Positions 1 to 64,000 of a stretch of 64,000 nt of DNA are shown one piece after another (position 1 is the first letter of the stretch; the number at the start of each line of letters is the position of its first letter). The DNA is taken from assembly GCA_963842085.1 (NCBI GenBank), contig CAWJET010000001.1, positions 2,272,001-2,336,000 on the forward strand, in the 5' to 3' direction. Both the position numbers and the translations under genes were made by a program. Below the pieces are notes generated by a model. That model was not told where the DNA came from, ran no database searches, and saw only the letters and a list, made by a program, of their open reading frames with translations. Source of the DNA: an uncultured delta proteobacterium (lineage in GTDB: Bacteria; Desulfobacterota; Binatia; Binatales; Binataceae).

Positions 1-910
1 GGGTCTTGGGCCGTTGGCGGAGGGCAGCGACGGGGGAGGGTCGATTCGCGGTCCGGCCTCGAACTGCGGTGTGGTGGGATTGAAACCGTCGCGCGGACGC
101 GTTTCCTATGCGCCGCATAGGGGAGAAGCATGGGGAGGATATGCGACACGCGGCCCGATCGCGAGCTCAGTGCGCGATGTTGCGATGATGCTCGACGCGA
201 TTGCGGGTCCCGCGATCGGCGATCCCTACTGGGCGCCGCCGCCCTCGCGTCCGTTCGAAGAAGCTGCGCGCGTTGTACCTGAGAATCTCAGACTCGCCTC
301 GATCGCGACCTCGAAACTCGGCGCGGTCGACCCTGAAGTGGCAGCGGCGTTCGAGTCGGCCTGCGCGACGATGCGCGAAATGGGGCATCGAGTGGAAGCG
401 ATAGACCTGGATCCCGGTGCGATGCTGCTCGAGTGCACGCGAATCCTGATATGCGTTGGGATCGCGGCGATACCGGTTACGAATCTCGACTGGATCGATC
501 CGGTCGTGCGCGAGATGTACGAATTCGGGCGCAAGGTGAGCGCTGCCGACTACCTGATCCTGGTCGCCACGATGCACAACATCGCGCGCTCGATCGTCGA
601 GCGCCTCGAGCCTTACGACGGGTTGCTGACGCCGACGATGACCCGGCCGGCGATGAGAAATGGGAGCTTTCCATCAACACCTTCGCGCTATCTCGATGAG
701 TTATGGACCTGGATAGCATTTGAGTATCCTTTCAACGCCACCGGTCAACCGGCGATTACTATTCCCGCGGGATTCAGCCGCGCGGGACTGCCTATTGGAT
801 TTCAGATCGTTGGACGACCCAACGGCGAGTTCGATCTGCTCGCACTCGCGGCCGCATTCGAAGCCGCGCGTCCATGGCGGCATCTGCGGCCGCCGCTGCC
901 GGAAGATTGA
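1..910 (+). CDS. Amidase signature family protein (5'-truncated by window edge)
   Basis: GSDGGGSIRGPASNCGVVGLKPSRGRV amidase signature; C-terminal PFNATGQPAITIP...GLPIGFQIVG. Confidence 0.93.
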   Translation, partial: GLGPLAEGSDGGGSIRGPASNCGVVGLKPSRGRVSYAPHRGEAWGGYATRGPIASSVRDVAMMLDAIAGPAIGDPYWAPPPSRPFEEAARVVPENLRLASIATSKLGAVDPEVAAAFESACATMREMGHRVEAIDLDPGAMLLECTRILICVGIAAIPVTNLDWIDPVVREMYEFGRKVSAADYLILVATMHNIARSIVERLEPYDGLLTPTMTRPAMRNGSFPSTPSRYLDELWTWIAFEYPFNATGQPAITIPAGFSRAGLPIGFQIVGRPNGEFDLLALAAAFEAARPWRHLRPPLPED

Positions 911-955
911 TCCGTGCGTGGAGAATCATTCTAAACATTTGCGAGGAGTCTGAAG

Positions 956-1684
956 ATGCCAACGTTCAAGCGCAACGACGCGTCGCTATACTACGAGGAG
1001 TACGGCACTGGCTATCCGATTCTGCTATTTGCGCCGGGCGGGATGCGCTCGAGTATCGAGTTCTGGGGCAAGAGCCCATTCGATCCGACCAGGGAATTCG
1101 CGGCCAATTTCCGCGTAATCGCGATGGACCAGCGCAATGCCGGCAAATCGAACGGGCCGATTAGCGCGCATGATGGATGGGGGACCTATACCGGCGATCA
1201 TCTCGCGCTGCTCGATCATCTTGAGATCAAGCAATGCCACCTGATGGGCGGATGTATCGGTTCGTCGTATTGCCTCGGAGTGATTAAAGCTGCGCCGCAA
1301 CGAGTCAGCGCCGCGATTCTGCAGAATCCAATCGGGCTCAGTCCGCGCAATCGCGAGATGTTCTTCGCGATGTTCGACGGATGGGCGCAGGCGCTCAAAC
1401 CGCAACATCCAGGACTTGACGACTCTGCGCTTCGGCAGTTCCGCGACCGTATGTACGGCGGCGATTTCGTGTTCAACGTTTCGCGCGAGTTTGTGCGCTC
1501 GTGCAAAACGCCGATGCTGATTCTCTGCGGCAGTGACGACTATCATCCGACGGAAACCTCGAAGGAAATCGCCGCGCTCGCACCGAACTCCGAACTCGTC
1601 GAGCGCTGGAAGACGCCCGACGCGATCGGCGCGACCGTGAAGCGCGTGCGCGAATTCCTGATCTCGCACACGCCAAAAACATGA
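956..1684 (+). CDS. Alpha/beta fold hydrolase
   Basis: RVIAMDQRNAGKS; nucleophile elbow GGCIG (Cys in place of Ser); GSDDYHP; RBS GAGGAG. Confidence 0.85.
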   Translation: MPTFKRNDASLYYEEYGTGYPILLFAPGGMRSSIEFWGKSPFDPTREFAANFRVIAMDQRNAGKSNGPISAHDGWGTYTGDHLALLDHLEIKQCHLMGGCIGSSYCLGVIKAAPQRVSAAILQNPIGLSPRNREMFFAMFDGWAQALKPQHPGLDDSALRQFRDRMYGGDFVFNVSREFVRSCKTPMLILCGSDDYHPTETSKEIAALAPNSELVERWKTPDAIGATVKRVREFLISHTPKT

Positions 1685-1693
1685 GTTAACTGT

Positions 1694-3745
1694 TTAGCTG
1701 GCGAGCGCCAGTTTGATTCGCTCGGCGAGCCCGGAGAATCGCTCGACGCCGGTGGCGATTGCATGGTCGAGCGTCGATTCGTCGCCGACAATGACGACCG
1801 AAGTCCTGCTGCGGCTGACGGCGGTATAGATGAGTTCGCGGGTCAGAACCGCGACAGGTTTCTCGGGCAGAACGATGGCGATCGAATCGAACTCAGAGCC
1901 TTGCGCCTTGTGTACGGTCATCGCGTAGCTGAGCTCGACGAATTCGCGTAGTGCGTCGAAGCGGAATGCGGCGAAGTTGTCGCCGCGCGGGAAAATCGCC
2001 ATCGGGACTTGCGCGCCGATTCCGCGCCTGACCCACAATCTGATTCCGTTGTCGCCGTTGAAGAGTCCGCGTTCGTAGTCGTTGCGCAGCACGATCAGCG
2101 GCTCGCCAACCACAAATGGAGCGCGCTCTGCCGCGACCCCCGCGGCTTCGGTGGCGCGCAAATGAAGGCGCGCGTTTATTCGCTTGGCCCCGGTTTCAAA
2201 GACGCGCGTCACGCACAAGATGCGGGACTTGCCGGCGTGCGCGAACAGGCGGCGCAATCGCGCGCAGTCGGCGTCATCGAAGCGGCCATCGTGTTCGACA
2301 TATTCATGCGCGACCAATTCAGCGATTTCCGTCCCGCCGCACACTCGCTCGGTGTACCAGCGGTCCAGGAACGAACCGAGCTCGCGCGGTGCGTTTGCAA
2401 GAAACTCGACGCCGGCGAAGGTTAGTTCGTCCGCCGATGAGCGCCGCGCCACAATCGGAGCGTTCGTGTCGTCTCTGGAATTCAGGAGCCTGGTGTCGGC
2501 GTTGTTAATCGACCGCGCCGCGAGCAAGATGGATCGGCCGGCGGCGCTCTCAGCCTTCATCCGATGATTCACTTCGAGGCGGATCGATGCCGCGGTAAGC
2601 GGATCGGTTTCGTCCCCGGGGGGGAGAACCAGATCGCGGAACACGGAACCTGCGGCGACCGACGGCAATTGGTTCGCATCGCCGAGCAGGATCAATCGCG
2701 CATCCGGCTGAATCGCGTTCGTCAGCCGTTCCAGCAGGGTGACGTCGAGCATCGATCCTTCGTCGACAATCACCACCTTGGCGCCGATTGGGTTGTTGCG
2801 ATGATGGCGGAAGCGACCCGAATCGGGTGAGTAACCGAGCATGCGATGAATCGTCGAGGGCTCGAGATGCGCATCGAGCAGGGCCTGGTCCACGCTGTCG
2901 CGCCGCTCGATCTGCGTCAGCGACTCAGTGACGCACTCGCCCATCCGGTACGCGGCTTTCCCCGTCGGCGCGGCCAGGGCAATCTCGCGGGGCTCCACGC
3001 CGAGCCGCACCATTAGGCGCATGAGCGCGACAACGATCGAAGTCTTCCCGGTGCCCGGACCACCCGAAACAACTGTCAGTCCCGCACGGGCCGAGGCGGC
3101 AATAACCTTGCGCTGTTCGTCTGACATCACGACCTGTTTGCCCTGCACGATCACCGGGCGCTCAGTCACATCGTGAAGGGCGCGACCAAGTCTCTCCGGG
3201 TCTGTTTGCTCCTGGCGGTTCGTTGTCAATAGCGCCGCCAGTCGATTAGCCAGATCACATTCGCAGTGATAGATACAGTGATGAACTATGTACGGAGCAA
3301 TGTATAATAGAGGTTTGTATTCATCTTCCTGCTGGCCGACCACTTCCGATGCGCGGTGCGAGCGCAGGAGAGCTCGGATCGAAGTGGCTATCGAATCAGG
3401 AGCGTCGTCACCAAAACCGAACGCGCACAGCGAACCGAGCATGCGACGCATTGGGGCCTCGGAAAGCTGGCCAGTTACTGGAAAGCGGGTGCTTCCCTCC
3501 TGAAGCGCAGCGAGTGAGATGAGGATGAGGACGATGAGTGCTACTCGCTCATCGTCTTCCAGAGCCGGTTCAAGCGCTCCGAGTTCTGCGGCCAGGTGCA
3601 CAGATTCAGGAGCAAGATTGAGTCCAGCCACCGATACTTCGAGCGCGCGCATGCGAGCGTTGAACGCCGAACGGCTGTCGTTGCGGACTGAATCAAATCG
3701 TCGCCACGCGGTATCCATTCCGAGCAGTGGGTATTTATCTTTCAC
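1694..3745 (-). CDS. recD: Exodeoxyribonuclease V alpha subunit RecD
   Basis: Walker A GGPGTGKT, IVDEGSM, LGDANQLPSV, YAMTVHKAQGSEF, RELIYTAVSR; GTG start at 3745 overlaps the recB stop (GTGA). Confidence 0.93.
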   Translation of the reverse strand: MKDKYPLLGMDTAWRRFDSVRNDSRSAFNARMRALEVSVAGLNLAPESVHLAAELGALEPALEDDERVALIVLILISLAALQEGSTRFPVTGQLSEAPMRRMLGSLCAFGFGDDAPDSIATSIRALLRSHRASEVVGQQEDEYKPLLYIAPYIVHHCIYHCECDLANRLAALLTTNRQEQTDPERLGRALHDVTERPVIVQGKQVVMSDEQRKVIAASARAGLTVVSGGPGTGKTSIVVALMRLMVRLGVEPREIALAAPTGKAAYRMGECVTESLTQIERRDSVDQALLDAHLEPSTIHRMLGYSPDSGRFRHHRNNPIGAKVVIVDEGSMLDVTLLERLTNAIQPDARLILLGDANQLPSVAAGSVFRDLVLPPGDETDPLTAASIRLEVNHRMKAESAAGRSILLAARSINNADTRLLNSRDDTNAPIVARRSSADELTFAGVEFLANAPRELGSFLDRWYTERVCGGTEIAELVAHEYVEHDGRFDDADCARLRRLFAHAGKSRILCVTRVFETGAKRINARLHLRATEAAGVAAERAPFVVGEPLIVLRNDYERGLFNGDNGIRLWVRRGIGAQVPMAIFPRGDNFAAFRFDALREFVELSYAMTVHKAQGSEFDSIAIVLPEKPVAVLTRELIYTAVSRSRTSVVIVGDESTLDHAIATGVERFSGLAERIKLALAS

Positions 3746-6700
3746 GCACGCAGCTCGGAGTTGGATTCGCAACTTAGTAATTCGGATTCGTAAGTGACTA
3801 CCTCATTCCACGACGGTCGTGCGAAGTAGAATCCAGTCTTGCCCGCGCCAGTCTGCGAGACGCCACGAAGAAAGACGTACAAAAGACCGCCGAATCTCGC
3901 GTCGTAGTCGCGCTCGTTGTGGATTGCGAGCATGCGTACGACACCGACTGAGTAAATTTGCGCCTGCAACCGATAGTGGCGTTCGACGTGCCACGCGACT
4001 GCGGCCGGCTCATACGATGGCAGCAGATCGCCCTTCCAATCGGCAAAGTACATCAGCTTTTCCCGCCGAAATACCAGGTCGATAAACCCCTTTATGTAAC
4101 CGCGTCCGACGGTCCAGGCACCGTCCGGGCCTTCGCCGAGGAAAGTGTGGTGTTTCTCGGGAATTGGATACGCGAATTCCATTTCGCGAACTTCGGGCAG
4201 TCGGTACAGACCGCCCTCGAGCACCGTTTCGCCGAGCGCGACCGGCGCGGTTAGCGCGTTGAAGACAATTTCGCGTCCGCGCTCCAGCCATCTCGGATTA
4301 CTCACGCCGTGCTGGCGCATAGCCCCTGCGAACAATTCGCGCACCTCGTCGCGTGCCATCCAGGATTCGAGATCCGGGGAATCGCCGAAGGATTCGAAAT
4401 CGAGCTTCTCGATAGCCTCATGCAGGAAAATGCCGACGTGCCGGCCGCCGGGCAGATCGATGTTGTCAGCCCGCGCCTCGATGGCATCGACGCTGGTTTT
4501 GAATTCAATGGGAGCCGCCGCCTGAAGCGACGTGTAGGATTCTATCGTCAATCCTCGATGACGCATTCGCAGAGCGTCGAATTCGATGTCAAGGGCAGCG
4601 GGCGGCGACGTCGATGCGAGCCAGTCACATAAGGCATTCTCGTCCAGCGCGGTTTCGTCCTTCTCCTGTTGGTCCGCCGAACCGGTCAGCGCTGGTACGA
4701 CGACGGTTTCCGTCGTGAAGAGGCTCTCCAATTTGGCTTCGCGCTCGAGCGCACGCAGTCGATCATTCAGTTGCGCATAGGAGCCCGATAGGTCTCGAGT
4801 CAGCGTTCCGTCCGGGATGTAAGGCAGTATCAGTTTCGCGCGCGCGCGGGTCAGCGCGACGTAAAGCAGTCGCTGATCTTCCTCATTGCGCTCTTGATCG
4901 AGCGCCTCCTTGTGGATGTCGCGCGCCGGTTTGCCAATCGCGAGGCGCCGCTCATTCTCGCAATGGTAGACGCTGACAGGAGCGGGGTGAGTGTATGCGA
5001 AAAATCCGCCGTAGAGAGCGACGACGTCGGCCTCGAGGCCTTTGCTCTTGTGAATAGTCATGATCTGCACGGCCTTGGGATCATCTTCGACGCGCTGGAT
5101 ATTCTGGTCGTCGCCCGGCGGTGTCGCACGCTCCGAGATGTAGGCGTCGAGCAAGTCGATTATTTCAGCGAGCGAGACTCCGCGCCGCGCCGCGTCATCA
5201 GTCAGAATCTCGAAAATGTGTTCGTAGTTGGTGAGTTCGCGGCCGCTGTCGGACAACAATAATTCACGTTCGACCAGTCCGCTTTGGTGGAGCAACGCGT
5301 CGAACAAATCGGCGAAACGCCCGGCCTCGGCAAGCGCGCGCCATACGAAAAGTCTTTCGAGCAGCGGTTGCGAGTTGTGCTCGTCGTCGAGCCGCCCAAG
5401 GTCGCCGTAATCGACGGCGAAGAAAGGCGAAGCCCACGCCTTGAGGCGGTTCGAGCGGCGGCCGGGTTGGTCAATTCCTCTTAGCAGATCGAGGATGTAA
5501 GCGGCCTCGCGGGTCTGGAACAGCCCATCCTGCTTGTAAAACGCGAACGGGACTCCAGCTTGACGCAGATACTGGGCGATTTCGGCGCTGTCGCGGTTGG
5601 TCCGGGTAAGGACGTACACGTCCCGGGCTGTAATCCTGCGCGGCGCCTTTCCGTCGTCACAAATTTCAATCGCGTGCTCCGGCTCCGCGATAATTCGTCG
5701 TATCGCTTGCGCGATTCGCGGACCTATCGCTTCGCGCATCCGCCGTGAAAACTTGTATCGACTGTCGCCAGGCTGGAACTTCATGAGAGTAACAGGTGCG
5801 ATCAGCCGGCCATTCATCCCGACGGCTCTCAGAGCGGGACGGCCGCATCTGACCGGATGGCTGTAGGTGATCTCGCCGGTAAACAATGGCGGCTTGGCAT
5901 TCTGATCGAGCATCAGGTTGCACGCCTGGATCATGTCGCTCGTCGATCGGAAATTATCGCGCAAGCGAACAACCGTGGCTCCTGATTTGGTGAGCTGCTC
6001 GCGCGCTTCGAGGTAGGCATGCACGTCAGCGCCGCGGAATCCGTAGATCGCCTGCTTCGGGTCACCGATTACGTGGACGGTGTTGCCGCCGCTGCCTTCA
6101 ATGAACACCTGTCGAAAGATTTTCCACTGAAGTTCGTCGGTATCCTGGAATTCGTCGATCAGCGCCACACGGTAGCGCTCGCGCAGGGTCGCTGCGAGCG
6201 ACTTGCCGCGCGGACCATCGAGTGCGTCGGCCAGCCACGCGAGCATGTCCTCGTAGTCCAGCGTTCCGCGCTCGCGTTTGCGGGCGTCCATTCGCTGAAC
6301 TGTCGCGAGCAGCAGTTCGTCAACCACGCGTTGCTCGATGGTCAAGGCCGCCTGCACCCGCTCCGCCGCGCTGACGATCGAGCGCACGGGGTCCGGCATC
6401 TCGTCTGGAAAACTCGGCCGAGTTTCTCTTCGATCGCGGCGTGCGCTTTTTGGATCACAGATGCGATCGAGATCGAAGTCGCGCAGGGCTTCGGCCAGCA
6501 TCGCGATCGAGCCGTTGGCGCGATTGAGGATCAGGTCGAGTTCAGCCGTCGCGGCAATCGCGTCGCGCCTGGCATCATCTGTAATCGCCGCAAGTTGGTA
6601 AGCGGCCACTAACGCTTTTGCATCGAACGCGTTTGCCAGGTCGGACAACGCCTGTCGGTTGAGTTTGGGCCCGGCGGTTCGGAGGTAGCGCTGCGAGTGA

Positions 6701-7287
6701 GCCTGCCACAGCAGTTCCTCGAGGTCATCTGAAGTGCGTTTCTCGTCCGCGAGCCACTCACCGACAAGGCGCCCGACGCGAACGTCCGACTTCAGCCGCT
6801 CGCGCAATTCGGCGCGCAGCGCCTCGTGAAACTCGAGACGGCCGCTCGCGAGGTCCATTCCAAAACGCACGCCGCTGTCAAAAGCGAGGTCGGTAAGCAT
6901 TCGGCGGCAAAAGCTGTGAATCGTGTGGATGGGGGAATGATGAAATGAAACCAGCGCGGTCTTCAGTCTTTCCCGCTCATCGTCAGCCAACCGCTTGCGC
7001 TGGGATGCATGCATGTCGTCCCCACGACGCCCGGACAGGGCGGCTTCGATCGTCGCACGGATTCGCGCGCGCAGCTCGGATGTAGCCTTTTCGGTAAACG
7101 TCACGACTAGGATCTGATCGAGCAGAGCCGCGCCGGTGCAGAGAAGGTCGACGACGATATGCTCGATCGCAAACGTCTTGCCGGTGCCGGCGCTGGCGTC
7201 GATAATCTTGTGCCCGCCGTCGAGAATTTCGTCGAGGATCGCGGGCCGATAGTACCCGATGTCCTCGGTCGGTCCAGCCGCGCTCAT
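3742..7287 (-). CDS. recB: Exodeoxyribonuclease V beta subunit RecB
   Basis: ASAGTGKT, TFTEKAT, LIDEFQDTD, GDPKQAIYGFRGAD, TIHKSKGLE, LYVALTRA; C-terminal nuclease GFIDLVF...ADWK. Confidence 0.95.
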   Translation of the reverse strand: MSAAGPTEDIGYYRPAILDEILDGGHKIIDASAGTGKTFAIEHIVVDLLCTGAALLDQILVVTFTEKATSELRARIRATIEAALSGRRGDDMHASQRKRLADDERERLKTALVSFHHSPIHTIHSFCRRMLTDLAFDSGVRFGMDLASGRLEFHEALRAELRERLKSDVRVGRLVGEWLADEKRTSDDLEELLWQAHSQRYLRTAGPKLNRQALSDLANAFDAKALVAAYQLAAITDDARRDAIAATAELDLILNRANGSIAMLAEALRDFDLDRICDPKSARRDRRETRPSFPDEMPDPVRSIVSAAERVQAALTIEQRVVDELLLATVQRMDARKRERGTLDYEDMLAWLADALDGPRGKSLAATLRERYRVALIDEFQDTDELQWKIFRQVFIEGSGGNTVHVIGDPKQAIYGFRGADVHAYLEAREQLTKSGATVVRLRDNFRSTSDMIQACNLMLDQNAKPPLFTGEITYSHPVRCGRPALRAVGMNGRLIAPVTLMKFQPGDSRYKFSRRMREAIGPRIAQAIRRIIAEPEHAIEICDDGKAPRRITARDVYVLTRTNRDSAEIAQYLRQAGVPFAFYKQDGLFQTREAAYILDLLRGIDQPGRRSNRLKAWASPFFAVDYGDLGRLDDEHNSQPLLERLFVWRALAEAGRFADLFDALLHQSGLVERELLLSDSGRELTNYEHIFEILTDDAARRGVSLAEIIDLLDAYISERATPPGDDQNIQRVEDDPKAVQIMTIHKSKGLEADVVALYGGFFAYTHPAPVSVYHCENERRLAIGKPARDIHKEALDQERNEEDQRLLYVALTRARAKLILPYIPDGTLTRDLSGSYAQLNDRLRALEREAKLESLFTTETVVVPALTGSADQQEKDETALDENALCDWLASTSPPAALDIEFDALRMRHRGLTIESYTSLQAAAPIEFKTSVDAIEARADNIDLPGGRHVGIFLHEAIEKLDFESFGDSPDLESWMARDEVRELFAGAMRQHGVSNPRWLERGREIVFNALTAPVALGETVLEGGLYRLPEVREMEFAYPIPEKHHTFLGEGPDGAWTVGRGYIKGFIDLVFRREKLMYFADWKGDLLPSYEPAAVAWHVERHYRLQAQIYSVGVVRMLAIHNERDYDARFGGLLYVFLRGVSQTGAGKTGFYFARPSWNEVVTYESELLSCESNSELRA

Positions 7288-10200
7288 TTGAATATCGCTA
7301 TGATCGGGTTGAAGCGGCGCTTCACGATTTCTTCGATCTTCTCTTCGCTTGGAGGATCGGAATCGGCGGCATTTCGCACCGGTCCGTATTTGGAACTGTT
7401 CCTCGAGAAATCGTTGAAGCGGACGAGGTCGACAGTCTCGATCAAATCGTGAGGCGCCGCAGGCTTGTGCAATTCCTTGACGACTTGCTCGACCGCTTCG
7501 ATCGGCAAGAAGTAGTCGTTGCCCGTCGAAAGCAAATCGCTGACGACTATTCCCAGGAAGGTGAGCGCCGAATCCCGGTCCATTGGCCGGAACTCACGAA
7601 TCCATTCGTTGGGATGCGTCGACTCTGTTCCGACCACGATTGCGCGAAATTTTTCGGGCAGCTTCACTCCGGCGGCGGCAAGGACAATTGCGTTAAGGAA
7701 CGGCACCAGAAAATCCTTGGGCTTGACGTTCTTGTGCAACACGCAATTGATCGCAGCGCCCGCATCCGGCGAGACGCCCCGAATCGTGCCGTAGAGACTC
7801 AGTCGCCGCGCCACGACCGTTCCGTCATGGCGTCTGACGTTGGCGTTCAGCGCGATCGGGGCAAGGATCTGGCCAGTGTCGGCGAATTCGTCGGCACGTC
7901 CGATTCGGATGTCCTTCCATCCGTCGAAATCGCTCACGCCGGCTTGGGAAGCCTGCGCGATCCATCGACCGAGCTCCGCTGTATCTGCCGTTTCCGCCGC
8001 CTGCGCGAACTGCCCTGCCGGAGCGTGCCCTCGAGCCTGCGCAATCCGGACCTCGCGCGCGTACTCTTCGCGGAGCGCGTCGGGACTTTCGCCGGCGCGC
8101 CAGAAGACATTGCGCAGCATGACCGCACGATCGAGCTGCGATTGCTCGATCGGTTCGTCCGCCGTCTCCTCAGGCGCATCTTCGTCATCCAACATCCCGA
8201 GCGAATAACGGGCGGCGCCCTGCAAAGGACATTCGAGATATTTTCGGAGTGCCGCTATCGGAAGCGCGATCTCTTCAAGCGGCGCCGGTCGTCCCACGGC
8301 TGACGATTTTTCAAATTCGGCGAACTGCAAATCCTTTCGCAGGCGCTCGCGCAGCTTATCCCCGAGATGATCCAGCAAGTTCTCGCCCTGCGGCATCGAG
8401 CGACTCGTCGAGTACGTTTCTATCTTCCGTCGCAGCGCGAGCATCCGTGCACCGCTGCGCGCGTCGGGATCGAAGCTTGCGAATTCGTGATCGCCGTCCG
8501 GAGCGGTGCCTCCGGTAAGTCCGGGAAAATATTTCAGGTCATAGCGGCTTGCCGGATGTTTCACCGTCAGCTTCGCCAGCGTTTCCTCGTCGACGAATCC
8601 GCGTAGCATGTACTGCAGTTCACGGATGACCGACGAGGGCTCGAGGACGTCGCCAGTTTTCGCATCGCGGGCAACGTAGGAGAAATAAATCCGCTCGCGG
8701 GCAGCCAGGATCGTTTCGAGGATCAGATAACGATCGCGCTCGGCCGGAGTGACATCGCCCGCGACGCGCCTGAGCATCCGCAAGTCAAGCGGATCGCGAT
8801 GTTCGCGCTCGGGGAATGCAGCTTCGTTCAACCCGAGCGCAAAGATCACTTTGAATGGAATCGACCGCAGCGAGGACAGCGCTCCAACCGCAACACCTTG
8901 CCCCGAGTATTGTCCGCGGAGCGATTCGAGATCGGTGACTCGCCCCGCGATCATCTCGCGCGTCGATTCATATGACATCGGACCAATGTCCAGGTCCGAG
9001 TCGCCGATAGACTCAATCGCCTCCAGGAAGCTGTCCCTCGCCTGCTCATCGATCGCGCTTTCTGGCCGTATGTAACCGCTCACGAACTCGATGATCATCC
9101 GCGACCATTGCCTCGGGGTCAGCCGCGCGTCGCGCATCGAGAGCGCGTCGGCGATGAGTGATCGCGCCGCGCCCATGAATCGCGCCGCCGTCTCGAGTTC
9201 ATCCTGCGCGATTTCGAACGGCAGGTAGCCGGGGCCCGCCACCCCCGTCTGGTAAAACTCGGGCTCCCCGCCGCGCTGACCGGCCATCATCGTGCCCAGG
9301 GCGAGGCGTTTGATCGCCTGATCCCAGTGGTAGAGCCCGTGCGGAATGTAGGTGCCTTTCAGGTCGTCGTCGTCGGCGCCGAAGAAGATACCGAGCGCCT
9401 CGCTCCAGCGAGGCCATTTCTCGACGTCGATTCGAGTTTCACTTTCGTTGTTCAACGCGGGATGCGTAAGCACCCGGATCATCTCTTCGCGCGAGAAGCG
9501 GCCGCTCGGCAGTTTGAGAAGAGACTCGACCGCCTCGGCGACGCGGCTTGCGCCGGCGCTGCTGCGGCTGACGAGATCGACGGGAATTTGATACTGCTTA
9601 CCAAACACGCTTTCGATGTGCGCCACGTACTCGTCAACAGCCGCGTCTGGAATCAGCAGCGCAATTTCGTGAAAGCGAATGCGCTCGGCCCCGCAATTGG
9701 CGGCAAGTTTTTCATTGGCGCGCACGAGCGACCAGATCTCGTGCGCAACGATTTCGATCTCGCGGCGAATTCCCGGGCAGGCAAGGAACCGAAGCCGCGC
9801 TTCGTATGGCTTGCCCTTCCTCTCCTCGACGTTCGCGGGCTGCGGTTCGCGATCGAGGATGTTTTGCTGAAGAGCTTCGAGCAGCGTCGGCGATTTGGTG
9901 GCAACCGGATCGGTAAACAACGGCGTGAAATCGCACTGCGACAATTCATTGAGCAGCCGAATATACTCACGGCCCGGCCGCCCCCAGAGCCGAAGAGCGG
10001 GCGGATCGGATGATTCGTTCAATGAGAATGGGTCTTCTGAGTCGGCGAGCTTCTCACCGACTTTGTCCTGACGATGGGCCCACGCGGGGAGCGCCCCGCG
10101 GCGTGAGGTGTCCACGTCCTCCCAAAACTCGCGGCACGGATTCAACGCGTAGATCCGAATATCGCCGAGTGCGCCGAGTCTGGCAAAGATTTCCGCGTAA

Positions 10201-10892
10201 GCATTTCCCGCGTACGAAGCGCCGAACACGTGAAGTGTCCCGGGCAGCACCGGTTTGAGGATGCGGTCGTCACTTGCCTCGAATGCGTCGGGCAGCATCA
10301 TCAATCGAGTCCCGCGATCCAAACGCCACTCCTCGCGCACGGCGCCGTGCGAATCGAACACCGACAGCCACAAATGCCGCTGCCATCGCTCGGTCTCGCT
10401 CATCGCGTCCAACTCAGTTCGCATGGCGGCGCGCCACTTCCTGATCATGCGCCGCCGCGAAATCGAGTATTCGCGAAACAGCCGCGCCAACTGCGCCGCA
10501 AGCAAAAGCGTCCTGAGCTCGACGTCGGCGTCGGTTCTGGATCCTGCCTGGATGTAGTCGCGCGCCGGCTTCAACTCGGAGTCATCGCGATGGCTGGAAC
10601 TTCGAAGGCACTCGAAGAGAACCAGTTGGAGTTCATCGGCGTCCAGAATTCTCAGGTTCTTGTCCGTCGAATGGAGGAGCGTGGCGAGATAATTCCGCAG
10701 GAATGGAAATTTCAAATTTGCCGCGACGCCGATGGATTCGGCCAGCCGGTAGCGGACGAATTGTTCGACAACGCGGTTGGGCACGACGATCGAAACCGGC
10801 TCGAGCGGCGCGCGCCTCTGATGCACGGTCACCGCCCCGGCCAGCGGCGCGATCAGATTTTCGAGACGATTGGAGTAATGCAGACGAATCAT
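7284..10892 (-). CDS. recC: Exodeoxyribonuclease V gamma subunit RecC
   Basis: MIRLHYSNRLE N-terminus, GVAANLKFPF, LNPCREFW, RSIPFKVIFALGLNE, DRYLILE..LAARERIYFSY; recC-B-D order with ATGA overlap. Confidence 0.93.
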   Translation of the reverse strand: MIRLHYSNRLENLIAPLAGAVTVHQRRAPLEPVSIVVPNRVVEQFVRYRLAESIGVAANLKFPFLRNYLATLLHSTDKNLRILDADELQLVLFECLRSSSHRDDSELKPARDYIQAGSRTDADVELRTLLLAAQLARLFREYSISRRRMIRKWRAAMRTELDAMSETERWQRHLWLSVFDSHGAVREEWRLDRGTRLMMLPDAFEASDDRILKPVLPGTLHVFGASYAGNAYAEIFARLGALGDIRIYALNPCREFWEDVDTSRRGALPAWAHRQDKVGEKLADSEDPFSLNESSDPPALRLWGRPGREYIRLLNELSQCDFTPLFTDPVATKSPTLLEALQQNILDREPQPANVEERKGKPYEARLRFLACPGIRREIEIVAHEIWSLVRANEKLAANCGAERIRFHEIALLIPDAAVDEYVAHIESVFGKQYQIPVDLVSRSSAGASRVAEAVESLLKLPSGRFSREEMIRVLTHPALNNESETRIDVEKWPRWSEALGIFFGADDDDLKGTYIPHGLYHWDQAIKRLALGTMMAGQRGGEPEFYQTGVAGPGYLPFEIAQDELETAARFMGAARSLIADALSMRDARLTPRQWSRMIIEFVSGYIRPESAIDEQARDSFLEAIESIGDSDLDIGPMSYESTREMIAGRVTDLESLRGQYSGQGVAVGALSSLRSIPFKVIFALGLNEAAFPEREHRDPLDLRMLRRVAGDVTPAERDRYLILETILAARERIYFSYVARDAKTGDVLEPSSVIRELQYMLRGFVDEETLAKLTVKHPASRYDLKYFPGLTGGTAPDGDHEFASFDPDARSGARMLALRRKIETYSTSRSMPQGENLLDHLGDKLRERLRKDLQFAEFEKSSAVGRPAPLEEIALPIAALRKYLECPLQGAARYSLGMLDDEDAPEETADEPIEQSQLDRAVMLRNVFWRAGESPDALREEYAREVRIAQARGHAPAGQFAQAAETADTAELGRWIAQASQAGVSDFDGWKDIRIGRADEFADTGQILAPIALNANVRRHDGTVVARRLSLYGTIRGVSPDAGAAINCVLHKNVKPKDFLVPFLNAIVLAAAGVKLPEKFRAIVVGTESTHPNEWIREFRPMDRDSALTFLGIVVSDLLSTGNDYFLPIEAVEQVVKELHKPAAPHDLIETVDLVRFNDFSRNSSKYGPVRNAADSDPPSEEKIEEIVKRRFNPIIAIFK

Positions 10893-10942
10893 CGCGGCTC
10901 AGCTATACGCGCTTTTCACTCAAGCAACATATATTGTTATGC

Positions 10943-10957
10943 TGACAACGGTTGTCA
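10943..10957. promoter_or_regulatory. Palindrome TGACAAC-G-GTTGTCA, candidate operator of the WYL regulator
   Basis: 7-1-7 perfect inverted repeat in the short divergent recC/WYL intergenic region; adjacent AACA-TATAT-TGTT at 10926-10938. Confidence 0.55.
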
Positions 10958-11001
10958 TCGGAAGAGATGATGAGATCGGGCGAATTCCCGAAGCAGCTGC
11001 G

Positions 11002-12033
11002 ATGATGAAGAAACTTCGCCGCAAACCGACCTACGGCGCCGCGATTCGACTGGCACGAATCGCCACCGGGTTGTTCTCCAGACCATACGGCTGGAGTATC
11101 AAATCGATCGGGGAGAGTCTCGAGATTTCCGAACGCACGCTGGCCCGTTACGTTTCGGTGCTGCGCAGCGGCCTGCTCGACTGGCGCGGCAGTCCGCTGA
11201 TTGAAGTGGTCGGCACGGGCGGCGCGCGCAAGCTTCGGCTGGTCAGCTCGATGAAGGCCGCGGAGGCATCTTCGTATCAGGTGGCGTTGCTGTATTTTTC
11301 GCTGACTGTGCTCAAGTTTCTGGAGGGCACGGTGCTGGAGGAAGGCGTCGAGGGGCTGTGGGAGAAGATTTATCAGAACCTGAGCTCGACGCAGCAGACG
11401 CGGCTGTCCGACCTCGAGCGCAAGTTTTACGCCGTCCCCTACGTCCCCAAGGATTACGGTGAGTTCAGCGAACAACTCGACGTAATTTTGCGGGCGCTGT
11501 TGGATCAGACTCGGCTCAAAGTCGACTACGCCGGCCTGACCGGCGAGGGCCGGCAACATGACTTCGACCCATACTCGCTCATCGCCTATCGCGGCGGTCT
11601 CTACCTTCTCGGCCACAGCCATCGAAGCAACGCGATCATTTATCTAGCGGTGGAGCGAATCCGCTCGGTCGAATTCATCCGTCAGCCGGACGGCGCCCCG
11701 GTGCGGTTCATCTATCCGCGCGCCTTCAATCCCGCAGCCCACACCGAAGGCACTTTCGGGATTGTCGACGGACCCGAGACCAAAGTCGAGTTGAAGATTC
11801 ACAGCGAACAGACCGGGGCCTACGTACGTTCGCGCACGATTCATCGCAGCCAGCGTTTCTCGCATCGCCGCGACGGCACGACGATCATGACGATGATCGT
11901 CAGGGGCACGACTGAGTTGGCGAATTGGATAATGAGCATGGGGCCGTGGATTGAGGTGCTCAAGCCCGCGGCTCTGCGCAAGGAAATCGCGCAGCGCCAC
12001 GTAAAAGCGGCTCGTTTGTACCGCGGCAGTTAG
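11002..12033 (+). CDS. WYL-domain transcriptional regulator (wHTH-WYL-WCX; YafY/PafC/DriD-like)
   Basis: N-terminal HTH SIKSIGESLEISERTLARYV; WYL core FDPYSLIAYRGGLYLLG...AVERIRSV; WCX WIMSMGPWIEVLKPAALRKEI. Start is 11002 or 10939. Confidence 0.9.
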   Translation: MMKKLRRKPTYGAAIRLARIATGLFSRPYGWSIKSIGESLEISERTLARYVSVLRSGLLDWRGSPLIEVVGTGGARKLRLVSSMKAAEASSYQVALLYFSLTVLKFLEGTVLEEGVEGLWEKIYQNLSSTQQTRLSDLERKFYAVPYVPKDYGEFSEQLDVILRALLDQTRLKVDYAGLTGEGRQHDFDPYSLIAYRGGLYLLGHSHRSNAIIYLAVERIRSVEFIRQPDGAPVRFIYPRAFNPAAHTEGTFGIVDGPETKVELKIHSEQTGAYVRSRTIHRSQRFSHRRDGTTIMTMIVRGTTELANWIMSMGPWIEVLKPAALRKEIAQRHVKAARLYRGS

Positions 12034-12105
12034 ATCGGACGCTCGATCAGCGGCTACAATGATGCGAGATGTGCGCGATACGCGCGACTGCGAATCAGGG
12101 AAGCA

Positions 12106-13062
12106 ATGATCATAGTAACCGGCGGTGCAGGCTTCATCGGCAGCAACCTGCTGAGCGCGCTGAATGCCAAGGGCATCACGGACGTACTGGTCGTCGATCG
12201 CAAGGGCGATAATTTCCGCAACCTCTGCGATTTGCGGTTTTCGGATTTCATTCAGCCCGAAGAGTTCGCCCGGGCAATCGAGCGCAGGGCTCTTCCTGAC
12301 CGGATCGAAGCCGTTTTTCATCAGGGTGCGTGCGCCGACACCACCTGCACCGACGGCCGCTACATGATCGAAAACAATTTCACGTTTTCGAAGTTGATTC
12401 TGCATTTCGCGCGGGCAAGCAAAGTTCCACTGGTGTACGCGTCCAGCGCAGCGGTGTACGGCTCGTCGAGCGCATTCGCGCCGTCACGCCAAAACGAACG
12501 TCCACTCAACCTCTATGGGCTATCCAAACTTGCTTTCGACAATCACGTCCGCAGCGTCGCCGCGAATTCCGAGAGCACGGTGGCCGGTCTCAGGTACTTC
12601 AACGTCTATGGTCCGCGCGAATCCCACAAGGGCAAAATGGCGTCGATGGTGTATCAGCTCTATCGGCAGTTGAAGGACAGCGGACGCGCGCGGCTGTTCA
12701 AGGGCACTGATGGATACGCAGACGGGGAGCAGCGGCGCGACTTTGTTTTGGTTGACGACGTTGTCCGCGTTAACCTGGTGCTTGCCGAGGGTCCCGCGCG
12801 AAGCGGCATCTTTAACGTCGGCACTGGACAAGCGCGCAGCTTCAACGACGTAGCCAGGACCATAATCGCGCAGCTCGGTGCGGGTGCGATTGACTATGTG
12901 CCATTTCCCGAGAAACTGGCGCATAGGTATCAAAGCTTCACACAGGCTGAGCTCTCGGCGCTAAGGAATGCAGGCTACAATGAGGCTTTTTCGACATTGG
13001 AAAATGGAATCGCGCGGTCGATCGATGCGTGGAGTCGAGAGGACCAGCCAACCGGCGGCTGA
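12106..13062 (+). CDS. hldD: ADP-L-glycero-D-manno-heptose 6-epimerase
   Basis: IIVTGGAGFIGSN, FHQGACADT, YASSAAVYG, PLNLYGLSK, LRYFNVYGPRESHKGKMAS, YQSFTQA. Confidence 0.95.
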   Translation: MIIVTGGAGFIGSNLLSALNAKGITDVLVVDRKGDNFRNLCDLRFSDFIQPEEFARAIERRALPDRIEAVFHQGACADTTCTDGRYMIENNFTFSKLILHFARASKVPLVYASSAAVYGSSSAFAPSRQNERPLNLYGLSKLAFDNHVRSVAANSESTVAGLRYFNVYGPRESHKGKMASMVYQLYRQLKDSGRARLFKGTDGYADGEQRRDFVLVDDVVRVNLVLAEGPARSGIFNVGTGQARSFNDVARTIIAQLGAGAIDYVPFPEKLAHRYQSFTQAELSALRNAGYNEAFSTLENGIARSIDAWSREDQPTGG

Positions 13063-13082
13063 CTATTCGGAGGAAGGTCAAA

Positions 13083-13709
13083 ATGGGAAATCCTGGAAAC
13101 CGTCGAATTGAAACAGTCGCGGAGCTGCAGGCGCTGCTCGGTGAGCCGAATCCGATGACGCCGAAGAAGCTTTTTTCTGCGCTCGACGAAGCGGCGATCG
13201 ATTTTATCCGGCGATCGCCCTTTCTCGTGCTTGCAACTGCAGACGCGCAGGGCAACGAAGACGCTTCGCCCAAGGGCGACGGGCCCGGCTTCGTCGCCGT
13301 TGAAGACGCGCACACGTTCCTGATTCCCGAACGCAAGGGTAATCGGCTGATGTTCAGTCTCAGGAACATTCTGGCCAATCCCCAGGTTGGAATTATTTTT
13401 CTCGTGCCCGGCACCGACGAAACTTTGCGCGTCAACGGCACCGCGGAGTTGGGCGACGATCCCGACTTGTTGGTCCGGCTCAGCGCCCGGGGCGCGCCCG
13501 CGCTGCTGGCGATTCGCGTTACCGTGCGGGAATGCTTCTTCCACTGCGCCAAGGCCTTCATCCGCTCGCAGCTCTGGAAGCCGGAGACATGGCCGGAGCG
13601 CCGGAAGATTTCCTTTGGGAAAATTTTGACGGCGAAACTTGGCGGTGGAGACGAACTTGCCCGGCAAGTCGATCGGGCGGTCGAGCAGGATTACAAGAAC
13701 AATCTCTAA
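13083..13709 (+). CDS. Pyridoxamine 5'-phosphate oxidase-like FMN-binding protein (MSMEG_1061 family)
   Basis: DASPKGDGPGFV, IPERKGNR, ETLRVNGTA, FFHCAKAFIRSQLW; RBS GGAGG. Confidence 0.88.
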   Translation: MGNPGNRRIETVAELQALLGEPNPMTPKKLFSALDEAAIDFIRRSPFLVLATADAQGNEDASPKGDGPGFVAVEDAHTFLIPERKGNRLMFSLRNILANPQVGIIFLVPGTDETLRVNGTAELGDDPDLLVRLSARGAPALLAIRVTVRECFFHCAKAFIRSQLWKPETWPERRKISFGKILTAKLGGGDELARQVDRAVEQDYKNNL

Positions 13710-15003
13710 TTAGTAGCGTGCGCGCGCCGCGAGTTCGCGGCAGCGTTTTCGATTCGCGGCTATTCCGCTGACGCAGCGCTCGACAAACAGCGCGACCGAG
13801 CGCCGCATCATCTCGATCGCGTCGAAAACGTTTGCCGCCGCCGCGCCCTCGAAAACATTCAAGTTCAATTCGCCTTGCTCCAGCGCGAGTCGCGTCGCGC
13901 GCTCGCACCCCAGCACCTGGAAGCAGCACTGCAGCATCGTCTCCGGAATCACAGGATTGATTTTCCCCGGGAAGATCGATGAGCCCTCTTGAACGGCGGG
14001 CAAAATTATTTCGCCGAAGCCCCCTTCCGGTCCCGACCCGAGGATGCGCAGGTCCTGCGCGGTCTTGATCAATACCTCCGCGAGCATCGCGAGCTGTGCA
14101 GACACCGCCGCGAGATCGTCTATGTTCTGCGCGGCGTCGTAGAGATTACGCCGCAGCGTAAGGTTCTGCCCGACGATCTCGTTCAAGCGTTTCATGATCG
14201 CGCGGCGATAGATCGCCGGCGCTCCGCTTCCAGAGCCAATCGCGGTGCCTCCCAAGTTTACTCGCGAGAGTGCTTTCACGCTTTGCGCCAGTTCGCGAGC
14301 GCGCCGCGCAATCACCTCTGCGTGGCCGCCGAAGAGTTCGCCGAGCGACACCCGCGCCGCGTCCTGCAGGCAGGTGCGCGAGATCGTGACAACCGGGCGC
14401 AGTTCCGCGGCCTTGGCACGAAATGCCGCGACGCATTGAGCGAGTGCGCGCCGCAATCCGCTCCACCGGCTCAGTACCGTCATCCGAATTGCCGTATGGC
14501 AGACGTCCGCCGTCGATTGCGAGGCGTTGACGTGCAGCTTGGGATGCACGGGCTGGTAAGTTCCGCTCGCCGCCGAGATACTCGCTGGCGAGATTGGCTA
14601 TGACCTCGTTCACGTTCATATTGACCGCAATACCTCCGCCGCCGGCGAGCATGTCAATCGGAAACTGCGCGAGATGTTCGCCGCGAATCAGCGTCTCGCA
14701 AGCGCGTTCGATCGCGTCCAGGCGCCGCGCGTCGAGCACGTGCGCATCGCGATTGGCGCGCGCGGCGGCCTTTTTGACCATCGCGAGCGCGCGAATGTAG
14801 TCGGGATAGTTTCCGAGAATGCGCGCCGAGAATCCCAAATTCTCGACCGCTCTGACCGTTTGAATTCCGTAAAGCGCGTCCGCTGGCACTGCGCGTTCGC
14901 CCAGCAAATCTCTCTCGATGCGAGTTCTAGGCGGTGCGGCGTACCAGTTGCGAATCGATCCGCGCGCGCTTCGCGGCGCGGCTGACCTACGCCGTCCGGC
15001 CAT
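13710..15003 (-). pseudogene. Aspartate ammonia-lyase/fumarase-family lyase, split by a frameshift at ~14560
   Basis: N-half (RIERDLLGE..YGIQTVRAVEN..NMNVNEVIAN) is in one frame and C-half (HPKLHVNASQST..GSSIFPGKINPVIPE) in another; junction on the minus strand reads GAG CGG A ACT TAC CAG. Confidence 0.85.
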
Positions 15004-15856
15004 AGCGGGCCATTTGCAGCCCCTTGCTGCTCCGCGTTCCCGGTTTGGTGTCGTAGGCGAGCAGCGCGACCAGCCGCGTCGTGCGGCCGCTAACCGGCGT
15101 GACGCGATGAATCGAGTTGCGTCCTTCGAACAGCAGCAGGGTCCCCGGATGCATCGCCACGCGCACCACGCCTTCGCCGGAACCCTCGAGCAGGCGCTGG
15201 ACGCGCGGATAGTTTTCATCGGTAGCGCTGCGAATCAGCGAGACGTATTCGAAGTCGCCGCCGGCCTCCGAGGGTCGAAGCGCAATCGAGGTGACGAAGT
15301 CGGTCTGATCGAAATGCCAGTGCAGGCGTTCGCCCGCTCCCATCACGGCGAGGTTGAGCGCGCCCATCGGATCGGCGTAGCGATAGAGGCGCTCCTTATT
15401 CAGCGCCGCCGCGATAAATTCCATCAGCGGATCCCATTCAAACAGTTGTCGCGTCGCGGAGTCATGGGGAAACTGATCGTAGGCCACGACGCCTACCGAG
15501 GTCGGCTCGAAAAACTTCCGCGGGTGATCGTTTGGCCACGAAGGATCGGGCGCTTCGAGATAAGGCGTGCCCGTTACGACGCTGTGATAGGCGAGCGCCG
15601 CGAGCGAGTCGCCCTCGCGCACGAGCGTCGCAACCGCTTCAGGTTTGAGGAATCCGGGCAGCTCGCAGGCGCCGGTGCGATCGAGTTGCGTGCGGCAATG
15701 ACGCGTCAGTGCGCGTGTGGCGTCACTGCTCAAATTGAGGATCGGGTAGCGCTCGAGATCGATCAGGTCTGCCGGCGATTGCCGCGCCGACCCGGTTTGG
15801 TTGACGGCCTTCGTTTGCATGCTTTGAGATGCCTCGTTTTTCGACCATACGACCAC
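14987..15856 (-). CDS. Fe(II)/2-oxoglutarate oxygenase, BesD/HalD-like fold, hydroxylase-type HxD motif
   Basis: HWHFD, GGDFEY, PGTLLLFEGRNSIHRVTPV, R-x-x-x-L-L-A-Y. Confidence 0.8.
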   Translation of the reverse strand: MVVWSKNEASQSMQTKAVNQTGSARQSPADLIDLERYPILNLSSDATRALTRHCRTQLDRTGACELPGFLKPEAVATLVREGDSLAALAYHSVVTGTPYLEAPDPSWPNDHPRKFFEPTSVGVVAYDQFPHDSATRQLFEWDPLMEFIAAALNKERLYRYADPMGALNLAVMGAGERLHWHFDQTDFVTSIALRPSEAGGDFEYVSLIRSATDENYPRVQRLLEGSGEGVVRVAMHPGTLLLFEGRNSIHRVTPVSGRTTRLVALLAYDTKPGTRSSKGLQMARYGRTA

Positions 15857-15888
15857 GTTCTGATTAGCACAATCGCGAGGACTCGAAC

Positions 15889-16947
15889 CTAAGGCGCAGT
15901 CTTAAGGGGATGCTGCCTGAAAAACTCCAGCATCGTAGTCGACCATTCCCTGGGCCATCGCATGTGATTACCGAGACCAATTATCGACCCCGTAACACTA
16001 GCGGTTGATCTTTCCGGGGCAGTTGGATCGGTGCCGCACGAATCCGTACATGAGTAAACCCGGCGATGGTGATTGTCGAGGATCACATCGTCGACAACCA
16101 CTCCGGCCGCGTTTAAGTCGGTTGCCAGTTGCTCGCCATTGGGACAGATGCCACCGATGTCGCAGGCGTTGTGAATGTGCATAGTTCGTGCGGCCGGGTT
16201 GAAAATCTGAATCTGCGTATCATTCGCCGGCGGACCGGCGACCGGCCGCTGTGGGCAAGGATCGTCGAACGCGCCGAATGGGTTGGGTGCGGAATAAACG
16301 GCCGCGGCCGCAATGTTCGGACGATTCACCGCGTACAGGTAGCCCATCGCGGCTCCGTTGGACCATCCGGATACATAAATCCGGGCGGTATCGACTTTCC
16401 CGCTCGCGACCTCGGCCGCGATGAAATGATCGATCGTCGCCGCGTCCGCATTTTCCCGCCAGGTCGTGGCTCCGATCTTCACGTCTCCCGCCGGGTTCAA
16501 CTGCCGATACCAGTTGTCCCATCCAATTCCAGTGTTGTCGGGGAATGGATAATAGTGCGTCGTCCTGCGTCCCTCGGGCGCCAGCACTATGTATCCGACA
16601 CTCTTCGGATCGTCAGTAAGTGAGACAGAGTCCTGGAGGTCAAGTATATTGGTTTGAGTAATCCAACCGGCGGAAAACAGCGACGGATGTAAGTAAACGA
16701 CCATTGGTAACTTGCTATTCGCGCGGGTAGGTTTCGGCTCGTAGAGGCAGGCGTAGCGATCGATGCCATCCGCGTCCTTCCACGGACCAAGAAGCTCGCC
16801 TTCTCCGCAGTTGGGTTTGACGTCCGAAATTATCGCCGCCGACGGATCGCCAAATGGACCGCATGCTGCCGGCGCGACACTGTCGCTGGTCGCGCTGCCG
16901 CACGAAAGCAAGAACGCGCTGATTGCCAGGCAAATGGTTCTCTTCAC
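15889..16947 (-). CDS. Secreted lipoprotein esterase (PHB depolymerase/feruloyl-esterase-like)
   Basis: Lipobox LLSC; RIYVSGWSNGA nucleophile elbow; several Cys. Confidence 0.7.
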   Translation of the reverse strand: MKRTICLAISAFLLSCGSATSDSVAPAACGPFGDPSAAIISDVKPNCGEGELLGPWKDADGIDRYACLYEPKPTRANSKLPMVVYLHPSLFSAGWITQTNILDLQDSVSLTDDPKSVGYIVLAPEGRRTTHYYPFPDNTGIGWDNWYRQLNPAGDVKIGATTWRENADAATIDHFIAAEVASGKVDTARIYVSGWSNGAAMGYLYAVNRPNIAAAAVYSAPNPFGAFDDPCPQRPVAGPPANDTQIQIFNPAARTMHIHNACDIGGICPNGEQLATDLNAAGVVVDDVILDNHHRRVYSCTDSCGTDPTAPERSTASVTGSIIGLGNHMRWPREWSTTMLEFFRQHPLKTAP

Positions 16948-17080
16948 GACTCTGCTTTAACATATCAAGCAGCCGTGCCGACAAGCCCGTTGGATTCGCA
17001 TTTGCTTGTCTGTCGCCACTCTGGAGCGTAAAGGTCCTAGGGGGGCGCGCGGCTTTTTTGGCTCTTGGAGGTTTCACTCG

Positions 17081-17977
17081 ATGAATCTTGGCACCCTCGG
17101 CGTCGACGCCTTGATGGACTCCATGGCGGGAGTCGACCTCGCGAAGTTTGCGCGCAAGGTCGAGAAGCTCGGTTACAGTTCCCTCTGGTTTCCCGAAGCC
17201 TTTGGCCGCGATCCATTCGCGCTGGCCGCTCATCTGCTGACAGTGACCGACAAATTGATCGTCGGCACCGCGATCGCGAACGTCTGGAAGCGCGAACCGG
17301 TCGCGATGATTGGAGGCGCGCGGACGCTCGCCGAGATGTTCCCCGACCGCTTCGTACTCGGCATTGGGATCAGCCACGGCCCGATGATGACGCGGGTGGG
17401 AATCAACTACACGAAGCCTCTCACCTTCATGCGGGACTACCTCGCCCGTCTCAAAGAGGCTCCCTATGGTGCGGCGAAGCCCTCGACCGAAGCGCCAATC
17501 GTGGTCGCTGCCCTGCTTCCGAAAATGCTCCGGCTGGTCGCTGCCGAAGCCGACGGGACGCTCCCAACGTTCGTCACTCCGGAGCGGACCGCGCAAATTC
17601 GCGCCGCACTCGGTCCCAACAAGTTGATCTGCGTCCAACAAATCTCGCTGCTTGAAAAGGATCCCCGCAAAGCGCGCACGGCGATTCGCGGACTGATCGG
17701 ATTTTACCTCGGCCTCCCCAACTATCTGCAAAGCCTCCGGCTGATGGGCTTCAATGATTCGGACTTTGCCGGCGGTGGCAGCGATCGAATTGTCGATGCC
17801 ATGGTTGCGTGGGGTGACGAGCAAGCGATCCGCGATCGCGTGGCGGCGCAGTACCAGGCCGGCGCGACGCACGTGTGCATAACCCCGATTGGAATGGCGG
17901 GTGCCTGGCGCGGCAAATCGGATGGCAGCAATGGTACCCCCGTCGAGCTCGCGCTCGAAGCGCTCGCGCCGCGATGA
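17081..17977 (+). CDS. LLM class (probably F420-dependent) oxidoreductase, MSMEG_4141-like
   Basis: LGYSSLWFPEAFGRDPF, GTAIANVW, RFVLGIGISH, LPNY, SDRIVDAMVAWG, GATHVC. Confidence 0.88.
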   Translation: MNLGTLGVDALMDSMAGVDLAKFARKVEKLGYSSLWFPEAFGRDPFALAAHLLTVTDKLIVGTAIANVWKREPVAMIGGARTLAEMFPDRFVLGIGISHGPMMTRVGINYTKPLTFMRDYLARLKEAPYGAAKPSTEAPIVVAALLPKMLRLVAAEADGTLPTFVTPERTAQIRAALGPNKLICVQQISLLEKDPRKARTAIRGLIGFYLGLPNYLQSLRLMGFNDSDFAGGGSDRIVDAMVAWGDEQAIRDRVAAQYQAGATHVCITPIGMAGAWRGKSDGSNGTPVELALEALAPR

Positions 17978-18029
17978 ACTGGCTAATGCGAGTAGTCACT
18001 CGAATCGCGATCTGACTACTGGAGTCAAT

Positions 18030-19178
18030 ATGCAGATCGACCACGACGAAATCATGCGCCGCGCCGCCGCGATTTCGCCGGCGCTCGCCGGCCATGCCCG
18101 AGAATGCGATGCGGCGCGCAGGCTCACCGCCGAAAGCATGGCGGCCGTTGTCGACGCCGGCTTGTTCCGGATTACGCAGCCGCGCCGCGTCGGCGGCTAC
18201 GAGTTGAGCCTGCGGACACTGGCCGACGCTGTGACTTGCCTCTCCGAGGCCTGCCCCTCGAGCGGCTGGGTGCTGATGGTCATGGGCGCCCATCACTGGT
18301 GCATGGGTTCGTTTCCCGAAACGGCGCAGGACGAAGTCTTCGGCGATGGCCGCGACGGCCTGGTCGCCGGGACGCTGTCGTGGCAGGGCAATGCAAGCGC
18401 CGTCGATGGCGGCTTCCGCGTCGATGGGCGCTGGCAATTTTGCAGCGGCGTCGATCATGCTCACTGGGTAATGCTGGGATGCGCCGAGGCCGCCACTCAC
18501 GGGCCGCTGGTCCACGTCGTCGTACCGCGCGCCGACCTCGAAGTGGACGACACCTGGCACGTAATGGGCCTGCAGGGCACCGGCAGCAAGGACGTCGTCG
18601 CGCACAATGTCTTCGTGCCGGCGCATCGCGCGCTCGATACGCGGACGCTGTTTCGCGGCGCGAGTCCTCACGCCGCGATTCACGCCACAAATCTGTATCG
18701 ACTCTCGGCCGAGGCCATGCTGTCAGTCTCGGTATCGACAGCGGTGCTCGGCTCCGCGAAATTCGCGCTGCGTCAATTCATCGAGCGCACCAAAGAGCGG
18801 CGCGTCATTCTGACCGGCGCGCGAAAGGCCGAGCACGGGCCGACGCAGGTGCGACTGGCGGAGGCCGCCGCCGAAATTCATTCGGCAGATCTGCTGATTC
18901 ACGATATTCTCGGGGAATTCGATCGCCTGATGGCGACCGGCGCGCCCTTCGACAACCATCACCGCGTGCGCGCGAAGTGGCAGGCCGCGTACGCCGCCGA
19001 GTTATGCCGCCGCGCGGTCGCGCGGATGTTCTCAGCCTCGGGAGCGCACGCGGTGTATGCGCCGAGCGCGCTTCAGGCCGCATTTCGGAACATCAATGTC
19101 GGCGCACAGCACGCCAGCATCGACTTCGATAATTCCGCCGAACTCTACGCCCGCGTGCGGCTCGGTCTCAACTCCTGA
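18030..19178 (+). CDS. Acyl-CoA dehydrogenase-fold flavin-dependent monooxygenase (HsaA/HpaH-like)
   Basis: GLFRITQPRRVGG, GRWQFCSGVDHA, DTWHVMGLQGTGSKD, VFVPAHR. Confidence 0.88.
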   Translation: MQIDHDEIMRRAAAISPALAGHARECDAARRLTAESMAAVVDAGLFRITQPRRVGGYELSLRTLADAVTCLSEACPSSGWVLMVMGAHHWCMGSFPETAQDEVFGDGRDGLVAGTLSWQGNASAVDGGFRVDGRWQFCSGVDHAHWVMLGCAEAATHGPLVHVVVPRADLEVDDTWHVMGLQGTGSKDVVAHNVFVPAHRALDTRTLFRGASPHAAIHATNLYRLSAEAMLSVSVSTAVLGSAKFALRQFIERTKERRVILTGARKAEHGPTQVRLAEAAAEIHSADLLIHDILGEFDRLMATGAPFDNHHRVRAKWQAAYAAELCRRAVARMFSASGAHAVYAPSALQAAFRNINVGAQHASIDFDNSAELYARVRLGLNS

Positions 19179-19201
19179 CTCTCGCTTCCAGTGCCGGCGG
19201 T

Positions 19202-19414
19202 TCAGGGCAGTTCCAGCAAACAATTCGCGCAAAGCGCCCATCGGGCGTGTCCGCCCGCCGGCACTACCAGAATTGCCGCGATCGATCGCGTCCCATCGCC
19301 ACACCGCCGGCAAATCAGGTCGTCGCCTTCGCAGCAAGCCTCGAATCCGATCTCCGCAATTGTGGCGGGATCGTCGATCAACTCGACGCGTACAAGGTTG
19401 AACTCAGTTTCCAA
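19202..19414 (-). CDS. Small putative zinc-binding protein (CxxC...CxxC)
   Basis: 70 aa with CRRC and CANC; starts 10 bp downstream of the Crp gene on the same strand; TTG start. Confidence 0.45.
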   Translation of the reverse strand: METEFNLVRVELIDDPATIAEIGFEACCEGDDLICRRCGDGTRSIAAILVVPAGGHARWALCANCLLELP

Positions 19415-19423
19415 AGATTTCAG

Positions 19424-20149
19424 CTAATTCAGATGCGTGCCGACTGGCGCATTCATGGAATCGAACAGCTTGGAAACCTGCACGACCATCTGCCGTCCCT
19501 GCCGAGTTACGAATTTTTCGCGCTCCAGCCGCGCCAGATGCTCTGTTACTCTGGGCCGCGAGGCGCCGACCAGGTTGGCGATGTCCTTGTGGCTGAAAGA
19601 TACGCGCAGCAGCGTGCCGCGCGACTCCTCGATTCCAAAGTCCGCGCACAGTTCCAGCAGCGCGATGCCTATTCGCTCGTGCAGACCGAGGTTCAGAAAA
19701 CTCGAGCTGCGCAGCAGAAGACGATACCACTGCTTTAAATCGTTGCGATGAAATTGTTTGAAGGCGGACTCGGAAGCATTTACGGTGATGCCGTCGAAAT
19801 CGTCCCAACTCACGGTGCCAACCCGGCAATCGTTGTAAGCCTCGCATTGAAACCCGGACTGACTGAGCGGCAGCGCCGGGAATTCGGGAATCGGAACCGG
19901 CGCAAGCATCGCCACCGTCACCCGCTCGTTGCGCGTGTTGCGGCAGGTGATGCGCGCAACTCCTGCTAACAAAATGTGAGCATCCCGGGCGAGCGCAACG
20001 TCGCGCAAAATCACCGAGTGTCGCTTGTAGTTGGCCAGCGCAAGGGAGCCGACCAGGAGTGTAAGTTCAGACGGAGAAAGCCACGACAGACTTTTGAGCC
20101 GGCTCAGTCGGTCGAAGTCGGCATCACGTGAGCTGTCCCTTTCATTCAC
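19424..20149 (-). CDS. Crp/Fnr family transcriptional regulator
   Basis: cNMP-like N-domain; ERIGIALLELCADFG; HTH SHKDIANLVGASRPRVTEHL. Confidence 0.9.
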   Translation of the reverse strand: MNERDSSRDADFDRLSRLKSLSWLSPSELTLLVGSLALANYKRHSVILRDVALARDAHILLAGVARITCRNTRNERVTVAMLAPVPIPEFPALPLSQSGFQCEAYNDCRVGTVSWDDFDGITVNASESAFKQFHRNDLKQWYRLLLRSSSFLNLGLHERIGIALLELCADFGIEESRGTLLRVSFSHKDIANLVGASRPRVTEHLARLEREKFVTRQGRQMVVQVSKLFDSMNAPVGTHLN

Positions 20150-20303
20150 AATTGCACCTGGCAGGAAACCAAATCATACGTCATTACAAGCTATAAAGGA
20201 AGCGCAATGTAACCCGCATAACAAATCATTTGTGCGGCAGGGAACGCCGGGCAGGAGGACCGACGAACCTGGGCAGCCGTAGGCATAGGCCGCCAACTAC
20301 TCG

Positions 20304-21056
20304 TCAGGCCGGACTTTGGCGTGCTCTCTTGAACTCGGCGTCGGAGGCGGCGATATGCGTTTGCCCCAGAAAAGTTTCCACTCGATCCCGATTGACAACC
20401 AGTTGACGCCCGCTGCGCCAAATCAAATGCTTGCGCTCGAACAAATTCAAATGCTCGGTGATTCGAGGCCGCGAGGCGCCGACCAGTTCTGCGAGGTCTT
20501 TGTGCCGAGCGGGCAATGTCAGCCGAATCCCTTTTGGATCGTGCAGACCGAAATTTTCACATAGTTCGAGCAGGATCAGGGCCAACCGCTCTTCGAGAGT
20601 GCAGCTCATGAAGTTTGCGCAGCGCAGTTGAACCAAATCCCAGCGGCCCAGGTAGCTCGACGCCATCCGTTTGAAGTCTGCCGAAGTGACTCCGAGCGAT
20701 ATTTCGACGAACGTCTCAAGCGGGATCGTCCCTATTCGGCAAACGGTAACTGCTTCGCAGCGAAAATTGTAGCTGATGCCGGAAACCGGCGGCGGGAAAC
20801 CGGGGATCATGCCGGGCGCGACCATGATCACCAACGTGCGCTGACCCTTGCGATTGCGGCACGTGATTCGCGCCACCCCTGCGAGCAGGATGTATGCGGA
20901 ATCGGGCGAGTGCCTCTCGTCGAAGATGATCGCGCGCTTTTCGACGATGCTGATGGTCAGCGCGTTGGAGAGCTTGTCGAGCTGCCGCGCCGTGAGCCAG
21001 GAGATATTCTTAAGCCCGCGCAAACTTCGGGTGGCCGATGCTCGAACAGGACTCAT
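20304..21056 (-). CDS. Crp/Fnr family transcriptional regulator (paralogue)
   Basis: ERLALILLELCENFG; HTH RHKDLAELVGASRPRITEHL. Confidence 0.9.
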   Translation of the reverse strand: MSPVRASATRSLRGLKNISWLTARQLDKLSNALTISIVEKRAIIFDERHSPDSAYILLAGVARITCRNRKGQRTLVIMVAPGMIPGFPPPVSGISYNFRCEAVTVCRIGTIPLETFVEISLGVTSADFKRMASSYLGRWDLVQLRCANFMSCTLEERLALILLELCENFGLHDPKGIRLTLPARHKDLAELVGASRPRITEHLNLFERKHLIWRSGRQLVVNRDRVETFLGQTHIAASDAEFKRARQSPA

Positions 21057-21174
21057 TTCCGCAACGTATCAAACGTCGGCGCTCAAGGTAAATAAAGCCC
21101 GCGACATAGGCTAAATTCGACGCATTTAGTTCTCTATATAACCGATTGATGCTGAGGCTCAACCGCCTTGCAGA

Positions 21175-22512
21175 TCACATGGACACAGGACTCCCGCTCT
21201 TGCGTAGGAGCGTCGGATCCCGATACGCGATCCAGATCAGCAGCACCAGCGCAGGAATCGTCGCGACCGTCGTCAGCATGAAGAACGGCACCCAGCCGAG
21301 CTTGTCCGCCAGCACTCCCCCCAAAGACGCGAACAGCGTGCGCCCCACCGCCGCCAATGACGACAGCAGCGCGTACTGAGTCGCGGTGAACGCCGGTGAG
21401 CATAGGTCGGAGAGGTAGGCCACCAGCGCTGTGCCCGCCATCGCGCCCGTCAGATTCTCGGCGGCGACGCACAGGGCAAGATAATCGAGCCGATGGCCGC
21501 CCACCGCCTGCAGCACGTAGAACAAGTTGCCCGCCGACTGCAGAACCCCGCACAGGACGAGCGCGCGCATCACGCCGAGCTTCGACGTCACCACACCCCC
21601 GACAATCGCGCCGGCAACAGTCGCGAAGAATCCGACCAGCTTGGAGACGGCAGCGATCTCGTTGAGCGAAAAACCGAGCGAGATGTAGAGCGGCATCGCC
21701 ATCACTCCCGCCATCGCTTCGCCGAGCTTGTAGCCGACGATGAAAATGACGATCGCCGGCCACATCGGCCGCCGCATGAAGTCGGCGAACGGCCCCGTGA
21801 CCGCAGTCGCCAGCCAGGCGCTAATCGCGTCCCATCCTGCCATTGCGGGACGCGGCTGCGCTTCCGGCAGCGTCGCCGGTTCGGGCCCGAAGATGAACAC
21901 GAGCACGCCGACCGCCAGCAAGGCCGCCATCGTGGCGTAGGCCGCGAACCAGCCGTAGCGGGCTGCAATGATCAGCGCGCCGGCGCCGGAGACCAGCATC
22001 GCGATCCGGTAGCCGGTCTGGATCATGGCGGCGCCGGGACCCTGCTGCTCGGGCGTGAGGATTTCTACCCGGTAGGCGTCGATCACGACGTCCTGGCTGG
22101 CCGAGAGGAAAGCCACCAGCAGCGCCAGCGTCCCTATGAGCGCAAGGTCACGTTTCGGGTTGCACGAACCCAGCGCGAGCGTCACCGCGATGAGTGCGAG
22201 CTGAATCGCGATGCCCCAGCCACGCCGTCGCCCGAGCGGAATCGGCGGCGGCAGCCGATCGATCAACGGCGACCACAGGAACTTGAACGCGTACGGCGTG
22301 CCGACCAGCGCGAAAGCGCCGATGGTTGCGCGGCTCACGCCTTTGCTGGCGAACCATGCCGACAATGTTGAAAAGGTAAGCAGCAACGGGATGCCGCTGG
22401 CGAAGCCCAACGGCAGGATCAGCATCACGCGCCGCTCGGTGTACTCCCCAAGCGCCCGCCGCCAGCCCTTTACCCCGCTCGCTCCGTTTATGACACCCTG
22501 CACCGCCGGCAT
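21175..22512 (-). CDS. ampG: AmpG muropeptide MFS permease
   Basis: LGFASGIPLLL, PYAFKFLWSPLID, LGRRRGW, SASQDVVIDAYRVE, FTATQYALLSSL. Confidence 0.93.
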   Translation of the reverse strand: MPAVQGVINGASGVKGWRRALGEYTERRVMLILPLGFASGIPLLLTFSTLSAWFASKGVSRATIGAFALVGTPYAFKFLWSPLIDRLPPPIPLGRRRGWGIAIQLALIAVTLALGSCNPKRDLALIGTLALLVAFLSASQDVVIDAYRVEILTPEQQGPGAAMIQTGYRIAMLVSGAGALIIAARYGWFAAYATMAALLAVGVLVFIFGPEPATLPEAQPRPAMAGWDAISAWLATAVTGPFADFMRRPMWPAIVIFIVGYKLGEAMAGVMAMPLYISLGFSLNEIAAVSKLVGFFATVAGAIVGGVVTSKLGVMRALVLCGVLQSAGNLFYVLQAVGGHRLDYLALCVAAENLTGAMAGTALVAYLSDLCSPAFTATQYALLSSLAAVGRTLFASLGGVLADKLGWVPFFMLTTVATIPALVLLIWIAYRDPTLLRKSGSPVSM

Positions 22513-22677
22513 CGTGACTTCATATCACTTGAGACGCCGAGAGCGCACAGTAAACGGGCAGCAATCCGTCGAGACTCGCACACAAACTTCCTTGATAACG
22601 ATTTCCGGTCTGCTACCATTGGCGCCGCCATGGCGCTCAAAACCTTCAAGCTGTAGCGGCGCCGTTCGAGCGCCCGG

Positions 22678-23109
22678 CTATTTCTCCGCCGGCCGGACCT
22701 TCATCGCGACCATCTCGTTTACCAACCTCAAGCGCACCTCCTTGATCTCGGTCAGGCGCGTCGCGCGGGTCTTCGCGACTTCCTCGCGCGTGTAGGGGCG
22801 AAAGCCGGCCGGGATTCGATCGGCGCTGAACGATTCGATGATCCAATTCATCACGGCCGCCACCTGCGCGTCGTCGAGCGCCGACTGCGCGACGCCCGGC
22901 ACCTCGATCAGGTACTGCCTGCCGCCCGGCACGCGCAGAAAGTCCGCGGCGCCGCGAAGCGACGGTGCCGTGCCGGGAATCCCTTCGCCGTGCGGCCGAT
23001 GGCATCCCCAGCAATTCAGCATGTAGAGCTTTTCGGGCGGCTCAGCCCACGCGGGCGCCGCCGCCAGCATCAGGAGCGCCGCGGCGCTTGCGAGACTACG
23101 CCACTTCAT
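22678..23109 (-). CDS. Periplasmic monoheme cytochrome c
   Basis: Signal peptide MKWRSLASAAALLMLAAAPAWA; CWGCH; ATGA overlap with the upstream cytochrome. Confidence 0.85.
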   Translation of the reverse strand: MKWRSLASAAALLMLAAAPAWAEPPEKLYMLNCWGCHRPHGEGIPGTAPSLRGAADFLRVPGGRQYLIEVPGVAQSALDDAQVAAVMNWIIESFSADRIPAGFRPYTREEVAKTRATRLTEIKEVRLRLVNEMVAMKVRPAEK

Positions 23110-23576
23110 CGCTTCTGTTGATTCATCAGCGATGATCGCTCGCGAGTTAACTCGGTCGCCGAGAGCGGCATCGCGCGGGCGCGCCTGACCTCCGCCGGGG
23201 TGATCGGCGCAAAATCTTTCGGAAGTTCGGGTGCATTGAAATGCGTCAGCACTTCGTTGAGCACCGCGGCAATCTCGGCGTCGGTGAGCTGCGAGAATCG
23301 CGGCATCAGGCCGTTGTACGTTGTGCCACCGACGGTGATCGGGCCGCTGAGTCCGCCGAGCACCACGTGAATCAGGTAGTCGCGGCCGTCCTTGAATAGC
23401 ACATCGTAGCCGATCGAGTCTGCCAGCGGAGGGTAGATGCCGGGCACTCCTCGCGCCGTACTCTGATGACAGATGACGCATCGCGCGGCGAACACGTCGG
23501 GCTCGGCGGCACGCGCATCAGCGATCCAGCCGGCGCCGAGTGCGACGGCCACGAGAGCGAGCGCAACCCGGTTCAC
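23106..23576 (-). CDS. Periplasmic monoheme cytochrome c
   Basis: GTG start overlapping the mauA stop; signal peptide; CVICH; GVPGIYPPLA; distal Met in YNGLMP. Confidence 0.88.
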   Translation of the reverse strand: MNRVALALVAVALGAGWIADARAAEPDVFAARCVICHQSTARGVPGIYPPLADSIGYDVLFKDGRDYLIHVVLGGLSGPITVGGTTYNGLMPRFSQLTDAEIAAVLNEVLTHFNAPELPKDFAPITPAEVRRARAMPLSATELTRERSSLMNQQKR

Positions 23577-24079
23577 TTCACCGAGACGATCTCGGCGGTC
23601 GAGCAGTGATACATCATCGTCGGCGCGCCGAAGCACCAGATGAGGTCGCTGTCGAGCTGCGGCCGATAGAGTGGCATCTCGCTGATCGTGTTCGCGCACA
23701 GGCATCGCCCGCACGAGGCCTTGCCGCAGCAGTCGCGGTAACTGACGATGTAGTCTTTGCCGTCGGACGGATGGCGGCAGGTGCCGACCCACGAGGTAGG
23801 CGACGGCGTGGCGCCGGGCGGGCAGTCGTGCGAGCCGCCGCCGCAGCATGAACAAAGGAAGCCGTCGATCGCGCAGTATTTCCAGTAGTCGCAGGTGGTA
23901 TCGTCCTCGGTGTTTTTCGACTTTGGGCCGGCGGCATTCGCATTCGCGGCGACGCGATCGATCGGCAGCAGCGGAAAGATTGACGCGCCGAGAATCATTT
24001 TGCCGAGCGTGGCGAGAAAGCTGCGCCGCGAACTCCGCTGCGCCACCGCGCGGGTCAGTCGTTCGACGAGTCTATCCAT
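23573..24079 (-). CDS. mauA: TTQ amine dehydrogenase light chain
   Basis: Tat motif SSRRSFL; CDYWKYCAIDGFLCSCCGG; YRDCCG; DLIWCFG; MYHCS; both TTQ Trp present. Confidence 0.95.
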   Translation of the reverse strand: MDRLVERLTRAVAQRSSRRSFLATLGKMILGASIFPLLPIDRVAANANAAGPKSKNTEDDTTCDYWKYCAIDGFLCSCCGGGSHDCPPGATPSPTSWVGTCRHPSDGKDYIVSYRDCCGKASCGRCLCANTISEMPLYRPQLDSDLIWCFGAPTMMYHCSTAEIVSVK

Positions 24080-24728
24080 GATGCTTCGCGCCCCTCTCTC
24101 CGTTGGCCCGAGCTTTCGCCGCCGCGCCGTGTTCGTGGTGCGTCTTTAGATATTCCTGGAGCGACGCCAGGTGCATCTGCTTGGCGGCGACGATGCTTTC
24201 GAGATGCTCGCGCGTGTTGACCAGACCCTTGGCGCGCACCACGCCTTCATCGTCGATCAACACCGCGTATGGAAGCTTGGCTACACGATAGGTCAGGCCG
24301 ACTTCGGGCGACAGCACGAACGGATACGATTCAAGCTGATGCCGCGCGATTAACGCGTCCTGCTCGGACGGCTCGCCGTCGCTGGTGAAAATCAGATCGA
24401 GCCATCGCGACTCCGCCGCCGCGACCGACTTGGCAATCGGCAGGAGTTTCTTGCACACCGGGCAGGTCGGCGAGACGAACATCAGGAGCTGGCTGCGGCC
24501 GTCGGTGCGTGCGGCGCCGATTGCGATCGGCCTGTTTGCCAGGTCGGTCAACTCGAAGACGGGAGATTGGTCGCCGACCTTGGGACCCTTGTCGATAGTG
24601 AGCGCGCCCATCGGGGCGATTCGTTCGTGCAGCACGCCGATTTGACGAATGAGCGCGAGCACGACGGCCGACAGCGCGACCACCGCGATCCACAGAATTA
24701 TTTGCGAGATGACGAGTGCGTCATGCAT
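24072..24728 (-). CDS. mauD: Methylamine utilisation protein MauD (thioredoxin-like)
   Basis: RQIGVLHERIAPMGAL, SPTCPVCKKLLP, KGLVNTREHLES. Confidence 0.95.
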   Translation of the reverse strand: MHDALVISQIILWIAVVALSAVVLALIRQIGVLHERIAPMGALTIDKGPKVGDQSPVFELTDLANRPIAIGAARTDGRSQLLMFVSPTCPVCKKLLPIAKSVAAAESRWLDLIFTSDGEPSEQDALIARHQLESYPFVLSPEVGLTYRVAKLPYAVLIDDEGVVRAKGLVNTREHLESIVAAKQMHLASLQEYLKTHHEHGAAAKARANGERGAKHHG

Positions 24729-25269
24729 TGGCAGTCTCGAGCGCGCGCATCCGCGGCAGGTTGGCGAGCAGATAGTTTGCCGCCAGGTAGAGAACCACAA
24801 CGGTCGCAGCGCCGAAAACGATGGTCGCGGCGTCGAGCGGCGTCATCGGGCGGCCGTCCGCCGGCACAATCGCGATCGCGGCCAGTGCCATCAGAATCGC
24901 GTTGCGCGCCGGCAGCCACCAGCTCAGCGGCTGGCGGATCGCCGGACCGAAACATCCGCAATCGACGTGCAATCGCCCGCGCATCAGGTTGACGACGATC
25001 GCAGCGGTGAAGATTGCGAGCAGTATAAGCAGCAGAGCGGCAGCGGCTTGATGGCTGCGCGGTATCAGAATCCCCACTGCGCCAGCGGTTTCGGTGACCG
25101 GAACCAGCGCCGCGACTGGCATCGCAGAACTTTCAGGGACGATACGGTAGTTCGCGACCGCGGCGCGAAACTCGCCGAAGTCCTCAAATTTGATTACCGC
25201 CGACGCGCCGAACACGACCGCCAGCGCAATCGAGATCGTCCATGAAACCGCTGGATCCATCGCAAACAT
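24721..25269 (-). CDS. mauE: Methylamine utilisation membrane protein MauE
   Basis: TM helices, NLMRGRLHVDCGCFG, ARNAILM; lies between mauB and mauD. Confidence 0.92.
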   Translation of the reverse strand: MFAMDPAVSWTISIALAVVFGASAVIKFEDFGEFRAAVANYRIVPESSAMPVAALVPVTETAGAVGILIPRSHQAAAALLLILLAIFTAAIVVNLMRGRLHVDCGCFGPAIRQPLSWWLPARNAILMALAAIAIVPADGRPMTPLDAATIVFGAATVVVLYLAANYLLANLPRMRALETANA

Positions 25270-25275
25270 AATCCG

Positions 25276-26415
25276 CTAGGGTCCTTGCACCAGGAACGGT
25301 GTGCCGAGTTGATCGACTGTGCCTAGATGCTTGCCGTCCGGCACCGCGTATTCGTCCAACTGACTCTTCAGCAACGACAGCGTGTACAGAATTGGGTTAT
25401 CGCTATTGCTCACGTAGATCGAGTACGCGGGAGTCTTGAGCTTGATGCGCCCGACGCGCGCCTGCTTTGCCGCGTCGAAGACCCAGACCTCGGTGCCGAA
25501 CTGCTTGTGAGTCCATTCGCCGCCCTGATGCATCAGCACGAAGAGCAAATTGCGCTTCTCATTGTATGCGATCGTCTGCCATCCGCCCGGGCGCCACGCC
25601 TTGTCTTTCGCGCTCGCATACACCGACCATTCAGGCTCGGCCACCGCTTCGGCTCCCGACAAATCGAGCACGTGAATCGCGCCGTGGTACGAATCGAAGT
25701 ACGCCTTGCTGCCGACGACGGCCGGCTGATCGAAAACGGGATCCTTGTTGGGATCGAAGAACGGCTTGCCCTGCTTCTTTTCTTTGGCGGCGCCGGCGTC
25801 GTCAAGCTGGACGGTGAGAATCGAGCCGTCCGCGCACATCGAGGAGAACTGGCGGTTGCCGGGCGCGAGCACCTGGACGCATCCGGGCGTGTCGATCTCG
25901 CCGGCGAACTTGCGCGCCTTTAGATCGACGACGCTGACCGAAGTGGCCGGCGTCATGTTGGCGATCAGCATGAAGCGGCCGTCGGGCGTGACGGCCGCCG
26001 TGTCGCGCTTGGGCACGATCAAAATTCGCTTGGGCGGAATCGCGACCTCGGCCTCGAAGGTGAGCGACTTGGCGTCGAAGATCGAAACGACGTCGGTGCG
26101 CGTGCCATGCCATCCGCGCGAGTAGTAGGTGTCGACCATGTACATCTCGCGATGGTCGGGGGAAATCTCGAAATTGGCCAGGTAGCCGCCGGTCAACTGA
26201 CCAAGCATCTTGCGGGTGTCGCCGTCGATGATGTCGAGCTTGGCGATGTTGGTGCTTGGGAAGCCGGCGTCCAGCACGAAGACCCAGTTGGGCGCGGGCT
26301 CGGGGAGGGTCTTCGAGGTCATCTCGTCAGGGGGAAGCTGGGCGCGCGCGGGCACGGCCGCGAGCGGCGCGCTCCCGAGGATCAGAAGCAGGAGAATGCA
26401 GGTGCGCTTGGACAT
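25276..26415 (-). CDS. mauB: TTQ amine dehydrogenase heavy chain (beta-propeller)
   Basis: Signal peptide; TYYSRGWHGTRTDVV, NMTPATSVSVVDL, PGC..C.DGS, WRPGGWQ, THKQFGTEVWVFD. Confidence 0.93.
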   Translation of the reverse strand: MSKRTCILLLLILGSAPLAAVPARAQLPPDEMTSKTLPEPAPNWVFVLDAGFPSTNIAKLDIIDGDTRKMLGQLTGGYLANFEISPDHREMYMVDTYYSRGWHGTRTDVVSIFDAKSLTFEAEVAIPPKRILIVPKRDTAAVTPDGRFMLIANMTPATSVSVVDLKARKFAGEIDTPGCVQVLAPGNRQFSSMCADGSILTVQLDDAGAAKEKKQGKPFFDPNKDPVFDQPAVVGSKAYFDSYHGAIHVLDLSGAEAVAEPEWSVYASAKDKAWRPGGWQTIAYNEKRNLLFVLMHQGGEWTHKQFGTEVWVFDAAKQARVGRIKLKTPAYSIYVSNSDNPILYTLSLLKSQLDEYAVPDGKHLGTVDQLGTPFLVQGP

Positions 26416-26479
26416 CTTGAGTCGCTCGCCAGCGTGCATAGTACGGCGGAACGCGCAGGGTCAAGGCACGGGAGATAAC

Positions 26480-26500
26480 GAATGTGAACCCCGCCGTGGG
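26480..26500. repeat. Degenerate copy of a REP-like intergenic element
   Basis: GAATGTGAACCCCGCCGTGGG is 19/21 identical to 44554-44574. Confidence 0.55.
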
Positions 26501-26574
26501 CAAGACGCGCTTCGGCCTGTTTAGAAGGGGGGAATGGGTTTCTCGTTCGTTGCCTTGAGAGCCAGCTAAGAGAT

Positions 26575-27792
26575 TCACGGAGACGCGGTAGAGTTTGGTA
26601 TCGATACGGCCGCACGGCGGGCGGTGTCGGCCAGCAGCAGGAGCATCGCGAGCGGGGCGATTGGAATCATTGCGTGGCCGGCGAGTAAGCGCGCGAACAG
26701 CGGCAGCAGCCAGACGAACGCCAGCAGCGATTTTTCCCATGGGAGAAAGCCGCAGCGGCGGCCTTCGAGCGCGAGCCATGCGATCGGCAGCGCGAGGATG
26801 ACCAGATCGTGCACTATTATGTAAGGCGTCGCCAGCAATATGCCGGTTGCGAGCCCGGCGGCGTGAAGCTCAAACTTCGTTGTTCGCCGCCAAATCCAAG
26901 TGACGGTGAGCACGGTTATCAAACTTACCACGCACTGAAAAGCATAAGCCGTCGCGATGCTGAATCCCCACAAGCGCGCGGCGGCGAAGGCGCTTTGTAT
27001 CTTCTCGAACCCGATGCCACCCTGTTCGAGCACGACATGGCGGTTGAAGCTGACGCTGACAAAAAAAGCCTGCCAGGTTTGCGCTCCGAAAATTGCGAAC
27101 GACAGAGCCGCGAACAATACCACCGTGACCGACGCTGCCGCGATCGCGCGCCAGCGGCCAGTGGCGAGCAGAAAGATCGGCACCAAGATGCCGTACTGTG
27201 GTTTGTAGCTCATCAGCCCGAACATCACGCCGGCTAGAATCGGGCGCCGCTCGAGCGTCAGCAGGGCGGCCCCAAGCAGCGCGAGTGTGAGGAATCCATT
27301 CTGGCCGTTGGTCAGATTGACCAGCGCGCCGGGAAAAGCGATCGCCGGCCAAATCGAATCCCGCTCGGGGTCGATTTTCCACATGACTGCGAAATAGGCG
27401 GCGAAGGTTGCCGCGCTCCATGCAATCAAAGACCAGACGTACGGCAGAAGCGCTAGGGGCGAGATTATCAGCAGATACATCGGCGGGTAGCCAAAACTTG
27501 TGTAGCCCAGCGAGGCAGATTGAACTGCAGTTCTCTCTACCCTCCACAGTTGCGCGGTGTCGTACACGGAGGCCGCAAGTCCTTTGATCGCAAGTTGGGA
27601 AGCACTCCACAGCACCGCAAAGTCGGCGCCGATCGGATGTCCGGCAGGATCGACCAGCCCCTTGCTGTGCATCAGCCAGACGCTGGCGCTGACGACATAA
27701 ACGACGAGGAACAGCTTCGGATATGCGACGAGGCGCCGGCGCGTGAGCCACGGCGCATCTCTGAAGAAGTCGAGCATCGAGCTACCGGTCAA
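26575..27792 (-). CDS. GT-C membrane glycosyltransferase family 87 (DUF2029)
   Basis: PIGADF, FGYPP, NGQNGFL, SYKPQYG, multiple TM helices. Confidence 0.88.
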   Translation of the reverse strand: MTGSSMLDFFRDAPWLTRRRLVAYPKLFLVVYVVSASVWLMHSKGLVDPAGHPIGADFAVLWSASQLAIKGLAASVYDTAQLWRVERTAVQSASLGYTSFGYPPMYLLIISPLALLPYVWSLIAWSAATFAAYFAVMWKIDPERDSIWPAIAFPGALVNLTNGQNGFLTLALLGAALLTLERRPILAGVMFGLMSYKPQYGILVPIFLLATGRWRAIAAASVTVVLFAALSFAIFGAQTWQAFFVSVSFNRHVVLEQGGIGFEKIQSAFAAARLWGFSIATAYAFQCVVSLITVLTVTWIWRRTTKFELHAAGLATGILLATPYIIVHDLVILALPIAWLALEGRRCGFLPWEKSLLAFVWLLPLFARLLAGHAMIPIAPLAMLLLLADTARRAAVSIPNSTASP

Positions 27793-27985
27793 CCATCCTC
27801 CGCCGAGTCACCCTCACAACTTGCAGTCGACGAGCTCGGCTGCGAACCTCAATAGCAAAGGGCGAGCGCCACAACCAGCGGCGATCTTTCGGCATCGAAC
27901 GGCAATCTGGCGCAAGACTGCCTGCACACCAAAGTGCTAGAAGGGAGTTCTGACGAGGGTAATCGCCGCGAGGGGAGTTCGGACC

Positions 27986-28366
27986 ATGCTTGGCAACCAA
28001 CCGCTAATTGCGATGATTGCGACGACAGAGCCGGAGCGCGCGAAGGCATTCTACTCGGACGTTCTCGGGCTCAAGCTGGTTGAAGACGGATGGTTCGCGA
28101 TCGTGTTCACGGCGGGAGGTACCCGGCTCCACATTCAGAAGGTGAAGGAGTTTTCGCCGTTGCCGTTCACGGCGATGGGCTGGACGGTTGGCGACATCGC
28201 GGCGACCGTGGCGGAACTTACGAAGAAGGGCGTAAATTTCGAACGTTACAAAGGCATGACGCAGGACGACGCGGGCATCTGGACGACGCCGGATGGAACC
28301 AAGGTGTGCTGGTTCAAGGACCCTGACGGCAATACTCTGTCGCTGACTCAGTTCACTAGTAAGTGA
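27986..28366 (+). CDS. VOC/glyoxalase family protein
   Basis: AKAFYSDVLGL, WFKDPDGNTLSL. Confidence 0.9.
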   Translation: MLGNQPLIAMIATTEPERAKAFYSDVLGLKLVEDGWFAIVFTAGGTRLHIQKVKEFSPLPFTAMGWTVGDIAATVAELTKKGVNFERYKGMTQDDAGIWTTPDGTKVCWFKDPDGNTLSLTQFTSK

Positions 28367-28381
28367 GTAGTTTCGAACAGT

Positions 28382-30100
28382 TCAGCGGCGGGCGTCGTCG
28401 CCGCGCGAAACCTCCATCCAGGCGTTGATCAGATCGTCGGCCTCGTCCGGCTCGAGGCGGCCGTCCTTCACGGCGGCCAGGATTTCGAGGATGGCGTCGT
28501 CGCGACTCAGTTTTACAGTTGCGCCGGGCCTGAATTTCGCCGACTGACTATCGGCTGCCGGTTTGTCAGTCTCCGACTGAGTAACCGATTGAGTAGCTGA
28601 CTGAGTAGTGCTGCCGGCCTGTTCATGCGAACGTTCGCGCAGGTCGCGCGCGGCTTCGCGGATTTTGTCGCGCATCTCGCGCGCGGCCTGCCGCACCCGC
28701 TCACGCATCTCGTTGCGCGCCTCGCGCGAGCCGCCGCGCACCGCGTTCGCGACGAGATCGCCGATTTCCTTGCCCAGCTTGGCGAGCCGATCGCCGACGT
28801 CGTCGGGGACCCGCTCCTCGATTTCGGAAATGGCGCGCTCGACTTCGCGGAGTCCTTCGCTGACGCTGCGCTTCACATCGCGGGTAACTTCGCGCACGAT
28901 TCCGCTGGAAAGGCCGCCGCTCTCGGCGACGAACTGGCCGGCGGCGTCGAGCACGCTGCGCACAAAGGCGGGGATCTCGCCGCCGAGGTTGTCGGCAAGG
29001 TCCTCGAACGGGGCGGAGAATGCGCCGCCCGCGCGCGAGCGGTAACCGCGGCCGGAGAAATCGCGCTCGCGCGCGTCGCCGCTGGCGACGATCACGTCGG
29101 CGCCGCGGGTCTCGACGGCGATTTTCGTGCGCGCGCCGGACGCTGGGTCGGGACCGATCGTCCCGCGAACGTGATTGCGGCCGAGCCATTTGAGGCCGGC
29201 GGCGTCGATGCCGTAAGTGCGGATACGGCCCCATCCGGCGGAGGCGTCGAGCTCGAGCGAGGCGTTGGCGTCCACTTCCAGGTTGACGCGGCCGCGGCTT
29301 CTGACGCTCCAGGTCTTGTCGGTGGGAAACGGGCCGGCGAGATCAACCGCGCCGCCCACGTCTTCAAGGCTGAGCGAGCCACCAACGCGGCTGATGCGCG
29401 CGTGGCCGCCGACAGAGCCGACCGCGACTTCGCCGGCGACGCTCTCGGCTGCGAGTTTGCCGCCGATCGTACCGATCCGGATTGCGCCGGACAGGTTCGC
29501 GGCACGCACGCGGCCGCCGACGGCGCCGGCTTCGACCTGTGAGGCGTCCTCGACTTCGAGATGTCCGCCGACGATGCGGGCGATGAACGGGGCGCACAGT
29601 CGAAGCAGGCGCGCGCTGCCGCCGATTTTTTCGATCGCCACTTCTCCTTCGATGGCGCGGCAATCGAGCCCGCCGGCAACGCGGCTGAAGGTGATCGCGC
29701 CCGCTGACTCAACGGAGAGCGCACCGCCGACTTTGAGGCCTTCTACAGCACCCGCCTGGTTGATGGAGACGTTGCCGCCGACAGGCTCGCGGATTGAGAT
29801 GGCGCCGACGCGGTGCGCGTGGAGATTGCCGCGAACGCGCTTGACGACGAAAGGGGTGGCGAGATCGGAAACGTCGAGGTTGCCGGCGAGGTCTTCGACT
29901 TCGACGGTGACGCCGGCGGGGACGGTGATGACGGCGTTGTCGCGGAGCGTCAGTTCGGCGCCGCCGGCGTCGCGAGTGACCTGGGGCGTGAGGCCCGAAT
30001 CGATCTCAATTGCGGAAAGATCTCCGCCGGCGATTTTGAGATTTCCGGCGGCGCGCAGGACGCGGATTGATTCAACTCCTTCGAGCGTCGAGATAGCCAT
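28382..30100 (-). CDS. DUF4097-like beta-strand-repeat protein with coiled coil and C-terminal SHOCT-like helix
   Basis: Repeated VGG/IGG beta units; C-terminal ILEILAAVKDGRLEPDEADDLI. Confidence 0.7.
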   Translation of the reverse strand: MAISTLEGVESIRVLRAAGNLKIAGGDLSAIEIDSGLTPQVTRDAGGAELTLRDNAVITVPAGVTVEVEDLAGNLDVSDLATPFVVKRVRGNLHAHRVGAISIREPVGGNVSINQAGAVEGLKVGGALSVESAGAITFSRVAGGLDCRAIEGEVAIEKIGGSARLLRLCAPFIARIVGGHLEVEDASQVEAGAVGGRVRAANLSGAIRIGTIGGKLAAESVAGEVAVGSVGGHARISRVGGSLSLEDVGGAVDLAGPFPTDKTWSVRSRGRVNLEVDANASLELDASAGWGRIRTYGIDAAGLKWLGRNHVRGTIGPDPASGARTKIAVETRGADVIVASGDARERDFSGRGYRSRAGGAFSAPFEDLADNLGGEIPAFVRSVLDAAGQFVAESGGLSSGIVREVTRDVKRSVSEGLREVERAISEIEERVPDDVGDRLAKLGKEIGDLVANAVRGGSREARNEMRERVRQAAREMRDKIREAARDLRERSHEQAGSTTQSATQSVTQSETDKPAADSQSAKFRPGATVKLSRDDAILEILAAVKDGRLEPDEADDLINAWMEVSRGDDARR

Positions 30101-30148
30101 GGCGGATTTCCTCCGTTGATTTTTTCACTTTTCCACTTGCCGGATTGT

Positions 30149-30550
30149 TCAACTGTCTTTTGTGCGGGGCTCGTTGAGCGCGGCGAGAGCTTCTTCTGCC
30201 GTGAGTTTGCCGCTCTTCAGATCGGCCAGGACCGAGCGGCGTCGCGAGCCGCTGTCGTCGGAGGTGGAGGTCTCGGGCGCGGACTTGGCGGAGTAGCCGA
30301 GCGCGATGATGACTTCGTCGAGGCGCGCGCGCACGGTCGGGTAGGAGACGCCGAGTTCGCGCTCGACGTCGCGGATAACGCCGCGGTTCTTGATGAAGAC
30401 CTCGACGAAATCGATTTGCGCGCCGGTGAGTTTGAGGAGCGCGGGCGGCGCAAATTCGCCGTCGATCGAGATTGCGCAATCGGGACATCGCAGGCGGGCG
30501 ACCGTAAGGTTGCCGTCGCACGATGGGCATTTAAGAATTATTGGTCGCAT
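30149..30550 (-). CDS. DUF2089 family protein (Zn ribbon + HTH + SHOCT-like)
   Basis: CPSC...CPDC, FIKNRG, ELGVSYPTVRARLD, LKSGKLTAEEAL. Confidence 0.88.
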   Translation of the reverse strand: MRPIILKCPSCDGNLTVARLRCPDCAISIDGEFAPPALLKLTGAQIDFVEVFIKNRGVIRDVERELGVSYPTVRARLDEVIIALGYSAKSAPETSTSDDSGSRRRSVLADLKSGKLTAEEALAALNEPRTKDS

Positions 30551-30571
30551 TTGAAGTAATACTGAATCTAA

Positions 30572-30608
30572 ATATTAACTCTGTCAAGTCTGATATTAAA
30601 GATATTAA
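30572..30608 (-). promoter_or_regulatory. TTGACA -35 box flanked by three TTAATAT direct repeats upstream of the DUF2089 gene
   Basis: ATATTAA at 30572, 30593 and 30602; TGTCAA at 30582-30587. Confidence 0.5.
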
Positions 30609-30886
30609 GAATGAGGTCGAGGCGTTACGTTTCTGGTTGATGGAAAAACGATGGAATCGACAATTTCTACCATCTGTGGTGTTTTTCATAACGACCCTAC
30701 CACCGGTAGCTTCGTTCCGTCAAAAATTATTTCTGATGGACGAGAGCGCCACCCGGTTTCGAGCGAGTTTGGCGAGGATGGGGCATTCTGACGGTTGCCC
30801 ATGCCGTACACATAGCACGCCAAATCTGGCGGGATCAGGCTGAATAGTTCATCCCCAAATCCGGCATCAAACTTCGGATTCAGTAG

Positions 30887-31990
30887 TCAGACGTTGGGGG
30901 GTGACGGATGCTGCTGGCTAAGGCAATGGACGGAGCCGAGGCCCCAGACCAGGTCGGTTGAGGGGACGCCTACAACTCGGCGGGTTGGGAACAGGCGCTG
31001 CAGAGTTTCTGCTCCGAGGGCGTCCGTGGGGGCGTCGAAGGTGGGTATCAGTACGGCGCCGTTCGCTACATAGAAGTTCGCGTAGGAGGCGGGCAGGCGG
31101 GTGCCGTCGTAGATGACGGCCGGGGGCATCGGGAGAGTTTCGATTTTGAAGGGCCGGCCGTCTTGATAGCGCATCGCGCGCAGGCGTTCGAGGTTGTCGC
31201 GCAGGACGGGGTAGTTCACGTCGGCGGGATCGTGCTCGAGGACAGTGACGATCGTGTCTGGCGCGACGAAGCGTGCGAGGTCGTCGATGTGGCCGTCGGT
31301 GTCGTCGCCGGCGATTCCGTCGCCGAGCCAGAGCACGTTGGTCACGCCCAGGTAGGTGCGCAGGTAGTCCTCGATGTCGGTGCGGGTGAGCGTGGGATTG
31401 CGGTTGGGGTTGAGCAGGCATGACTCGGTCGTGAGCACGGAGCCGGCGCCGTTGACGTCGATCGAGCCGCCCTCAAGCACGATTCCCGGCTCGATCACTT
31501 CGACGCCGTAACGTGCGGCGAGCTTTTGCGGGACGACGTCGTCGAGCTCGAAGGCGCCGTACTTTTCGCCCCACGAGTTGAAGCGCCAGTCGAGCGCGAT
31601 CTGCGCTGGGAGGTTGGGCGCAACGCTTCCGAGGCGGTTGACAAAAATCGGGCCGTGGTCGCGTGCCCATGCGTCGTTGGTCGGCAGATGAAATACATCT
31701 ATGGGGAGAAGTGGGCCGGGCGCTTCCTTTTCCGTGCGGCGGGCGGCGTCACGAACCATCGCGCGCACCTGGTCGAGTTGCGTTTGATCGGTGACCATCA
31801 GGCGCACAGGCTCGAAGCGCGCGATCTTCGCAACCATGTCGGCGTAGATGGGCGGGATGACGTCGAACTTGCCGGGCCAGGTGTCGCGATTGTGCGGCCA
31901 TGCGAGGTAGCACGCGAGATGCGGCGCCCATTCGGGCGGCATCCGGTAGCCCGCGAGAATGCGTCGATGCTCGGGTGAAATTGCGGTCAC
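30887..31990 (-). CDS. aguA: Agmatine deiminase
   Basis: MPPEWAPH, DAWARDHGP, LEGGSID, DDTDGHID, ASYANFY, GSVHCLSQQ. Confidence 0.93.
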   Translation of the reverse strand: MTAISPEHRRILAGYRMPPEWAPHLACYLAWPHNRDTWPGKFDVIPPIYADMVAKIARFEPVRLMVTDQTQLDQVRAMVRDAARRTEKEAPGPLLPIDVFHLPTNDAWARDHGPIFVNRLGSVAPNLPAQIALDWRFNSWGEKYGAFELDDVVPQKLAARYGVEVIEPGIVLEGGSIDVNGAGSVLTTESCLLNPNRNPTLTRTDIEDYLRTYLGVTNVLWLGDGIAGDDTDGHIDDLARFVAPDTIVTVLEHDPADVNYPVLRDNLERLRAMRYQDGRPFKIETLPMPPAVIYDGTRLPASYANFYVANGAVLIPTFDAPTDALGAETLQRLFPTRRVVGVPSTDLVWGLGSVHCLSQQHPSPPNV

Positions 31991-31992
31991 GG

Positions 31993-32868
31993 CTACGAAC
32001 GATAGCGGCGCGTCAGGTCGGCGTAGGCGTCAATTCGGCGATCGCGCAGGAACGGCCAGTTGCGGCGGACTTGCTCGATCTTGGCAAGGTCGCATTCGGC
32101 GAGCAGCGTCTCCTCGGCGGTGGCGCCGGCGCGCGCGATGATCTCACCGAACGGATCGGCGACGAATGAATCGCCCCAGAACTCGAGCTCGCCTTCGACG
32201 CCGACGCGATTGACCGCCGCGACGAAGACGCCGTTGGCGATCGCGTGGCTGCGCTGAATCGTTTCCCAGGCGTTCACCTGCTTGGGGCGGACTTTCTGCG
32301 GCTCGCCATGCCACCATCCGATGGCCGTGGGATAGAAGAGGATCTGCGCGCCGGCCATCGCGGTAAGGCGCGCAGCTTCGGGGAACCATTGATCCCAGCA
32401 TACGAGCACGCCGACCGGGCCGCGCGAGGTGGGATGCGCGACGAAGTCGAGATCGCCGGGGGTGAAATAGAATTTTTCGTAGTAGCGGGGATCGTCGGGG
32501 ATGTGCATCTTGCGGTAGCGGCCGACGATTTTGCCGGCCTCGTCGATGACGGCGGCGGTGTTGTGATAGACGCCGGCCGCACGGCGCTCGAAGATCGACG
32601 CTATTATGATAATTTTCCGCGCCTTGGCGACGGCGCCGAGCGCTTCGGTGGTGGGTCCGGGAATCGGCTCGGCGAGATCGAAAAATTTCGGATCCTCGAC
32701 CTGACACGGGTAGTGCGCGCCGAACAACTCCTGGGTGCAGACGATTTGCGCGCCGCGGCGGGCAGCCTCGTCGATTTTGGCGATCGCCTTGTCGAGGTTG
32801 AGGCGCGGCTCGGCGGCGCAGCTCATCTGGATGAGGCCGATGACGACCTTGCCGGCGTGCGATGCCAT
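31993..32868 (-). CDS. aguB: N-carbamoylputrescine amidase (nitrilase family)
   Basis: QELF, YRKMHIPDDP.YYEKFYF, VCWDQWFPEAAR, YPTAIG; adjacent to aguA. Confidence 0.92.
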   Translation of the reverse strand: MASHAGKVVIGLIQMSCAAEPRLNLDKAIAKIDEAARRGAQIVCTQELFGAHYPCQVEDPKFFDLAEPIPGPTTEALGAVAKARKIIIIASIFERRAAGVYHNTAAVIDEAGKIVGRYRKMHIPDDPRYYEKFYFTPGDLDFVAHPTSRGPVGVLVCWDQWFPEAARLTAMAGAQILFYPTAIGWWHGEPQKVRPKQVNAWETIQRSHAIANGVFVAAVNRVGVEGELEFWGDSFVADPFGEIIARAGATAEETLLAECDLAKIEQVRRNWPFLRDRRIDAYADLTRRYRS

Positions 32869-33018
32869 GACAATTGTGATAGCAACCGCGCAGGTCGCAC
32901 GCCATCAGTCGGCACAATCGAGTTACCACGGGCACGAAACATTTTCGTCATCTGCGGTTGCATGAGCGGCGCTGTGATACTGTAATAGGGCGCGCCACGG
33001 AAGACGCGCTGGAGCATT

Positions 33019-33159
33019 CTCGGGACTGCCCGCCGCTGATAGCCGGGTCCTGCGCAAGGGAAGGCCGCGAACCCCGCCAGGTCCGGAAGGAAGCAACGGT
33101 ACCGGCTGCCACCCTGTGCCGCAGGGGTGCCTGGCTATCATTCGACGGGCAGTCCCGGG
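33019..33159 (+). ncRNA. ffs: Signal recognition particle RNA
   Basis: Domain IV CAGGTCCGGAAGGAAGCAACGG; long closing stem CTCGGGACTGCCCG/CGGGCAGTCCCGGG; usual position upstream of dnaX. Confidence 0.93.
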
Positions 33160-33174
33160 CGAAAAGATTTCGCG

Positions 33175-35043
33175 ATGGCCGAAGCTCAAACTCCCCATCT
33201 GGTACTCGCGCGCAAATGGCGGCCGGAGCGCTTCTCGGAGCTGGTCGGCCAGGAGCATGTGACGCGCACGCTCGGCGAGGCGCTCAAGCGCGGCCGAATC
33301 GCGCACGCGTTCCTGTTCACCGGGATTCGCGGCGTCGGCAAAACGACGGCGGCGCGGATTCTTGCGCGCTGCCTGAACTGCGAGAAGGGTCCGACCGCGG
33401 AGCCGTGCGGCAAATGCGCGGCGTGCGTGGAGATTCGCGCCGGAAATTCGCTCGACGTCAACGAGATCGACGGCGCCACTTATCGCAAGATCGAGGACGC
33501 CCGCGCGATCATTGAAAACCTGAGCTACCGGCCGGCGCGCGACCGCTTCAAGATTTACATTATCGACGAGGCCCATCAGCTTACCGATTCGGCCTTCAAC
33601 GCGCTGCTGAAGACGCTCGAAGAGCCGCCGCCGCACGTCAAGTTTATTCTCGCGACGACCGAGCCGCAGAAGATGCCCGAGACGATCCTGTCGCGGCTGC
33701 AGCGCTACGACTTCCGGCGCATCCCGTACCTTAAGATTCTCGAGCGGCTGCAGGATCTCGCACGGCGCGAAGGGGTCGAGGCCGAGGAGAGCGCACTGCG
33801 GCTGCTTGCGCGCGAGGCCGGCGGCAGCATGCGCGACGCGGAGCGGATGCTCGAGACAGCGATCGCGACGGCGTCGGGCAAAGTCACCGAGGCCGCGGTG
33901 GCGGCGTCGCTCGGGGTCGCGAGCCGGACCACCGTTCTTAAGTTAGCTGACGCGATTTTGCAGAAGAACGCGGCCGCCGCGCTTACGCACGTGCGCGAGC
34001 TGGCCGGCCGCGGCGCCAACCTCGAATCGCTCGGGCGCGATTTGCTCGAGACGCTTCGAAATCTCGCGATCGCGAAACTTCCCGCCAGCGGCGCGGACAG
34101 TCCGCTCGACGATATTCCCGATCACGAAGTGGCGGAGCTCAAGCGGCTGGCGGCCGGCGCCAGCGCGCGCGACATCATGCGGCTGTTTCGGCTGATGGCC
34201 GATTCGCAGGAACAGATTCTCCGCTCGCCCTACCCCGATCTGCTGCTGGAGATGGCGGTGGTGCGGATGGCGTCGCTGGCGGCGGTGATCGACACCGACG
34301 AATTGCTGCGCGCGATCGGCGCGGCGGCGCCGCCGGCATCGGGCACTCCACCGTCCGGCGGTGGACCGAGCGGCCGCGGCAGGCCCGAGGCGGCATCGAA
34401 GGAGCAATCGAGCGGCGCGCGGCGGCTGCGGGTCGAGGGCGAAGTCAAAGCCGATGCGCCGCTGCGCAATCATGCTCAAGACGACAGCCCGCGCGAACTT
34501 CCGCAGTTGCGCGATTTTATTCGCGGCCGGCGCGCGGCGTTGGCCGGTTTCATGGAGCAGGGCGCGGGACTCGCGCTCGACGGCGACGTGCTGACGGTCA
34601 CCGCGCGCAACGACATTTACGTCCGCTATCTGAACGACAACAAGGCAGTGATCGCGGAGCTTGCGAGCGAGCATCTCGGCCGCGCAATTCGAGTCGAGCT
34701 TTCGGCCAACGGCGCGGCGAAACCCGCGGCCGCGCGCGCGACGATGCCGCTAGCCGATACGGGGCTCACGCGCGAATCGCGGTCTGCGCCGGGGTCGGAC
34801 ACAACTGGTTCGGTCGCCGCGGGGAACGGGCAAAAGCGGACGGTGTCGCCGGAGCCGTTTGGATCAAGCAAAGAAATTGCACCGTCGCCGCCGGCGATCG
34901 ATGCCGGGCGACGCGCCGCGACACCCGAGGAACGGCAGGCGGTGCTTGCGGATCCCGCGGTGCGAAGAGTGTTCGATACGCTCGACGCGCGCCTGGTGGA
35001 ATTAAAGGTGCCGAACGATGTCGCCGAGCCGAAGTCGAAATAG
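33175..35043 (+). CDS. dnaX: DNA polymerase III subunit gamma/tau
   Basis: LARKWRP, GIRGVGKTT, Zn motif CLNC..PCGKC..C, IIDEAH, NALLKTLEEPP, GSMRDA. Confidence 0.97.
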   Translation: MAEAQTPHLVLARKWRPERFSELVGQEHVTRTLGEALKRGRIAHAFLFTGIRGVGKTTAARILARCLNCEKGPTAEPCGKCAACVEIRAGNSLDVNEIDGATYRKIEDARAIIENLSYRPARDRFKIYIIDEAHQLTDSAFNALLKTLEEPPPHVKFILATTEPQKMPETILSRLQRYDFRRIPYLKILERLQDLARREGVEAEESALRLLAREAGGSMRDAERMLETAIATASGKVTEAAVAASLGVASRTTVLKLADAILQKNAAAALTHVRELAGRGANLESLGRDLLETLRNLAIAKLPASGADSPLDDIPDHEVAELKRLAAGASARDIMRLFRLMADSQEQILRSPYPDLLLEMAVVRMASLAAVIDTDELLRAIGAAAPPASGTPPSGGGPSGRGRPEAASKEQSSGARRLRVEGEVKADAPLRNHAQDDSPRELPQLRDFIRGRRAALAGFMEQGAGLALDGDVLTVTARNDIYVRYLNDNKAVIAELASEHLGRAIRVELSANGAAKPAAARATMPLADTGLTRESRSAPGSDTTGSVAAGNGQKRTVSPEPFGSSKEIAPSPPAIDAGRRAATPEERQAVLADPAVRRVFDTLDARLVELKVPNDVAEPKSK

Positions 35044-35082
35044 TACGTCGTCGCTGGAAGCCTGCGGCAAGGAGCAATTGGA

Positions 35083-35412
35083 GTGGCAGAAATAGACTTG
35101 TCAGCATTGATGCAGCAGGCGCAGGCGTTGCAATCCAAGATGCAGGAGATGCAGGACGCGGCGGCGGCCAAAACCGTCGAGGCGCAATCGGCCGGCGGGA
35201 TGGTGCGCGTGGTGGTCGACGGCACGCTGCGCGTGCGCAAGATCGAAATCGACGCCGCGCTGGTAGGCGCCAACGACAAGCCGATGCTCGAAGACCTGAT
35301 CCTGGTCGCCGTCAATGACGGGATGGCGCGCGCGCAGAAAATGCTCGCCGACGAGATGAGCAAGCTCGGCCCGCTGGGTGGCCTGAAGATTCCAGGATTC
35401 GGCGTCGAATGA
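35083..35412 (+). CDS. ybaB: YbaB/EbfC nucleoid-associated protein
   Basis: LMQQAQ, SAGGMVRV, MLEDLILVAVND; dnaX-ybaB-recR synteny. Confidence 0.95.
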   Translation: MAEIDLSALMQQAQALQSKMQEMQDAAAAKTVEAQSAGGMVRVVVDGTLRVRKIEIDAALVGANDKPMLEDLILVAVNDGMARAQKMLADEMSKLGPLGGLKIPGFGVE

Positions 35413-35425
35413 CGGAGCGCGCTTG

Positions 35426-36049
35426 ATGGCCGAGAACCTGAAGCGCCAGGACGGACTGCCGCCCGCGATGACGCGGCTGGTCAAGGAATTGTCGCGGCTG
35501 CCGGGGATCGGCGAGAAGACGGCGTCGCGGCTCGCGTTCAACCTGCTCAATCGGCCGCGCGACCAGGTAATTGCGCTGGCGGAAGCCCTGCTCGAAATGA
35601 AAGAGCGCGTCGGCCTGTGCTCGGGATGCTTCGGCCTGTCGGACCATCCGCGCTGTCAGATATGCGACGACGAGGCGCGCGAGCGCGAAGTCATTTGCGT
35701 CGTCGAGGGGCCCGCCGATCTGATGGCAATCGAGCGGGCGCGCAGTTTCGGCGGCGTCTATCACGTGCTCAATGGCGCTCTCGCGCCGCTCGACGGCATC
35801 GGCCCCGACGACATCAAGATGAAGGAACTGATTGCGCGCGTGAGTCCGCCCGCGGTCGTGCGCGAGGTGATAATCGCGACCAATGCAACCGTCGAGGGCG
35901 AGGCGACCGCGCTCTACATCGCGCGCGCGTTGAAACCGCTCGGCGTGAAGACGACGCGGCTGGCGCGCGGACTGCCGGCCGGGGGCGACCTGGAATACAG
36001 CGACTCCGCCACGCTCACCAGCGCGCTCAGTGGCCGCCGCGAACTCTAG
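35426..36049 (+). CDS. recR: Recombination mediator RecR
   Basis: LPGIGEKTASRLA, C4 Zn finger, YHVLNG, ATNATVEGEATA, RLARGLP. Confidence 0.97.
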   Translation: MAENLKRQDGLPPAMTRLVKELSRLPGIGEKTASRLAFNLLNRPRDQVIALAEALLEMKERVGLCSGCFGLSDHPRCQICDDEAREREVICVVEGPADLMAIERARSFGGVYHVLNGALAPLDGIGPDDIKMKELIARVSPPAVVREVIIATNATVEGEATALYIARALKPLGVKTTRLARGLPAGGDLEYSDSATLTSALSGRREL

Positions 36050-36055
36050 CTCACA

Positions 36056-36409
36056 GTGAGAGCAGTCTTCGCGCGACGATTGCGGACGCGCGCGGTCGTC
36101 TCGATGCTCCCGATAGCAATGTTGGCTTGCGGTGCGCCGAAGCCGATGACCCCGGCAGAGCGCGGGCGAATCGTGTACATGACCAATTGCCTGGTTTGCC
36201 ATAACGCCGATCCCAACCTGCCCGGCAGCCAGGGGCCGCCAATCGCGGGCTCGTCGCGCGAGCTGGTCTACGATCGCGTGCTCTTTCTGAAGTATCCGCC
36301 CGGTTACAAACCCAAGCGCACCACGCACGCGATGCGCGCGCTGCCGCAGTTGGCCAATCGAATCGACGACCTGACAGCGTTCCTTGCAGGGGCGGCGAAG
36401 AAGAACTGA
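36056..36409 (+). CDS. Lipoprotein cytochrome c
   Basis: Lipobox MLAC; CLVCH; distal Met HAM. Confidence 0.8.
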   Translation: MRAVFARRLRTRAVVSMLPIAMLACGAPKPMTPAERGRIVYMTNCLVCHNADPNLPGSQGPPIAGSSRELVYDRVLFLKYPPGYKPKRTTHAMRALPQLANRIDDLTAFLAGAAKKN

Positions 36410-36535
36410 AGCCGTTTGTCTAGAGCCATTCGTCAGGGGTAAAGTCGGATCACAGAGCCCAATCTCGGGACCTGCATTCACAATCAGCCGGGCGTACGAA
36501 TCTCGATTCCAGCCCGAAAGGACGGATTTTTCATC

Positions 36536-37117
36536 ATGGCATTCAAACTTCCCGAACTGCCGTACAGTATGGACGCGCTGAAACCCAATATCTCCGCCGA
36601 GACGCTTGAGTATCATCACGGCAAGCATCACAAGGCGTACGTCGACAAGCTGAACGAATTAGCCCCGGGCAGCAAATTCGCAAGCTCGTCGCTCGAAGAA
36701 ATCGTCAAGGGCGCCGAACCGGGGGGCCTCCTGAACAGCGCCGGGCAGCATTACAATCATTCCTTTTACTGGAAATCGTTGAGTCCCAAAGGCGGCGGCG
36801 GACCCAAGGGCCCGGCCGCGGACGCGATTAAGAAAGGCTTCGGCGATTTCGAGGCGTTCAAGAAAAAATTCAGCGAGATTGCGGTCGGCCACTTCGGCAG
36901 CGGCTGGGCGTGGCTGGTGCGAGCGAAAGACGGCTCGATCCAGGTCGTCGCGACGCATGACGCGGGATCGCCGATTCGCGAGGGCCAGACCCCGATCCTC
37001 ACCTGCGACGTGTGGGAGCACGCCTACTACATTGACTATCGCAACGCGCGCGCCAAGTACGTCGAGGCGTGGTGGAACCTGGTCAACTGGGATTTTGCCA
37101 ACGAAAATTTGAAATAG
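36536..37117 (+). CDS. sodB: Fe/Mn superoxide dismutase (Fe-type residues)
   Basis: YHHGKHH, GQHYNHSFYW, FGSGWAWL, DVWEHAYYIDYRN. Confidence 0.93.
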   Translation: MAFKLPELPYSMDALKPNISAETLEYHHGKHHKAYVDKLNELAPGSKFASSSLEEIVKGAEPGGLLNSAGQHYNHSFYWKSLSPKGGGGPKGPAADAIKKGFGDFEAFKKKFSEIAVGHFGSGWAWLVRAKDGSIQVVATHDAGSPIREGQTPILTCDVWEHAYYIDYRNARAKYVEAWWNLVNWDFANENLK

Positions 37118-37147
37118 GCGGAACTCTGCTTTTAGTGCGCTTGGCGC

Positions 37148-38800
37148 CTACCTGGCTGCGATCGACGCGACGATCGCGCCGGCCGAGAGTGCGATCACTC
37201 TCCAGAACAGGTAGACGCCGGCGGACCCGGTCCGTTGTTCGACGGCTGCAGGCCGAGGAGCGGCCTCTTTCGGGCGCATCGATGCCGCAATCGGGGCAAG
37301 CACCTTGGCAAGGGCCTCGACTCGCTGCGCTTCCTCGGCTATCGACTCGGGCTGGCTGATGCCCTTGCCGCTCGGCGGATCGGCGTCCAACGCTGATGGC
37401 AGATCGCCGGTGACTACGGATGCGAGGGCGGAAGCGTAGCGTAAAGGATCTTGCGCGGCGGTGCGCGAACGCTGCAAATCGCCGGTGGATGCCAGGTTGG
37501 CCTCGTAAAGCTTTTGCTCGAGCGAAGCGGGCGAAGTCGAATCCGGGTCATTTTGCGTTGCGCCGATCTTTTCCTCGAGCAACGTTCTTCCTGCTGGCAG
37601 GGCCAGCAATGCCGACGCCATTATCCTGGCCATGACCTCGGGATCGGTGTTTGCGAGGTTGCGGACGAACGTGGCGCTCTCTGAGAATTTCGCGCGCAGC
37701 TCCTCGTCGGTTAAGCTGGAAGCTGCGGCGGCGCCGGGCTTCGCATGAATCAACGCCTGCAGGCGCTCGATGCGCTCGCCAAGCGGCGGATGGTTCGATA
37801 GCTTTCCCACAAGCATGTTACGCGGGTATTCGCTTACCGCGAATTTCCTGGCGTCCTCATCGCGCTCCTCCTGTGTTTTGCCGGGCTGCAAGCGGAGCCG
37901 GGTTATCTCATTGATGTATTGCTTGTAGCTCGTGGCTCCGCCCGCGCGCTCGAAGGGGTCCACGATGAAAAGCTGGGCCATACCTGGCGTGGCGCATCTC
38001 AGCGGCGACTCGGTCTTCGCGATCTGTTCAAGCGCGCGGATCAGCGCTGTCGGATTGCGCGTAAATTCAACGGCGGACGCGTCGGCCAGGTACTCGCGAT
38101 CGCGGGAGAGAATTGTTGAAATGATGCGCGAAACGATGCCGTCCGACGCCGAACGGGCCTTCCAGATGACGGGCATACCGGAGATGAAGCGCAACACGCC
38201 GAAGCCACGGAACATCGCCGTGACCATCGTCGTCAACCGGGTATCGCAATTGCGGATATGCGCCATCTCATGGCCGATCACGCCTTGTAGTTCCTCGCGA
38301 TCCATCTGGTCCAGCAGCCCCTGGGTGACACAAATCGCCGAGTGTTCGGGATCGCGCCCCACCGCGAACGCGTTAGGCGAGGGATCGTCGATGACCTCGA
38401 CGCGCGGCTCGGGTATTCGCGCCGCGAGCGCCATCTCGCGCACCACGTCGATGACCGTCTGATTCTTTGGCTGGTCGGAAGAGATCGGATGCGCATCCAA
38501 CGCGTCCAGCACCAGGTCTGCCCCGGCAAAATTCGCGCGCAACGCTTGCATTATGGCCAAGATCATTGCGATCGCCGTGAACCAGGGGATGCCGGAAAGC
38601 CGTCCGTCGCTGAAGCGCAAGTTGTGAGACCGGAAATCGAGGCCGAGGCCGAATGCAGCGAACGCCAGGATCACCTTCACCACTAGCGCAGCAGTACGGC
38701 GCCGATTGACCCGCTCGAGTTGCCAAAAGCTGCCGGATTCCCCCGCCATTGCCCGGTCCGCCTCAAATGAAAGCTTATGCCGCCGCAAGATCTGTGTCAT
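37148..38800 (-). CDS. M48 (HtpX-like) membrane zinc metalloprotease with C-terminal extension
   Basis: PNAFAVG, GVIGHEMAH, SRDREYLADASA, HPPLGERI. Confidence 0.88.
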   Translation of the reverse strand: MTQILRRHKLSFEADRAMAGESGSFWQLERVNRRRTAALVVKVILAFAAFGLGLDFRSHNLRFSDGRLSGIPWFTAIAMILAIMQALRANFAGADLVLDALDAHPISSDQPKNQTVIDVVREMALAARIPEPRVEVIDDPSPNAFAVGRDPEHSAICVTQGLLDQMDREELQGVIGHEMAHIRNCDTRLTTMVTAMFRGFGVLRFISGMPVIWKARSASDGIVSRIISTILSRDREYLADASAVEFTRNPTALIRALEQIAKTESPLRCATPGMAQLFIVDPFERAGGATSYKQYINEITRLRLQPGKTQEERDEDARKFAVSEYPRNMLVGKLSNHPPLGERIERLQALIHAKPGAAAASSLTDEELRAKFSESATFVRNLANTDPEVMARIMASALLALPAGRTLLEEKIGATQNDPDSTSPASLEQKLYEANLASTGDLQRSRTAAQDPLRYASALASVVTGDLPSALDADPPSGKGISQPESIAEEAQRVEALAKVLAPIAASMRPKEAAPRPAAVEQRTGSAGVYLFWRVIALSAGAIVASIAAR

Positions 38801-38884
38801 CCACTACCCGCAGGAGAGAGTCGTCAGGCATTTGCGATACCCGGCGTCCGCAGTAGAATCACATCCGGGCTCCAGGATGTCTCA

Positions 38885-39607
38885 ATGCAAATCCTCGAAA
38901 ATCGAGTTGCGATAGTCACCGGCGGGACCGGCGCGCTCGGCTGCGCGGTGGTCGAGAATTTCCTGATCGCGGGCGCTAAGGTCGCGGTTCCTTACGTCGT
39001 CGATGCGGAAGTGCCATTGCTGCAAAAGCAACTCGGCAACCGTTTCCCGGCGTCCGAAATCTTTCTCAAAAAAGCGGACGTCAGCGACGAGGCGCAAGTC
39101 GCGAAGTTTGTGGCGGACGTCGCGTCGAAGTGGAGCAAGGTCGATATCCTGGTGAATCTCGTCGGTGGATTCTGGGGCGGCAAGCCGATCGCGGAAACCA
39201 CGCTCGCCGAGTGGCAGGCGATGTTCGATCTCAACGTGAAGCCGACGTTCCTCTGCTGCCGCGCGGTCGTGCCGGTAATGCAGCGCAACAAGTGGGGACG
39301 CATCGTGTCGGTCGCATCGCGCAGCGGTCTGCAGGGCGCGGGCGACTACGCCGCGTACGCGGTGGCCAAGGGCGCAATCGCAACTTTCACCGCGTCGCTC
39401 GCACAGGAAGTGCTCGACGACGGCGTGATGGTCAACGCGATCGCGCCGAGCACCATCGACACGGAAGCGAACCGCGCCGCGATGCCCAAGGCGAAGCACG
39501 AAAATTGGGTAAAGCCTGCGGATATAGCGAGGACGATCGCTTACCTGTGCTCGGACGATTGCCGCGTCACGTCAGCCGCAGTCGTGCCGGTGTACGGACG
39601 CGCCTGA
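38885..39607 (+). CDS. Short-chain dehydrogenase/reductase
   Basis: TGGTGALG, YAVAK, VNAIAPSTIDT. Confidence 0.92.
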   Translation: MQILENRVAIVTGGTGALGCAVVENFLIAGAKVAVPYVVDAEVPLLQKQLGNRFPASEIFLKKADVSDEAQVAKFVADVASKWSKVDILVNLVGGFWGGKPIAETTLAEWQAMFDLNVKPTFLCCRAVVPVMQRNKWGRIVSVASRSGLQGAGDYAAYAVAKGAIATFTASLAQEVLDDGVMVNAIAPSTIDTEANRAAMPKAKHENWVKPADIARTIAYLCSDDCRVTSAAVVPVYGRA

Positions 39608-39621
39608 GAGCGAGCGCGAAC

Positions 39622-40437
39622 TCAACTCTGAGCGGCGGCGGCGTGGGAATCGACGGAACGGAGCCGCGATCTATGTGGCATCGCGAGCCTATCCGCGACG
39701 ATTCGGTACACGTCGACGTTCAAGCCCATCCCGACGTGACTGCCCATGACCTCGACGTTTTCCACCGTCGGGGTGCCGCTCAAATCCACGCAGCTCTCCC
39801 AGTGGACGACGCCGTCGGTGCGCGAGTAGATGTGCGTGGCCGGAACGTCGGCGGGCGATTCGTCGCTCAAGATCACTCCGCACTGGCACTCCTCGCTGAG
39901 GCATCCTTGCGCCCTGCCACGAAGTGCGGCGACCGATTTGGCCACAACCTCGACGGCGAGGCTGGCGTGGCGCCGCGGCTGCCGGATTGGCGAGCCGAGT
40001 GAAATTACGCGCTCGACCATTTCGGGCTGCTCGCGTGCAAGCTCACGCGCGTAAACCCCGCCGAGGCTTTGGCCAACCACTACTATCGGCTGCTCGAATT
40101 TCTCATGAGCGAGCGCGAGCCGCGCGTTCAACTTGCGCATCGTCTCGCGCGGACAGTCCGAGTTCGACAGAATTCCGGCATAGACCGCGCGATGGCCGAG
40201 CCATCGGCAGAAGTTCGCCAGCGGCGCGAGCGTCAAGTCGCCGGCCATGAAACCCGGGATGAGCATGACGACTTTGGCGTTGTGGGACCGCACATGCGGC
40301 CAGGGATGTACGATTGCTCCGATCCAGTAGATGCTGGCCTCAAGCGGAACACGGAACTCGCCCAACGTGTCCAGCATCGAAGGACGCTTTGGCTGGCTCG
40401 CTTTTCGTGAACTATTTTGCGCGCTACTTGGAGTCAT
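39622..40437 (-). CDS. Alpha/beta hydrolase (lipase/esterase)
   Basis: LIPGF, GQSLGG, SLGSP, YSRTDGVV, GSHVGM; RBS AAGGAG. Confidence 0.88.
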   Translation of the reverse strand: MTPSSAQNSSRKASQPKRPSMLDTLGEFRVPLEASIYWIGAIVHPWPHVRSHNAKVVMLIPGFMAGDLTLAPLANFCRWLGHRAVYAGILSNSDCPRETMRKLNARLALAHEKFEQPIVVVGQSLGGVYARELAREQPEMVERVISLGSPIRQPRRHASLAVEVVAKSVAALRGRAQGCLSEECQCGVILSDESPADVPATHIYSRTDGVVHWESCVDLSGTPTVENVEVMGSHVGMGLNVDVYRIVADRLAMPHRSRLRSVDSHAAAAQS

Positions 40438-41001
40438 AGATCTCCTTTTTGGGCAGTTCGCGCGGGCATCGTCAGGCAAATGCAGGGCGAAACCGCATCC
40501 TCATCAACCCTTCATCCTCTGAATCCTACATAATCATTTTTTAACAATTTGTTCAATGATTTCTAATGCAGATTTTGATGATTTCGCGGGCATCGGGACT
40601 TTACAGCACCAAATGAATTGCACATTGATGCGGCAACGATATGCGTAAAGACGAAAAGAGTTATCGAAGCGCGCGAAGGCTCTGTTCTAATTTCTGGCAG
40701 CGTCAATGGGCGTGTTCGCGGCGCGCGGGAGAATGTGCCGAGATATTAATCAAGGCCGGTCGAGTCCGTGCGCAGGAAATTAGTTCCAACGAAGAGCGGA
40801 TATTCCCAGGCTGGCCCAAAGATCGGACACGTTGCGCGTTTAGGTTTATACGGGTTCAGGTCCAGAGTCGCCGCAGAGGGTCGCGAATCGAAACTTCGCC
40901 GAATACGTGTTAATTTTACATTTGCAAAGATCTAAAAGTTCAAATCTGATTTAGAATTCAAGTCCTGACCTGCGAAATGTCGCGACGCTGAATTCCGGGT
41001 A

Positions 41002-41418
41002 ATGAAAAGATCACGGTTAGGCGAAGTGATAAGGGCGAGCCGCGAGGCCATAGGGTTATCGCAACGCGAATTGGGTCGTAGGTTGGGGGTAACAGCTTCG
41101 CACGTTGCTTATATCGAGTCTGGCAGACGGCGTCCTTCGCATTTCCTCCTGTTTCGGTTGGCGCGTTGTCTACAGCTGAACCGGCAGGAACTATTCCTGG
41201 TCGCTTACCCCGAGTTGGCGCCGCCCCTTACACTGCCCCTATCGCCAACCGAAGATCGCGAGGCCGCGTGGCGCCGGTTCCTTGCTGTCTCGGGGCGATA
41301 TTCGGTAACTCCAGGGGAACTGGCAGTGCTGCGGAAAATATCTCGGCTGGGCAAGATTTCTCCCAATTCGTATTTCGGGATTCTGAATTCGATCAGACAG
41401 TCCTTGGAAACAGACTGA
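41002..41418 (+). CDS. XRE-family HTH protein with C-terminal domain
   Basis: GLSQRELGRRLGVTASHVAYIESGRRRPS. Confidence 0.85.
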   Translation: MKRSRLGEVIRASREAIGLSQRELGRRLGVTASHVAYIESGRRRPSHFLLFRLARCLQLNRQELFLVAYPELAPPLTLPLSPTEDREAAWRRFLAVSGRYSVTPGELAVLRKISRLGKISPNSYFGILNSIRQSLETD

Positions 41419-41434
41419 CCTCGACGCGACACCG

Positions 41435-41764
41435 TTAGCCGGCCTTCCTCGCGTCAGCGACGAGGCTCGAACGCCCGGCCGCGCTAATTTCCCGCCTCGG
41501 GAGGCGCGCGCGGGCGACCGCAAGTCGCAGGTCTTTGAGTCCCCGTACCATCCGGTACATCGCGCGAGCCTCGCGCGTGAGGACCTTTGATACTTGCTCG
41601 TCGAACACGTTCTCGGCGGCGATCATCGCCATTTCGCTTGCGCCATCTTCGATCGCGTTCCCCACAGCCTTCAGTTGCCGGACGAGGGCGCGGCGGTCCG
41701 CTTCAAAGCAGGTTTGTTCGCTGTATAACGCTGAGCTCATTCGCTCTGTAGCAAGCATTCCCAC
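41435..41764 (-). CDS. Hypothetical helical protein (paralogue of 42903-43166)
   Basis: Shares CFExDR and MIAAENVFD with the second copy; start may be 41740. Confidence 0.7.
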   Translation of the reverse strand: MGMLATERMSSALYSEQTCFEADRRALVRQLKAVGNAIEDGASEMAMIAAENVFDEQVSKVLTREARAMYRMVRGLKDLRLAVARARLPRREISAAGRSSLVADARKAG

Positions 41765-41810
41765 CCCTACGCAGTTAACTGGAAGTTAGCTAAAATCGCT
41801 GCTCAGGGTC

Positions 41811-41844
41811 TGACAATTGGGGACATTTTTTGACATTTGGAGAC
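41811..41844 (-). promoter_or_regulatory. Tandem 14-bp direct repeat, candidate AraC-family binding site
   Basis: TGACAATTGGGGAC and TGACATTTGGAGAC, 20-bp period, between the AraC gene and the divergent hypothetical gene. Confidence 0.6.
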
Positions 41845-41864
41845 GCTAGTCGTAAGAATTGAAG

Positions 41865-42884
41865 ATGCCGAAGCTAGTCCGTAGCGCCAGCTTGACCGAC
41901 TACCTCGAAGTCGCTCGTTCCGTAGGCCTCGATCCATCCAGTATGCTTGGCAGCGTCGGCTTGTCCACAGGTTGTTTGCAAAATCCGGACTTCAAAATTC
42001 CGGAGGATGCAGTTCGCCAGCTTTTGGAAGCGTCGGCGACGGCAGCGGGGATCGAGGACTTCGGCCTGCGGCTGGCAGAGAGGCGTACGCTTTCAAATCT
42101 CGGCGCGCTGGGGTTACTCGTCCGCGATCAACCGACCGTTCGCCAGGGGCTCGAAGCCTGGAATCAATATAGAAAGTTGCACACTGACTCGGTGTCGCTG
42201 CGAATTGAAGAGCGCGACGGTATCGCGACCGTGAGCCTTTCCCGCTTGGTCGAAACGCCCCTGCCTCAGCGTCAAGCTGTCGAGATGGCGGTTGGTGTTC
42301 TCTATCGCACACTGCGCGTGTTTCTCGGTGACGGGTGGAGGCCGCGTGTCTGCTTTGCGCACAGCGCGCCACGCAATCGCGATACCCACCGACGAGTGTT
42401 CGGCAGCGAGGCCGAGTTCAACCGCGATTTCAACGGAATAATCTGCCGCTCGAGCGATCTCGACGCGCGTATTCCGGCGGCCGATCCGGTAATGGCGCGG
42501 TACGCGCAACATTATGTTGATTCGATCGCACACACGGATGGGACCTTCAGCGAAAAAGTGCGGGAGCTCGTCAGCATGATGCTCTCCTCGGGAGATTGCC
42601 GGATGGAGCGGATCGCGCAGTACTTGGGCGTCGATCGCAAGACGGTGCATCGGCGCCTGGCGGACGAAAGAACGAGTTTCTCCGCTATCGTTGACGGGGT
42701 CCGAACCGAGCTGGTGAACCGTTACCTCGAGAACCGCGAACGGCCCTTATGTGTCGTCGCCGAGATGGTCGGATTCTCTGACTTGAGCGCGTTTTCGCGC
42801 TGGTTCAAGAGACGCTTCGGGCGCAGTGTTTCAGCGTGGCGGGCGATCAATCAGCCGCGCGGCAAGTCCCAATCCGTGGATTAG
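41865..42884 (+). CDS. AraC family regulator (OruR-like N-terminal domain)
   Basis: DFGLRLAE, VCFAHSAP, IAQYLGVDRKTVHRRL, VGFSDLSAFSRWFKRRFG. Confidence 0.92.
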   Translation: MPKLVRSASLTDYLEVARSVGLDPSSMLGSVGLSTGCLQNPDFKIPEDAVRQLLEASATAAGIEDFGLRLAERRTLSNLGALGLLVRDQPTVRQGLEAWNQYRKLHTDSVSLRIEERDGIATVSLSRLVETPLPQRQAVEMAVGVLYRTLRVFLGDGWRPRVCFAHSAPRNRDTHRRVFGSEAEFNRDFNGIICRSSDLDARIPAADPVMARYAQHYVDSIAHTDGTFSEKVRELVSMMLSSGDCRMERIAQYLGVDRKTVHRRLADERTSFSAIVDGVRTELVNRYLENRERPLCVVAEMVGFSDLSAFSRWFKRRFGRSVSAWRAINQPRGKSQSVD

Positions 42885-42902
42885 CTTGCTTGTACCGTCG
42901 CG

Positions 42903-43166
42903 CTATTTTTTCACGCCGGGGAATTTTGCGCGGGTCAGCACGTTGCCCAGGACATCCAGCCTCTGGGCCATGCGGTTCAGGGCGCGGGCCTTGCGTTTGA
43001 GTTTTGCTGAGAGAGGCTTGTCGAACACGTTCTCGGCTGCGATCATCTCAATTTCGGTCAAGGCGTTTCGGATAGTGAGCTTCAGAGCTTTCACTTGACC
43101 GATGAGGACGCTGCGGTCGATTTCAAAGCAGTCTCGTTCGCTATCTATTTTGGATCCCGGTCTCAT
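42903..43166 (-). CDS. Hypothetical helical protein (paralogue of 41435-41764)
   Basis: CFEIDR...MIAAENVFD...ARA motif shared with the first copy. Confidence 0.7.
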   Translation of the reverse strand: MRPGSKIDSERDCFEIDRSVLIGQVKALKLTIRNALTEIEMIAAENVFDKPLSAKLKRKARALNRMAQRLDVLGNVLTRAKFPGVKK

Positions 43167-43508
43167 TCACGACCCGACTCCTGGCGACATTCGAATCGCC
43201 GAACGGACGTGCCAATTGACCAAGGCTCCTTGAGCCGGCACAGCAAACCTGCTGCTTGCGGGCCGGCTCTTCACGTTAAAAGACTAGCAGAACCATGGCA
43301 GGTTCGCGGTGATCGCGGAAGCAGGGAAAATCGGCACAAAGATGAGAATGAGAATCGTATCTCCACAAAATGTGCATACGGTTCATGGGGAACGTGTCGC
43401 GTTGCCATTCGCGAATCGGGACGGTTGCCGATCGGACCCTGGATGTTCTCAGCTCCGGCCGGTTTGCTAAGGTAGCCAACTCAAATCCCGGTCTTTTGCG
43501 AGGTACAA

Positions 43509-44495
43509 ATGGAATTCGGAGTTCAACTTGGCAATTTGGAACCCGCCCAGTATAAAGCACACGCGCAAGCGGCTGAGGCGCTCGGCTACGACCTGATCGT
43601 CTTCCCCGACCATCTCGTGAACGAAGGTCCGGAGCGGCAATTCGATCCGAAGTCGAACGCCTACGACCATATCGTGATGGCCGCCGCCGTAATGGAGGCG
43701 ACGAAGAAGATCCGCGTCGGCCATCTCGTGCTATGCAACCTGTTTCGTCATCCCGCGATCACCGCGCAGAGCCTGATGACGCTGGACCGGCTGAGCGGCG
43801 GCCGGCTGGTCGCAGGTCTCGGCACAGGATGGACCGAGACGGAATTCAAGATGAGCGGGATTCCGTTTCCGCCGATCGCCGAGCGGCTGCGGATGCTTGA
43901 CGAAGCGATGACCTGCATCCTGTCGCTGTGGCAGAACGAGCGCACGACTTTCGACGGCGAGTTCTACCATTTCAAGGATGCGATCCTGTGGCCGAAGCCC
44001 GTTCAGCAGCCCCATCCGCCGATAATCGTTGGTGGCGGCGGTAAGGGTCTGCTGCGGATCGCGGCGAAATACGCGGACTACGTCAATATCATTCCGGACG
44101 CGGGCAAGCGCGGACACATCTCGATGGAGGTCGTGAAGCGCACGAACGACGCATCGTTTCGCGAGAAGGCGAGCTTCGTTCGCAACGAAGCGAAGCGCCT
44201 AGGCCGCCAGCCTGACGCGGTTCGGATCAGCAACTTCCTTTTCTCGACGATCATTTCGGACTCCCGCGAAGCGACCCGCAAGACCGCCGAGATGATGGCG
44301 CCGATGTTCGGCCAGACCGCGGACGACCTGCTGGCGTCGCCGATGATTCTGATTGGGACGCCGGAGGAATGCATCGCCGAGCTGATGCGGCGCGCGAAGG
44401 ACTGGGGCACGTCGCAGATGATCTTTACCGGCGAAGTCGGGCAGAACGAAAAGCTGATGCGCGACCTGCGCGAGAAAGTCCTCGCGCACGTGTGA
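43509..44495 (+). CDS. LLM class flavin/F420-dependent oxidoreductase
   Basis: FPDHL, RHPAITA, LDRLSGGRL.AGLGTGW, PKPVQQPHPPIIVGGGG. Confidence 0.92.
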   Translation: MEFGVQLGNLEPAQYKAHAQAAEALGYDLIVFPDHLVNEGPERQFDPKSNAYDHIVMAAAVMEATKKIRVGHLVLCNLFRHPAITAQSLMTLDRLSGGRLVAGLGTGWTETEFKMSGIPFPPIAERLRMLDEAMTCILSLWQNERTTFDGEFYHFKDAILWPKPVQQPHPPIIVGGGGKGLLRIAAKYADYVNIIPDAGKRGHISMEVVKRTNDASFREKASFVRNEAKRLGRQPDAVRISNFLFSTIISDSREATRKTAEMMAPMFGQTADDLLASPMILIGTPEECIAELMRRAKDWGTSQMIFTGEVGQNEKLMRDLREKVLAHV

Positions 44496-44553
44496 GCGAT
44501 CGCGCACTGAGGTGACGCCTGGCGCGGAGTAGGGAAGGGTAAATCACTCTATT

Positions 44554-44580
44554 GAATGTGAAACCCACCGTGGGTTTCAC
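44554..44580. repeat. REP-like hairpin
   Basis: GTGAAACCCA-CCG-TGGGTTTCAC perfect 10-bp stem between convergent genes; a related copy lies at 26480. Confidence 0.6.
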
Positions 44581-44615
44581 GCTTCCCTGGGCACGGGTGA
44601 CCCCTGCACCCAATG

Positions 44616-45068
44616 TTAAGAAAGCTGCGCGCCTAGCTGAAGCACCAGCACGACCGTCATCGCCGCGAGGCAGTAGCGATGATCTTTGTAGATCGCGCGC
44701 GCGAGACGGCTTTGCTCCTCGGGTGAGTCTGACGCTTTACCCAGCCGCGCTGCGTTCGGAATGGTGCGCACGCGAGCGAGTCCGATCGCGCTGGCGGCGG
44801 CAGCGAGCGATATCCATTCGATCCACCAATGATACGCGCCGAGCACAATCTCAATGACTATGACGAGCAGCGTCAGCAGCATCACGAGCGCGATCAGCCG
44901 ATTCATCGGCCACGCTTCCCGCGTGACGCGCCGGTAATATCCCGAGATCGACGCCAGCGCATTTGCGGGAACTTCGCCGTCGTGGCCGCGCACCTGCACG
45001 TCGAACATCAGATCGAACCACAGTACGCAGATCAGGAATGCGGCCCCGGCCGCGGCGAATGCGTGCAT
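44616..45068 (-). CDS. Hypothetical membrane protein
   Basis: MHAFAAAGAAFLICVLWFDLMFDVQVR; about 4 TM segments; ATG is 2 bp after the stop of the duplicated rrf2 tail. Confidence 0.75.
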   Translation of the reverse strand: MHAFAAAGAAFLICVLWFDLMFDVQVRGHDGEVPANALASISGYYRRVTREAWPMNRLIALVMLLTLLVIVIEIVLGAYHWWIEWISLAAAASAIGLARVRTIPNAARLGKASDSPEEQSRLARAIYKDHRYCLAAMTVVLVLQLGAQLS

Positions 45069-45070
45069 GT

Positions 45071-45153
45071 CTAGATGCTGTAGTTGATCGCCTGCCTGCG
45101 CTTCTCCGACAACGCCTGCAACGTGACGCCGCGCAGGATGCCGTTGACCGAAT
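45071..45153 (-). repeat. Displaced 3' end of the Rrf2 gene (att-like direct repeat, copy 1)
   Basis: 78/83 identical to 46638-46720; all 5 differences are synonymous. Confidence 0.92.
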
Positions 45154-45190
45154 GAACGACACGACGGTCGACCTGAGGCGCTAGGTGTTC

Positions 45191-45358
45191 CTATTTGAGC
45201 CAATAGCCGACGACGACGCCGATGAGAGCGCTAGCCCATTTCACGTAGTCGTCGGGGTACTGTTTAGATATCATCACGTAGGAGCAGACACTGAGAATCG
45301 TCGCGCTCACACCCAGTTGGGCGAACAACACGATCGTTTTTCGCCAGTCCGCCCCCAT
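45191..45358 (-). CDS. 55-aa two-TM membrane protein (not in the ORF track)
   Basis: Translated by hand: MGADWRKTIVLFAQLGVSATILSVCSYVMISKQYPDDYVKWASALIGVVVGYWLK; ATG is 13 bp after the upstream stop, preceded by AGCAGG. Confidence 0.65.
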   Translation of the reverse strand: MGADWRKTIVLFAQLGVSATILSVCSYVMISKQYPDDYVKWASALIGVVVGYWLK

Positions 45359-45371
45359 TGCCTGCTACAGG

Positions 45372-45620
45372 CTAGCGGCTGATTAACTCTTTGACGGTTC
45401 TGACAGCTTCGCGGATGTGAGTACCAAAGGGGGCTTCTTCATCGTCTTCGACAGCAGTGGTAGCGGTCTGCTGCGCCGCCGTCTTCTCATTTCCGGCAAC
45501 AGTGAATGTTGCAGATGAATCGTCACCAAGAGGAAAACCTGATGGCTCGTAGTTTTTGATGGTCCACTGATTTAGCCACCCTGCCATGCATTGCGTTGTC
45601 TGGGTAAATATCGTGCTCAT
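45372..45620 (-). CDS. 82-aa hypothetical protein
   Basis: RBS GGAGAGGG before the ATG; directly downstream of the Ntn hydrolase gene. Confidence 0.6.
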   Translation of the reverse strand: MSTIFTQTTQCMAGWLNQWTIKNYEPSGFPLGDDSSATFTVAGNEKTAAQQTATTAVEDDEEAPFGTHIREAVRTVKELISR

Positions 45621-45655
45621 TAGTTCGCCCTCTCCGCTCTCTCGCGACAGGAAAT

Positions 45656-46462
45656 TCAGTTTTCGCCGCTCAGATCTTTTCGCTGAATTATGCGCAACCC
45701 CTCGCGCCGGGTTATTACGGCTACATCAATCGCGCCACCCACGCCGCGAATCCCGATGCTAAGCTTTTGCGCCGTTACTGTGGCACGGATCAAAAAAACC
45801 GCCAAGTCTATGGAATCTTGCAGCGGAAGGACCGCAAACGGTATAGCCAACGAAAGTAGTCGCAAGTTCTGAACCAGCGTAGCCACCTGCGAGTCCTGTA
45901 AATTAAGAATTCGCTGAACGATCTGGGGAAGTTTTACGTCGTAACCCTGAAGCAGTCGAATCGCCGCTTCTGATTGGCCTCCGATGGTAATTCCAAAGTC
46001 ATTCGGCGACTGCTCTGCAGGGGTCGGTTGGCCAGGGATCGTAAGAACGTAGACCGAGCCGTACGCTGCATCAGGATCATACCCTCCGATACAAAATGTC
46101 ATCCCAGGCCCCTTATAGTCTGGGGGCATTCTCTCCCTCCAACGCGCCAAGTAGAAGTCGCTAAGTCGTTGAGCGAAGTCGCGCACATTTTCCTTGTCTT
46201 GTGGCAACTGGGTTTCAAACTCAGGAAGGAAACTATGAGCCGTTCGGAGGTCGGTCGGCTTGGTTCCCATTACCGCATCGCCATAAGTGACTGCCGCAAC
46301 TCTACGGGGATTGTCTCGGTCACCAAAAGTCAAAAGCTTCGTTGCGTTGTCGAAGTTCACGTTTATGGGCATTTGACCTGGAGCCGCCGCTGTGAGGGTC
46401 ACTCGACTGTCCGCGGCCAAGACCACTCCCTCAGGCCCCTTGATGACAATCCCTAAAGACAA
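45656..46462 (-). CDS. Proteasome beta-subunit-like Ntn hydrolase with Ser1
   Basis: (M)SLGIVIKGPEGVVLAADSRVT puts D at 17 and R at 19; NATKL; TYG; C-terminal GVGGAIDVAVITRREG. Confidence 0.8.
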   Translation of the reverse strand: MSLGIVIKGPEGVVLAADSRVTLTAAAPGQMPINVNFDNATKLLTFGDRDNPRRVAAVTYGDAVMGTKPTDLRTAHSFLPEFETQLPQDKENVRDFAQRLSDFYLARWRERMPPDYKGPGMTFCIGGYDPDAAYGSVYVLTIPGQPTPAEQSPNDFGITIGGQSEAAIRLLQGYDVKLPQIVQRILNLQDSQVATLVQNLRLLSLAIPFAVLPLQDSIDLAVFLIRATVTAQKLSIGIRGVGGAIDVAVITRREGLRIIQRKDLSGEN

Positions 46463-46536
46463 CTTGCCCCCCGTTTCTGCAGAATTGCGCGTCCGCCGAG
46501 GTTGTTCACTACGCTCCGTCGCCAGAGCGATTTTTT

Positions 46537-46565
46537 ACCATAGTATTTGGCCGCGCTTGGCTCAA
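46537..46565 (-). promoter_or_regulatory. Sigma70-like promoter of the cassette
   Basis: TTGAGC-N17-TATGGT on the minus strand, ~75 bp upstream of the TTG start. Confidence 0.45.
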
Positions 46566-46637
46566 ACGGAAAACCCCTCGTCTACTGCGATTTCCTGCAA
46601 GAATACCATCCCATAAAAAATGAAACGACCTCTCCGG

Positions 46638-47072
46638 CTAAATGCTGTAGTTGATCGCTTGCCTGCGCTTCTCCGACAACGCCTGCAACGTCACTCCGCG
46701 CAGGATGCCGTTGACGGAATCGCGCACTTCGCGCCATACGTCGCGCATCGCGCACGGTTGCTCGCGCGGGCAGGTCGACGAGCTTTCCTCCAGGCATTCC
46801 ACGGGCGTGTAGTCGCCCTCGATTATCTCCACCACGTCGGCCATCGTGATTCGCGCCGGCGGCCGGGCCAGCATGTACCCGCCGCTCGGCCCCTTCTGAC
46901 TGGCGACCAAACCTCCACGCTTGAGCTCGATCAGCAGCCGGCGCAGGTAGTTCTCGGGGATATCCTGGGTCTCCGCTATTTCCTCGACGCGCACCGGCAA
47001 GTTGGCAGGATAACGATCCGCCAACAGCAGCAGGGCCTTCAGTGAGTAGTCAACGCCGACGCCAAACTTCAT
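46638..47072 (-). CDS. Rrf2 family regulator with three Cys (IscR/CymR-like)
   Basis: DYSLKAL, IPENYLRRLL, SQKGPSGGYMLAR, ECL...C...PC.MRDVW, C-terminal NYSI. Confidence 0.93.
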   Translation of the reverse strand: MKFGVGVDYSLKALLLLADRYPANLPVRVEEIAETQDIPENYLRRLLIELKRGGLVASQKGPSGGYMLARPPARITMADVVEIIEGDYTPVECLEESSSTCPREQPCAMRDVWREVRDSVNGILRGVTLQALSEKRRQAINYSI

Positions 47073-47146
47073 CTTTTTTCAGAACTTTCCCCTCCTGAAT
47101 CTACCATTATCTGCCAATAGAAGGAATAGGCGACTCGCTTAGTCAT

Positions 47147-47166
47147 CTACTTAATTGACTAAGTAG
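47147..47166. promoter_or_regulatory. Inverted repeat CTACTTA-N6-TAAGTAG, candidate Rrf2 operator
   Basis: AT-rich palindrome in the divergent rrf2/sulfite reductase intergenic region. Confidence 0.55.
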
Positions 47167-47207
47167 GTAACCTAAGTTACTTTTTATCCTCGCAGGAGAA
47201 TCGATCA

Positions 47208-48833
47208 GTGCCCAAGAGGGAACCGCAATCGTGGGAAATGGTGCTGAAGCGCAACTCGGTCGAGCGCCTCAAGCACGAGCTGTTTCCCACCGAGCTGGCG
47301 GGTCAATGGGACCGGCTGGCAGAGACCTCATACGAGAAACTCCCCGAGGAAGATATCGTGCGGCTCCAGTGGTTCGGCATGTACCACGACAAGCCGAAGA
47401 TCGGCACGTTCATGATGCGGATCAAAATTCCCAGCGGCATCCTGAGCGCCGAGGGGCTCCGCGCAATCGGTGAAATCTCCGAGAACTACGGGCGCGACCA
47501 GGGCGAGCTGACCACGCGCCAGAATATCCAGCTTCACTACATCACGCTCGACAAGTTCCCCGAGATTCTCGACAAACTCAAAGGCGTCGGGCTGACGACG
47601 ATGGGCGGATGCGGCGACGTCGTGCGCAACATCACGGGATGCCCGGTGGCGGGCGTGGACCCCGACGAAGTTTTCGACGTGACGCCGCTGATTGCCGAGG
47701 CCGCGGGATTTTTCTACGGCAATCGCGAGTACTCGGACCTGCCGCGCAAGCACAAAATCTCGATCGCCGCATGCCCGCATCAGTGCAACGCGCCCGAGAT
47801 CAACTGCGTCTCGCTGATCGCGATGCTCAAGGACGGACGCGAGGGCTTTGCGGTGCGCGTCGGCGGCGGACAGTCGTCGACGCCGCGGCTGTCGCGGCAC
47901 CTGGGCGTGTTCATCACGCGCGAACAGGCGATGCCGGTGATGCGCACGATCATCGACGTGTGGCAGGGCACCACCGAGTACCGCATGTCGCGGGTCAAGG
48001 CGAGGCTCAAGTTCATGATCGACGATTACGGGCCGGAGGAATTTCGCAAGCTGGTCGAAGCGAAGCTCGGCTTCGCGCTCGAAAATCTCGACGAGATGCC
48101 GATTCCCCAGACCGAGAGCGATCACATGGGCATCCACGAGCAGCGGCAGCCCGGGCTCAACTATGTCGGCTTCCCGGTTTACCTCGGGCTGATGAGCGGG
48201 CGGCAAATGCGCGAGATTGCGGCGCTGACGGCGTCATTCGGCGGGGACGTCCGACTCACGCGGCGGCAGAATTTCATCCTCACCGGCATCCCGACCGCGC
48301 AGCTCGACGACGTGATCGCGCAGGTCGGGGCGATCGGGTTTCCGCTCGATGCGAACGGCCTTTACGCGTCGTCGATCGGATGCATCGGCGATCCGCATTG
48401 CAACTATGCCGTGACCCCGACCAAGACCAAGCTCGCGACGATTATCGAGCGGCTGGTGAATCAGTTTGGCGAGCAGGTTGGCGGTCTCAAGCTGAATCTC
48501 GACGGATGCCCGCATGCGTGCGCGCAGCACTGGACCGGCGACGTCGGGTTGCAGGGCACGACCAGGCGCGGAGCCGCGGGCGAGCCGCTCGAGGCCTTCG
48601 ACATTATCCTGCGCGGCGGGTTGGGCAAGGATGCAGCGATCGGCAAGCCGATCATCCGCCGCGTGCCGTCCGCGCTGGTTGAGGATTCCGTGGCGCGGCT
48701 GTTCGGGACTTACCTCGAACGGCGCGATGCCAACGAGACGTTCTCGCACTTTTGCGTGCGCACGCCTGACGCCGACCTGATTTCGATCGCAAGTAGAAAC
48801 GCAACCGGCGCTGACGCCCACGCCGCCGCCTGA
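47208..48833 (+). CDS. sir: Ferredoxin-type sulfite (nitrite) reductase, siroheme protein
   Basis: LTTRQNIQ, DVVRNITGCP, LPRKHK, CIGDPHC and GCPHAC ligands; upstream of cysH. Confidence 0.88.
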   Translation: MPKREPQSWEMVLKRNSVERLKHELFPTELAGQWDRLAETSYEKLPEEDIVRLQWFGMYHDKPKIGTFMMRIKIPSGILSAEGLRAIGEISENYGRDQGELTTRQNIQLHYITLDKFPEILDKLKGVGLTTMGGCGDVVRNITGCPVAGVDPDEVFDVTPLIAEAAGFFYGNREYSDLPRKHKISIAACPHQCNAPEINCVSLIAMLKDGREGFAVRVGGGQSSTPRLSRHLGVFITREQAMPVMRTIIDVWQGTTEYRMSRVKARLKFMIDDYGPEEFRKLVEAKLGFALENLDEMPIPQTESDHMGIHEQRQPGLNYVGFPVYLGLMSGRQMREIAALTASFGGDVRLTRRQNFILTGIPTAQLDDVIAQVGAIGFPLDANGLYASSIGCIGDPHCNYAVTPTKTKLATIIERLVNQFGEQVGGLKLNLDGCPHACAQHWTGDVGLQGTTRRGAAGEPLEAFDIILRGGLGKDAAIGKPIIRRVPSALVEDSVARLFGTYLERRDANETFSHFCVRTPDADLISIASRNATGADAHAAA

Positions 48834-48862
48834 ACCGGGTATCGCGCCCCAAGGATTTCGTC

Positions 48863-49702
48863 ATGGCTGCAGGACCGCAATTTGAAGAAGAGCTCGAAAC
48901 GCCCGATCTGAGTCTCAGCATGGACGAACTCGAGGCGGGCGAGGCCGCCGTCGAGCTCGACGACAAGGAGCCGCAGGAGGTCCTGGCCTGGGCGATAGAC
49001 AGGTTCGGCAGGGAGCTGGCGATTTGTTGCAGCTTCCAGGCCGACGGCTGCGCGCTGATCGACATGGCGCACAAGATCGATCCCCGCATCCGCGTCTTCA
49101 CGATCGACACCGGCCGCATGCCGCAGGAGACCTACGACGTAATCGACAAGTATCGCGAGCGCTACGGAATCCACGTTGAGGTCTTCATGGCCGATACCGC
49201 GATCGTGCAGCAGATGGTCACCAGGCACGGCAACAATCTTTTCTACAACGACGTCAACCTGCGCCTGCTCTGCTGCCAGGTGCGCAAGGTGCTGCCGCTG
49301 CGCCGAGCGCTGATGAACTACAGCGCGTGGGTGACGGGACTGCGCCGCGACCAATGGGCGACGCGCTCGAACATCCGCAAGATTGAAATCGATCACGACC
49401 ACGGCGGGATCGTAAAGCTCGCGCCGCTGGCCGACTGGACCGAAGGCGAGGTCTGGGATTACATCCGCGCCAACGACGTGCCCTACAACGCGCTCTATGA
49501 CAAGGGCTACAAGTCGATCGGCTGCGCGCCATGCACGCGCGCGGTGGGCGAGGGCCAGGATCCTCGCGCCGGCAGATGGTGGTGGGAGACGGGCGCGCCC
49601 AAGGAATGCGGGATGCACTGCGCGATCGAGACGGGCGGCTTCGAGCACGAGCTGGCATCGCTGCTTGGTCATAACAACGGCGACGGCCACACTAAGTCCT
49701 AG
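48863..49702 (+). CDS. cysH: APS reductase (Fe-S type CysH)
   Basis: IDTGR, LCCQVRKV, WVTGLRRDQ, GYKSIGCAPCT, RAGRWWWE, KECGMH. Confidence 0.95.
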   Translation: MAAGPQFEEELETPDLSLSMDELEAGEAAVELDDKEPQEVLAWAIDRFGRELAICCSFQADGCALIDMAHKIDPRIRVFTIDTGRMPQETYDVIDKYRERYGIHVEVFMADTAIVQQMVTRHGNNLFYNDVNLRLLCCQVRKVLPLRRALMNYSAWVTGLRRDQWATRSNIRKIEIDHDHGGIVKLAPLADWTEGEVWDYIRANDVPYNALYDKGYKSIGCAPCTRAVGEGQDPRAGRWWWETGAPKECGMHCAIETGGFEHELASLLGHNNGDGHTKS

Positions 49703-49711
49703 GGACAGGCG

Positions 49712-50206
49712 ATGGCGAGCGACGACCAGCCCAAGGCGGGCGAATCGATCACGCTCGATAGTCTGCAGCGCGACATCCTGATTCCGCAAATCCAGGCGTT
49801 TCTCGACGCCACGAAGGAACCTCAGGCGCGCGAGACCTATCTAAGTCTCAAGTCCGCGATCGAAGCGCTCGAAGTACCAGCAGACCTGCAGCCGAGACTA
49901 GGCGCGATCGTCGAAGTAGCACTAACCAGCGGCCGGATAAGACGCCTATTCGGCCCCGGCGCAGAGCTATCGCTCAACGCCCTGTTCATGAAAACTCCGC
50001 GCGGCCGTGAAGTGGCCCAGTCGCTAGCCGAACTCAACAAGGCGCTAGCGACGCTCAAGGGCCAGACGGTCGAGCAGATTACGGCCACGCAGCGAAGTCC
50101 CGGTGCTTACGCGCTCACGCTCAAGACCAGCGGTTGCCAAATAGTAGTTCGCTTCGAACAAGCAGGCGTCCGCGTAGAAAGCCTGGAGGTAGACCTCGAC
50201 CGCTAG
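49712..50206 (+). CDS. Hypothetical protein in the sir-cysH operon
   Basis: 164-aa ORF starting 9 bp after cysH. Confidence 0.75.
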   Translation: MASDDQPKAGESITLDSLQRDILIPQIQAFLDATKEPQARETYLSLKSAIEALEVPADLQPRLGAIVEVALTSGRIRRLFGPGAELSLNALFMKTPRGREVAQSLAELNKALATLKGQTVEQITATQRSPGAYALTLKTSGCQIVVRFEQAGVRVESLEVDLDR

Positions 50207-50343
50207 CTCTAGCTCATCCAGAAAGTATGTTGCGGTCCGACTACTGCCTCGCCCGTTACTTTACGATGGGATAGAGAGTGGCCGGAGGTGCCGATCTTTG
50301 GCTAGATTGGGATCGGCGAAATCGCCACGAGACTGCGGCCACG

Positions 50344-51069
50344 ATGCTCGACGAAATCGAACGCAACATCTGGATCGCGAACGGGGCAAGCGTCCCGTTC
50401 TTCGGCTTCCCGTATCCGACACGCATGGTCGTCGTGCGGCTCGCGGACGGAAGCCTGTGGGTGTGGTCACCCATCGCGTTGAGCCTGCCGCTGGCCGACG
50501 CGGTCAACGCGCTGGGCCCCGTCCGTCATCTGGTGTCGCCGAACAAGATCCATCACCTTTTCCTGGGCGATTGGGCGCGGGCATGGCCCGACGCCAGGCT
50601 CTACGCCGCGCCCGGTCTGGTGCGCCGGCGCCGCGATTTAACCTTTGCTCGCGAGTTGGGTGATGTGCCCGATCCCGCGTGGGCGGCGGACATCGACCAG
50701 GTGATCTTCCACGGCAGCTTCATTATGGACGAGGTCGTCTTCTTTCACCGCAGCTCGCGCTCGGTCATTGTCGCCGACCTGGTGCAGAAGTTCGATCCGG
50801 CGACCGTGCACGGCTGGCGCGGCGCGGTCATGAGATTGGACGGGCTGGTCGGCCCGGACGGCAGCACTCCGCGGGAGTGGCGGCTGTCGTTCTGGAACCG
50901 CCGAGCCGCGCGAGCGGCGCTCGGCAAGGCGATTGCCTGGAACCCAGAGCGGATGATCATCGCCCACGGCGAGTGGGTACGCCACAACGGCCGCACGGCG
51001 CTGGCGCACTCCCTGCACTGGCTAGCCGATGACCACGACTACGCTCAGCATTCGATGCATCAGGGATAG
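50344..51069 (+). CDS. DUF4336 metallo-beta-lactamase-like protein
   Basis: TRMVVVRL, LWVWSP, SPNKIHHLF, EVVFFH, IIAHG. Confidence 0.88.
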   Translation: MLDEIERNIWIANGASVPFFGFPYPTRMVVVRLADGSLWVWSPIALSLPLADAVNALGPVRHLVSPNKIHHLFLGDWARAWPDARLYAAPGLVRRRRDLTFARELGDVPDPAWAADIDQVIFHGSFIMDEVVFFHRSSRSVIVADLVQKFDPATVHGWRGAVMRLDGLVGPDGSTPREWRLSFWNRRAARAALGKAIAWNPERMIIAHGEWVRHNGRTALAHSLHWLADDHDYAQHSMHQG

Positions 51070-51106
51070 TGACACTCAGCCGCAAATCCGCACGCTCGAC
51101 GTTCAG

Positions 51107-52405
51107 CTAAGGTTCCAGCCGCTCCATCATCCGCGGGAACGGCACCGTCTCGCGAATGTGGTGGATGCCGCATAGCCAACCGGTCATGCGCTCGATGCCC
51201 ATGCCGAAGCCGGCGTGTGGGACTGAGCCGTAGCGGCGGAGGTCCAAGTACCATTCGAAGGGCGCCAGCGGCAGGCCGTGCGACATGATCTTTGTGCGCA
51301 GGGTTTCGTAGTCGTCCTCGCGCTGGCCGCCTCCGATGATTTCGCCGTGACCCTCGGGCGCGAGCATGTCGACGCATAGCGCGACGTCGGGACGCGCCGG
51401 GTCCTGCTTCATGTAGAACGCCTTGCACGCGGTGGGGTAGCGATGCACCATCACGGGGCGATCGAATTCCTCAGACAGTGCGGTTTCCTCGTCGCCGCCG
51501 AAGTCGTCGCCCCAGTTGACCGCGACGCCTTTGCGTTTCAGCCGTTCGATCGCCTCGTCGTAGCTGATGCGTGGATACGGGAGCTGCGCCGCGGATTGCA
51601 ACCTGGTCGTATCGCGCTCGAGCGTCTTGAGCTCGGCGCCGCGGCGCTCGAGCACGCGGCCGACGATATAAGACACGAACTGTTCGGCCAGTTCCATGTC
51701 GCCGTTGAGGTCGCAGTACGCGACTTCCGGCTCGACCATCCAGAACTCCGTCAGATGACGCCGCGTTTTGGATTTCTCGGCGCGAAAGGTCGGGCCGAAG
51801 CAGTAGACCTTGCCGAATGCGAGCGCGCCCGCCTCCGCGTAGAGCTGTCCGCTCTGCGTCAGGTACGCCTTGCGCTCGCCAAAGTAGTCGAGCTCGAACA
51901 GGTTGGTGGTTCCCTCGCATGAGGTCGGCGTCAGGATCGGCGCGTCGAACAGGACGAAGCCGCGCTCGTGGAAAAAATCGCGGCACGCCGCTTCCACTTC
52001 GCTGCGGATGCGGAGAATCGCGTGCTGGCGCGAGGAGCGGATCCACAGATGACGGTTGTCGAGCAGAAACGCGACGCCGTGATCCTTGGGCGTGATCGGA
52101 TAATCGCTCGCCGGCGACACGATCTCGAATGACTTCAGCGTGAGCTCGAATCCGCCCGGCGCGCGCTGGTCTTCGCGCACGATACCGGTCACTTCGAGCG
52201 AGGTTTCCTGCCCCATGTGATCGGCCGTCGCGAAACGGTCCGCGCCTAGATCGGCGAGCGACGCCACGCACTGGCAAACGCCGGTGCCGTCGCGCACCTG
52301 CAGAAAATGTATCTTGCCACTCGAGCGCTTGCCCGCGAGCCAGCCCTTGAGCGTGACTTCGTTTCCCGCATGATGCGACAGTTGTTCGATATAAACTCGC
52401 GCCAT
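51107..52405 (-). CDS. asnS: Asparagine--tRNA ligase
   Basis: [64 protein letters not shown]. Confidence 0.97.
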
Positions 52406-52501
52406 GTGCCCATTTAAGCATATCGCCGCGCAACTACAGGAGCGCGGACGCGTCGCGCGCGGTGCGTTCATCAGCTAGGCTCGTGAGTGGGAGAGGCGGG
52501 G

Positions 52502-53098
52502 ATGAACGGGCTGAACGGGCTCGACTACGCAGCGATCGCGCTGTTCGCGATTGGGGCAATCTACGGACTGCAAAGGGGCGCACTCAGGATGGTGACGTCG
52601 GTGGTGTCGCTGGCCGCGGCGGTCTACTTCGCGTCGCTTTACTACACCAGGGCCGGGGAGTTGGCGGAGACGCAGCTCGGATCCTCGCACACAGTCGGCG
52701 CGGTAGTCGGTTACATCGCGGTCTTTGCCTTGATCTTCACGGCCGTGGAAATTATCGGCTCTTCGGCGATCCGCCTGATGCATATCGTTCACCTGGGTCC
52801 GCTGGATCGATTAGCCGGCGGTCTGCTGGGCGCGGGAATCGCGGGGGTATTCGCGGGGCTGGCCGTGATGCTGCTGGCGGCCGCTTTACCGCCCAACGCC
52901 GCTCTGTTGCGCAACTCGCAACTGGTGCCGATGCTGCTCGGCTACAACGAGATGCTGGTGGGATACATCCCGGGCGACGCGAAACTCGAGTACGAGCGCA
53001 ATCGCGACGACCTGATGAAGTACTGGGTCCAGAATGCGGTTAAGAGCGCGAGCGCTCAGCCGTCGCCGGCAGCGCTGCCCTCGCCTTCAACGAAATGA
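52502..53098 (+). CDS. cvpA: CvpA family membrane protein
   Basis: LD..., GLQRG, LDRLAGGLLG, SQLVP. Confidence 0.85.
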   Translation: MNGLNGLDYAAIALFAIGAIYGLQRGALRMVTSVVSLAAAVYFASLYYTRAGELAETQLGSSHTVGAVVGYIAVFALIFTAVEIIGSSAIRLMHIVHLGPLDRLAGGLLGAGIAGVFAGLAVMLLAAALPPNAALLRNSQLVPMLLGYNEMLVGYIPGDAKLEYERNRDDLMKYWVQNAVKSASAQPSPAALPSPSTK

Positions 53099-53127
53099 TC
53101 GGAAAATTTTGTGTTGGGCGATCGGGT

Positions 53128-53460
53128 TTACGCGATCGCGCTGTCCACGGCCTGTACCAGCCGGCCCTTGGGCACCGCGCCGATTATCTGTTCCTTGACC
53201 TGGCCGCCCTTGATGATGAGCAGGTTGGGGATGCCTCTGACGCCGTAACGTCCGGGAGTCTGCGGATTGTCGTCAACGTTGATCTTCGCAATTTTGAGCC
53301 GCCCGTCGTACTCGCCCGCAAGATCGTCGAGAATCGGCGCGATCGCACGGCATGGTCCGCACCACGGCGCCCAGAAATCGACCAAGACCGGAGTCGGTGA
53401 CTTGAGAACTTCCTGCTCGAAGCTCGCGTCGGTAACGTGAACGATTTTATCGCTGGACAT
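53128..53460 (-). CDS. trxA: Thioredoxin
   Basis: VDFWAPWCGPC. Confidence 0.97.
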   Translation of the reverse strand: MSSDKIVHVTDASFEQEVLKSPTPVLVDFWAPWCGPCRAIAPILDDLAGEYDGRLKIAKINVDDNPQTPGRYGVRGIPNLLIIKGGQVKEQIIGAVPKGRLVQAVDSAIA

Positions 53461-53581
53461 CGGAACTTAATCTCCTGTGCGCTCGGTCGCACTTGGAAAC
53501 ATAAGTACGGCCGGGTACCCAGTCAAGGCAGCGTGATTTGCACTTGATCCGCCTGTCGAATCCACTACGCTTGGGAACGCC

Positions 53582-53902
53582 ATGCCTGCGCCGATGATGA
53601 ACGACGTGTTGCCCGATCTGCTCGAGGAGATGGTTTACCTGCTCAAGCAGCAGGGCGCCGATCCGCTCGAATCCAAGCTGCGCGCGCTCCGGATCGAATC
53701 GGTCTGCGATTGCGGCGACGAGAATTGCGCGAGCTTCGCCACCGCCGCCGAAGTGAAGGTCGCCAACTACGTCGAGCTCCAATCGATGGAGGGTCAGGTC
53801 ATCATCGATCTCAATGCGAACGACGAGATCTGCTTCATCGAGGTGCTCGGCCGTCCCGATGTGAAGTACCTGCTCGAGGAATTTTACGACGCGCAGAGCT
53901 GA
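53582..53902 (+). CDS. Acidic hypothetical protein with CDCGDENC motif
   Basis: Host-like codon usage; divergent from trxA. Confidence 0.75.
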   Translation: MPAPMMNDVLPDLLEEMVYLLKQQGADPLESKLRALRIESVCDCGDENCASFATAAEVKVANYVELQSMEGQVIIDLNANDEICFIEVLGRPDVKYLLEEFYDAQS

Positions 53903-53929
53903 CCCCCGAGCGGCGCGCGCCGCGCAACT

Positions 53930-54790
53930 CTAGCCCGCCGCGCGCTTCTGCGGCGCGATGCGAAACCGCTCGACGAATTCCGCAACCTCGCCCACGACGC
54001 GCTCTTTCTCGCTGTCGACGGTGATCACGTGGTAGCTCTCGTCGAGCTCGATCGCGCGCTTCTCGGCACTGCCAAGGTGCTTCATCACGTAGTCGACGTT
54101 TTTCCGCATCGGGCAGGTGTGATCGCGCCTGGCATGCATCACCAGCGCGGGCTGCGTGATCCGCGCCAGCATCGGCTTCACCAGCGCCGACAAATCCAGC
54201 AGCTTCATCGGCGCCGACAAGGGCATCAGGCGGCAGTTGGGATGCACCGAGCGCGCGGCCGCGTCGTGGATATCCGACCCGCCCGAGTTGAGCAGATAGA
54301 TCTTTTCAACGATCGAGCCGAGCACCCCGCGCAGTCCCCGCAGCGCGACGGTTGTTGCCCTCGGCAGAAAAAACGCCGGCGCCAGCATCGCGAGTCCCGC
54401 GACCGACTCGCCCTGGTCGGCCGCCAGCCGCGCCGCCAGCACCGCTCCCGTCGACAACCCGATCACCACGTTGGGCTCGCCGTATTGCCGCAACTCCTCC
54501 AGGCCGTTGACGACGCTTTCGTACCAGTTGTCGTAGCCGGCCTCGCCCAATTCCTCGGGCGTTCCCGCGTGACCCGCCAGCCTGACGCCGCGCACGCGCA
54601 CGCCGCGGGCAGCCAGCCGCTCGCCGAGGTAGCGCATCTCGTACGGAGTTCCAGTCAGGCCGTGTATCAGCAGCGCGCTCACGCCTGCGCCTGGAACGAA
54701 GAACTCGTTGGTGTCCACGCCGGCTGAGTGGCCGGATGGAGGTTCGTCGGAATCGGAATTCATTCTTGCGGTGCCGCGCGCGTCGGGCAC
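53930..54790 (-). CDS. Carboxylesterase (Est/YvaK-like)
   Basis: LIHGLTGTPYEM, GHAG, GLSTG, SYHVITVD. Confidence 0.9.
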   Translation of the reverse strand: MPDARGTARMNSDSDEPPSGHSAGVDTNEFFVPGAGVSALLIHGLTGTPYEMRYLGERLAARGVRVRGVRLAGHAGTPEELGEAGYDNWYESVVNGLEELRQYGEPNVVIGLSTGAVLAARLAADQGESVAGLAMLAPAFFLPRATTVALRGLRGVLGSIVEKIYLLNSGGSDIHDAAARSVHPNCRLMPLSAPMKLLDLSALVKPMLARITQPALVMHARRDHTCPMRKNVDYVMKHLGSAEKRAIELDESYHVITVDSEKERVVGEVAEFVERFRIAPQKRAAG

Positions 54791-54796
54791 GCTCCT

Positions 54797-56713
54797 CTAG
54801 GTTGACGACTCGCTCGCCGCGAGCTGGTCGCTGTCGATTTGTATTTTTGCCCGATCCTTGAGTTGATCGAGGAACTGCGTCCATGCCTGCGCGCGGCGCT
54901 GCTCGACGTATTCTTGCATGAACGATTTCTGCGCGCTCTTCCATTCGTCGTCGGTCGGCTCGGTGCGCGAAGTGACTTCGAACAAGTACGAATTGCCGCC
55001 GTTCTCCATCACGCGATCGATCACACCTGGAATTACGGGCACCACCGCGGCGGCGTCGGTCACCTCGGGAAACTCGCCGATGCCGGGAACTCGATGATCC
55101 GCGCGCAGGAACGGATCGACATTCTGGATTGCGAGCTTGTTCGCCGCGGCCGCTTTGTCAAAATCGGCCGGGCTCTTGATCGTGGCGAGTATCTTATCCG
55201 CCTGCCGGCTCGCATCGGCTTCGGCCGTGGCGCGAATCAGGGCCTCGCGCACCTGCGGTTCGATTTCCTTTAGCGCGGGGATTCGCGACGGCTGGCGCAC
55301 CAGCAGCTTGATCACGTACGGCGCGCCCTTCTCCGGCACCAGCGCCACCTGGCCCACGTCGAGCTTGAATGCCGCCTGCATCAGATCGCGGTCCTGCTCG
55401 GCACCGCCGGCGGGTTCGCCCTGCGCGAACAGCGGCGTCTCGACCGCGTCGATTCCGCGCTTCTTCGCCAGGTCCTCCAGCTTGGCGCCACCCAGCGCCG
55501 CCGCCAGGTCCTCTTGCGCCGCCGCGCGCCCGAGCTTCGCGCCCGCCTGCGTGCGCAGCTCCTCGATTATCTTGGGCTTCGCCTCGGCCAGGGTGTCGGT
55601 ATGCGCGGGCTTGATCTGCTCGAGCTTGACGATATGAAAGCCGAAGCGCGTCTCGACCATCGCGATCTGCCCCGGCTTCATCGCAAACACCGCGTCCTCG
55701 AACGGCTTGATCATCTGGCCGCGCCCAAACGTGCCGAGGTCGCCGCCTTCGAGCTTGTTGGAGGGATCGTCCGAATACTTCGCCGCCAGCTTGGCGAAGT
55801 CGCCCCCCGCTTGCGCCTGCTTGAGTACCTCGAGCGCCCTGGCTTTGGCCGCCGCCTTCTCCTTGTCGGTCGCGCCGGCGGGCACCGCGATCAGGATGTG
55901 CCGCGCGTGAACCTCGTCGGGATGGGTGAAGCGCTCCTTGACGTTGCGCTTATAGTAGTCCTCGACTTCCTTGTCGGTCGGCGTGTAATTCGCGGCCAGC
56001 ACCAGCGGTTCGTAGTGGACGTAGGCCAGTTTGATCCGCTCGGGCTCGCGGAACTGCTCCGTGTTCTTCTTGTAATAGTCTGCGATCTGACTCTCGGTCG
56101 GCGAGATCTTTGCGGTGAAGTCGCTGTAGGCCAGCTCGACGTAGCGCAATCCGATCTTTTCGTTGGCCAGGTTGTAGGCGTGGCGCGCCTCGTCGTCGCT
56201 CACCTGCACGCCGGTGTCGATCATGTTGCGCAGCGTGTCGGCGATCATCTGATCGCGCTCGGCGGTTTCGTACTCGGCCGGCAACAGGTTGTTGTCGCGC
56301 AGCACGTCCTGATAGGTCTGTAAATCGAACTGGCCGTCGCGCTGAAAGACCGGCTCCTTGGCGATTTTATCCTGCAGCGCTGCGTCGCTGATGCTGATGC
56401 CGAGATGGCGTGCTTCTTCGCCGATCAGTTGCTGCTCGATCAGCCGCTCGACGGCTTCCTGGCGAATATTGATGGACTTGAGCACGGAGGGCGCCGCGGC
56501 GCCGTACATCTGTTGCACGGCCTGACGGAGGTTGGTGGCTTCGCGATCGACCTGATCGCCGAGTATCTGCCGGCCATCGACGGTCGCGACGGGATGAACG
56601 GTGCTGAACAGGCCACCGCCCCCGAAACCCCAGAACGCCATGGTAATCGCCAGGAAGGCAAAGGTAACTTGTACTTGCCACGAGTACTGGTAACGGCGGA
56701 TTCCTTCCAGCAT
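54797..56713 (-). CDS. ppiD: PpiD/SurA-type periplasmic chaperone with parvulin domain
   Basis: N-terminal TM; HARHIL, FAKLAAKYSDD, GGDLG.F..GQM..PFEDAVF, TRFGFHIVK. Confidence 0.88.
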   Translation of the reverse strand: MLEGIRRYQYSWQVQVTFAFLAITMAFWGFGGGGLFSTVHPVATVDGRQILGDQVDREATNLRQAVQQMYGAAAPSVLKSINIRQEAVERLIEQQLIGEEARHLGISISDAALQDKIAKEPVFQRDGQFDLQTYQDVLRDNNLLPAEYETAERDQMIADTLRNMIDTGVQVSDDEARHAYNLANEKIGLRYVELAYSDFTAKISPTESQIADYYKKNTEQFREPERIKLAYVHYEPLVLAANYTPTDKEVEDYYKRNVKERFTHPDEVHARHILIAVPAGATDKEKAAAKARALEVLKQAQAGGDFAKLAAKYSDDPSNKLEGGDLGTFGRGQMIKPFEDAVFAMKPGQIAMVETRFGFHIVKLEQIKPAHTDTLAEAKPKIIEELRTQAGAKLGRAAAQEDLAAALGGAKLEDLAKKRGIDAVETPLFAQGEPAGGAEQDRDLMQAAFKLDVGQVALVPEKGAPYVIKLLVRQPSRIPALKEIEPQVREALIRATAEADASRQADKILATIKSPADFDKAAAANKLAIQNVDPFLRADHRVPGIGEFPEVTDAAAVVPVIPGVIDRVMENGGNSYLFEVTSRTEPTDDEWKSAQKSFMQEYVEQRRAQAWTQFLDQLKDRAKIQIDSDQLAASESST

Positions 56714-56913
56714 TGAATCCTCATCATACTTTACCGCCTTTTCCGTGCGCAATTGCGCCCGGTTGCTTGCCTGCGCCGCCGGTCCTTGTTAGCGTGTCGC
56801 GCAGCGGTTAAGTTTGACGGACCCAAACGTCTCCGCCGAAGAATTCTTCAACATTTGGGCCGCGTCTTGGGGTGGTATTCGGGCCGGGGCTTGGCACCGG
56901 CATCCAGGCCTGA

Positions 56914-57978
<1,065 letters not shown>

Positions 57979-57979
57979 G

Positions 57980-58020
57980 CGACGCGCGGCATATCTGCTG
58001 AAGCTTGAGCCCGCGCGTCG
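57980..58020 (+). other. Intercistronic stem-loop between mreB and mreC
   Basis: CGACGCGCGG ... CCGCGCGTCG perfect 10-bp inverted repeat, no U-tract. Confidence 0.5.
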
Positions 58021-58032
58021 GGCTGTGTTGAC

Positions 58033-58881
58033 GTGAGAAGCAGCTTTCTCTGGCGCAACCGCGTGCTGCTGACCAGCGGCGCGCTGCTTATTCTGTCGCT
58101 TCATCTGATCTCGACCGGAGTCCATCCCGGCGACCTCGCCGCCGGTCCCGAGTCCGCATTCCTGGAAGTCATCAGCCCGGTCGATGCCGCATTCACACGC
58201 CTGGGCGACGGCGCTTCATCGATCGTGAGCGACTACCTGGACCTGCTGCGCGTGCGCGAGGAGAACGGCCACCTGCGTGACGAGCTGGCGCGGGTCAAGA
58301 GCGATCAGGCGCGCCTGGCCGAGCTCGAAGCTGAAAATCAGCACCTCGGCGAGTTGCTCGAACTCAAGGACGCGCTCGGCGCCAAGGCGGTGGCAGCCAA
58401 CGTGATCGGCAGCGACGCCACCGGGCTTTCACGCACCCTGATTCTGGCTTCGGGCACCAGCGACGGACTTCGTCCCGGCATGGCCGTGCTCGCCAATCAG
58501 GGCGTGGTCGGCAAGATCATCGCCGTCAGTCTGCACGCCTCGCGCGTGCTGTTGATCGACGACCACAACTCCGCGCTCGACGGTTTCGATCAACGCACCC
58601 GTGCGCGCGGAATCGTCGCCGGGCTGGTCGATGACGGATTGATCCTGAAGTACGCGGATCGCTCGCAGGACATCCGCGCCGGCGACACGGTGGTGACCTC
58701 GGGGCTCGACGGAATTTTTCCGCGCGGGCTGCTGGTCGGAACCGTCCAGAGCGTGCGCCGCGAAGGGCCGGGCCTGTTCCTCGGCGTCAGGATCACGCCG
58801 GCGGTTGATTTTCGCGAACTCGAGCAGGTGCTGATCTTGACCCAGCCGCCGCCTCACCTCGACGACCAGGCCAGGGACTGA
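58033..58881 (+). CDS. mreC: Rod shape-determining protein MreC
   Basis: TM + coiled coil; GVVGKI, VVTSGLDGIFPRGLLVG, PAVDF. Confidence 0.95.
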   Translation: MRSSFLWRNRVLLTSGALLILSLHLISTGVHPGDLAAGPESAFLEVISPVDAAFTRLGDGASSIVSDYLDLLRVREENGHLRDELARVKSDQARLAELEAENQHLGELLELKDALGAKAVAANVIGSDATGLSRTLILASGTSDGLRPGMAVLANQGVVGKIIAVSLHASRVLLIDDHNSALDGFDQRTRARGIVAGLVDDGLILKYADRSQDIRAGDTVVTSGLDGIFPRGLLVGTVQSVRREGPGLFLGVRITPAVDFRELEQVLILTQPPPHLDDQARD

Positions 58882-58886
58882 CCCGG

Positions 58887-59402
58887 TTGCGCCTCATCCT
58901 GCTGTTTGCGGCGTTCGCGGTGCTGGGATTGGCGTTTGAATCCGCGGTCCCGCACCTGGTCACGTTTCGCGCGCTCATTCCGAACCTGATCATTATACTG
59001 GCGGTCGATCTCGGCTTGCGTCATCACGGCGTCCTGCCCGCGATTCTGGCGTTCGCGATGGGCTACGCGACCGACGCCCTGGCCGGCTCGCATCCCGGCC
59101 TCAACGCCTTCATGATGACAACGGTTTTCCTGGTGAGCTACGAGATTTCGACGCGCCTGATGGTGACCAACGCGTTCGTCGGCGCGACGGTGGTGTTCTT
59201 GAGCGTGATCGCGACGGCGCTCGCCACGGTTGCCATCGCCAACGGATTCAAAGCACTTTCCGACACCGGCGCGATGCTCCCGGGACTGGCGCTCCAGGCA
59301 CTCATCTCAGCAATCGTGGCGCCGTTCATCTTCGCGATGCTGGCGGCGAGCAAGCGGCTGACGGGATTGCCTGACCGCGCCGCCCGCGACAGCCGCGCCT
59401 GA
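58887..59402 (+). CDS. mreD: Rod shape-determining protein MreD
   Basis: Polytopic; PNL, G..D, GLNA; synteny with mreBC. Confidence 0.88.
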   Translation: MRLILLFAAFAVLGLAFESAVPHLVTFRALIPNLIIILAVDLGLRHHGVLPAILAFAMGYATDALAGSHPGLNAFMMTTVFLVSYEISTRLMVTNAFVGATVVFLSVIATALATVAIANGFKALSDTGAMLPGLALQALISAIVAPFIFAMLAASKRLTGLPDRAARDSRA

Positions 59403-59778
59403 GAGGTGATTGATTCTGCTCAGTAGCTCACGGGAAGGGAATGCTCAATCGCGCGCAGGAAAAGTCCTACACTCTATACGATTCTCACTTTAGTCTTCGC
59501 TATCATGCTTACTGAACAGTATACGAATCAGCTTATTGGACCATCGAAAAAGCAGCGCGAGAGAGATTCCTACGAAAAGGCAATCTCAATTTAGCTTGAC
59601 CTTCAATCTACGGAGCAATTCATACGAATCGATATACGGTACTTTGAACTGGTCGCATACGTTTGGGACTTTAGCGACCAGAGAATTCGCAGCGACCTTA
59701 ACCTCCTGAGTAACTACCGTTCCTTCGTCCACTAGCTATTTCTCCACGACCCTCAGGCAAGGTTCGACCAGCTAATGT

Positions 59779-61074
59779 CTAGTAGCACATCCAGAAACAA
59801 TGTGTCCCGCAGCAGTTCTTGCCGGAGGCTACTCCACTGTCTTTAAAGCATGGAGCTTCACTGGATCGAATTGCTTTGAGACTGGTCAAGGTAGCCTCAG
59901 TCAAAGCGGTGCTGCCCAGATCCGCATATGCCCAATTGACATCCGCCAAAGTAGCCCCGTTCAATTGCACCCGCACTAAGTTCGTAGCGCACAACTTAGC
60001 ATTCGTCAGATTTGTGTTGGTGAGATCTGCGCCGCTCAGGTCGGCCCCTTGCAGTTGGGCTCCTTTAGCGGACGCTGATTTCACTGTGGCGCCGCTGAGG
60101 ATCGATGACACCAGGTAAGCACCGTCGAGATTTGAATTGCTGAGGTTCGCGCCTTCCAAATTAGCATTCCACAGCATCGCACCCGATAGATCGAGGGAGG
60201 ACAGGTTGTGAGAGTGCAAATCAGCATTAGTTAGATTTAATGAGAACTTCGGCAAAAGGCCCGGAAAGAGTAATGCGATTGCTGCAACAATAAATGCGCT
60301 TAATGTTACAACTACGAAGCTGCATCGATAGGTCACCTCCGTCCACTTCCACTCGTGTGCGTGCGGTTCAACCACGCGCCGTCCGATAAGAACGTCAAAG
60401 AGAATAGTCGCAGCCATGCTTATTGGAATGACGCATGAAGCGGGCGAAAGGGAATGCCGAGGCCCCTTGATCAGCGACGAAGCGAAACCGACCAGGCCGT
60501 AGCGTAGCGAAGGCGTCTGCGGTACCTTTAAGGCTTCGTAACAGAAAAACAAGAGGGTCAAGGGACCTATCAGATAGAGGACGAACACGCTCGTCACCGA
60601 GGCCAGTCTTGTGGGAAGATTGAAGATCAACGGCGGTTTCGACATTGGCGGCACCTCGATTCTCGCGCGAACGGCTTGCTGGGTCTCAACTCTGAGCAAA
60701 TGCCACCAGTGTCCAACGTATATGTGTACGTATAACAGCAAGACTGCAAGTGTGAGGGGTGCAATTATGAGAAAAACCTGAAAGGATACGAGACCTTGAA
60801 GGAAGGGTAGCTGGATCGATGGGTCTGCGGACAGCAGCTTGGTGTCAGGTGCCGATAAGGCTAAGGCACAAAAGAGACAGAAGCTAACGAGCACCAATAC
60901 CGTACTGTTGATTATATCAGACGTCTTTTCAAATTGGTCCTTCAGGTCTTCGCGAGAGAGGGTTAGAACCTCTTGTGGGAGCGGCTCCGGTTGCAGAACC
61001 TGACTGAATTTCGAACTAAGACGATTCAGTGTGAGCATTGTGCGACCGGAGACCACTGTGGCCTTGTCACTCAT
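59779..61074 (-). CDS. Multi-TM protein with C-terminal pentapeptide repeats
   Basis: Hydrophobic N-terminal 270 aa; A(D/N)LxG repeats; lower GC than flanks; antisense within the mre operon. Confidence 0.85.
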   Translation of the reverse strand: MSDKATVVSGRTMLTLNRLSSKFSQVLQPEPLPQEVLTLSREDLKDQFEKTSDIINSTVLVLVSFCLFCALALSAPDTKLLSADPSIQLPFLQGLVSFQVFLIIAPLTLAVLLLYVHIYVGHWWHLLRVETQQAVRARIEVPPMSKPPLIFNLPTRLASVTSVFVLYLIGPLTLLFFCYEALKVPQTPSLRYGLVGFASSLIKGPRHSLSPASCVIPISMAATILFDVLIGRRVVEPHAHEWKWTEVTYRCSFVVVTLSAFIVAAIALLFPGLLPKFSLNLTNADLHSHNLSSLDLSGAMLWNANLEGANLSNSNLDGAYLVSSILSGATVKSASAKGAQLQGADLSGADLTNTNLTNAKLCATNLVRVQLNGATLADVNWAYADLGSTALTEATLTSLKAIRSSEAPCFKDSGVASGKNCCGTHCFWMCY

Positions 61075-61583
61075 TTTCTATCAGACTGCAGTGCGACCGA
61101 CAAATGGCGCTGGACCGACGCGATTGCGCGCGGCCTCGCTACCCGGGCACGATTGGCGTGATGCCGCGCTTCGGGGAGCGCCGCGGGCGCTATTCGTGCT
61201 TACGATCGCAAATCTCAAGCGCGCGAGAATGCTCGCGCTCGATGACGATATGGCGGTGCTGCGCGCACAATTCGATCTGCCGAACGTGTCGGCCAGCGGC
61301 GTCCATCTTCTCGGCGATCAGGCTGGCGCACTCACTCAGTAGATGACGCACACTTCGTCGCTAGAGCATGAGCTGTAACCCACGGGTCAGCCTTAGCAAG
61401 AAAAATGTCTGCCCGAGGTTTTGGGTATTTCCTCAGAACATAGTCACTGCTTTCGGCGACCGCCGCCTGTTCCTTTTTTTCGTACTTCTATGAATAAAAG
61501 CGGAGATACGGCCAAGTCGTTGCAAGGCCAGTGTGCTGGGTTCGAGTAAACCGAGAAGTGCTCCCCAGGCGCCCTTTCCGAGG

Positions 61584-61660
61584 AACCCAACCCCGGCCTT
61601 TTCCCGCGCGTGAACGGGAGCAAAAATTCCTCCCGCGGCGGCCCTTGCGCAGGGAGAGGC
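61584..61660. repeat. Degenerate GGGAGAGG-type palindromic intergenic elements
   Basis: CCCAACCCCGGCCTTTTCCCGCGCGTGAACGGGAG followed by CTCCCGCG...GCAGGGAGAGG. Confidence 0.35.
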
Positions 61661-61789
61661 TGAAGCAGCCGGGATTCTCCGTCAGGAGCGATGGCGCTGC
61701 GCCACTCGCATCGGGGCATCGCCGCGACTACACTGATTCCATACAAAATGGATATCCCTGATAAGTCGTAGGGTCGGGAACCCATTTAA

Positions 61790-63679
61790 GTGGCGAAGTT
61801 CCACATCCCAAAAAGTAACCGGCCGGTGCCGCTCCTTGAGCCCCGGATCGCGGCGTTGACCGCCCTGATGTTCGCGATTCTCGGCCTGGTCTCGGTGCGC
61901 CTGTACTACCTGCAGGTTCTGCATCACAAGGAAAATGTCGAGCTGGCTGATCGCAACCGGATTCGCCTCCAGCGCGTGCCCGCGCCGCGCGGGCTGGTCT
62001 TCGACCGCAATCACCGTCCGCTGGTCGATACGAAACCGTCGTTCGACGCGCAAATCGTGCCCGAGGATTCCGACAATCTTTCGCTCACCATCGAAAGGCT
62101 CGAACGCTATACCGGCGCTGATGACATCGCAGACAAGATTTCCGACGCCGATGAGGAAGGCCGCCCGCCTTACGAACCCGTCACCGTCGCTGAGCGCCTG
62201 GGATGGCAACAGGTGGTGGCGCTCGAGGCGCATCAGCTCGAGCTGCCCGGCGTCAGCCTGCAAATCACCCCCGCGCGGCATTACCTCTACGGCGAGCTCG
62301 CCGCGCATCTGCTCGGTTACGTCGGCGAGGTGACCAAGAACGATCTTCAGGCGCACGACGATTACCACATGGGCGACGAGATCGGAAAATTCGGCCTCGA
62401 ACGCGTGTGGGAGGGCTTTCTGCGCGGCGACGCCGGCGGACAGGAGATCGAGGTTGACGCCGTCGGGCGCCGGCTCCGCGTGCTCAAGGAAATTCCCGAC
62501 CAGCCCGGCGAAAGCATCGTCATGACCATCGACCTCAATCTCCAGCAGGCCGCGGAGCAGGCGATGGCCGGCCGGAACGGCGCCTTCGTCGCGCTCGATC
62601 CCCGCAACGGCGACGTGCTTGCAATGGTCTCGCACCCGGCCTTCGACCCCGACATCTTTGGCGGTGGCATCAAAGCCTCGGCGTGGCGCGAACTGACCAC
62701 CGACCCGAACCATCCGCTGGAGAATCGCGCCATCCAGGGAATCTATCCGCCCGGCTCGACCTTCAAAATTGTCGATTCGATCGCGGGACTCGAGGAAGGC
62801 ACCCTGACTCCCGAAACGGCCTACAACTGCCCCGGTGGGATGTGGTTCGGCGGACGCGAGTACCATTGCTGGCGCAAGCAGGGTCACGGCACCATCGAGC
62901 TGCACGATGCGATCGTGCGCTCATGCGACGTTTACTTTTACAACGTCGGAGAAAAACTCGGCGTCGATCAGATTGCGAAATGGTCCAATCAGCTCGGCCT
63001 CGGCCTCAAGACCGGCATCGATCTCGATCACGAGAATCCCGGCACCATCCCGTCGTCGGCGTGGAAGCAGAAGCGCTTTCACGAGCGATGGTATCCCGCG
63101 GAGACGCTCTCGGTCGCCATCGGCCAGGGTTACGTCGCCACCACCCCGCTCCAGATGGCGCAGGTCGCCGCCCAGGTCGCTAACGGCGGCATCCGTTATA
63201 AGCCCCAATTCGTCAAGGATGTCGAGGGACTCGACGGCAATATCGCGAAATCGTATCCGCCGGTAATCGAGAACCGGATAAAGATCGATCCGGACGCGCT
63301 TGAAGTCGTCAAGGACGCGATGGCCGACGTCGTCAACGGTCCCGGCGGCACAGCGCATAAGGCCCACCTCGACGACGTCGTTGTATGCGGCAAAACCGGC
63401 ACGGCCCAGGTCGTCGGCGACAAGGGTCCTGCCGGCGAAGGCGAGGAGGAGGAAAAGAATACGCCCGAGCAGTTCAAGGATCACGCATGGTTCATCGCGT
63501 TCGCGCCCAAAGATCATCCGACCATCGCCGCGGCCTGCATCATCGAGCACGGCGGTCACGGCGGCAGCGCGGCGGCGCCCGTAATTCACGACGTTTTCCA
63601 GCGCTACTTCCAGCTCAATCCGCCCCCGCCCAAACCAGAAATAGCGCGCGTGCTCGAAGACAGCTCGCCATCCCAATGA
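61790..63679 (+). CDS. mrdA: Penicillin-binding protein 2
   Basis: PAPRGLVFDRN, YPPGSTFK (SxxK), SCD (SxD), GKTGTAQ, DHAWFIAFAP. Confidence 0.97.
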   Translation: MAKFHIPKSNRPVPLLEPRIAALTALMFAILGLVSVRLYYLQVLHHKENVELADRNRIRLQRVPAPRGLVFDRNHRPLVDTKPSFDAQIVPEDSDNLSLTIERLERYTGADDIADKISDADEEGRPPYEPVTVAERLGWQQVVALEAHQLELPGVSLQITPARHYLYGELAAHLLGYVGEVTKNDLQAHDDYHMGDEIGKFGLERVWEGFLRGDAGGQEIEVDAVGRRLRVLKEIPDQPGESIVMTIDLNLQQAAEQAMAGRNGAFVALDPRNGDVLAMVSHPAFDPDIFGGGIKASAWRELTTDPNHPLENRAIQGIYPPGSTFKIVDSIAGLEEGTLTPETAYNCPGGMWFGGREYHCWRKQGHGTIELHDAIVRSCDVYFYNVGEKLGVDQIAKWSNQLGLGLKTGIDLDHENPGTIPSSAWKQKRFHERWYPAETLSVAIGQGYVATTPLQMAQVAAQVANGGIRYKPQFVKDVEGLDGNIAKSYPPVIENRIKIDPDALEVVKDAMADVVNGPGGTAHKAHLDDVVVCGKTGTAQVVGDKGPAGEGEEEEKNTPEQFKDHAWFIAFAPKDHPTIAAACIIEHGGHGGSAAAPVIHDVFQRYFQLNPPPPKPEIARVLEDSSPSQ

Positions 63680-63695
63680 CCGGAGTGCAGCCCTG

Positions 63696-64000
63696 ATGGC
63701 GGCTGGCGATCGCAGGTTCATACTTCATTTCGACTGGACGTTGTTCGTCCTGGTGCTCGCGCTGTCGGGAATCGGGCTGGTCAGCGTCATCAGCGCGACA
63801 TACGCCGGGCACCAGACGTTGGACCCGCTGGTGATTCGCCAGTTGATTTGGATCGCGGCTGGAACCGCCGCGCTGCTTATCGCGGTGCTCGTCGATTATC
63901 GGGCGCTGCAGGCCTACGCCTACCCGTTTTACGTGCTGGTGATCGGACTTCTGATCGCCGTGATGGTGGCCGGGCATGCTACCGGCGGCTCGCGCCGATG
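63696..64000 (+). CDS. rodA: Rod shape-determining protein RodA (3'-truncated by window edge)
   Basis: MAAGDRRFILHFDW..GIGL..VISAT..RQLIW..DYR..GGSRR; follows mrdA. Confidence 0.92.
   Translation, partial: MAAGDRRFILHFDWTLFVLVLALSGIGLVSVISATYAGHQTLDPLVIRQLIWIAAGTAALLIAVLVDYRALQAYAYPFYVLVIGLLIAVMVAGHATGGSRR

What the first reader, a model, noticed from the sequence alone, without database searches (positions are those of the whole stretch)
45191..46565. Candidate new system: proteasome-beta-like Ser1 Ntn hydrolase + 82-aa protein + two-TM microprotein
Seen: three closely spaced minus-strand ORFs (gaps of 35 and 13 bp) behind their own promoter fill the inserted cassette. After Met removal the first begins S1-LGIVIKGPEGVVLAA-D17-S-R19, has a TKL lysine matching proteasome K33, and ends with GGAIDVAVIT. 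Known: proteasome beta, HslV, Anbu and BPH use Thr1 with D/E17 and K33, while archaeal connectase is a beta homologue that can use Ser1 and acts as a protein ligase. No alpha subunit, HslU or Anbu-type partner genes are nearby. Inference: a self-contained mobile protease or transpeptidase module acting on the small protein and/or gating a membrane effector, an architecture typical of abortive-infection or toxin systems.
Basis: partly seen in the sequence, partly recalled or inferred. Interest (0 to 1): 0.85.

Follow-up and report, generated by a model that had tools for sequence, protein, structure and literature searches.

The report
Proteasome-like protease with swappable toxins
A 1.5-kb inserted cassette encodes an uncharacterised relative of the proteasome protease, a small adaptor protein and a tiny membrane protein; in other microbes the same protease-adaptor pair sits in front of classic bacterial toxin genes, which gives this orphan protease family a first functional lead.

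Summary
Three co-oriented minus-strand genes (A 268 aa, B 82 aa, C 55 aa; gaps of 35 and 13 nt) fill a 1,484-nt low-GC insert. The insert is bracketed by an 83-nt duplication of the 3' end of an Rrf2 gene and is missing from the same-genus genomes examined.

A folds confidently as a proteasome-beta-type Ntn hydrolase. Ser or Thr follows Met1 directly across the family, and the Asp/Glu17 and Lys33 equivalents are kept.

The new result is the gene context. In 80 genome loci, A is almost always followed by a small B protein. B's N-terminal motif tracks the A phylogeny. B's C-terminal tail changes with the third gene, which is a known type II toxin in 39 of 80 loci (MazF/PemK 13, Doc 11, ParE/RelE 14, YafQ 1). 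The window's third gene is a conserved two-helix membrane peptide. A lies upstream of that peptide in 20 of 27 metagenome loci with enough flank.

Best reading: a three-gene toxin-antitoxin-type module. B bridges a dedicated Ser1 peptidase and a swappable toxin. Which way the proteolysis acts is inferred, not shown.

A's family was probably catalogued in 2021 as a PMI-type proteasome homologue with no functional context. My searches found no report linking it to toxins.

The parts
45656..46462 (-). A: 268-aa proteasome-beta-like Ntn peptidase. TTG start; Ser directly after Met1; the D18, R20 and K42 equivalents of D/E17, R19 and K33.
   Evidence: ORF. AlphaFold2 pLDDT 97.0, pTM 0.92. Foldseek top hits are all 20S beta subunits, E 2.7e-8, probability 1.00. 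VIA: Anbu Z 19.1, 20S beta Z 18-19. Conservation. Profile alignment to Thermoplasma beta.
45372..45620 (-). B: 82-aa acidic adaptor or antitoxin candidate. N-terminal tag (T-rich stretch, W, then W-T-I-K-N-Y). C-terminal tail P-F-G-T-H-I-R-E-A-V.
   Evidence: ORF. The N-terminal motif aligns with 34 relatives. The tail motif FG..[IVL]R.A occurs in 25 of 53 C-peptide loci. No Pfam, NCBIfam, PADLOC or PHROG match.
45191..45358 (-). C: 55-aa two-helix membrane peptide ending in G-Y-W-L-K. Candidate toxin or effector.
   Evidence: ORF. Alignment of 29 relatives with invariant W41, A42, G47, G51, Y52, W53. Model has helices 4-30 and 37-54, pLDDT 72.7. It occupies the position that known toxins hold in relatives.
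46463..46637 (-). 175-nt leader upstream of A; any promoter would lie here. GGGGGG lies 5 nt before the TTG start.
   Evidence: Sequence. No consensus promoter found.
46638..46720 (.). Right copy of the 83-nt direct repeat. It is the true 3' end of the Rrf2 gene (46638-47072, minus strand).
45071..45153 (.). Left copy of the 83-nt direct repeat: a duplicated Rrf2 3' end, now in front of the downstream membrane-protein gene.
   Evidence: Single copy in relatives L085, L088 and L089.
45154..46637 (-). The inserted cassette as a whole (1,484 nt between the repeats).
   Evidence: The same unitig, 45095-46689, is present in soil runs of 2 studies.

Best explanation
The cassette is a three-gene toxin-antitoxin-type module carried on a small integrase-less insert.

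A is an active N-terminal-nucleophile peptidase of the proteasome-beta fold. Methionine removal exposes Ser1, which acts with Asp17 and Lys41 (mature numbering).

B is a two-part adaptor or antitoxin. Its N-terminal tag of about 25 residues is specific for its own A. Its C-terminal tail binds and neutralises whatever toxin is encoded next.

C, a two-helix membrane peptide, is the toxin in this version.

Most likely A recognises the tag and degrades B. The module would then carry its own antitoxin-turnover machinery and would not depend on host Lon or Clp. When B is no longer replenished, or when A is stimulated, C is freed and damages the membrane.

Shown: the fold, the conserved catalytic positions, the insertion, the conserved A-B-toxin gene order, the co-variation of B's tail with toxin type, and the tracking of B's tag with the A phylogeny.

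Inferred: that A and B bind, that A cleaves B, that B neutralises C, and that C is toxic.
For: (1) A's fold and active site.
- AlphaFold2 pLDDT 97.0, pTM 0.92.
- Foldseek top hits are all 20S beta subunits, probability 1.00.
- VIA gives Anbu Z 19.1 (rmsd 3.0, 195 aligned) and 20S beta Z 18-19, with model residue 2 aligned to chain residue 1 of catalytic subunits, BPH, HslV and connectase.
- In 71 diverse relatives, position 2 is S in 55, T in 14 and A in 1. Position 18 is D or E in 70. Position 42 is K in 68 and R in 3.
- The profile alignment maps these positions onto T1, E17, R19 and K33.

(2) Conserved gene order. In the best 80 of 135 genome loci, an ORF of at least 40 aa starts within -35 to +120 nt of A's stop in 71 of 80.

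(3) The third gene is a known type II toxin in 39 of 80 loci: PemK/MazF 13, Fic/Doc 11, ParE/RelE 14 (2 below Pfam's cut-off) and YafQ 1.

(4) B's last ~14 residues sort by toxin type.
- ...EEDEAWADL or LSDEAL..FE with MazF.
- L.E.L..Y..IW..LA with Doc.
- YSEYR..RL with ParE.
- FG..IR.A with the C peptide (25 of 53 C loci).

(5) On a tree of 81 A proteins, my four B N-terminal classes need 4 changes (minimum 3; shuffled mean 30.9; 0 of 200 shuffles as low). Toxin type needs 13 changes.

(6) An HMM of the W-type tag, tested on 5,568 ORFs of loci not used to build it, hit 5 ORFs. All 5 lie directly downstream of an A gene.

(7) Starting from C instead, A lies upstream in 20 of 27 metagenome loci with at least 1,199 nt of flank. 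In one exception (L135) the first gene is another protease, a ClpP-like SDH serine proteinase (PF01972, E 1.2e-19), followed by a B with the same tail.

(8) Complex prediction of A with B gave weak support only. The median ipSAE was 0.44 (runs 0.15, 0.44, 0.50) and the best of 3 controls was 0.00. That mark was reached by 58 of 80 solved complexes and 2 of 110 mismatched pairs. At 0.60 or under it was reached by only 7 of those 80 solved complexes and by both mismatches that passed. The runs agree in at least 72% of contacts, and the partner's pLDDT is at least 51.

(9) The cassette is a recent, self-contained insertion.
Against: - No experiment bears on any step.
- B matches no antitoxin family: 0 of 30 B proteins reached a Pfam cut-off. 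C matches no toxin family. In the window itself the 'toxin' label therefore rests on gene position and analogy.
- The B N-terminal classes were assigned by my own reading. The W-type HMM does not detect the F and T classes, so homology among the classes is not shown. Related sequences share labels, which inflates the tree test.
- Some A-B pairs have no recognisable third gene (for example L048, L071, L073). A-B may therefore have a function of its own.
- C-like peptides also follow TIR-domain genes with no A or B (L144, L145) and a DUF6941 gene (L118).
- The direction of proteolysis is not constrained by any result. The same architecture fits an adaptor that hands the toxin to A.
- The complex prediction passed only weakly.
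- The 80 loci are the best-scoring 80 of 135, not a random sample.
Confidence: 0.55

Rival explanations
1. Type VI-like adaptor model. B is a proteolytic adaptor: its tail captures the toxin and its tag docks on A, which then degrades the toxin. A and B together are the antidote.
For: The two-part architecture of B fits this model equally well. [quoted passage not shown] Replacement of A by a ClpP-like protease in L135 also fits.
Against: By my recollection, B's tails look like the toxin-wrapping tails of type II antitoxins, which neutralise by binding alone. Folded toxins such as MazF dimers are poor substrates for a peptidase with no unfoldase partner, and no AAA+ gene is nearby. It is hard to see how a membrane peptide would be delivered.
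Confidence: 0.2
2. Stabiliser or maturation model. A is needed for B to work, either by trimming B's N-terminus or by holding B as the SecB-like chaperone does in toxin-antitoxin-chaperone systems. Loss of A would then unleash the toxin.
For: The tag tracks A's phylogeny. Three-gene TA systems with a helper are known; the Panacea preprint names TAC modules (passage read).
Against: The near-invariant nucleophile, acid and lysine point to catalysis rather than simple holding. No evidence exists for a processing site.
Confidence: 0.1
3. Connectase-like ligase or peptide-maturation model. A is a sequence-specific transpeptidase acting on B's conserved leader, as in a RiPP-like system. The third gene provides immunity or export.
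For: Connectase is a proteasome homologue that ligates at a short recognition motif (abstract; passages). B has a conserved leader and a variable C-terminal part.
Against: Connectase is a distant structural match (Z 11.6, against 18-19 for 20S beta and Anbu). A keeps helices H1/H2 and has no two-helix S3/S4 insertion (features as described). The third genes are intracellular toxins such as MazF, Doc and ParE, not immunity or export proteins.
Confidence: 0.07
4. C is not a toxin but a membrane anchor or sensor for the A-B pair. Alternatively, the three genes are neighbours with no joint function.
For: C has no family match. C-like peptides occur in other contexts (TIR, DUF6941). In 3 of 4 soil runs the contigs carry 1-nt deletions inside C, so an intact C may be dispensable.
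Against: C has A upstream in 20 of 27 loci. A B-tail motif specific to C recurs. C sits exactly where known toxins sit in relatives. Frameshifts in a toxin gene are also what one expects of a toxin, and homopolymer sequencing error is not excluded.
Confidence: 0.08

Closest known systems
PMI-type proteasome homologues ('Proteasome homolog with Multiple Insertions', Fuchs, Alva and Lupas 2021, PMC8665760; Results and Discussion read)
   Same: Propeptide-less Thr1/Ser1 proteasome-like proteins found patchily in bacteria and Euryarchaeota. They carry an insertion between helices H3 and H4. A's model has two extra helices at 178-203 in exactly that place.
   Different: Membership could not be checked, because the paper's sequences and alignments are in an outside repository and in supplements I could not see. 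The paper states that no genomic context suggestive of function was found. The toxin linkage reported here is therefore additional.
Anbu and 20S proteasome beta subunits
   Same: These are the best structural matches (Z 19.1 and 18-19). They share the same catalytic positions.
   Different: No Anbu operon partners, alpha subunit or unfoldase gene is nearby. PF00227 scores 12.1 bits against a cut-off of 22.4. The H3/H4 insertion may prevent stacking into double rings; that is the paper's suggestion and was not tested here.
Connectase (MJ0548 family)
   Same: A proteasome homologue that may use Ser1 and acts on a short recognition motif in one specific partner protein.
   Different: Z is only 11.6. 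A keeps H1/H2 and lacks the lid insertion. The family is not confined to methanogens.
Predicted three-component TA systems with a COG2856 (ImmA/IrrE-type) Zn protease, an Xre antitoxin and a RelE or PIN toxin (Makarova, Wolf and Koonin 2009, PMC2701414; passages read)
   Same: A dedicated protease gene is linked to an antitoxin-like protein and to swappable toxins.
   Different: The protease fold is unrelated (metzincin). The antitoxin there is a DNA-binding HTH protein. That paper does not mention proteasome or Ntn (0 occurrences of either word).
MaOC1 orthocaspase next to a ParE/ParD module in Microcystis (PMC7935541; abstract read)
   Same: A protease gene lies beside a TA pair flanked by direct repeats. 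The protease cleaves the antitoxin and so releases the toxin. This is an experimental precedent for the proposed mechanism.
   Different: It is a cysteine protease and a single locus. It has no dedicated N-terminal tag and no promiscuous toxin swapping.
Panacea (PanA) hyperpromiscuous antitoxin domain, and the SocAB adaptor system (bioRxiv 10.1101/2021.05.07.442387; passages read)
   Same: One conserved antitoxin-side module is combined with many unrelated toxin families. SocA shows that an antitoxin can act as a protease adaptor.
   Different: PanA is a folded DUF4065 domain that neutralises directly. Here the conserved part is a short tag plus a separate peptidase gene.
Small membrane toxins such as Hok and GhoT (recalled; no call)
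   Same: C is about 55 aa, hydrophobic and predicted helical.
   Different: No sequence relation was found. Those toxins are controlled by RNA or by an mRNA-cleaving antitoxin, not by a protein adaptor.

Membership tests
Proteasome-like Ntn hydrolases (peptidase family T1 in the broad sense) | alpha-beta-beta-alpha sandwich fold of 20S beta, HslV and Anbu | tested here: met
   Model pLDDT 97. Foldseek probability 1.00 to 20S beta. VIA Z 18-19 over 182-195 residues.
Proteasome-like Ntn hydrolases (peptidase family T1 in the broad sense) | Thr or Ser nucleophile at the mature N-terminus | tested here: met
   Ser2 follows Met1. Across the family this position is S in 55, T in 14 and A in 1 of 71. 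Model residue 2 aligns with Thr1 of the catalytic chains. Met removal is inferred.
Proteasome-like Ntn hydrolases (peptidase family T1 in the broad sense) | Asp/Glu17 and Lys33 equivalents | tested here: met
   D or E in 70 of 71; K in 68 and R in 3 of 71.
Proteasome-like Ntn hydrolases (peptidase family T1 in the broad sense) | Gly47 oxyanion hole | tested here: inconclusive
   G61 is kept in 70 of 71, but HMMER aligns it with G50 rather than G47 of the Thermoplasma chain.
Pfam PF00227 Proteasome | Score at or above the gathering cut-off (22.4 bits) | tested here: not met
   12.1 bits, E 0.15, residues 7-22 only.
PMI-type homologues (Fuchs et al. 2021) | Insertion between H3 and H4 (PMI-2 to PMI-6) | tested here: met
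   Extra helices at 178-186 and 190-203, between H165-172 and H214-234. The feature is described.
PMI-type homologues (Fuchs et al. 2021) | Clustering with the published PMI sequence sets | not testable with these tools
   The sequence sets are in an outside repository and in supplements that I could not see.
Connectase | Two-helix insertion between S3 and S4 covering the active site; H1/H2 absent | tested here: not met
   The model has only a loop at 26-32, and it has helices at 76-83 and 93-111. The features are described.
Anbu | Conserved operon partners next to the gene | tested here: not met
   The partner list is recalled, not taken from a call. Among 20 neighbouring ORFs scanned, only housekeeping families appeared.
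HslV | Adjacent HslU AAA+ unfoldase | tested here: not met
   None in 33-58 kb of the window. The only AAA hit is the DNA polymerase III tau subunit.
Type II toxin-antitoxin systems | Adjacent, co-oriented, tightly spaced small genes, one of them a toxin of a known family | tested here: inconclusive
   Met in relatives: 39 of 80 loci carry MazF, Doc, ParE/RelE or YafQ in third place. In the window the third gene has no known family.
Type II toxin-antitoxin systems | Antitoxin with a DNA-binding domain plus a toxin-binding tail | tested here: not met
   None of 30 B proteins reaches a Pfam cut-off. B has a tail that co-varies with the toxin but no DNA-binding domain.
Type II toxin-antitoxin systems | Toxicity of the toxin and rescue by the antitoxin | not testable with these tools
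   This needs expression assays.
Toxin-antitoxin-chaperone (TAC) systems | The third gene is a SecB-like chaperone | tested here: not met
   The extra gene here is a proteasome-fold protein.
Known anti-phage defence systems (PADLOC-DB 2.0) | A match of any component to a defence-system model | tested here: not met
   0 families for A, B or C at E<=1.

The most novel reading that the evidence does not exclude
A proteasome-family peptidase and a ~25-residue N-terminal tag form a portable, host-independent degradation switch. The module brings its own protease and its own degron. That would let it control unrelated toxins (MazF, Doc, ParE, YafQ, membrane peptides and at least one unknown 170-216-aa family) in phyla from Acidobacteriota to methanogenic archaea. 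If true, it is a new class of three-component toxin-antitoxin or defence module. It would also be the first physiological role for the orphan PMI-type proteasome homologues, and a natural tag-and-protease pair that could be reused as a programmable degradation tool.
Probability: 0.35. Interest if true: 0.85.

Novelty: new variant of a known kind. Interest (0 to 1): 0.78.

Why it matters
The 2021 catalogue of 22 new proteasome homologues states that no genomic context suggesting a function could be found. Here one such family shows a sharp, repeatable context. It has a small partner whose tag follows the protease's phylogeny and whose tail follows a swappable toxin. That turns 'function unknown' into a set of simple experiments.

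For toxin-antitoxin biology, it would add a module that encodes its own protease. This bears on the long-running question of how and when antitoxins are degraded.

It would also explain how one module can work across bacteria and archaea that have different housekeeping proteases.

Tried and rejected
- PADLOC, NCBIfam and PHROGs gave nothing useful for A, B or C. There were two weak results: a sub-threshold GtrA-like hit for C (18.3 bits against a cut-off of 50), and a hit of A's C-terminal part to a PHROG of unknown function.
- tblastn of A against 72,556 plasmid and 50,697 phage records gave no match. IMG/VR holds 18 loci, 6 of them at 40% identity or more.
- The promoter scan found no site.
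- Expression: no RNA holder is listed among the runs that hold the cassette.
- Population data: no contig joins across the cassette in 4 soil runs, so excision was not seen.
- I compared the two copies of the 83-nt repeat with relatives to see which copy is native. The result is unresolved: 66-72 against 68-73 matches of 83.
- Pfam on 30 B proteins found none above cut-off. One B (L037) has a sub-threshold hit to an antitoxin model, PF12910, E 4.7e-4.
- The W-type tag HMM did not find the F and T tag classes. A common origin of all the tags is therefore not shown.
- The ESM Atlas search for C returned only unnamed clusters of 53-60-aa proteins, scores 0.90-0.94.
- A connectase-like ligase reading was considered and ranked low, for the reasons given under the rivals.
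- A defence-island context was looked for and not found.
- Literature: no paper in the searchable library joins proteasome homologues with antitoxins or TA toxins. Subscription journals and supplements were not searchable.
Full report
**1. The observation.**
The three minus-strand ORFs exist as described.
- A: 45656-46462, 268 aa, TTG start preceded by a G-run.
- B: 45372-45620, 82 aa.
- C: 45191-45358, 55 aa.
- The gaps are 35 and 13 nt.

They fill a 1,484-nt block between two copies of an 83-nt repeat (45071-45153 and 46638-46720, 94% identical). The repeat is the last 83 nt of an Rrf2-family regulator gene (46638-47072; Pfam PF02082, E 4e-39). GC is 0.52-0.56 inside the block and 0.60-0.66 outside it.

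Twelve of 12 same-genus genomes match the flanks at 75-88% identity, and none of the listed matches covers the block (41 weaker matches were not listed). In 3 of the 7 relatives' loci I fetched, both flanks meet through a single copy of the 83 nt (L085, L088, L089). This is therefore a recent insertion with no integrase gene of its own.

The own genome (4.93 Mb, 2 contigs) holds one copy of A. The neighbourhood is housekeeping: sulfite reductase, PAPS reductase, a luciferase-like oxidoreductase, superoxide dismutase, DNA polymerase III tau, a tRNA synthetase and thioredoxin. No defence genes, alpha subunit, HslU or Anbu partners are nearby. The claimed promoter was not found by the consensus scan.

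**2. What A is.**
Sequence-only searches barely see the relationship.
- PF00227 scores 12.1 bits against a cut-off of 22.4.
- phmmer against PDB gives E 0.03 to the Thermoplasma beta subunit.
- A 71-member family profile gives E 3e-4.

Structure is unambiguous.
- The AlphaFold2 model has pLDDT 97.0 and pTM 0.92.
- All top Foldseek hits are 20S beta subunits (E 2.7e-8, probability 1.00).
- An exhaustive structural scan gives Anbu Z 19.1, 20S beta Z 18-19, BPH 13.9, HslV 13.5 and connectase 11.6. More distant Ntn hydrolases follow.
- Model residue 2 aligns with residue 1 (Thr1) of the catalytic chains.

The family is large. There are 1,881 proteins at E<=1e-3 in the 90% clusters, and 1,180 clusters at 50% identity.

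Every member I inspected starts M-S/T-L. Across 71 diverse members the conserved positions are as follows:
- Position 2: S in 55, T in 14, A in 1.
- D/E18: kept in 70 of 71.
- K42: K in 68, R in 3.
- R20: kept in 69 of 71.

A Ser/Thr interchange at the first residue after Met is what a catalytic N-terminal nucleophile would show. There is no propeptide.

The deposited gene call for this protein (P0001, 254 aa) starts 14 residues too late and so loses the nucleophile.

Relative to 20S beta, the model has two extra helices (178-203) between H3 and H4. This is the insertion that Fuchs, Alva and Lupas describe for their PMI-2 to PMI-6 groups. The taxonomic spread also fits PMI: many bacterial phyla plus Methanobacterium, Methanosarcinales and Methanoperedens. 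I could not test membership, because the published sequence sets were not available to me.

**3. What follows A elsewhere.**
A pattern scan of 185,579 species genomes gave 135 loci, and the best 80 were kept. In 71 of 80, an ORF of at least 40 aa starts within -35 to +120 nt of A's stop. After hand-curating starts I had 76 candidates, a few of them doubtful.

These B proteins match no Pfam family (0 of 30 above cut-off), but they have a clear two-part build.

*N-terminal part.* The first ~25-45 residues fall into four motif classes by my reading. I call them W2, W, F and T. W2 and W align together, and the window's B aligns with them.

*C-terminal part.* The last ~14 residues sort by the gene that comes next. 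That gene is a known type II toxin in 39 of 80 loci:
- PemK/MazF: 13.
- Fic/Doc: 11.
- ParE/RelE: 14 (2 of them just below Pfam's cut-off).
- YafQ: 1.

Each toxin family goes with its own B tail. The N-terminal classes, in contrast, are mixed across toxin types.

On a maximum-likelihood tree of 81 A proteins, the N-terminal class needs 4 changes (minimum 3; shuffled mean 30.9; 0 of 200 shuffles as low). Toxin type needs 13 changes. These labels are my own, and related sequences share labels, so the result shows clustering rather than proving co-evolution.

An HMM of the W/W2 tag was tested on loci not used to build it (5,568 ORFs). It hit 5 ORFs, all directly downstream of an A gene. The same HMM does not detect the F and T classes.

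The window's A groups with the T-class, MazF-linked clade (SH-aLRT 98). The B of its nearest relative, L090 on an IMG/VR contig, has an N-terminal tag much like the window's and an antitoxin-like tail, and a MazF gene follows it.

**4. The window's third gene.**
C has relatives in only 2 of the 80 genome loci (L044, L064). A scan of metagenome contigs with a C alignment gave 53 loci.

The peptide is well conserved. It has a hydrophobic helix, a loop with the consensus Y-P-D-D-Y-x-K-W, a second hydrophobic stretch, and a fixed G-Y-W-L-K/R C-terminus. It models as two helices, 4-30 and 37-54, at pLDDT 72.7.

Of the 27 loci with at least 1,199 nt upstream, 20 have an A-family gene on the same strand just before a small ORF and C. 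Seven more show a truncated A at the contig edge. Some of these A proteins are only 23-32% identical to the window's.

The small ORF carries the tail F-G-x-x-[IVL]-R-x-A in 25 of 53 loci, as the window's B does.

The exceptions are informative.
- L135: the first gene is a ClpP-like SDH serine proteinase, followed by a B with the same tail and then C.
- L118: the first gene is DUF6941.
- L144 and L145: two TIR-domain genes precede C, with no B.

C therefore behaves as an effector that can be attached to different upstream partners, most often A.

**5. Mechanism.**
The simplest reading is a three-gene toxin-antitoxin-type module. B's tail neutralises the toxin, B's tag belongs to A, and A is a working peptidase.

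I favour A degrading B. That would make the module independent of host Lon or Clp and would fit its spread across very different phyla. The MaOC1 orthocaspase, which cleaves the antitoxin of an adjacent ParDE pair (abstract), is an experimental precedent.

The main rival is that B is an adaptor that hands the toxin to A, as SocA does with ClpXP (passage). Nothing I ran separates the two.

Complex prediction of A with B passed only weakly. The median ipSAE was 0.44 and the best control was 0.00. In the tool's calibration, that mark was reached by 58 of 80 solved complexes and 2 of 110 mismatched pairs. Scores of 0.60 or under were reached by only 7 of those 80 and by both mismatches that passed. 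Contact agreement was at least 72% and the partner's pLDDT at least 51.

**6. Comparison and novelty.**
Three-component TA systems are known or predicted: a chaperone in TAC systems, and a COG2856 Zn protease with Xre. One conserved antitoxin module that serves many toxin families is known from Panacea. A proteasome-fold peptidase in this role is not reported in anything I could search.
- 'proteasome-like' with 'toxin-antitoxin' returned one unrelated review.
- The title phrase of the 2021 catalogue with 'antitoxin' returned nothing.
- 'Ntn hydrolase' with 'antitoxin' returned three unrelated papers.
- Further combinations returned nothing relevant.
- Makarova et al. 2009 do not mention proteasome or Ntn.
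- The 2021 catalogue says explicitly that no informative genomic context was found.

Subscription journals and supplementary tables were not searchable, so an earlier mention cannot be excluded.

Earlier notes of this scan record other proteasome homologues beside nucleases, Bil-type operons or LexA-like proteins. None records them beside TA toxins.

I rate this a new variant of a known kind.

**7. Other data.**
The cassette occurs almost unchanged in soil metagenome runs of 2 studies. The contigs of 3 of 4 runs lack one base at 45235, and those of 2 of 4 lack one base at 45352. Both sites are G-runs inside C. The window's frame is the one conserved in relatives. These are therefore either real frameshifts that disable C in some populations or homopolymer sequencing errors.

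Noticed in passing
window 44514-44632: A dispersed repeat of about 100 nt between the luciferase-like oxidoreductase gene and the membrane-protein gene. It has dozens of 85-95% identical copies in the own genome and in all same-genus genomes searched. Contig depth in soil runs spikes from about 15 to as much as 2,400. It looks like a REP- or MITE-like element.
   Followed up: partly
window 45656-46462 (protein P0001): The public gene call for A is 254 aa and starts 14 residues downstream. This removes the catalytic Ser and the first strand. The true start is the TTG at 46462.
   Followed up: yes
window 45235 and 45352: One-base deletions relative to the window, both in G-runs inside gene C. 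They appear in contigs of 3 of 4 and 2 of 4 soil runs respectively. They are either frameshifted C alleles or homopolymer errors.
   Followed up: partly
window 44616-45203 (-): The membrane-protein gene downstream of Rrf2 (real start probably the ATG near 45068) was directly coupled to the Rrf2 stop codon in relatives. The cassette now separates the two genes. This gene is itself missing in some same-genus genomes (L086, L087).
   Followed up: partly
L001, L002, L003, L006, L009, L046 (about 530-600 nt downstream of A): After the MazF gene there is a second small ORF. It has a B-like N-terminal tag and a different tail of the form F..L[RK]K[VA]SRK. A similar KVSRK-type tail ends the only B in some A-B pairs that lack a toxin gene (L048, L073). 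Its role is unknown.
   Followed up: partly
L051:6163-6684, L058:6048-6698, L061:6135-6707: A third-gene family of 170-216 aa shares an N-terminal G-D-I-F-A-D-like motif and has no Pfam or PHROG match. By its position it is a candidate new toxin.
   Followed up: partly
L144 and L145 (1593-3162); L135 (8-1382); L118 (2225-3144): C-like membrane peptides also lie directly after two TIR-domain genes (ThsB_TIR and TIR_2), after a ClpP-like SDH serine proteinase plus a B-like ORF, and after a DUF6941 gene plus a B-like ORF.
   Followed up: partly
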